From contig JBHIFL010000053.1 of the NCBI GenBank assembly GCA_046761065.1, positions 1 through 28,261 of the forward strand: DNA of 28,261 nucleotides, in the 5' to 3' direction. Below the pieces are notes generated by a model that was given only the letters and a program-made list of their open reading frames with translations, ran no database searches and was not told where the DNA came from. Shown here piece by piece: positions 1 through 28,261 of the stretch. The position numbers and the translations under genes are program-made. The stretch is from Candidatus Heimdallarchaeota archaeon (lineage in GTDB: Archaea; Asgardarchaeota; Wukongarchaeia; Wukongarchaeales; JBHIFL01). The first letter of the stretch is position 1, and each line of letters begins with the position of its first letter.

Positions 1-116
1 AAAACGTGAAATTTTGAAGCATAAGATTTTCGAAATTGCTGTTACTTATAGAATTTTTATAATCCTCTTAAAGAACACGCTTAGATTAACTCACTTTTAG
101 GACTGTTATGATATAG

Positions 117-473
117 ATGCATATGGAAGTTTCAGAGGTTCCAAAGCTGAGTTCAGTAAAAAAATCCCTTTGGCGAACCGTAGTTGTAATCAATCCAAAA
201 GATAATGTTGCTACAACCCTGAAAGATCTGAAAAGAGGTCAATTGATTACAATTGAGATTGGTAACAAAAAAATGGACATTGTTTCACTCAACACGATCC
301 CTTTTGGACACAAAATCGCATTGAGAAAAATTGGAAAAGGGGAAGATGTCTTGAAGTATGGTGAGGCGATTGGAAGGGCCACTCGAGACATTAGAAAAGG
401 GGAACATGTCCACATCCATAATGTAGAAAGCAAAAGAGGTCGAGGGCAAACTTCCGTGAACTTTTGTCTTTAA
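117..473 (+). CDS. UxaA-family SAF-domain protein (altronate dehydratase small subunit / SuyA-like)
   Basis: N-terminal 'INPKDNVAT', 'IPFGHKIAL', 'VLKYGEAIGRA' and 'GEHVHIHNVES' match the stand-alone SAF module of split UxaA/GarD/SuyA dehydratases. The true start may be slightly downstream. Confidence 0.88.
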   Translation: MHMEVSEVPKLSSVKKSLWRTVVVINPKDNVATTLKDLKRGQLITIEIGNKKMDIVSLNTIPFGHKIALRKIGKGEDVLKYGEAIGRATRDIRKGEHVHIHNVESKRGRGQTSVNFCL

Positions 474-541
474 CTAGATATCATTATATGAAAAAAAAGC
501 ATGCGATAATAAATAGTGTTCATAATATAATAATACTTGAG

Positions 542-805
542 TTACCACTCTGGTGGCTGCCATGGTCCTTTCTTCACTTGGCGCATGAAATTTAGAAATT
601 GCGCTGCGACTGCACCGTTCTCAAAATTCTTTCGCTCGGCAGTCTCCATAATCATGTTCACGATGTGTGTATGAGAAACATCAAAATAATCAGAAAAATT
701 CAAAAGATTTTGAAAGAAGTGATCTATCATATTGTTGTCGATGAAATGTTCCTCGAACAACATTTCTATCGTTTGTCTTATTGCTATTTCACCAAAATCT
801 TCCAT
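542..805 (-). CDS. Hypothetical protein (87 aa, helical, acidic)
   Basis: ATG preceded by an SD-like GGGGTGGAAG on the minus strand; protein-like composition; fills the gap between AT-rich spacers; no recognisable motif. Confidence 0.65.
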   Translation of the reverse strand: MEDFGEIAIRQTIEMLFEEHFIDNNMIDHFFQNLLNFSDYFDVSHTHIVNMIMETAERKNFENGAVAAQFLNFMRQVKKGPWQPPEW

Positions 806-1060
806 TAGACTTCCACCCCAACTTCAGAGTAAAATAGTTAGAATTCAGTACAAATTTTCTAGAACTGAGAAGAAACTACCTACTTAAAAGACTTTCTAAT
901 TTACATTGTTAATTCTTTTCAATGATGGTTTCAAGTTGTTGTAACATTTTAAAAAATGATGAAATTTAATAAAATTGAATCTAATATGTTTTATTTATTC
1001 AAAAGCTTCTACACCGAAAGAATACCAAATTTGTGATAGTGATTCTTCATATTTCGTGAA

Positions 1061-1549
1061 TCAATAGATTTGTCCTGAGTCCCCTTTTACCCAATCAGAT
1101 ACTAGAATTTCTAAAAATCCTTGTTTTTGACGGATAATGACATTTCTCAAGCCTGCATTTATTATGATTCGTCGGCACATCAGGCAGGAGTTCGCTCCCT
1201 CTTTTATCGAGCCATCCAGATTCTCGACATGGATGTACATAGTCCCATTTAACACAGAAACCCCAGCGCGAGCAGCATTAATGATTGCATTTGCTTCGGC
1301 ATGTACACTCCTACATAATTCATACCTTTCCCCGGAGGGGATATTTGCTTCTACTCTAGCGCAAGACCCAACATCTATGCAGTTCGGGGTGCCTCGAGGT
1401 GCACCAGCATAGCCGGTAGAAATAATCTGGTCTTCCCTAATGATGACCGCTCCTACTCGTCTACGGAGGCATGTACTCCGTTGAGCCACTTCTCGCGCAA
1501 TGTTAAGGTAATACTCCGTCTTTGAAGGTCGATTCATCGAGATCCCCAA
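1061..1549 (-). CDS. dCMP deaminase family protein (cytidine/deoxycytidylate deaminase, ComEB-like)
   Basis: 'RSTCLRRRVGAVI', 'TGYAGAPRG', zinc motifs HAE (SVHAEANA) and CxxC (SCLMC). More likely start is ATG at 1537 (MNRPSK). Confidence 0.92.
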   Translation of the reverse strand: MGISMNRPSKTEYYLNIAREVAQRSTCLRRRVGAVIIREDQIISTGYAGAPRGTPNCIDVGSCARVEANIPSGERYELCRSVHAEANAIINAARAGVSVLNGTMYIHVENLDGSIKEGANSCLMCRRIIINAGLRNVIIRQKQGFLEILVSDWVKGDSGQIY

Positions 1550-1711
1550 GATAAAATGATGTTTTTAGATAAGAAGTACTCATGTATCATTTCTTGAGCA
1601 AATTTTCCAGCATACATATTGTTGCTGGTATCAACTCTACTAATGGCTGGTGTTGAATTAACGTCTATAATTTTTCCCCTTTCTCTATAGTTGCGTATCC
1701 AAACTCTTTCA

Positions 1712-2257
1712 TTAAATCCTTAGTACAAAATATTTCACGATTTCTTTATTCCGAACCTCAGGATGGAACAGGACTCCATATATGCCCTTCTCTTTATGCT
1801 TGATTCCTTGAATGCATTTGTCTGATGTTGCGAGAATCTCAAAAGTTTTGGAAGGCTTTATCGTGTAATTGTGGAGTTCATATGCTTTGAAGTTAGATGC
1901 GAATAAAGGATTTTCTTTCAGTGTTTTTATCTCTTTCAGCCCTATTTCTTGGCATTTTTGAAAAGCTGAATTAAAAACTGCCCCGATCACTTGAAAGCCT
2001 GCACAAATTCCTAAAATTGGCCTATTGCATTGGTCTATCCAGTCAAATCTTTTTATATTCATTCTGTATTCATTTTCCTTTAATGGAGTGCCTGAAAGAA
2101 TGATTTTACTGTAGTTGTTGATCTTTTCCGACTTTATTTCTGTGTAATGTTTGATTTCACATGGTTCAAGTTTTTCAACAATTGTAACAAGAGGCAGAAC
2201 AAATTCAGTAAATCCAAGTGATACTTTCTTTGAATTTAGATCTACAATTAAGATCAT
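1712..2257 (-). CDS. Class I glutamine amidotransferase, stand-alone glutaminase subunit
   Basis: Intact Cys-His-Glu triad: 'PILGICAGFQ' and 'GVLFHPE'; oxyanion strand 'IILSGTP'. Start overlaps the upstream dph6 stop (ATGA, 2254-2257). Confidence 0.9.
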   Translation of the reverse strand: MILIVDLNSKKVSLGFTEFVLPLVTIVEKLEPCEIKHYTEIKSEKINNYSKIILSGTPLKENEYRMNIKRFDWIDQCNRPILGICAGFQVIGAVFNSAFQKCQEIGLKEIKTLKENPLFASNFKAYELHNYTIKPSKTFEILATSDKCIQGIKHKEKGIYGVLFHPEVRNKEIVKYFVLRI

Positions 2258-2934
2258 TGGTCTACCAATCTCGCCTTTTTTATTAGAAAAATTCCTGAAT
2301 TTTCATTTGTCTGTACTTCAAATTCTAAAATCTTAATCCTCTGTTGAAAGCACGGACCATCCAACACTGTGGTTTCGATCTCTCCCCCCTCTCCCGAAGG
2401 ACTTATTTGGTACTTTTTTTGAAGGAGACCCAATTCATTAATGGTTTGCTTATCTATTTCCCTCCCAAGCCACTTCTTATCTAAAGGATAAGCAAATACT
2501 CCGGAGATTATTACTTGAAACCCACTTTCGATGATTTCTTTTAATACCTCTACTTGGTTTTTCAACCATAACGGATTAAAACACCACAGATCTAACTCAT
2601 TACAGATTTTTTGGATCCTTTCTGCCTGGTAAATTGATTCTACTGCCCCTGTAACTATTCCCTCTATTTGATAAGTTTCCTTCGCTTTCTTGATAGCTTG
2701 TGCAAGGTCTTTAAGTTCCTCTTCTTTTCTTCCTTCTGAGAATTTTTGAATTAAAGGCAATCCAATTGCTTTTGCTTGCAGTTTCGTCAGATTGATGTTT
2801 GGGGTGTGATACATATAGCTTTCTTTGTTCTTTGATAAAATAGAAATTAAACAAACAACTGTTTCCTTCTCCAAGGCTTTAAATAATGCGTAAGTCGAAT
2901 CTTTCCCCCCAGAAAACAAAACTCCCAATTTCAT
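2254..2934 (-). CDS. dph6: Diphthine--ammonia ligase (Dph6 / MJ0570 family PP-loop ATPase)
   Basis: PP-loop 'LFSGGKDS', 'SYMYH', 'TGAVESIYQ..RI', 'PLW' and 'SGEGGEIETTVLDGP' are hallmark motifs; 226 aa is the single-domain archaeal length. Confidence 0.93.
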   Translation of the reverse strand: MKLGVLFSGGKDSTYALFKALEKETVVCLISILSKNKESYMYHTPNINLTKLQAKAIGLPLIQKFSEGRKEEELKDLAQAIKKAKETYQIEGIVTGAVESIYQAERIQKICNELDLWCFNPLWLKNQVEVLKEIIESGFQVIISGVFAYPLDKKWLGREIDKQTINELGLLQKKYQISPSGEGGEIETTVLDGPCFQQRIKILEFEVQTNENSGIFLIKKARLVDQ

Positions 2935-2956
2935 AAGTCTACTAATTTATTATTGG

Positions 2957-2963
2957 TTAAAAA
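2957..2963 (-). promoter_or_regulatory. Putative archaeal TATA box for a leaderless dph6-GATase transcript
   Basis: TTTTTAA on the minus strand 23-29 nt upstream of the ATG at 2934, with a purine-rich BRE-like stretch upstream and no SD before the ATG. Confidence 0.45.
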
Positions 2964-3102
2964 TCCTGTTATCACTGTAGCTTACTATAAGTAAAAAAGG
3001 AATAAGGAATGATCTGAGATACTCTTGGAATTATCTTAGTCCCCTTAGACCTCGTGAAGGAGGTGATTGATTTCTTTGCGAAAAAATGTTCTACATCAGC
3101 AA

Positions 3103-3921
3103 CTAATTATGAGCCCTAAGCCACTCAATAAATTTGATCATTTGATTAACCATATATTCATGATATTTCTTACCTTTATCAGGCGAGGCTTTTGTTGGAT
3201 CCCCCATGACTCCGGATTTAGTAAGTTCGGCTTCTTCTTTACTGTTAAAGGCGATATCGATCTTTTCGACGGGTCTATATGGATCAAGCATAAAGAATGG
3301 AGAGAACTTTGTTTCAAACGGAGGGATTTCCCTTATAATTTTGTCTGATCGCACCAACTCAGGGAACTTATACATTATGTGACTTGTTTCAATCTCTTCG
3401 GCATGGTACATGTGTTCCGATTCCCGCTTGGCTTTAGCAAACTTACTGCTAATCTTGAATGGATCAACTACGGCAAAAAAGATATCAGGGAATTCTTCTT
3501 CATGAAGACTTTTAATCGCTATATTAAGTGCAGGAAGGTTCGCACTGCGATGTCCGTTAATGAGGATCACCTTTTTAAAGCCAGTCTTAGCCAAGCTTCG
3601 ACAGATATCTTTGGTTACTTCAATCAATGTTTCTGAGCGTAATGTAATCGTTCCTGGGAAGCCTAAGTGATGTGGACTGTCTCCGAACCACAGAGGAGGG
3701 GTGGTTAAAACACCCGATTTTTTTGCTACATCTTCCGCCAAAGCAATAGCCGCGTATGTGTCACAGCCAGTGGGTAGATGATGGCCATGCTGTTCCGTAG
3801 ACCCAATTGGCACCAAGATGATATCATTTTCCATGAGATATTCCGCAATATCCGGCCATGTTTGTTCCTGAATCCAAACTGAGCTATTTCTCAATTTATT
3901 CACAACTCCTTTAAACTCCAA
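3103..3921 (-). CDS. Creatininase-family amidohydrolase (creatininase/ArfB/MftE family)
   Basis: 'PIGSTEQHGHHLPTGCD', 'SPHHLGFPGTI', 'INGH', 'HAEEIETS' and 'SGVMGDPTKAS..KG'. Confidence 0.93.
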   Translation of the reverse strand: MEFKGVVNKLRNSSVWIQEQTWPDIAEYLMENDIILVPIGSTEQHGHHLPTGCDTYAAIALAEDVAKKSGVLTTPPLWFGDSPHHLGFPGTITLRSETLIEVTKDICRSLAKTGFKKVILINGHRSANLPALNIAIKSLHEEEFPDIFFAVVDPFKISSKFAKAKRESEHMYHAEEIETSHIMYKFPELVRSDKIIREIPPFETKFSPFFMLDPYRPVEKIDIAFNSKEEAELTKSGVMGDPTKASPDKGKKYHEYMVNQMIKFIEWLRAHN

Positions 3922-4147
3922 TGGTATTTGAGAAATTTACAAATGTAGTTTCTTCCATAAATGTTCTGCTTATCAAGTGGTATGTATAATGAAAGCTTTT
4001 TGAATTCTATTGTTCGTAGGAAGCGAGGGGCAAGATAAATTTTAAACCGCTTTTTAAACGACAATTCTTACGTATCTTTCGCGTTGTGATGGAAATATTC
4101 AGATTTTTAAAAAGAACACCATTTATTAATCAAAGAACGAAAATACT

Positions 4148-5875
4148 TCAAAATGTAGCTATTCTTAGCAGTCTTTCCGATTTAAGCACCTCTGCAAGAT
4201 TGGCGACTGTTTCTTCACGTTCACGAAATAGCCAATACGCTTCTTTTAGTGTAATTGTTTGGAATTTAATTTTACTCAGTGGCGGCATCTGGGCGAGTGT
4301 ATCCACATCAACATTAATCACATTCGCGATTTTGGAGTAGCCCCCAGTTGTTTGGCGATCAGCCATCATAATGATTGGTTGCCCATCCCCAGGAACTTGA
4401 ATCGCGCCGAGGGGGATCGCTTCAGAGATAATATCTGTTCCGGCGATATTCTCGATCTTAGGTCCTTGGAGTCGATACCCCATTCGATCTGATTTGACTG
4501 TAATAGTATATTGCGCCGACAAAAACGTGTCCAAGCCTTCCGGGGTATAGTATTCCTCCTGGGGACCCAAGAGAACTCGAATATTAGCTTCCAATTCATA
4601 TGAGGGAATCATCTCAAGTGGGATTTGTATTCCCTCTAGAGGTTCTAATCTATACGAGGGACTTTCCCCCTTAAGTATGTCACCACTTCTTAAACGTCGC
4701 CCAGTTAAGCCTCCTATTCGTGATCCGACATGGGTCGAACAGCTTCCCAAGATTTTAGGTACCTGGATTCCTCCAGTCAAAGCGATGTACGCTCTTGCCC
4801 CACTTTTCCATCCTCCAAAAGAGATGATATCCCCGGGATATGCTAGGAAGGTCTGCCACATCGGTGTCGGCTCATTATTAAGTAATGGTGACAGATTTCC
4901 CCCCGTAATAGCTAAAAGCGTCTTGTTTAGAACTTCAAGAGTTGGTCCCATTATTGTAACTTCAAGACAGCCCTGATCTTCGGCATTTCCAACCAATAAG
5001 TTTGCGATTCGTGCTGCATAGCGGTCCATCGTTCCAGAAACTGAAACTCCATATTTTTGATAGAATGGTCTGCCCAGATCTTGAATGGTGGTGAATAATC
5101 CTGGATTTGTGACTCTGAAGATCAGTGTTCCTATGGCCTCTCGTGAACTTAGCAGGGTTGTTGGCCTCTTAAGTTTCTCTTTAGACTCCAGTTCCTTACC
5201 CAATTGTTTAAATTCATTTTCACTTATTTTCATGAACTTAACCCGATCTCCAACAGACAATAAGGCTGGTGGGTGCTTTTTCACGTCAAATAATTGGATT
5301 GGTGTTCTTCCAATAATCTGCCAACCACCTGGACTCGAAACAGGATAGATTCCAGTTAAATTTCCTGCAATTCCCACCGATCCGCCTGGGACAGACGTTC
5401 GTGGTGTTTTTAACCGGGGGGTAGCAATCTTCGGGGATAAACCTCCAAGATAAGGATACCCAGCAAGAAAGCCAACGAGTCCCACCCAATATTCCCCTGC
5501 TTGGTGAAGCGCTATCACCTCTTCAGGGCTCAAACCATGGTATTCTGCCACAGACTCGAGATCAGGACCATACTCTCCTCCATATACGGTTGGAATCTCC
5601 ACTCTTTTTGCTCGGCGTAATTGCTGGACCCTTTGTTTTCGTAATAACATGTCAATTCTTTCTTGTAGCTCACTTGCGGTGACCTTCAATGGATCATAAT
5701 TCAAACAGAGGGAACAAAATGTTGGGATCAACTCGCGGAGTCCAGTGATCTCCTGTTCTTCCAGAGCCAAGAAGGTACTGACCACCTTTTGATTAATTTC
5801 TTCTGCTATCTCCTTTCCAAACTCCACAAAAAGGTAATTGTCTCCTGCTAAGCGAAAGTGAATTTTTGTGGCCAC
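4148..5875 (-). CDS. pxpBC: Fused 5-oxoprolinase subunits B and C (PxpB-PxpC; KipI/KipA, allophanate hydrolase subunit 1+2 family)
   Basis: N-half 'IPTVYGGEYGPDL', 'GFLAGYPYLGGL', 'GGSVGIAG..TGIYPVSSPGGWQIIGRT'; C-half 'TTIQDLGR', 'SDRMGYRL', 'GAIQVPGDGQPIIMMADRQTTGGY'. One continuous ORF with a GTG start and GGAG upstream. Confidence 0.93.
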   Translation of the reverse strand: MATKIHFRLAGDNYLFVEFGKEIAEEINQKVVSTFLALEEQEITGLRELIPTFCSLCLNYDPLKVTASELQERIDMLLRKQRVQQLRRAKRVEIPTVYGGEYGPDLESVAEYHGLSPEEVIALHQAGEYWVGLVGFLAGYPYLGGLSPKIATPRLKTPRTSVPGGSVGIAGNLTGIYPVSSPGGWQIIGRTPIQLFDVKKHPPALLSVGDRVKFMKISENEFKQLGKELESKEKLKRPTTLLSSREAIGTLIFRVTNPGLFTTIQDLGRPFYQKYGVSVSGTMDRYAARIANLLVGNAEDQGCLEVTIMGPTLEVLNKTLLAITGGNLSPLLNNEPTPMWQTFLAYPGDIISFGGWKSGARAYIALTGGIQVPKILGSCSTHVGSRIGGLTGRRLRSGDILKGESPSYRLEPLEGIQIPLEMIPSYELEANIRVLLGPQEEYYTPEGLDTFLSAQYTITVKSDRMGYRLQGPKIENIAGTDIISEAIPLGAIQVPGDGQPIIMMADRQTTGGYSKIANVINVDVDTLAQMPPLSKIKFQTITLKEAYWLFREREETVANLAEVLKSERLLRIATF

Positions 5876-6147
5876 ATACTCCGCATCCTGAGGAGAGTTG
5901 TGTCATATGAATTTAGATAATAATAGTTGGGGAATATTGTTCCTTTCTAAAGGGGAAAGTCTTCCTGTGCATCTCCTAGAGAGGTTTTTGTACAGGAAAT
6001 CAACATAATTCAAATATTTTCTCCGTTTCTAAAAGAAGGTTTGCTTTTACAAGTCAAATTCGCAAGGGAACATTTATTAACCCCTTTCAGTGTGAAATAG
6101 AGAGGTAATTAATGGATTTTCTTAGAATGATCCCAAGATCCCTTTAA

Positions 6148-6933
6148 TTAAATGGATTGACTTATTGGTACTAATTTAATTCCTACATCTTGTGCTTCGA
6201 GCTCTTTTCGCACATTTTTTGCGAGTTCCACCGCACCTGGGGTGTCACCATGTACACAAATTGTGTCAATACGCCCAATCTGGATTTCTTTACCGGTTAT
6301 CGCTTGGATCTTCCTCTCTGATACCATTTTGATAACTCGTTTTGCGACTATCATTGGATCATGTATCACTGCCCCAGGAAGCTGTCTCGAAGCCAGTGTA
6401 CCATCTTCATTATATGCTCGATCCGCAAATCCTTCTTGTGCTACTTTTAACCCCAAATCCTCTCCGATTTTCACCATTCGTGAACCAGCTAATACAACAA
6501 GAATAATTTGGGGATCTATGGCTTTAACGGCCTCCGCTATCGCCTGTGCCAAATTAACATCGTTGGCTGCTTGGTTATAAATTGCTCCATGTGGCTTGCA
6601 ATGCTGCAATGTTCGTCCGTGTGCCTCGACAAACCCTCGAAGCGCACTAATTTGATAGATAAAATCGGTTCTCAGCTGATCTGGCGTGATTGCCATGGTT
6701 CGTCTTCCGAATCCCACCAAATCTGGAACGGAAGGATGGGCTCCGATCTCGACTCCGACTTCGATACAGTATTTAACTGTTCGTTCCATCACTAAGGGAT
6801 CTCCTGCATGAAATCCGCAGGCAATATTTGCTGAGGTGATATATGGCAGGATTTCCCGATCGAGTCCGAGGCTATAGACGCCAAAAGACTCACCCATATC
6901 ACAATTCAGGTCAATTGTAGCCTTTGAAGGCAT
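6148..6933 (-). CDS. pxpA: 5-oxoprolinase subunit A (LamB/YcsF family)
   Basis: 'IDLNCDMGESFG', 'SANIACGFHAGDP', 'KPHGAIYN', 'EGFADRAY' and 'DTICVHGDTPGA'; SD GGAGGT before the ATG. Confidence 0.96.
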   Translation of the reverse strand: MPSKATIDLNCDMGESFGVYSLGLDREILPYITSANIACGFHAGDPLVMERTVKYCIEVGVEIGAHPSVPDLVGFGRRTMAITPDQLRTDFIYQISALRGFVEAHGRTLQHCKPHGAIYNQAANDVNLAQAIAEAVKAIDPQIILVVLAGSRMVKIGEDLGLKVAQEGFADRAYNEDGTLASRQLPGAVIHDPMIVAKRVIKMVSERKIQAITGKEIQIGRIDTICVHGDTPGAVELAKNVRKELEAQDVGIKLVPISQSI

Positions 6934-7022
6934 GAAATAACCTCCAGAAGTTTCTTATTTGAAATCCGCCTTTATCAACACATGTTTTTATGGAATTTGC
7001 CATAAGAGTTCTTTTCACTTAT

Positions 7023-9035
7023 TTACTCGTCTTTTTTTAGGGTAATCATAAGGGCGCCTTCTTGTGTGACTTCCAAGTAAGCTTCTGGAGGCAACCACGT
7101 TGTCGAGCCAAATTCTTCAATCAGCGCTGGACCAACAATCCTATCTTGAGAAAGAAGTTTCGAGCGGTCATAGATCTTACAGAGTTCAAATTGGTCTCCT
7201 GTAAACACTTTTCGCGTGTCTTTGATGGCAGCTTTTGGGTTTTCGCGATCTCCTAGTGAGAGGATGTTGATATCAACATGAGGACTCGGTCCCAGTGCAG
7301 TAACCCGTATGTTAACGGTTTCCACCACATTCTCAGGAAATGCCCAGCCAAATTTCATTTGATGGATCTTATGAAACAAAACGATTAGGTCCCCCTCAAA
7401 TGGCAGGGTAAGCTCATAAGCTTGCCCTGAATAGCGTAAATCGATCTCTTTATTCACTATGATCTCTTCTGATTCTAAGCCCTCTTTTTCAAGAAAGCGA
7501 ATAGCTTCACTTGTTAGTTGCGCATATTCCTGCTCTAGTGTACTGATCACCTCTTCTTTTTCTTGGGACAAAGGTAAAATTATCGTTTTTACAAGATCAT
7601 GGCGCAAGCGGCTGCAAAGAAGCCCAAAAGCCGAGAAATTTCCCGGGAAAGGTGGGACAAGAACACGAGGTAGTTCTGTCATGTCTGCAACCATAGCTGC
7701 GTGTAATGGGCCAGCACCTCCAAAAGCGCATAATAAAAAGTCCCGTGGGTCATATCCTCGTTCGATACTTACTTTTCGTACGGCCATTGCCATATTCGTG
7801 CACACAAGTTGAAGAATAGTTGTACTTGCCCTTTCAGGATCTGGATTAATCTTTTGAAGTGCCTCCTGAGCAAGGTTCGCATCGAGGGGAAATTCTCCCC
7901 CTAATAATCCTTCTGGCCCAAGTCTTCCCGCAACTAAGTTTGCATCCGTGACCGTTGGGTCATTTCCACCTCGGGCATAACAAGCTGGTCCTGGATCCGC
8001 ACCAGCGCTTTTTGGACCTACATGAAGCGCGCCTCCTCGATCTACCCATGCTATGCTTCCACCTCCAGCCCCGATAGTTTCGATATCGACGGATCGGATC
8101 TGAACTGGCTGGCGAACCGTAATTTGACGGCGCATTTCTGGAACGCCCTGATATGATAGACAGACATCGCAAGATGTCCCGCCCATATCGAAACCGATCA
8201 TGTTCCGCTCCTGAAGCCTATGGGAAAGATAATTCGTGGCAGCTACTCCTGCTGAGGGCCCGGAAAGGAGGGCATAGACAGGGCGTTCTTTCATCGCTTC
8301 AGGAGACATTAATCCTCCGGCATTGTCAAAGATAGCAAGTTTCTCATATAATCCTCCAATCAGCCCTTGAAGTGCTTCCAAGTATGCTATCATCACTCCA
8401 CGAAGTGTCGCGTTTGCGCAGGTGGTTGCAGTCCGCTCATATTCCCGATAGATAGGCGCAATCTCAGTTGAGATCGATACATCCATATCTGGATAAGTTT
8501 GCACGATAAGGCGTTTCGTTTCCGCCTCATGGGAAGAATTAACATATGAAAAGAGATAACAAACCGCGATATTAGTGACTCCTTCCTCTCTGAGAAACTG
8601 AACTTCCCTTATTACATCCTCTTGATTCAGCGGCATTTCAATGGTTCCTTCTGCATTGATCCTTTCTGAGATTTCCCTACGATGCCTTCTGCGTACGAGG
8701 GGTTCCGGTCTGTCGAAGAACAAATCATAGAGGGTTGGTCTGTTTTGCCGTCCGATCTCTAGAACATCTCTAAACCCTTTTGTCGTTAAGAGCCCTGTTG
8801 CTGGTACTTTGCCTTCCAAAAGCGCATTTGTGCAAATAGTGGTGCCATGGCCAAGGAAGTGCACGTCGTACGCTGAGATTTTCTCTTTCTCCAATAATCT
8901 TTCAATTCCTGTTAAGAAAGCTCTAGCCGGTTCTGAGGAAGTGGAATGGACTTTGGTTGCCAGGATTTTGCCTGCTTTAGTAAGAATAATGAAATCTGTA
9001 AAAGTACCTCCGATATCTACTCCGATTCGCACCAT
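7023..9035 (-). CDS. hyuA: Hydantoinase A / oxoprolinase ATP-binding subunit
   Basis: 'GVDIGGTFTD', 'HGTT..TNALLE', 'LLSGPSAG', 'FDMGGTSCD', 'IGAGGGSIA', 'GPKSAGADPGPACY' and 'FGGAGPLHA'. ATG directly abuts the hyuB stop (TGA ATG). Confidence 0.95.
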   Translation of the reverse strand: MVRIGVDIGGTFTDFIILTKAGKILATKVHSTSSEPARAFLTGIERLLEKEKISAYDVHFLGHGTTICTNALLEGKVPATGLLTTKGFRDVLEIGRQNRPTLYDLFFDRPEPLVRRRHRREISERINAEGTIEMPLNQEDVIREVQFLREEGVTNIAVCYLFSYVNSSHEAETKRLIVQTYPDMDVSISTEIAPIYREYERTATTCANATLRGVMIAYLEALQGLIGGLYEKLAIFDNAGGLMSPEAMKERPVYALLSGPSAGVAATNYLSHRLQERNMIGFDMGGTSCDVCLSYQGVPEMRRQITVRQPVQIRSVDIETIGAGGGSIAWVDRGGALHVGPKSAGADPGPACYARGGNDPTVTDANLVAGRLGPEGLLGGEFPLDANLAQEALQKINPDPERASTTILQLVCTNMAMAVRKVSIERGYDPRDFLLCAFGGAGPLHAAMVADMTELPRVLVPPFPGNFSAFGLLCSRLRHDLVKTIILPLSQEKEEVISTLEQEYAQLTSEAIRFLEKEGLESEEIIVNKEIDLRYSGQAYELTLPFEGDLIVLFHKIHQMKFGWAFPENVVETVNIRVTALGPSPHVDINILSLGDRENPKAAIKDTRKVFTGDQFELCKIYDRSKLLSQDRIVGPALIEEFGSTTWLPPEAYLEVTQEGALMITLKKDE

Positions 9036-10769
9036 TCACCTACCCTCATTTAGATTTGAATGATTTGATGTGGTTCTCCGAATTGGCTGTTCATCAACAA
9101 TTGAAACGCCATAGAGATCTCGAAGGGCCTTTAAAGAGACCCGCTCATCTTTCCAGTCCTTGAAACAAGCTTGGACCTCTCGTGTCCGCGGATCTCCGAT
9201 ACCGCCACCTCCAGCGGTTTCTATAACTAGAATACCTCCAATGGGTAGCCTTCCACGCGCTTTGGAGAAGATCATTGGTGTTTCTTTGCCTTTAACAAGC
9301 GTATAGTACCGGGAACTTCTACCAGGCAAACCTCCTAGCCTGCCCCATGGTTGACTTTTCATACGTTCTCCAGCGATCCCAAATTCGACGGGAGTTTTCA
9401 TTTGATAGATTCTTCGGACTCCCATACCCCCCCTAAATCTGCCAGCGCCACCTGAATCTTTAATGAGTTCGTATGCTAAAATTTTGAATGGAAAAACTCT
9501 TTCAAGGGTCTCAATCGGCGTATTTTCAGTATTTGTCAGATAAGTATGGATTCCATCGACACCATCTTTGATCGGTCGTGCTCCATGCCCTCCAGCGATT
9601 GTCTCATAGAAAGCCCAAGACGTTAAACTCCCGGATAGCTCCTCTTTAGCCCCACCAAGGGTTGTATCGGTCATTGCTCCAGTACTAGCAGCTGGAATTC
9701 GCTCTGGAACGGCTTGAGCAAAAGCTCGCAATAAAGTGTCAACTAATCGTTGGACCGTGGCGTTACCACCGGCAACAGGTGCGGGAAAATGGGGGCATAC
9801 AATTGTTCCCGGAGGAAAAATTAACTCCACCGGTTTCCATGAACCAGAATTTGTCGGTGCTTCAGGATCTGTTACAGCTTTCACTGCATAGAAGGAGCCC
9901 GCAAGAGCCATTGAGCGCGAGAGATTCACTGATCCTTCGGCTTGGGGATCCGTACCGGTATAATCAATTGATAATGAGTCACCCTGAATCTTAATGGTCG
10001 CAGCAATTTTCAGCTGTTCATCTCGAATTCCATCATCGTCAAGCACATCTTCCCCGTAATAAGAACCTTCAGGTAATTGGGCGATGGCAGTCTTCATTAA
10101 TCGCTCACAGTAATCAATATAGGACTGGGCAGCGCTCATAACTTCTTCGAGGCTATATTTTGAGATTAGGGCAAGGAGTCTCTCAATTCCTGTGTCATTT
10201 GCGGCGATCTGGGCAAAAAGATCGCTTGTCCGGTCAGCTGGCGTCCTCGTATTAGCTTGGATTATGCTAAGAATGGCTTTATCAATTTTTCTTCCCGCTC
10301 TGAGCTTCACCGGGGGGATTTTGAAGCCTTCTTGATAAAGTTCCGTTGCTCCCGATCCCATCGATCCCGGAAGATGCCCTCCTATATCAGAATGATGACA
10401 ACGATTCCCTACAAAGGCGATCAGTTCATCCTGATAGTAGACGGGACTTATTACAGTAATGTCTGGCAAATGAAGACTACCCAGGTAGGGGTCATTTGTC
10501 GCTACGACATCCCCTTCGTCCCACTCAGGGATTTTTGAAATCAGGGCTTCTGCTGTCAGTTGAAATCCTGGACCAAGATGGGCGGGTTGGCCAATGTGGG
10601 CGGGTTGGGCAATTGTGTCACCTTGTGCTGAAAAAATCGCGCAAGATAAATCGGCTCGATCCCTAATATTTACGCTGAAGGAAGAAAGCCGCAGTCTCAC
10701 ACTCATTTCGATAGTTAAAGCCTCAAGCCCCTTCCAGATCACCTGCTCGTAACCAGTTCCTCTTTGCAT
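9036..10769 (-). CDS. hyuB: Hydantoinase B / oxoprolinase catalytic subunit
   Basis: 'SVNIRDRADLSCAIF', 'NDPYLGSLHLPD', 'HHSDIGG', 'NTENTPIETLE', 'DSGGAGRFRGG' and 'TAGGGGIGDP'; SD AGGAG upstream. Confidence 0.95.
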   Translation of the reverse strand: MQRGTGYEQVIWKGLEALTIEMSVRLRLSSFSVNIRDRADLSCAIFSAQGDTIAQPAHIGQPAHLGPGFQLTAEALISKIPEWDEGDVVATNDPYLGSLHLPDITVISPVYYQDELIAFVGNRCHHSDIGGHLPGSMGSGATELYQEGFKIPPVKLRAGRKIDKAILSIIQANTRTPADRTSDLFAQIAANDTGIERLLALISKYSLEEVMSAAQSYIDYCERLMKTAIAQLPEGSYYGEDVLDDDGIRDEQLKIAATIKIQGDSLSIDYTGTDPQAEGSVNLSRSMALAGSFYAVKAVTDPEAPTNSGSWKPVELIFPPGTIVCPHFPAPVAGGNATVQRLVDTLLRAFAQAVPERIPAASTGAMTDTTLGGAKEELSGSLTSWAFYETIAGGHGARPIKDGVDGIHTYLTNTENTPIETLERVFPFKILAYELIKDSGGAGRFRGGMGVRRIYQMKTPVEFGIAGERMKSQPWGRLGGLPGRSSRYYTLVKGKETPMIFSKARGRLPIGGILVIETAGGGGIGDPRTREVQACFKDWKDERVSLKALRDLYGVSIVDEQPIRRTTSNHSNLNEGR

Positions 10770-10873
10770 GCTTTTCTCCTTTTTCTAAATGTCCTGTGTC
10801 GAATGTGTCAATACTAGGGAATAAACTTGATGATGAGGAAACTATAAAACTTAGAAGACACCAAAACAAGACA

Positions 10874-11575
10874 CTAGATTCCTAAATAAGCTTTTCTTAC
10901 ATTTTCGTCTTCCATTAGATCTTTACTTTCACCTTCCATAACTATTTTACCATTTTCAAGGACATATGCTCGGTTTGCTATTTGTAAAGCTTTTCTTACA
11001 TTTTGCTCCATCAGTAAAAGTGTGATACCCTCTGTGTTTAGTCTTTCGATTAACTTGAAGAGGTTAGTAACTATTTTGGGTGCTAATCCAAGTGAGGGTT
11101 CATCTAACATGAGTAACCTAGGTTTCGACATTAATCCTCTCGCTATGGCTAACATCTGTTGTTCGCCTCCGCTAAGGGTTCTTGCTAACTGACTCTTTCT
11201 TTCCCTTAGAATCGGAAAATGGTCATAAACCCACTCCACCCTGGTTTCTAATTCATCTCTGGCAATGGTGTATCCTCCCATCTTTAGATTTTCATAAACA
11301 GTCAAGTTTCCGAAAAGTTCTCTTCTTTCCGGGATCAAGGAGACCCCTGTCCTTACAATTCGATGTGGAAGCATCCCATTGAGTTGTTCATTCAAGAAGA
11401 GAATTTCCCCTTTGCTAGGTTCAATTAATCCAGCGATGGTTTTTAGTAAGGTTGATTTGCCTGCTCCATTAGCGCCTATCATTGCAACAAGTTCGTTCTC
11501 ACTTACACTTAGAGAGACATCCCATAGAACTTGCACAGCTTCATATTTCACGTCAAGATTTTTGATACTAAGCAA
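10874..11575 (-). CDS. livF: Branched-chain amino acid-type ABC transporter ATPase (LivF)
   Basis: Walker A 'GANGAGKS', signature 'LSGGEQQMLAIAR', 'LDEPSLGLAP', C-terminal 'VRKAYLG'; TTG start abutting the livG stop. Confidence 0.95.
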   Translation of the reverse strand: MLSIKNLDVKYEAVQVLWDVSLSVSENELVAMIGANGAGKSTLLKTIAGLIEPSKGEILFLNEQLNGMLPHRIVRTGVSLIPERRELFGNLTVYENLKMGGYTIARDELETRVEWVYDHFPILRERKSQLARTLSGGEQQMLAIARGLMSKPRLLMLDEPSLGLAPKIVTNLFKLIERLNTEGITLLLMEQNVRKALQIANRAYVLENGKIVMEGESKDLMEDENVRKAYLGI

Positions 11576-12295
11576 TTACTCTTCCTCACCAAGATAGGCT
11601 TCTATAACCTTTTTATTACTCTTTATCTCTTCAGGAGCCCCCTCAGCGATTTTACTCCCCCCATGTAGCACGATGATCCTCTCAGCGATCGGCATGATCG
11701 CCTGCATCACATGTTCAACGATAATCAGAGTTAAACCGCCTTGATTTATTTCTTTAAGGGTCTCAACCAACTCAGAAATTTCAGAGGGATTTAAACCTGC
11801 AGCTATCTCATCCAATAAGAGAACATCTGCTCTAGTGGACAAAGCTCTTGCTAATTCCAGAAATCTTTGATCTGTGGGAGTGAGGTTTCCAGCGATTATG
11901 TTTTCTTTCCCCTGCAACCTAACCTTTTCGATGGCTTCCCTCGCAATGCTCTGAGCCTCATCTATTTTATTTGTCCTCAACAAAGCACCGATTAAAACGT
12001 TATCTAACACCGAAAGTGATTTGAAAGCTCTTATTATTTGGAATGTCTTTGCTACGCCCATTTTACAAATTTGATTCGGTTTTAGACCTGTGATTTCCTC
12101 TCCTTTATAGAAGATGCAACCCTGCACAGGTTTATAGAAACCTGTTATACAATTTAGTAGGGTTGTTTTACCGGCTCCGTTAGGACCTATTAATCCCACA
12201 ATTTCATGTTCTTTTACACTAGTTGACACATCGTTTAGCGCCTGTAATCCCCCAAACCACATTGAAACATTTTTCGCTTCCAAAACAGTTGTCAT
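11576..12295 (-). CDS. livG: Branched-chain amino acid-type ABC transporter ATPase (LivG)
   Basis: 'FGGLQAL', 'GPNGAGKTT', 'LLDEIAAGLN', 'VEHVM', 'VIEAYLG'; TGATG overlap with livM. Confidence 0.95.
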   Translation of the reverse strand: MTTVLEAKNVSMWFGGLQALNDVSTSVKEHEIVGLIGPNGAGKTTLLNCITGFYKPVQGCIFYKGEEITGLKPNQICKMGVAKTFQIIRAFKSLSVLDNVLIGALLRTNKIDEAQSIAREAIEKVRLQGKENIIAGNLTPTDQRFLELARALSTRADVLLLDEIAAGLNPSEISELVETLKEINQGGLTLIIVEHVMQAIMPIAERIIVLHGGSKIAEGAPEEIKSNKKVIEAYLGEEE

Positions 12296-13287
12296 CAGGA
12301 ATCCTCAATCTGGTGAATTTTTCGATAGGCAGTCTTTAATAATCTAATTAATCCATGTGGGTAAAGCACGCCTATCATTATGATTAAAGTCCCTAACAAG
12401 ATCAGATCAATACCGCTCATGGCACCAAGAAACGCCCTTGTGTACTCCTGTAATAAAATCATTACAGGAGCGCCAACCAAAGACCCGTAAAGTGTACCTG
12501 CGCCTCCAAGAACCGCGACGATGACGATTTGAACCGTAAAAATATCTGAAAGTACAGTGTGAGGGGAGATATAGCGAACGAAAAAGGCATACATTGTACC
12601 GGCGATGGAAGAGAAGGCAGCACTCACGCAGATGGAGATCAATTTATACTTCATAGTATCGATGCCGAGGCTTTCAGCTGCAAGTTCATCCTCTTTGATT
12701 GCGCGAAAATAGTATCCTAGCTTTGAGTTAATGATTCTTTGAGAGAGATAGAGTTCTATTATTAGGAAAACTAACATTATGTAACAAAAGACTAGCCCCT
12801 TATAAAGACCAAATTGCATATATAACCATCGGTTTTTGGATGTTAAAGGGATCCACAATCCTGTAGCTCCACCGACAAGGTCCCAATTGGTAAAAGAATA
12901 CCTTAATGCGGCAAGGAAAGCGATTGAAGCAAGAAAAAAGAAATGCCCTTTTAACCCGAATCTGAAGCAGAGGTACCCTACGAAAGCAGCGAATACAACT
13001 GAAACAAGTACCCCAATGAACATTGAAAAGTAAGGGGGGATCCTCCAATGAAGAAAGAGAAGAACTGAAGTATAGGCTCCTAAGCCGACAAAAGCTGCAT
13101 GAACAAAAGACCCTTGACCAGTGTATCCGCCTAATATGTCCCATGCGATGCCAAGATAAGCGAAGTAGAAGACAAGAAATAAGGTACGTTGAAAGTACGC
13201 AGATGGTATTAGGGGGAGAAGGAGGAGGGCAATCATAAAGAGGATTCTAATGAGATTGATGTCGGATTTCTTCAATGGGATCTTCAT
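12295..13287 (-). CDS. livM: Branched-chain amino acid-type ABC transporter permease (LivM)
   Basis: Multi-TM; 'WDILGGYTGQ.SF.HAAF.GLGAY', 'AIKEDELAAESLGI' and 'VLGGAGTLYG'. Confidence 0.94.
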   Translation of the reverse strand: MKIPLKKSDINLIRILFMIALLLLPLIPSAYFQRTLFLVFYFAYLGIAWDILGGYTGQGSFVHAAFVGLGAYTSVLLFLHWRIPPYFSMFIGVLVSVVFAAFVGYLCFRFGLKGHFFFLASIAFLAALRYSFTNWDLVGGATGLWIPLTSKNRWLYMQFGLYKGLVFCYIMLVFLIIELYLSQRIINSKLGYYFRAIKEDELAAESLGIDTMKYKLISICVSAAFSSIAGTMYAFFVRYISPHTVLSDIFTVQIVIVAVLGGAGTLYGSLVGAPVMILLQEYTRAFLGAMSGIDLILLGTLIIMIGVLYPHGLIRLLKTAYRKIHQIEDS

Positions 13288-13288
13288 T

Positions 13289-14164
13289 TCATTTCCTCTC
13301 GCCTAAGCCAAATATACCTGTTGGTTTAAAGAGTAGTATGATGATGAAGAAGATCAGAGCTACAGTTTCCTTCCACTGAGGTCCTACAATAAGAGCTGAG
13401 AGCGAGTACAGCTCACCAATGATCATTCCACCTACCAAGCTCCCAAAGAAGCTTCCCATTCCCCCGAGGACAACGATTATAAAGGCTAAAAGGAGGAATA
13501 CTAAACCAACAGATGGGTAAATGTAGTAGAAGAGGGAGAGGAAGACCCCAGCCGCACCAGCCAACCCTGTTCCAAGACCAAATGCTATCATTCTCATTCT
13601 CTTTACATTGATCCCCATGAGTTCAGCAGCCATCGGGTTTTCATCTACAGCTCTTATACCAGTCCCCACCATAGTCTTAGTCAAGAAGAGGTGGAAAATG
13701 ATCACAATAATCATGCTACCAATAAAACCTATTAGGCGTGGTGTGCTAACATGTAAGTTCCCAAGGACAATAGATGGGAACTCAAGTTCCGTATACAGAG
13801 CCCTGTAGTCAGCGCTCCAAAAGAACAATGCAAGGTTTTGAAGAAGGAGTAGCAACCCGAACGTCACGAATGTTTGTATGAAAATGTGTGATTTCACAAT
13901 TCGTTCTATAACTACCCCTTCAAAGGCGGCTCCTGCCACAAAAAGTGCGGGAAACACTATAACTAAGCTAAATAGAGGATGTAATCCCAAAAGTACAAAC
14001 AACCAATATGCAGTGTACATTCCAAGCATAATGAATTCTCCATGAGCAAAATTAATCATCTCCATCACCCCATAAATAACGTTTAGCCCTAATGTGAATA
14101 AGGCAAAGATTCCCCCAATCAATAAACCATTAATAAAAACTTCTAAGAGGAAGATTAGTTCCAA
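13289..14164 (-). CDS. livH: Branched-chain amino acid-type ABC transporter permease (LivH)
   Basis: 'GLNVIYGVMEMINFAHGEF.MLG', 'GIRAV.ENP.AAELMGIN' and 'VVLGGMGS'. Confidence 0.95.
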   Translation of the reverse strand: MELIFLLEVFINGLLIGGIFALFTLGLNVIYGVMEMINFAHGEFIMLGMYTAYWLFVLLGLHPLFSLVIVFPALFVAGAAFEGVVIERIVKSHIFIQTFVTFGLLLLLQNLALFFWSADYRALYTELEFPSIVLGNLHVSTPRLIGFIGSMIIVIIFHLFLTKTMVGTGIRAVDENPMAAELMGINVKRMRMIAFGLGTGLAGAAGVFLSLFYYIYPSVGLVFLLLAFIIVVLGGMGSFFGSLVGGMIIGELYSLSALIVGPQWKETVALIFFIIILLFKPTGIFGLGERK

Positions 14165-14284
14165 ATGCCCAACTCTCCGTAAATCATGTTATTGTTAATT
14201 ATTTCGGATGAATTTATAGGAGATAAATAAGGGGGGGATAAAGGGTATCAAAGTATCAGGGAAGTTCAAATAGCGCCTGGAGTA

Positions 14285-14316
14285 AAGTGAAAAGGGAGGC
14301 GGCATTAAAAACCGCC
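14285..14316 (-). terminator. Short GC hairpin plus pyrimidine tract after livK (partial terminator or mRNA-stabilising element)
   Basis: Minus strand GGCGG-tttttaatg-CCGCC followed by TCCCTTTTCACTTT, starting 20 nt after the livK stop within a 171-nt spacer. Confidence 0.35.
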
Positions 14317-14335
14317 ATTATCTTCTTTATTCACC

Positions 14336-15604
14336 TTAACCTTCTCGCTCAGCCCATGTAGGCATTGGGAAGACAACTTCTCTTGTCGCAGAATCCCATG
14401 GCCAAATAGTATAAGGAGACGCATCGAAGGTTTGTGTCATGATACCCTTTACCAATGTGTTTTGACCGTTCTCAGGGTTGAATTCGATGCCATCCCAAGC
14501 GGTAGGAAGTTTATCTTTTCCCCACTTTGTGGCAAGGATTGTATCCCTTAGCACTTCAGGATCTGTAGAACCAGCTCTTTCAAGGACATCGGCTATGAGG
14601 AGGGCACCAACATAGGCTCGGATCGATGTTCCATCGAAGTGTTTACCGAATTTTGTAAAGTAGGCATCATCAGCTTCTTTTGCAACTGGATTCACGTCTT
14701 TCATGTCGGGAGCGTAGTTTTCTCTGTTAATTACATAGTCCGCGTCTTTGCCAACTGCAGCAAAGTAATCTGGATGCGTGTAACCAACATCTGTAGCAAG
14801 GATGATCTTTGGGTTCACATCGTATTCCTTAAAGGCTTGGGTGAAAAGGATTGCATCGGTAACGTAGGAGGTCAACATTAAAATATCCGCGTCTGCCGCT
14901 TTGATCTTAGTGGTCTCTGGGGCGACATCGGGTGTGTCAGCAGTGTAAGGTAAGTCCAAAACGACTTCATAGCCATGTTCTTTCGCGTAGTTGACTTCTA
15001 ATTCTCCCATGCTTGCACCCCAAAGAGTGTTTTCATAAACTACTGACACGGTTTCTAGGGGGACATCGGGGTATTTCGGTTTAAGATCCATGAGGAATTC
15101 AAAGAAGTTCTGCGCAAATAAGTCGTCGTCTGGGGTTGTTCGGAAGAACCATTGAGCGCCTTGCTTAATGAGCGCAGGCGAAGTAGATTCAGGGTTAATC
15201 ATTGGTATTTCGTATTCTTCACATTTGCCTTGCACCGTGAGTGTATTTGAGCTTGCATAGGCTCCTGCAATCATGACAACTTTTTCTTCGGTTATTAATC
15301 TCTCGGTTTCAGCTGCAGCGGTCTCAGGATCCCCTTTACTGTCAGCAAAGACAAATGAAAGTTTCGCGCCATCAAGAGACTTTATTCCACCTTCTTCATT
15401 GACTTTATCCTGTACTAAGATAAATGCATCCCGCGCATCGGTTCCTGGTTTTGCGAGTGAACCTGTAAGAGGATAGATAACACCTACTTTCACTTCAGTA
15501 ATTTCTTCTTCTTGGCCTATACATCCAGCGAATAGCATTGATAGTGCAATTCCTAGTACAAAGATAAATCCGCTTTTTTTACAACCTTTCAAGGACTGCT
15601 CCAC
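14336..15604 (-). CDS. livK: ABC transporter substrate-binding lipoprotein (LivK/LivJ-like, type 1 periplasmic-binding fold)
   Basis: Signal peptide with lipobox 'LFAGC' followed by IGQEEE; 'KVGVIYPLTGSLA', 'GAYASS', 'WFFRTTPDD'. True start is probably TTG at 15592, since GGAGGTG at 15602-15608 is a well-spaced SD. Confidence 0.93.
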   Translation of the reverse strand: MEQSLKGCKKSGFIFVLGIALSMLFAGCIGQEEEITEVKVGVIYPLTGSLAKPGTDARDAFILVQDKVNEEGGIKSLDGAKLSFVFADSKGDPETAAAETERLITEEKVVMIAGAYASSNTLTVQGKCEEYEIPMINPESTSPALIKQGAQWFFRTTPDDDLFAQNFFEFLMDLKPKYPDVPLETVSVVYENTLWGASMGELEVNYAKEHGYEVVLDLPYTADTPDVAPETTKIKAADADILMLTSYVTDAILFTQAFKEYDVNPKIILATDVGYTHPDYFAAVGKDADYVINRENYAPDMKDVNPVAKEADDAYFTKFGKHFDGTSIRAYVGALLIADVLERAGSTDPEVLRDTILATKWGKDKLPTAWDGIEFNPENGQNTLVKGIMTQTFDASPYTIWPWDSATREVVFPMPTWAEREG

Positions 15605-15767
15605 CTCCGAAATTTCTATTTTTAAAGCTTAGTTAAATTTCTAATAAAGTTGTTGTTTTTAAAAATCTTTCTACATCTTAGAAATAGACAAAAATTCTGT
15701 TTTTCTCGATCTTATATAGATATGTTCGCTTTTGAGTTCCTGATTCTGTTTAGTTTTTGTTGAAATG

Positions 15768-15890
15768 TCATATCATCTTATCTTTCAGTTTATCACCCTT
15801 CTTACGGGTTCCATTATCAGATCCACTCCCAATCTTCTGTTGCACCACTTCAACAGTCCCCGGTGGGAAGCGATCGTTTTGGTCTTGCAC
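15768..15890 (-). CDS. Possible 40-aa small ORF (not in the ORF track)
   Basis: GTG at 15890 with AGAGGA 8 nt upstream; reads MQDQNDRFPPGTVEVVQQKIGSGSDNGTRKKGDKLKDKMI to TGA at 15768-15770; co-oriented with both neighbours. Confidence 0.25.
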   Translation of the reverse strand: MQDQNDRFPPGTVEVVQQKIGSGSDNGTRKKGDKLKDKMI

Positions 15891-15933
15891 AGAAAATTTC
15901 CTCTACTAAATGCAAAAAAGAATGTTGAGTTAG

Positions 15934-16824
15934 TTAAAGTTCATCTCTCAACTTCAGAATATGAGCAATATTCGCATTCTCATCAATAACTGGCCTGATT
16001 TCCCCCATTTTCGATGTGAAGAGGGTCGCGACACCGGGTCCATGGCCTGCAAGAATACAGTTGCTATGAACAACAATGCCAACAGTGATAGCTCCCGTCC
16101 TGAAGATGGGTCCATAACTGGTGTCTGCATTTATAATAGCAACGAGATCGCCGAAGCGGAGATCTTCAAGACCGAACTCATTAACTGTCTTTTCATCAAA
16201 AAGGGTAATATCATAATCACCCGAAGCAACTTGGGGGCTTCCAAGGCCTGAGCCCATGATGGCTGCTGGAATTTTATGGGTGACTGGCACCTCTAGCTTG
16301 CCATTGACGATCTTAGGGTCAAGGTTGTCAAGAAAACCCGGATCCATATTGAATACTTTCACTTCAGGTATGTCTACGAGTTGGAGACCAACACCATATG
16401 CTTTCACCATCACCCGATCCTCTATTACTAACTTTTTCATCACCTCTGATGGGAAATCCACCATCACGTGTTCTATTCCACCGTGCTTCCCTACAACGAC
16501 CCCCTTCTCACCCTTTGCATCCCCCTTCACAACCATCGCTTCGTTCCCTATACAACTTAACACATTTAGCGCTCGACTCTGCCCCTGGGGTATCCTAAGG
16601 TCTTTGTCCCGATTTTCCAAGCTGACTCCTGGTTCTACATGGTCTGCCATCCATCCACAAGCGGGGTCACCTACTCTGATGTTGTAAGTGATACCTCCCA
16701 CTCCAGGCAGAATGGCGGGTTCTCCATCCGCAGATACTCTATATATGCCAGCGCCTATAACGGGGCTTACAACCTCTCCAATAACCGAAATCTTTACAAG
16801 TTTATCTTTATTAGTACGGAGCAT
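15934..16824 (-). CDS. DUF4438 family protein (TM1086-like)
   Basis: 'MLRTNKDKLV.ISV.GEV', 'PGVGGITYNIRVGD', 'DHVEPGVS', 'GKHGGIEHV', 'MGSGLG', 'GDYDI' and 'AGHGPGV' fit my recollection of this family. Confidence 0.82.
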   Translation of the reverse strand: MLRTNKDKLVKISVIGEVVSPVIGAGIYRVSADGEPAILPGVGGITYNIRVGDPACGWMADHVEPGVSLENRDKDLRIPQGQSRALNVLSCIGNEAMVVKGDAKGEKGVVVGKHGGIEHVMVDFPSEVMKKLVIEDRVMVKAYGVGLQLVDIPEVKVFNMDPGFLDNLDPKIVNGKLEVPVTHKIPAAIMGSGLGSPQVASGDYDITLFDEKTVNEFGLEDLRFGDLVAIINADTSYGPIFRTGAITVGIVVHSNCILAGHGPGVATLFTSKMGEIRPVIDENANIAHILKLRDEL

Positions 16825-16904
16825 TTTAAGTCAGAGTTAAGTATTTAAATGACTTATTAAACGTTTCTTCTTAAGAAAAATATAATAAGGCTCGTTTAGC
16901 TCGA

Positions 16905-17633
16905 CTAGGGACCTAAGATTTTTACTTCGCTCAAATCTAAGTTATTTTTTACTATTAGTATATGCCCAAATTTAATTTCGTCCCATTCTTCGTCTGTTAA
17001 GGGTTCTGAACAGACAAATACCACGGCCTCATCTAAATTTGAGGGTTTTTTTTCGAGTTTATAAAGTGTGTATGCATCCTGGGGGCTTTGAGAATATCTA
17101 AATGCGTAAAGTGTGATTCCATCTGATAATAGGAAGGTTAATCCTGTGTAATTTCTGCTTATAACTTCTTTAATAGCATCTTTCACGCCTTTGATTACAT
17201 CGTTGTTGTTGCTTTCGATGTTCTGAAGGACCCAATAAAAATAAACTTCAGAATCTGTTTCACCTTCGAGTTGTTGCTTATATTTTGGTTTCAAAAGTGA
17301 ATAGAGATGGTTTCTATTGACAGCTCCATTATGGATGAATAACCAATCATTTTCTTGAAATGGATGGGAATTCTTTTGGGAACGAGGGGCTATAGATAAC
17401 TTTCTAACGTGTACCAATATAATCTGAGATTTAACTTCTTTGGAAACTCGGCTCAATTGACTTGCTGGGTCATGTGCAGGGATTCCCTCTTTAAAAAATT
17501 GGCCCTTGCCATTTTCATACCATCCTATGCCCCATCCGTCCGGATTTGTTCTTGAAAATTTCTCTTTAAATTGCTCGATTAAGGACGAGAATTTGCCTGG
17601 CTTATTTGCAACCACTCCTAAGAGCCTACACAT
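16905..17633 (-). CDS. Class II (Ntn) glutamine amidotransferase, YafJ/EgtC/Dug3 family
   Basis: N-terminal nucleophile 'MCRLLG', 'NPDGWGIGWY', 'HVRK', 'NSHPF', 'FIHNG', 'GETDSE' and 'SEPLT'; SD GAGGT. Confidence 0.93.
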   Translation of the reverse strand: MCRLLGVVANKPGKFSSLIEQFKEKFSRTNPDGWGIGWYENGKGQFFKEGIPAHDPASQLSRVSKEVKSQIILVHVRKLSIAPRSQKNSHPFQENDWLFIHNGAVNRNHLYSLLKPKYKQQLEGETDSEVYFYWVLQNIESNNNDVIKGVKDAIKEVISRNYTGLTFLLSDGITLYAFRYSQSPQDAYTLYKLEKKPSNLDEAVVFVCSEPLTDEEWDEIKFGHILIVKNNLDLSEVKILGP

Positions 17634-17892
17634 TTTCTTACCTCGTAAATCAAGTCCTTTATTTATACAGTTACCATTTTGAGGGAATTTTTAATAATAT
17701 ATTATTAAGTTATTGTAGACCCTCTTTGCACTTTCGTATAGGGATCAGATCCATAACAAGTAAAATTTCTGAATCAAACTCCATAAACCAAAATGAATGA
17801 TTAAAGGGGGAGAGCATTGCTAAGTACCTGTATGTAAAACAATATTTTTCTGATTTACACTCAAATGAAATCCTCTTGGAGGCATTTCGCCT

Positions 17893-19125
17893 ATGTTGAA
17901 CCCCACCTCCTCATTGATTGATCAAATCGATTTAGCAACGATCATGAAAGTGGCCTCGGATCTCATCTCATTCAGGACAGAATCTGAGAAAGGAACAGAT
18001 TTTGAACGAGCAACCAATTACTTGTCCCGGATTTTCGAAAAGTTAGATTTCGAGGTTAAGACCCTAGGGAGTGATAAACGCCCGACCCTTGTGGGAACCA
18101 AGAAGACAGCTCAAACAGGTACCAATATTTTCCTTAATGGGCACTATGATGTCGTCCCTGCTGGTGATTTAGCGGCATGGGACAATGATCCCTTTACCCC
18201 GGTCTTTGAGAATGGAAGATTGTATGGAAGAGGAGCTGCCGATATGAAAGGGGGGCTAGCAGTAATCTGTGAAGTTGCAAGAATTTTAAACTCCGAAGAT
18301 GCTCTCTTTCAAGGGAACCTGTTCGTGACAGTGACCCCTGATGAGGAGATTGGTTCCAAGAACGGAGCTGCGCTTTTAATGAAAAGTCAGATCCTCCCAA
18401 GAGGAAAAGACTGCTATGGGTTGATGCCAGAATGTTCTGGGCTTGACACGATCTGGCATGCGTCGAAAGGAACCCTTTGGTATGAAGTCCGAATTTGGGG
18501 CAAACAAGCACATAGCACACTACCGAGTGAAGGCGTCAATGCATTTGAAAAAATGTGCGAACTTGTGAATACAAAACTTTCCCCCTTAAGAGTTATTGTG
18601 GAGAAGCGAAAGAGTAAACTTGACGGCGAATTCCCAGACTCACCCTATGCGGTGATGAATGTTGGGGGCTATTCTCATGGTGCAACATCCATCAATACGA
18701 TTCCAGGGTCAGCTATTTTCTCGATAGATCGCAGACTGATTCCCGAAGAACGAGTCTCAGAAGCCCGAGAGGAAATCGAAAACGCCCTAGAGGGATACGC
18801 TATCGAATCGGGAACTCCTGTAGAAGCTGAACTACTCCTTAAAGCAGGACCTTGTTTTGTTGACGAGCAAACTCAACTTTGTCAAGTCTTGGTAAAGAGT
18901 GCAGAGACTTTCCTCTCTAGACCACCTCGATTTGCCTTATGTTTAGGGCATCTCGATATTCGCTTCTTCAATGCCTATGGAATTCCGATGGTTGCATATG
19001 GGCCAGGAGGTTTAGCGGTGGCGCATGCTCCTAACGAGTTCATAGAAGTCAATCACCTTGTTGACCTGGTCAAGATCTATTTATTGACCTGCTTAACACT
19101 TACTAATAACAATAAGGAAGAATAA
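17893..19125 (+). CDS. M20 family metallopeptidase/deacylase (ArgE/DapE-like)
   Basis: Metal ligands in 'NGHYDVVP', 'GRGAADMKGG', 'PDEE', 'MPE' and 'AHAPNE'; dimerisation-domain 'GKQAHS' and 'NTIPG....IDRR'; SD GGAGG. Confidence 0.94.
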   Translation: MLNPTSSLIDQIDLATIMKVASDLISFRTESEKGTDFERATNYLSRIFEKLDFEVKTLGSDKRPTLVGTKKTAQTGTNIFLNGHYDVVPAGDLAAWDNDPFTPVFENGRLYGRGAADMKGGLAVICEVARILNSEDALFQGNLFVTVTPDEEIGSKNGAALLMKSQILPRGKDCYGLMPECSGLDTIWHASKGTLWYEVRIWGKQAHSTLPSEGVNAFEKMCELVNTKLSPLRVIVEKRKSKLDGEFPDSPYAVMNVGGYSHGATSINTIPGSAIFSIDRRLIPEERVSEAREEIENALEGYAIESGTPVEAELLLKAGPCFVDEQTQLCQVLVKSAETFLSRPPRFALCLGHLDIRFFNAYGIPMVAYGPGGLAVAHAPNEFIEVNHLVDLVKIYLLTCLTLTNNNKEE

Positions 19126-19530
19126 TGGGTGTCATACAATTTAATAACATGTTCATACTCCCCCCTCGCAAGTCATCTGTTGCACAAATACATAGTGTTG
19201 TTGAATTACCGACATTATATTATCTTTTTCAGACTCCAAACAAAATATATTGTATTTTTCCAATCCCAAACCCTTGATATTGATTTATTGGTTGAATTTT
19301 CAATTAAATTCTTAAGTAATATCTTTTGAATTTCCTGTAGCCATCTCCAAATTATTTTGATTCCCACAAACGTATAACCATCATACACAGTATTAAAGTG
19401 TTGACCTTAAAATTAATGGATTAATGGAAAAAAATACTTTTAGAACCTGTTCAAGAGAGAAATTATCGCCATCTATAATTAGGAGGAGACACACTCGAAT
19501 ACACTTTTAAAAATTATTCTAATACTCATT

Positions 19531-20154
19531 TTGAGTTTTCTTATATTTATTCAAGTAATTCTAAGAATCATTCGATATTTTTACAAATTTCCGACTCCTG
19601 CTTTCTTTACACGTCTCATAGACAATCCATACCGTCGGAGATTCATTCAACGACCCGACGTTTTGGTCGAGCGAATGAAGCTTGAACCTGGAATGATTAT
19701 TGTCGAAATCGGACCCGGCAAAGGGCATTATACTCAAGCGGTTGCTGAGAAAATTCTGCCAGATGGGAAAGTATACGCCATTGATATTCAAGATACTGTT
19801 ATAGAACGGTTGAAGATGCGAATCGAAAAGGAAGGAATCACTAATATTGTCCCCCAAATTGATAATGCTTACGATTTTTCTTTTGCAGACGAAAGTGTGG
19901 ACCGTGTTTTAGCCATTGCATGTCTTCCTGAAATCCCTAACCCAGTAAAAGTCCTGCAAGAATGTTATCGCATCCTGAAACCAGATGGCTTGGTTTGCCT
20001 TTGCGAACTGTTTCCAGACCCCGATTACCCGCGACGAAAGACAGAAAAATATTGGGCAGAAGAAGCAGGATTTGAACTGAGACAAGAATTTGGAAATTGG
20101 TTTGTTTACCAACTAAATTTTGGTAAAAAGTCAGAAAAAAACCTGTATTCATGA
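19531..20154 (+). CDS. Class I SAM-dependent methyltransferase with N-terminal hydrophobic anchor
   Basis: Motif I 'VEIGPGKG', 'YAIDIQ', 'FADESVD' and 'ECYRILKPDG'. Start is uncertain because the frame is open back to 19483. Confidence 0.9.
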   Translation: MSFLIFIQVILRIIRYFYKFPTPAFFTRLIDNPYRRRFIQRPDVLVERMKLEPGMIIVEIGPGKGHYTQAVAEKILPDGKVYAIDIQDTVIERLKMRIEKEGITNIVPQIDNAYDFSFADESVDRVLAIACLPEIPNPVKVLQECYRILKPDGLVCLCELFPDPDYPRRKTEKYWAEEAGFELRQEFGNWFVYQLNFGKKSEKNLYS

Positions 20155-20315
20155 AATGAGAAACTGGACGAATTTAATATTAATAACTACCTAATTATCC
20201 CTCTTAAATTCCTTATGAGAAGTCATATTCATGTATTTGTGATAATCCTACCATAATTGGTAATAATTCGAGTAGTTCAACTATTTTTCTTTTTTTTATT
20301 GCAGGTTATTACAAA

Positions 20316-21233
20316 CTAAGACTCAATCAATATCCTGTGACGATCTATAAATTTCTTGATAACCTCTTCTCGCCATCTATTATCAATGCAAATATTCTCT
20401 GCTGGTATTCCTAGAGATAATCGGAAGAATTTGCTCCAGATTTCATGCTCAGTTACCAAGAGAATTCTATTGGGCCCGATTAATCGTTCAATTTCCCTGA
20501 GCTCTTCACGGACGGGAAGTTTAATCTTATCAGTCTTTGTTTTACTCAAAATCACACTTGGTTTTTTACCTAAATGCCCACCATAGTACATCAATGAGGG
20601 AGGAAACGGTTTACCCATGCCTTTTGTATGAACTTTCTCCTCTCCAACTTGAATCTCACATTCATCCCATTCTCCTGGAAGAACGTTGCACCAGCCTTTT
20701 ACTCCAATGGGGGATGTATCTCGAATCTGTATTTCGGGAAACACGCTCTTCTGATTGGGATCGGCAAAGTTGGTTTCGAAAAAGAGTTGTTGATTAAACC
20801 AGAAAGAAAAAACTTTTTCTTTGACTTTGGCCGTTACAAGTGGAAGCAGTTCATCCAGTAAAGAGGGTGTTGAGAAATATTTGGGGCGAGAACAGATTGT
20901 TGTCCGGTTAAATTGTAGTGTCATAAAGTTGAAATTTGTAGTTTCAACTGATTTTTCTTCATTAAAAAATTCACGACGGTAGAAGTGATCCCAAAATTGG
21001 TTTGTTTCAGGTTTAGGAGTAAAGCGGGGTGAAACCACCGAAGACGGCTCTAAATATTTGATAATCGATAAGAAACACCAAGCAGCATAAGCAAAAGGGT
21101 AAATCTCTTTTTGGAATGCTATAGTACCTTGATGAAAATCTAATCCTTTAATTTCAAAGTTATATTTCTCTTTGAAATGTTTTACAAGAGTTGTCAACTT
21201 GTGTGTGACTTTCAACACTTCAAGCAATTGCAC
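20316..21233 (-). CDS. Hypothetical protein (305 aa)
   Basis: Long ORF in AT-rich DNA with globular composition; no family confidently recognised; frame open upstream to about 21308. Confidence 0.75.
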   Translation of the reverse strand: MQLLEVLKVTHKLTTLVKHFKEKYNFEIKGLDFHQGTIAFQKEIYPFAYAAWCFLSIIKYLEPSSVVSPRFTPKPETNQFWDHFYRREFFNEEKSVETTNFNFMTLQFNRTTICSRPKYFSTPSLLDELLPLVTAKVKEKVFSFWFNQQLFFETNFADPNQKSVFPEIQIRDTSPIGVKGWCNVLPGEWDECEIQVGEEKVHTKGMGKPFPPSLMYYGGHLGKKPSVILSKTKTDKIKLPVREELREIERLIGPNRILLVTEHEIWSKFFRLSLGIPAENICIDNRWREEVIKKFIDRHRILIES

Positions 21234-21470
21234 CCGCTCATTGGTCGGTTCTATATCCTTTTCATTATTTAAGATAAATGGAATGAAAGTTCTGTATCTT
21301 ATAGGAACTTAAAAATGAAACCTCACATGCTATACATTAAATGATTATCAGATTACTACCAGAGAGTTTGAAGTCATTTCACTTGTGCTAGTGTTGGAAG
21401 TTTTATTCATGGTGCAAGTGATCGACATTAGATGTAGATCCTAATGCCATGACACTTCTCCCCTTGCTCT

Positions 21471-21692
21471 ATGTCCGTATCATTATTAAAGAGCAGATCA
21501 TTATTTTCTCAAAGGTCGATTATTCAGGAGTTATCGCGTTTGACACGGTATAAATGCGAAATCAATGCTGTCCGCTGGGTTCAGAATGAAGGAAAATTGG
21601 ATTGGGTAGTTATTTGTGATTATCGACAAGGACGACTTCAATGTCATGGATGTAAATACGGGGTGGAGTTAATGCCAGAAAATAACAAATAA
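21471..21692 (+). CDS. Small Cys-containing hypothetical protein (possible metal binding)
   Basis: 73 aa, four Cys including CHGC; co-oriented with and 38 nt upstream of the next gene; no clear SD. Confidence 0.5.
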   Translation: MSVSLLKSRSLFSQRSIIQELSRLTRYKCEINAVRWVQNEGKLDWVVICDYRQGRLQCHGCKYGVELMPENNK

Positions 21693-21730
21693 ACTAATCG
21701 TTGGTATTTTTACTTAATATCAGTTCCTAA

Positions 21731-23386
21731 TTGGTGTCCACATTGCCTAAAACACATTTAATGCTTTTAATACTGGGGACTATTATCTTTACTTCAGGAT
21801 TTTTGCCTTTGTTACTCTTAAATAATGAAATGCCAACTCAGACATTCAAAACTGTCACAGAAGATAGCATTCAGATAACATTTGATGTTACAGTGAAACC
21901 CGATACCACCGAGAAATCGCCCGTGGCTATATTACTTCATGGTTTTTCGGGTAATAGGAAAATGATGAAGCTAATCGCTTTTTCTCTTGCGGATAAAGGT
22001 TTTACCTCAGTTTCAGTGGATCTTAGAGGTCATGGAGACAGTGGAGGGTTCATGACGAATTCAAGTAATTTTGAGAAGGATGTAAAGGCGGTATTACAAG
22101 CGTTAGAAAAGAAGAAAATAGGAAACACATCAGAGATAGTACTTATAGGTCATAGTATGGGAGGTAGAGTCGCAATCGATATGGGGTCAAAATTAAACAC
22201 CGTTTTAGCTACTATTGGAGTGGCTCCAGCTGTATCACCAGAAATGGTTAATACTTCAACTCCAAAGAATCTTTTGCTAATAGTCTCTAAGGGCGATACT
22301 GTGATCCAAAATGATAAAGTGACATCAACATTCTATAAGTCTATCAATAATACTGGCGAGCCAGGAAAAGTTTATGATATAAACGGAACAAAAAGACTAC
22401 TATTTATGGATACCAATTCAAATCATCTTACCATATTATATCAAAATGCTGTGATGAATGCGATTGTTAAATGGGCAACAGGGACTGTTTTCGGTGAGGA
22501 GCAATTTATCACAATAAACCCCGGTTTAATCATTGTCACAGTATTTATAGCATTTATTGGTGGTTTAAGTATAATAATGTCAGTGGTAATGATAGTCTAT
22601 GATTTATTGGGGATACGGGGAGAAAAACATGAATATTCAAACGAAAGCGATTGGAAGAGCTTACTTAAGATAGCAACCCAAGCAATTATACTCGGTGGTA
22701 TTGTAGGTTCATTTATAACAGCAATGCTTACACTATTGTTGATTCAAATCTCTCCATTTATATTAACAAATTCGATTGCTGCAGTATTTATTGGAAATGC
22801 CATAGTTTTTGGGTATATTGCAACGAAATCGTTGAAGGGTTACAAACAAAAACTTTCATACTCCAAATTCATCAAGCAATCCTTCAGAAAGAAATCAATA
22901 AGCGAAAGAATATTTCTTGGAATTAGTGTGGCGATAATACTTCTGGGATTGTTATACATTACTGTTGGTAATCATTTATCACTCACATTTTCAACATCCT
23001 CCCTCCGGCTCCATTATTTACCACTTTATATTGTGATTTACGGTGTCGTATTCTTGTTTTACGAATCTTTCTTTAAAGGAATAATGAGACCTAAATTCCA
23101 AAATGGTTTTCAAAAGGTGGTTCTTTCCCCCATTCTCGAGTTGATTGTAATCAGTTTTTCTGTATTATTACAATTCCTCCTCTTAGGAACTATACTACAA
23201 CAAAATATCGGTTTAATTTTCGTTGGATTGAACCTAATAATAGGATTTCTTGCCCTAACAATCATATTGTCAGACTTTTTCTGCAAAACAGCAGAGGGGT
23301 GGGTTGTTCAAATTATAATAAACGCAGTACTTTTTGCGACCATATCCGTAGTGTCCTCACCAACCAGTTATTTAACTCACCTTTAG
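21731..23386 (+). CDS. Membrane-anchored alpha/beta hydrolase with C-terminal multi-TM domain
   Basis: N-terminal TM helix; 'LLHGFSG', 'VDLRGHGDS', nucleophile elbow 'GHSMGG', likely Asp in 'GDTV' and His in 'SNHL'; about 8-9 hydrophobic helices in the C-half. Confidence 0.9.
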   Translation: MVSTLPKTHLMLLILGTIIFTSGFLPLLLLNNEMPTQTFKTVTEDSIQITFDVTVKPDTTEKSPVAILLHGFSGNRKMMKLIAFSLADKGFTSVSVDLRGHGDSGGFMTNSSNFEKDVKAVLQALEKKKIGNTSEIVLIGHSMGGRVAIDMGSKLNTVLATIGVAPAVSPEMVNTSTPKNLLLIVSKGDTVIQNDKVTSTFYKSINNTGEPGKVYDINGTKRLLFMDTNSNHLTILYQNAVMNAIVKWATGTVFGEEQFITINPGLIIVTVFIAFIGGLSIIMSVVMIVYDLLGIRGEKHEYSNESDWKSLLKIATQAIILGGIVGSFITAMLTLLLIQISPFILTNSIAAVFIGNAIVFGYIATKSLKGYKQKLSYSKFIKQSFRKKSISERIFLGISVAIILLGLLYITVGNHLSLTFSTSSLRLHYLPLYIVIYGVVFLFYESFFKGIMRPKFQNGFQKVVLSPILELIVISFSVLLQFLLLGTILQQNIGLIFVGLNLIIGFLALTIILSDFFCKTAEGWVVQIIINAVLFATISVVSSPTSYLTHL

Positions 23387-23401
23387 TGTTCCAACGCGCT
23401 C

Positions 23402-24754
23402 ATGGAGAGCATAATCATGGATATAACCTCGAATTTAGCCCGGTTTATCATAGAAACTCAGCCAGAGTCCATTCCCGAGACTATCCTTCATGAAGGTAAG
23501 CGTTGCATCATTAACTTCATTGCTGTAGCCATCCGCGCATCAAAAGATCCATCTCTCCAAATCCTCTTAGATATCTTTCGCGAGGAAGGTAGCCAAACCC
23601 GTGCTACTATTCTCGAAAATGGTACTCAAACCTCGCTCCAGAACGCCGCTTTGGCTAATGGCTATCTCGGACACTTTGATGACTACGATGACACTCACTT
23701 CCCTACAATAATCCACCCTTCCTCACCCACTATCCCCGCAGCCCTAGCTGTCGCAGAGGATCACGGCATCTCAGGACATGATTTCCTAACAGCGACAGTC
23801 TTAGGCATTGAAACCGCTTGTCGAGTAGCTCTAGCTATTCATCCCTTCCATTATGAGAAGGGATGGCACATCACCGGGACGGTGGGTGTTTTTGGAGCGG
23901 TGGCTGCGGCGGGACGCCTATTAGGCTTGAATACTAGTCAAATGATTCACGCCTTGGGTATTGCTGGGATCCAAGCAGCTGGTGTTCGGGAAGTGTTTGG
24001 ATCCATGAGTAAACCCTTCCACCCAGGACGAAGTGCCCAGAGTGGAGTTTTAGCTGTCCTTTTAGCTAAAAAAGGGTTTACATCCACAAAAAAGATATTC
24101 GAAGGGCGTCGAGGATTTACTTCGGTCCTCTCAACCTCCTATAATCTAAAAAAAATTTTGTGTGCCTTAGGCGAACAATGGGAATTATCTAACATTGGAT
24201 TGAAACTATATGCTTGCGGAGTTGTGAACCATCCACTAATTGATGCTGTTCTTGCCATCCGAGAACGTGTGGACGCAATACCAGGCACAGTGGATCGTTT
24301 AGAGGCACGAATTCACCCATTAGTCTTAGAGCTAGTGGATCGACGCCACCCATTGACCGGGTTGGAAGGGAAGTTTTCGTTCTATCATGCTATGGCAGTA
24401 GCTTTGATAGATGGTACTGCCTACCCTGATCAGTTCACTGATTCTCGTGTGCGGGATCCAGTTGTGTCTGTCTTACGGGATTGTATTATGGCAACGCCAG
24501 ACTCCTCGCTAGCTGAAGATCAGTCAGTGGTAACATTAACTATGCGTGACGGTCGATCTTATACGGAAACTATACACCATGCAACGGGATCACCTGAAAA
24601 TCTAATGACAGATGAGCAAGTGAACGAGAAGTTCATGGTGCTCGCTAATGAAATCCTTCCAATGCCCCAAATAAAGCGACTCCTGAACCGCCTGTGGGAT
24701 TTAGATCATATTTCAAATGTTAAAGATGTGATAACTCTCAGCGTCCTGAATTAA
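23402..24754 (+). CDS. MmgE/PrpD family protein
   Basis: 'AALANG..GH.DDYDDTH', 'IIHPS', 'GWHITGTVG.FGA', 'SMSKPFHPGRSA', 'FEGRRGF', 'KLYACG...HP' and 'EGKFS'. Confidence 0.94.
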   Translation: MESIIMDITSNLARFIIETQPESIPETILHEGKRCIINFIAVAIRASKDPSLQILLDIFREEGSQTRATILENGTQTSLQNAALANGYLGHFDDYDDTHFPTIIHPSSPTIPAALAVAEDHGISGHDFLTATVLGIETACRVALAIHPFHYEKGWHITGTVGVFGAVAAAGRLLGLNTSQMIHALGIAGIQAAGVREVFGSMSKPFHPGRSAQSGVLAVLLAKKGFTSTKKIFEGRRGFTSVLSTSYNLKKILCALGEQWELSNIGLKLYACGVVNHPLIDAVLAIRERVDAIPGTVDRLEARIHPLVLELVDRRHPLTGLEGKFSFYHAMAVALIDGTAYPDQFTDSRVRDPVVSVLRDCIMATPDSSLAEDQSVVTLTMRDGRSYTETIHHATGSPENLMTDEQVNEKFMVLANEILPMPQIKRLLNRLWDLDHISNVKDVITLSVLN

Positions 24755-24976
24755 CCGCCCAATAAGCTACTGCAAAAATAACGGCACTTCTCCTTAAAGT
24801 CATAACACAGTCATTGTAATAATCTAATGGCATTCAATTGTGGAAGCGCTCTTAAAAGCACCCCATCCCACGAACCTCTAAAATTAATTATCCCAAGAAT
24901 AGTAGTAGGGATTAGGGATATGGAATATTAAGTTAAGATAACAGAAATACGAGCTTAGAAAACAACATATTGAAAG

Positions 24977-26440
24977 GTGGTAATTTTGTCACTAGGCATC
25001 AAAGGGAAATTCATAGTGGGATTTGACGGTAAAGAACATAGGCTCCTTCGTGATGGTGTCATAATCATCGAAGGGAATCGGATAAAGCATGTGGGGAAGT
25101 CTTACGCCAGCGAGGTCAACAGGTGGATAGACGCCAGTAGAAGTCTAGTAATGCCGGGGCTGATAAATACCCACATCCATGCCTCCAGCTCTCCAAAAGA
25201 CAAGAGCTTTTTAGAAGACGTGGGAGCCAGGCACTTCTACATGAGTAGTCTTGGCGAGAACCTTACAGCCTTAAATCTTAGTCTGCGGAAAGAAGATCAC
25301 GAAGTCTTTGCAAAATACTCGATAGCTGAGTGTCTCAGAAGTGGTAATACCAGTTTCGTCGAAATCGGCATAGTAGACAGCTTAGGGGCAGGAACAACTA
25401 TCAAACTCATCGATGAGCTTGGAATTCGAGCATGTGAGGGCCCCAAGATCTATGACGGCGTCTGGGAACGGACACAGGGAGCCAACATACAAACAAGATG
25501 GTACGAATTAGAAGAAGGGCTTAAAAGGTTGGAAGAAGCTGAGAAGTTCGTTAAAAAATACACAGGTGCCTTAGATGGGAGGTTGATGCCGGCTCTCTAC
25601 CCAGATAAAGTGGATACTAATAGTCATGAACTTCAAAATGCCATAAGAAAGACGGCAGACGAGCTTAAAGTACCTATCAGTATTCACGCGGCGCAATGGC
25701 TGGTGGAGTTCCAGAACATGCTCAGAATGTACAAACAGACACCAATCGAGTTCCTTTACGATACTGGCCTCCTTGGACCAGATCTCATAATAGCCCATGG
25801 TTGGGCTATCACCGGTCATCCTCTGGTCGCGTACCCACCTGTGAATGGCGGGGATCTCCAACTCCTCGCCAAATCTGGTGCGACCGTTTCCCATGATCCG
25901 GTTGTTTTTGCAAAGAGAGGTAATATGTTACACTCCCACACTCGGTATCTTAAAGCTGGTGTAAACGTTAGCATCGGGACGGATACTGCCCCTCAGGACA
26001 TGCTCAACGAGATGAGGATTGCCTCCTATGTCTCAAAGCTCGCAGACTGGGATTGTCACTCCGGCTCATCGAGAGAGATTTTCAATAGTGCAACCCTCGG
26101 AGGCGCTAAAGCAATAGGATGCTCTGATCTAGGACGGATAGCCCCTGGAGCGCTTGCAGATATCGTTATCGTTGCTATAGAAACTATGAATATGGTTCCG
26201 GTGCGTGACCCGATAAGGAACCTTGTAAACAACGCCCAACGTAGTGATGTAAAGACCGTCATTGTAGATGGGAGGATCGTCATAGAGGACGGGAAACTTC
26301 TCACTATAGATGAAAAGGAACTCCTCAAGGGGGTCCAACGGGCAGCTGAAAGAGTCTGGAGCAGGCTCTCTAAACACCACTACCTGAACTGGAACGCTGA
26401 AGAGATTTCTCCCCAGTCTCTAAAACCCTGGGAGGAGTGA
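24977..26440 (+). CDS. Metal-dependent amidohydrolase (chlorohydrolase / SsnA / MTA-SAH deaminase-like)
   Basis: 'MPGLINTHIH', 'SIHAAQ', 'IIAHG', 'SIGTD', 'ATLGGAKA' and 'GRIAPGALADIV'. Likely start is TTG at 24986 after SD AGGTGG. Confidence 0.92.
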   Translation: MVILSLGIKGKFIVGFDGKEHRLLRDGVIIIEGNRIKHVGKSYASEVNRWIDASRSLVMPGLINTHIHASSSPKDKSFLEDVGARHFYMSSLGENLTALNLSLRKEDHEVFAKYSIAECLRSGNTSFVEIGIVDSLGAGTTIKLIDELGIRACEGPKIYDGVWERTQGANIQTRWYELEEGLKRLEEAEKFVKKYTGALDGRLMPALYPDKVDTNSHELQNAIRKTADELKVPISIHAAQWLVEFQNMLRMYKQTPIEFLYDTGLLGPDLIIAHGWAITGHPLVAYPPVNGGDLQLLAKSGATVSHDPVVFAKRGNMLHSHTRYLKAGVNVSIGTDTAPQDMLNEMRIASYVSKLADWDCHSGSSREIFNSATLGGAKAIGCSDLGRIAPGALADIVIVAIETMNMVPVRDPIRNLVNNAQRSDVKTVIVDGRIVIEDGKLLTIDEKELLKGVQRAAERVWSRLSKHHYLNWNAEEISPQSLKPWEE

Positions 26441-26536
26441 GGTCTCTTACCCTTGAATGAGTTTTCTTTAATGGAACTGCTTAAATTTACTAATCATTTT
26501 GGAACCACCCGAATAAGGAAATATCAAAGAATATGA

Positions 26537-27445
26537 ATGGAATCACGTCGCAGTAATCTATCCTTAATAAGAAGGGGTTACATGCTGGTAAAGGAACGTA
26601 TGGTAATGAAGAAACCCCAAGTATCGATTGCGAAAGGTGACAATGCCAAGCAGCTGACAATGCAAGTGCTTCGTGATATTCAGGCCTCCAAGGTTGTTGC
26701 ACCTTCGGATAAAATTCTTCTGAAACCGAATTATGTTACCGCAGCTCACCCATCCACTGGGGTCACCACGAGTTCTGAAGTCATGGAGGCTATTATTCAA
26801 TTTCTCAAGGATCATGGCCTTTTGGATATAACCATTGGAGAAGGAGGGGTTCCAGGGAGTACTGAACGAGCATTTGATGTTGTTGGCATTAGAGAGATAG
26901 CAAAAAGACATCAACTCAAACTAGTTAATCTGAATAAAGATAATATGGTTAAAGTGAAAATTCCCAATGCTATGGCTTTGAAGGAGGTTCACATTGCTCG
27001 TACTGTATTGGATGCCACATGTCTCATCTCCGTCCCTAAACTCAAAGTGCATCATATGGCTTATATCACCTGTGGCATGAAGAACATGATGGGCGCCATC
27101 TGGCCGAAGAGCATCATGCATGGGAAGATTCACCAAAAGATTGTCGATTTGACCTCTATCCTTACTCCAAGACTTACAGTTGTAGATGGACTTATCGGTT
27201 CAGAGAAGAATGAAACGTCGGGGAATCCTGTAAAAATGGATCTTATTATCGCTGGGACAGACATGGTGGCAGTTGATGCTGTTTGTGCTAGTGTGATGGG
27301 AATCGATCCAAAAGACATCCAATACTTGCAGCTAGCGACCACTCATGGACTGGGAACTGCCGATTTAAATGCAATTACGATCCTAGGAGAGCAAATCCCA
27401 AATGTTAGGCACGTTTTTGAATTACCAAAAGAACTTCGTATATAA
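26537..27445 (+). CDS. DUF362 domain protein
   Basis: 'ILLKPN', 'GVTT', 'ITIGEG', 'ISVPKLKVH', 'TCGMKNMMG', 'VVDGL.G.E' and 'DMVAVDAV...MG.DP..I.YL'. Start probably 26600 or 26606. Confidence 0.9.
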   Translation: MESRRSNLSLIRRGYMLVKERMVMKKPQVSIAKGDNAKQLTMQVLRDIQASKVVAPSDKILLKPNYVTAAHPSTGVTTSSEVMEAIIQFLKDHGLLDITIGEGGVPGSTERAFDVVGIREIAKRHQLKLVNLNKDNMVKVKIPNAMALKEVHIARTVLDATCLISVPKLKVHHMAYITCGMKNMMGAIWPKSIMHGKIHQKIVDLTSILTPRLTVVDGLIGSEKNETSGNPVKMDLIIAGTDMVAVDAVCASVMGIDPKDIQYLQLATTHGLGTADLNAITILGEQIPNVRHVFELPKELRI

Positions 27446-27553
27446 TTGTTCTGTCCTTTTGAATACTATAACTGGGTTCATATGAAAGGCTTCCAAGCTA
27501 TTCTTTTATTCATTAAGATGGATTAAGTAGCTCCATCCCGCCTTATTTGCTTT

Positions 27554-28150
27554 TTATTCCTCTTCAAAAAGTAATTCGACAACCCATTTGGCGGCTTCCC
27601 CTACCACCTCTGGACATTTGTCGCGATGCGCGCCTGCTTCCTCGAATTGCTTGTATTCTTCAGGATCCCACAAATTGTAGGAACGGCCAAATATTCGTTG
27701 CTGAATGTCATGGCAGGTAGAACTACCATATTCTGCGATAAATCGTTCATGGAGTTTTTTCGTCAGCTTATATGTTTTGAATCGAAATCGCTCAGGATCG
27801 GTTAAATTGTGCCGTTCGCGGCCAAATTTTTGTCCAATTGCCAAGATTCCTCCTGAAAGGGCCCCACATGCTGACAATCCCATCAATCCCATCCCACCAG
27901 CAAATCCTGTCGCAGCCTTGAACACAAGGTCGTTTCTAAGACCAAGGGTTTCTTGAACAGCTAGCAGTACGCATTGAGCACAATTCCCATAAGTTTTTTC
28001 CAATTCAAATCCGAGTTGATATGCTTTTTTTAAAAGCTCATCCTTACGATGTTCTTCTTTGTTTAACATTTCTGATCTGCTCCTAGAAATGTCTCTAATT
28101 GTACCTTCGATTGTTACCGGATATTCTTTTAGATTATAAGAGAGTAACAT
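27554..28150 (-). CDS. C-GCAxxG-C-C family putative redox-active protein
   Basis: 'GNCAQCV', 'GFAGGMG', 'CGALSGG', 'GSSTC' and 'KC': the four-Cys pattern of this family. Likely start is ATG at 28069 (AGGAG upstream). Confidence 0.9.
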   Translation of the reverse strand: MLLSYNLKEYPVTIEGTIRDISRSRSEMLNKEEHRKDELLKKAYQLGFELEKTYGNCAQCVLLAVQETLGLRNDLVFKAATGFAGGMGLMGLSACGALSGGILAIGQKFGRERHNLTDPERFRFKTYKLTKKLHERFIAEYGSSTCHDIQQRIFGRSYNLWDPEEYKQFEEAGAHRDKCPEVVGEAAKWVVELLFEEE

Positions 28151-28261
28151 ATCTTAGTATACTGTAAAAGGTTCTGTAAAAAACCTATTGTTTGCTTCAT
28201 ACATAGGAAATCAGTTTTTTCTTTCAAAGTGATGCCCTTTTTAGAACTGAAAGAAGCTAGT

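Follow-up and report, generated by a model that had tools for sequence, protein, structure and literature searches.

The window analysed here, a stretch of 28,261 nucleotides on a single contig of an Asgard archaeal metagenome-assembled genome (MAG), carries on its minus strand a pair of intact open reading frames, of which the upstream one encodes the diphthine-ammonia ligase Dph6 and the downstream one encodes a small class I glutamine amidotransferase (GATase) (Table 1). The stop codon of dph6 and the start codon of the GATase gene had been described in the initial annotation as sharing a single ATGA, and that overlap is indeed present; the same 4-nt overlap was found at 26 of the 28 related loci at which it was measured, and it is therefore not a product of chance. 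The pair stands apart from the genes on either side, of the creatininase family and of a dCMP-deaminase-like type, by 168 bp upstream and 162 bp downstream, and thus has the appearance of a bicistronic unit.

The remainder of the window was surveyed by a Pfam scan of those open reading frames of at least 100 residues that lie outside the pair, minus any that were nested within, or antisense to, longer reading frames. As had been stated from the sequence, no GuaAB, TrpE, PabB, CarB or HisF was found among them, nor was any other known client of a GATase found among the window's reading frames. The genes that do occupy this region encode PxpABC, HyuAB, a Liv-type transporter, peptidases and other enzymes.

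Table 1. Features of the dph6-GATase locus (positions within the window)
Feature	Position	Strand	Basis
dph6, diphthine-ammonia ligase (synthetase subunit), GATase-partnered subtype, 226 aa	2254..2934	minus	TIGR03679, PF01902, tree
Class I glutamine amidotransferase (GATase), proposed glutaminase subunit, 181 aa	1712..2257	minus	PF00117, AF2, tree
ATGA overlap of dph6 stop and GATase start (putative translational coupling)	2254..2257	minus	sequence, related loci
A/T-rich TATA-like element ATTTTTAA, putative promoter, 23-30 nt before the dph6 ATG	2957..2964	minus	sequence alone
Dph6 PP-loop SGGKDS, residues 8-13	2896..2913	minus	sequence
Dph6-specific motif EGGEIE, residues 182-187 (PF0828 E183-E188)	2374..2391	minus	sequence, PMC3541065
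Dph6 residues 104-126, core of the predicted GATase-binding surface, holding the subtype signature	2557..2625	minus	complex model, subtype positions
GATase residues 12-25, family-specific N-terminal helix, predicted Dph6 contact	2185..2224	minus	complex model
GATase codon for the nucleophile Cys85	2003..2005	minus	sequence, family conservation
GATase codons for His165-Pro166-Glu167 (rest of the triad)	1757..1765	minus	sequence, family conservation

Identity of the two gene products

Diphthamide is a conserved modification of elongation factor EF-2 in archaea and eukaryotes, and the last step of its synthesis is catalogued as the reaction of an ammonia ligase (EC 6.3.1.14). The chemistry of Dph6 is established to the extent that the carboxylate of diphthine, on the EF-2 histidine, is adenylated; solo Dph6 enzymes have been described as ammonia-dependent, and work on the activity of the yeast enzyme reportedly used ammonium as the nitrogen source. 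The window Dph6 belongs to this family: it scores 286.2 bits against the TIGR03679 equivalog, above the cut-off of 197.3, and 250 bits against PF01902, and it matches the solved structure 2d13 with an E-value of 3.5e-58. Its residues 181-188 read GEGGEIET, and are thus of the EGGE-x-E type that defines Dph6 (PMC3541065) rather than the ENGE-x-H type of DUF71-B12. In an alignment with PF0828, moreover, all of the residues of that protein that have been assigned to the recognition of EF-2 (S44, Y45, E78, Y103, Q104, A149, E183, E186 and E188; PMC3541065) are kept, as S39, Y40, E73, Y102, Q103, A148, E182, E185 and E187 respectively. A second DUF71 gene of the same genome, on contig C207, resembles the TTX_0299/PAB0415 paralogs and reaches only 127 bits, below the Dph6 cut-off, so that the dph6 of the window is the genome's sole gene at the Dph6 level.

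The GATase is recognized as a member of its superfamily (74.3 bits against PF00117, for a cut-off of 22.8), and its AF2 model, with a pLDDT of 95, adopts the class I fold and superimposes on the GATase 2a9v with a TM score of 0.85. Its assignment to a named function is a different matter. The best matches among the NCBIfam models are those of the GMP synthase subunit GuaAA (NF001975 and TIGR00888), for which it scores 79.1 bits against a cut-off of 198 and 68.4 against 172, and both scores lie below threshold; none of the NCBIfam equivalog cut-offs was reached, and no model specific to a Dph6-linked GATase was found in Pfam or NCBIfam. The Cys-His-Glu triad claimed for the protein is legible as Cys85 (within GICAG) and as His165 and Glu167 (within HPE), and the N-terminus 'IVDLN...' and the 'SGTP' strand read as they had been quoted.

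Close relatives of the GATase display 53-68% identity to it among the 120 matches listed, and a profile search extended the family to at least 259 clusters at 50% identity (E<=1e-30). Homologs are labelled 'GMP synthase-like' or 'hypothetical' in their sources. Across the 136 top members of the family, Cys85 is kept in 135 and the His-Pro-Glu sequence in all, the latter being invariant also in a separate alignment (A2); judged by this conservation, the triad is under strong selection. Alignment A2 further indicated that L14, E18 and P22, within the N-terminal helix that sets this family apart, are nearly invariant, and a helix spanning residues 14-28 is visible in the AF2 model. A phylogenetic tree, of the kind that the initial annotation had proposed against known glutaminases, placed the linked, the fused and the Cys-less GATases in one clade (SH-aLRT 98), apart from the GuaA-N, TrpG, CarA, HisH and PyrG proteins of the same genomes and from a second orphan family. 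The Cys-less proteins form a minority subclade, which excludes the window GATase.

Genomic linkage and the host pathway

If the GATase serves Dph6, then the two should travel together, and a survey of homologs in other archaea showed that they do so at the loci examined. Dph6 lies directly upstream of the GATase, on the same strand, at all 30 loci that could be read. These comprise nine from Bathyarchaeia, a 'Thorarchaeota' MAG, Altiarchaeales and other archaea; 19 further loci from a sample of 251 Bathyarchaeia genomes (in which there were 20 GATase matches, the twentieth, in genome G400, being locus L041, already counted among the first nine); and the two divergent representatives with enough flanking sequence. 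On two very short contigs, the GATase is preceded by a stub of Dph6-like C-terminal sequence that closes with ATGA. The neighbours other than Dph6 vary from locus to locus. Genomes that carry the GATase also possess the usual TrpG, CarA, HisH, GuaA and PyrG, and three of five other carrier genomes have no DUF71 gene besides the partnered Dph6.

In a number of archaea the two genes have become one, and fusions of Dph6 to the GATase account for at least 22 protein clusters, of which 16, found by a search among longer proteins, consist of proteins of about 438 residues in the order Dph6, linker and GATase. The order of the domains corresponds to that of the genes in the operon, with Dph6 occupying approximately residues 1-222 and followed by the linker and the GATase, in all five of the fusions that were scanned with Pfam. 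A fusion from Methanothrix (MCX6681132.1, cluster P0123), whose name at NCBI is merely 'diphthine--ammonia ligase', was the only one scanned against TIGR03679, and its Dph6 half passes. Solo Dph6 is nonetheless the form found in most archaea; in the Bathyarchaeia sample, Dph6 exceeds its cut-off in 202 of the 251 genomes, as against the 20 that carry the GATase.

The host genome, a 4.4-Mb MAG of 91.5% completeness and 8.2% contamination, offers the GATase little other employment. It encodes a fused GuaA of 517 residues and a PyrG, together with a further orphan GATase, located on contig C16; searches of the approximately 91%-complete assembly for TrpE/PabB, HisF and CarB turned up none of them. 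With GuaA fused and these synthases not found, Dph6 is the only candidate client, and the view that the GATase is not this genome's GuaAA or TrpG is borne out. The remaining components of the pathway, whose presence the annotation had proposed should be confirmed, were located: Dph2 on contig C17, Dph5 on contig C5 and EF-2 on contig C76, the last with the sequence HEDAIHRG, which matches the motif HxDxxHRG and includes the target histidine. An insert of 33 nt within the EF-2 gene has to be removed.

The predicted interface and the partnered Dph6 subtype

A heterodimer of the two window proteins, which had been proposed for modelling, was predicted in silico with a score of 0.92, well above the 0.27 of the best of three controls. 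In a calibration that is rough in this case, since the alignments were those of the present analysis, 58 of 80 solved complexes attain this mark, as do 2 of 110 mismatched pairs. At least 94% of the contacts agree between runs, and the pLDDT of the partner is at least 94. The predicted surface on Dph6 adjoins the conserved GAVESxYQ segment and comprises residues 19-24, 94, 101 and 104-126, and that on the GATase comprises helix 12-25, the oxyanion strand after SGT (residues 58-60), residues 103-107, 126 and 128, and the segment Glu167-Arg169. In the model, the surface presented by the GATase is its active-site face, turned toward Dph6. Nine of the 30 family-conserved residues of the GATase fall within the predicted interface (p=0.002).

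For the Methanothrix fusion, AF2 gave a model with a pTM of 0.87 and a disordered linker, and a fold search with that model returned single-domain matches only; no solved chain covering both domains was found, and Dph6 is present in the PDB in solo forms only. Since no solved chain matches both domains, the high score of the complex model does not represent the recall of a known complex.

A second line of evidence was provided by Dph6 itself. In the Dph6 tree, the partnered and fused proteins are split from the solo proteins of Bathyarchaeia and of seven other Asgard genomes with a support of 99-100, and the window Dph6 lies within the partnered clade, beside the copy from 'Thorarchaeota'. The partnered proteins carry a signature consisting of A104, Q108, W117, C118, F119 and N120. 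Solo proteins (from Bathyarchaeia, the seven Asgard genomes and the structures 2d13 and 3rjz) have mostly K/R, D/E and K/R/E at positions 104, 108 and 117, and S/V, I/Y and A/T at positions 118, 119 and 120. The predicted interface of 23 residues contains seven of the 20 positions that best distinguish the subtype (Fisher p=0.002), including all of the top three (A104, W117 and F119), although the statistics for both signature and interface ignore shared ancestry, and the partnered Dph6 proteins are essentially one clade. Two lineages that are nested within that clade and have lost the GATase have W117 changed to E or H. The tree and the signature positions together show that the Dph6 subtype has co-evolved with its GATase.

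A candidate glutamine-hydrolysing diphthamide synthetase

The interpretation that accounts for these observations, and to which a probability of roughly three in four is assigned on the strength of sequence comparison and modelling, is that the pair constitutes a two-subunit, glutamine-hydrolysing diphthamide synthetase, in which the glutaminase activity, the transfer of ammonia and the identity of EF-2 as the substrate are each proposed. According to this scheme, Dph6 would adenylate the carboxylate of diphthine on the EF-2 histidine; the GATase would bind Dph6 beside its active site, would hydrolyse glutamine by means of Cys85, His165 and Glu167, and would pass the resulting ammonia to the adenylated diphthine intermediate, much as GuaAA does for GuaAB. 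The initial annotation had advanced such a reading of the GATase, as the feeder of ammonia to Dph6, and comparative genomics supports it. By extension from the sequence comparisons, those archaea that bear the pair probably use glutamine, and not free ammonia, as the source of the last nitrogen of diphthamide.

Whether the downstream protein acts chiefly as an enzyme is the question on which the family itself provides evidence of both kinds. The nucleophile cysteine has been lost in a Bathyarchaeia subclade (L067-L071), and also in L059 and P0004, yet these genes remain paired with dph6 and keep the 4-nt overlap, and their products retain the interface residues, so that the GATase partner may also have a structural role, or a role in binding, that goes beyond the supply of ammonia. 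In its strongest form, this argument would make the GATase-like protein mainly a structural or regulatory subunit (a stabiliser of Dph6, an aid to the docking of EF-2 or an allosteric switch), with Dph6 using free ammonia; the stricter conservation of the interface residues than of the cysteine in alignment A2 points in the same direction. Such a role in place of catalysis is judged unlikely, in that the full triad is present in the window GATase and in all but one of the 136 top members, with His-Pro-Glu invariant, and the predicted interface sets the active-site face (residues 58-60 and 167-169) against Dph6, as ammonia transfer would lead one to expect. The proposal that the two proteins act together as an amidating enzyme, but upon a small molecule or another protein rather than upon diphthine-EF-2, draws on the distinctness of the partnered clade and its signature, on the existence of at least one genome (G558) in which a Dph6 of solo type exceeds the cut-off alongside a partnered one that also does, and on DUF71 paralogs for which other roles have been predicted (PMC3541065). 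It is disfavoured, and appears improbable, when set against the 286-bit equivalog score of the window Dph6, its EGGE-x-E motif and its complete set of EF-2-recognition residues, as well as against its position as the only Dph6-level gene of a genome that contains Dph2, Dph5 and a modifiable EF-2; the other carriers in which a partnered Dph6 is the sole DUF71 gene argue similarly.

That the GATase might instead be a misplaced subunit A of GMP synthase, or the glutaminase of some other pathway, lying beside dph6 by chance, is suggested by its best database matches, which are to GuaAA (79 bits; PDB 1wl8, E=3e-17), and by the 'GMP synthase-like' labels of its homologs. It is a reading already contradicted, and barely credible, given a score far under the cut-off of 198, a host GuaA that is fused, a separate clade, linkage to dph6 in every readable locus, the existence of fusions, and the fact that no orphan synthase was found in the host genome. 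Identification of the protein as GuaAA was accordingly rejected on the basis of its score (79 versus 198 bits), the fused host GuaA and the separate clade, and the possibility that it serves TrpE/PabB, HisF or CarB was rejected because a search of the 91%-complete assembly yielded none of them.

The proposed glutamine-hydrolysing synthetase has its closest parallel in archaeal GMP synthetase (GuaAA plus GuaAB, as represented by 2lxn and 7d40 from M. jannaschii and by 1wl8 and 2d7j from P. horikoshii), in which a small stand-alone class I GATase likewise accompanies an adenylating enzyme of the PP-loop type, whose GATases are the nearest to the present one in both sequence and fold (E=3e-17; TM 0.73-0.85), and of which fused and split forms both occur. 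It differs from that system in that the synthetase is Dph6 (DUF71) rather than GuaAB, that the proposed substrate is a protein side chain rather than XMP, and that the GATase possesses a family-specific N-terminal helix, an SGT(P/A)LK strand and a clade of its own. With the stand-alone Dph6 enzymes (PF0828 of P. furiosus, 3rjz and 3rk1; PH1257 of P. horikoshii, 2d13; and YLR143W of yeast) it shares the fold, the PP-loop, the EGGE-x-E motif and the EF-2-recognition residues; those enzymes are without a glutaminase, and have K/R104, E/D108 and K/E117 in place of the A104, Q108 and W117 of the partnered form.

A glutamine amidotransferase physically tied to a DUF71/Dph6 domain is also found in the fusions of AsnB (GAT-II plus Asn-synthetase) to DUF71 in Methanohalophilus mahii, Methanosalsum zhilinae and 'Ca. 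Nanosalinarum' (de Crecy-Lagard et al. 2012, PMC3541065). In those proteins, however, the amidotransferase is of class II (Ntn), is N-terminal and is accompanied by an extra PP-loop domain, whereas in the pair described here a class I triad GATase lies downstream of, or C-terminal to, Dph6 with nothing between. The same authors had already proposed that the source of ammonia for Dph6 varies between organisms, and the sources that they discussed were the AsnB GAT-II fusions and fusions to RidA (PMC3541065). A class I GATase partner of Dph6 was not found in a search of the literature outside subscription journals, and is absent from both PMC3541065 and PMC6143161.

Should a dedicated glutaminase subunit indeed be at work, it would define a glutamine-hydrolysing form of the EC 6.3.1.14 enzyme and would add a protein-modifying member to the ammonia-channelling PP-loop amidotransferases; it would also provide a name for hundreds of proteins now called 'GMP synthase-like' or 'hypothetical', and would correct the annotation of the fused proteins. 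The residues of the interface signature represent ready-made targets for mutation. A broader and decidedly more tentative proposal, possible but doubtful as it stands, is that archaea possess two interchangeable diphthamide synthetases, namely a solo, ammonia-using Dph6 and an obligate heterodimer or fusion of Dph6 with a glutaminase; that an interface code (A104, Q108, W117, C118, F119 and N120) predicts which form is present; that the cassette moves horizontally and has here replaced a solo Dph6 in an Asgard archaeon of the Heimdall/Hod type; and that the Cys-less proteins of some lineages are decayed glutaminases, pseudo-enzymes that Dph6 would still need for structural reasons.

The CTP synthase of the host groups, at an identity of 90% or more, with proteins that carry the labels Heimdallarchaeota and Hodarchaeota, and the host is on that account an Asgard archaeon. 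Archaea of the Heimdall/Hod type are considered to be close to the ancestor of eukaryotes. Among 400 genomes of the host phylum (Asgard, of which the host is of that type), the GATase was found in the host only, and Dph6 itself is lacking in most of them, in agreement with a 2018 report that the dph genes have been lost in most Asgard archaea (PMC6143161). A distribution of one genome in 400 makes either transfer of the cassette or misbinning of the contig possible. The tetranucleotide composition of the contig (C53) is typical of the host genome, ranking 27 of 127, and the dph6-GATase cassette, as judged from these sequence data, was probably acquired horizontally, unless the contig has been misbinned. 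The spread of the pair is patchy (approximately 10% of Dph6-bearing Bathyarchaeia, and one of 400 Asgard genomes), which makes it a marker of horizontal transfer and perhaps also of low-ammonium lifestyles. For a neighbouring DUF362 protein, with which relatives were searched as a check on misbinning, the family is multi-copy, and the host lineage is an isolated one.

Cys-less candidate partners of Dph6

Among the GATase-like proteins linked to Dph6, the nucleophilic cysteine was found to be substituted (in a GxGSG or GVDTG motif) in those of five Bathyarchaeia loci (L067-L071), in that of a further locus (L059) and in the listed protein P0004, while the His-Pro-Glu motif and the residues of the predicted interface were retained, as was the ATGA overlap of the two genes. 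These proteins are candidate pseudo-glutaminase subunits. In one genome of the Bathyarchaeia sample (G449), a Dph6 match falls within an open frame of 564 amino acids, which may represent a different type of Dph6 fusion.

Further DUF71 and GATase genes in the Asgard genome

The genome that supplied the window (G000) carries a second DUF71 paralog, a TTX_0299/PAB0415-like protein of 237 amino acids that scores under the Dph6 cut-off, and whose gene overlaps the end of a gene for an AsnB-like asparagine-synthetase C-domain. This arrangement looks like a split form of the AsnB-DUF71 fusions that were described in 2012 (PMC3541065); the available contig sequence stops short of any GAT-II domain. 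A second orphan class I GATase (205 amino acids) displays a GuaAA-like match below the cut-off and has no evident partner gene, and the small clade made up of its Bathyarchaeia relatives (L084 and L087) lies close to TrpG.

Features in the window and at other loci (C-numbers, contigs of G000 unless prefixed; L-numbers, individual loci)
Feature	Location	Strand	Remark
Second DUF71 paralog and AsnB-like C-domain gene	C207; L007:184-1829		
Second orphan class I GATase	C16:35471-36085; L003:1483-2100	minus	GuaAA-like, 110 bits
Dph6 match	G449:C125:674-1309		Bathyarchaeia sample
PxpBC (CT_C_D + CT_A_B), PxpA (LamB/YcsF), HyuA, HyuB, Liv-type ABC importer	window 4148-15604	minus	
Creatininase-family gene	window 3103-3921		adjoins preceding row
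Stand-alone class II GATase_4 and DUF4438 protein	window 15934-17633	minus	
EF-2 gene, interrupted	C76:15157-17628, outside window; L052:1762-1840		33-nt insert

Amino-acid metabolism and the EF-2 gene

TrpE/PabB, HisF, CarB, TrpG, HisH and CarA were not detected across the 91%-complete assembly, which hints at amino-acid auxotrophy, a reading in line with the importer and amidohydrolase genes of the window, where PxpBC, PxpA, HyuA, HyuB and the five genes of the importer form one row. The GATase_4 of the window is YafJ-like, 242 amino acids in length, and is encoded immediately upstream of the DUF4438 protein.

The insert in the sole EF-2 gene of the genome contains an in-frame TAA and lies between DTPG and HVDF, and its removal exactly restores that motif. 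The RNA at the insert folds into a hairpin between two 3-nt bulges, and resembles a bulge-helix-bulge.
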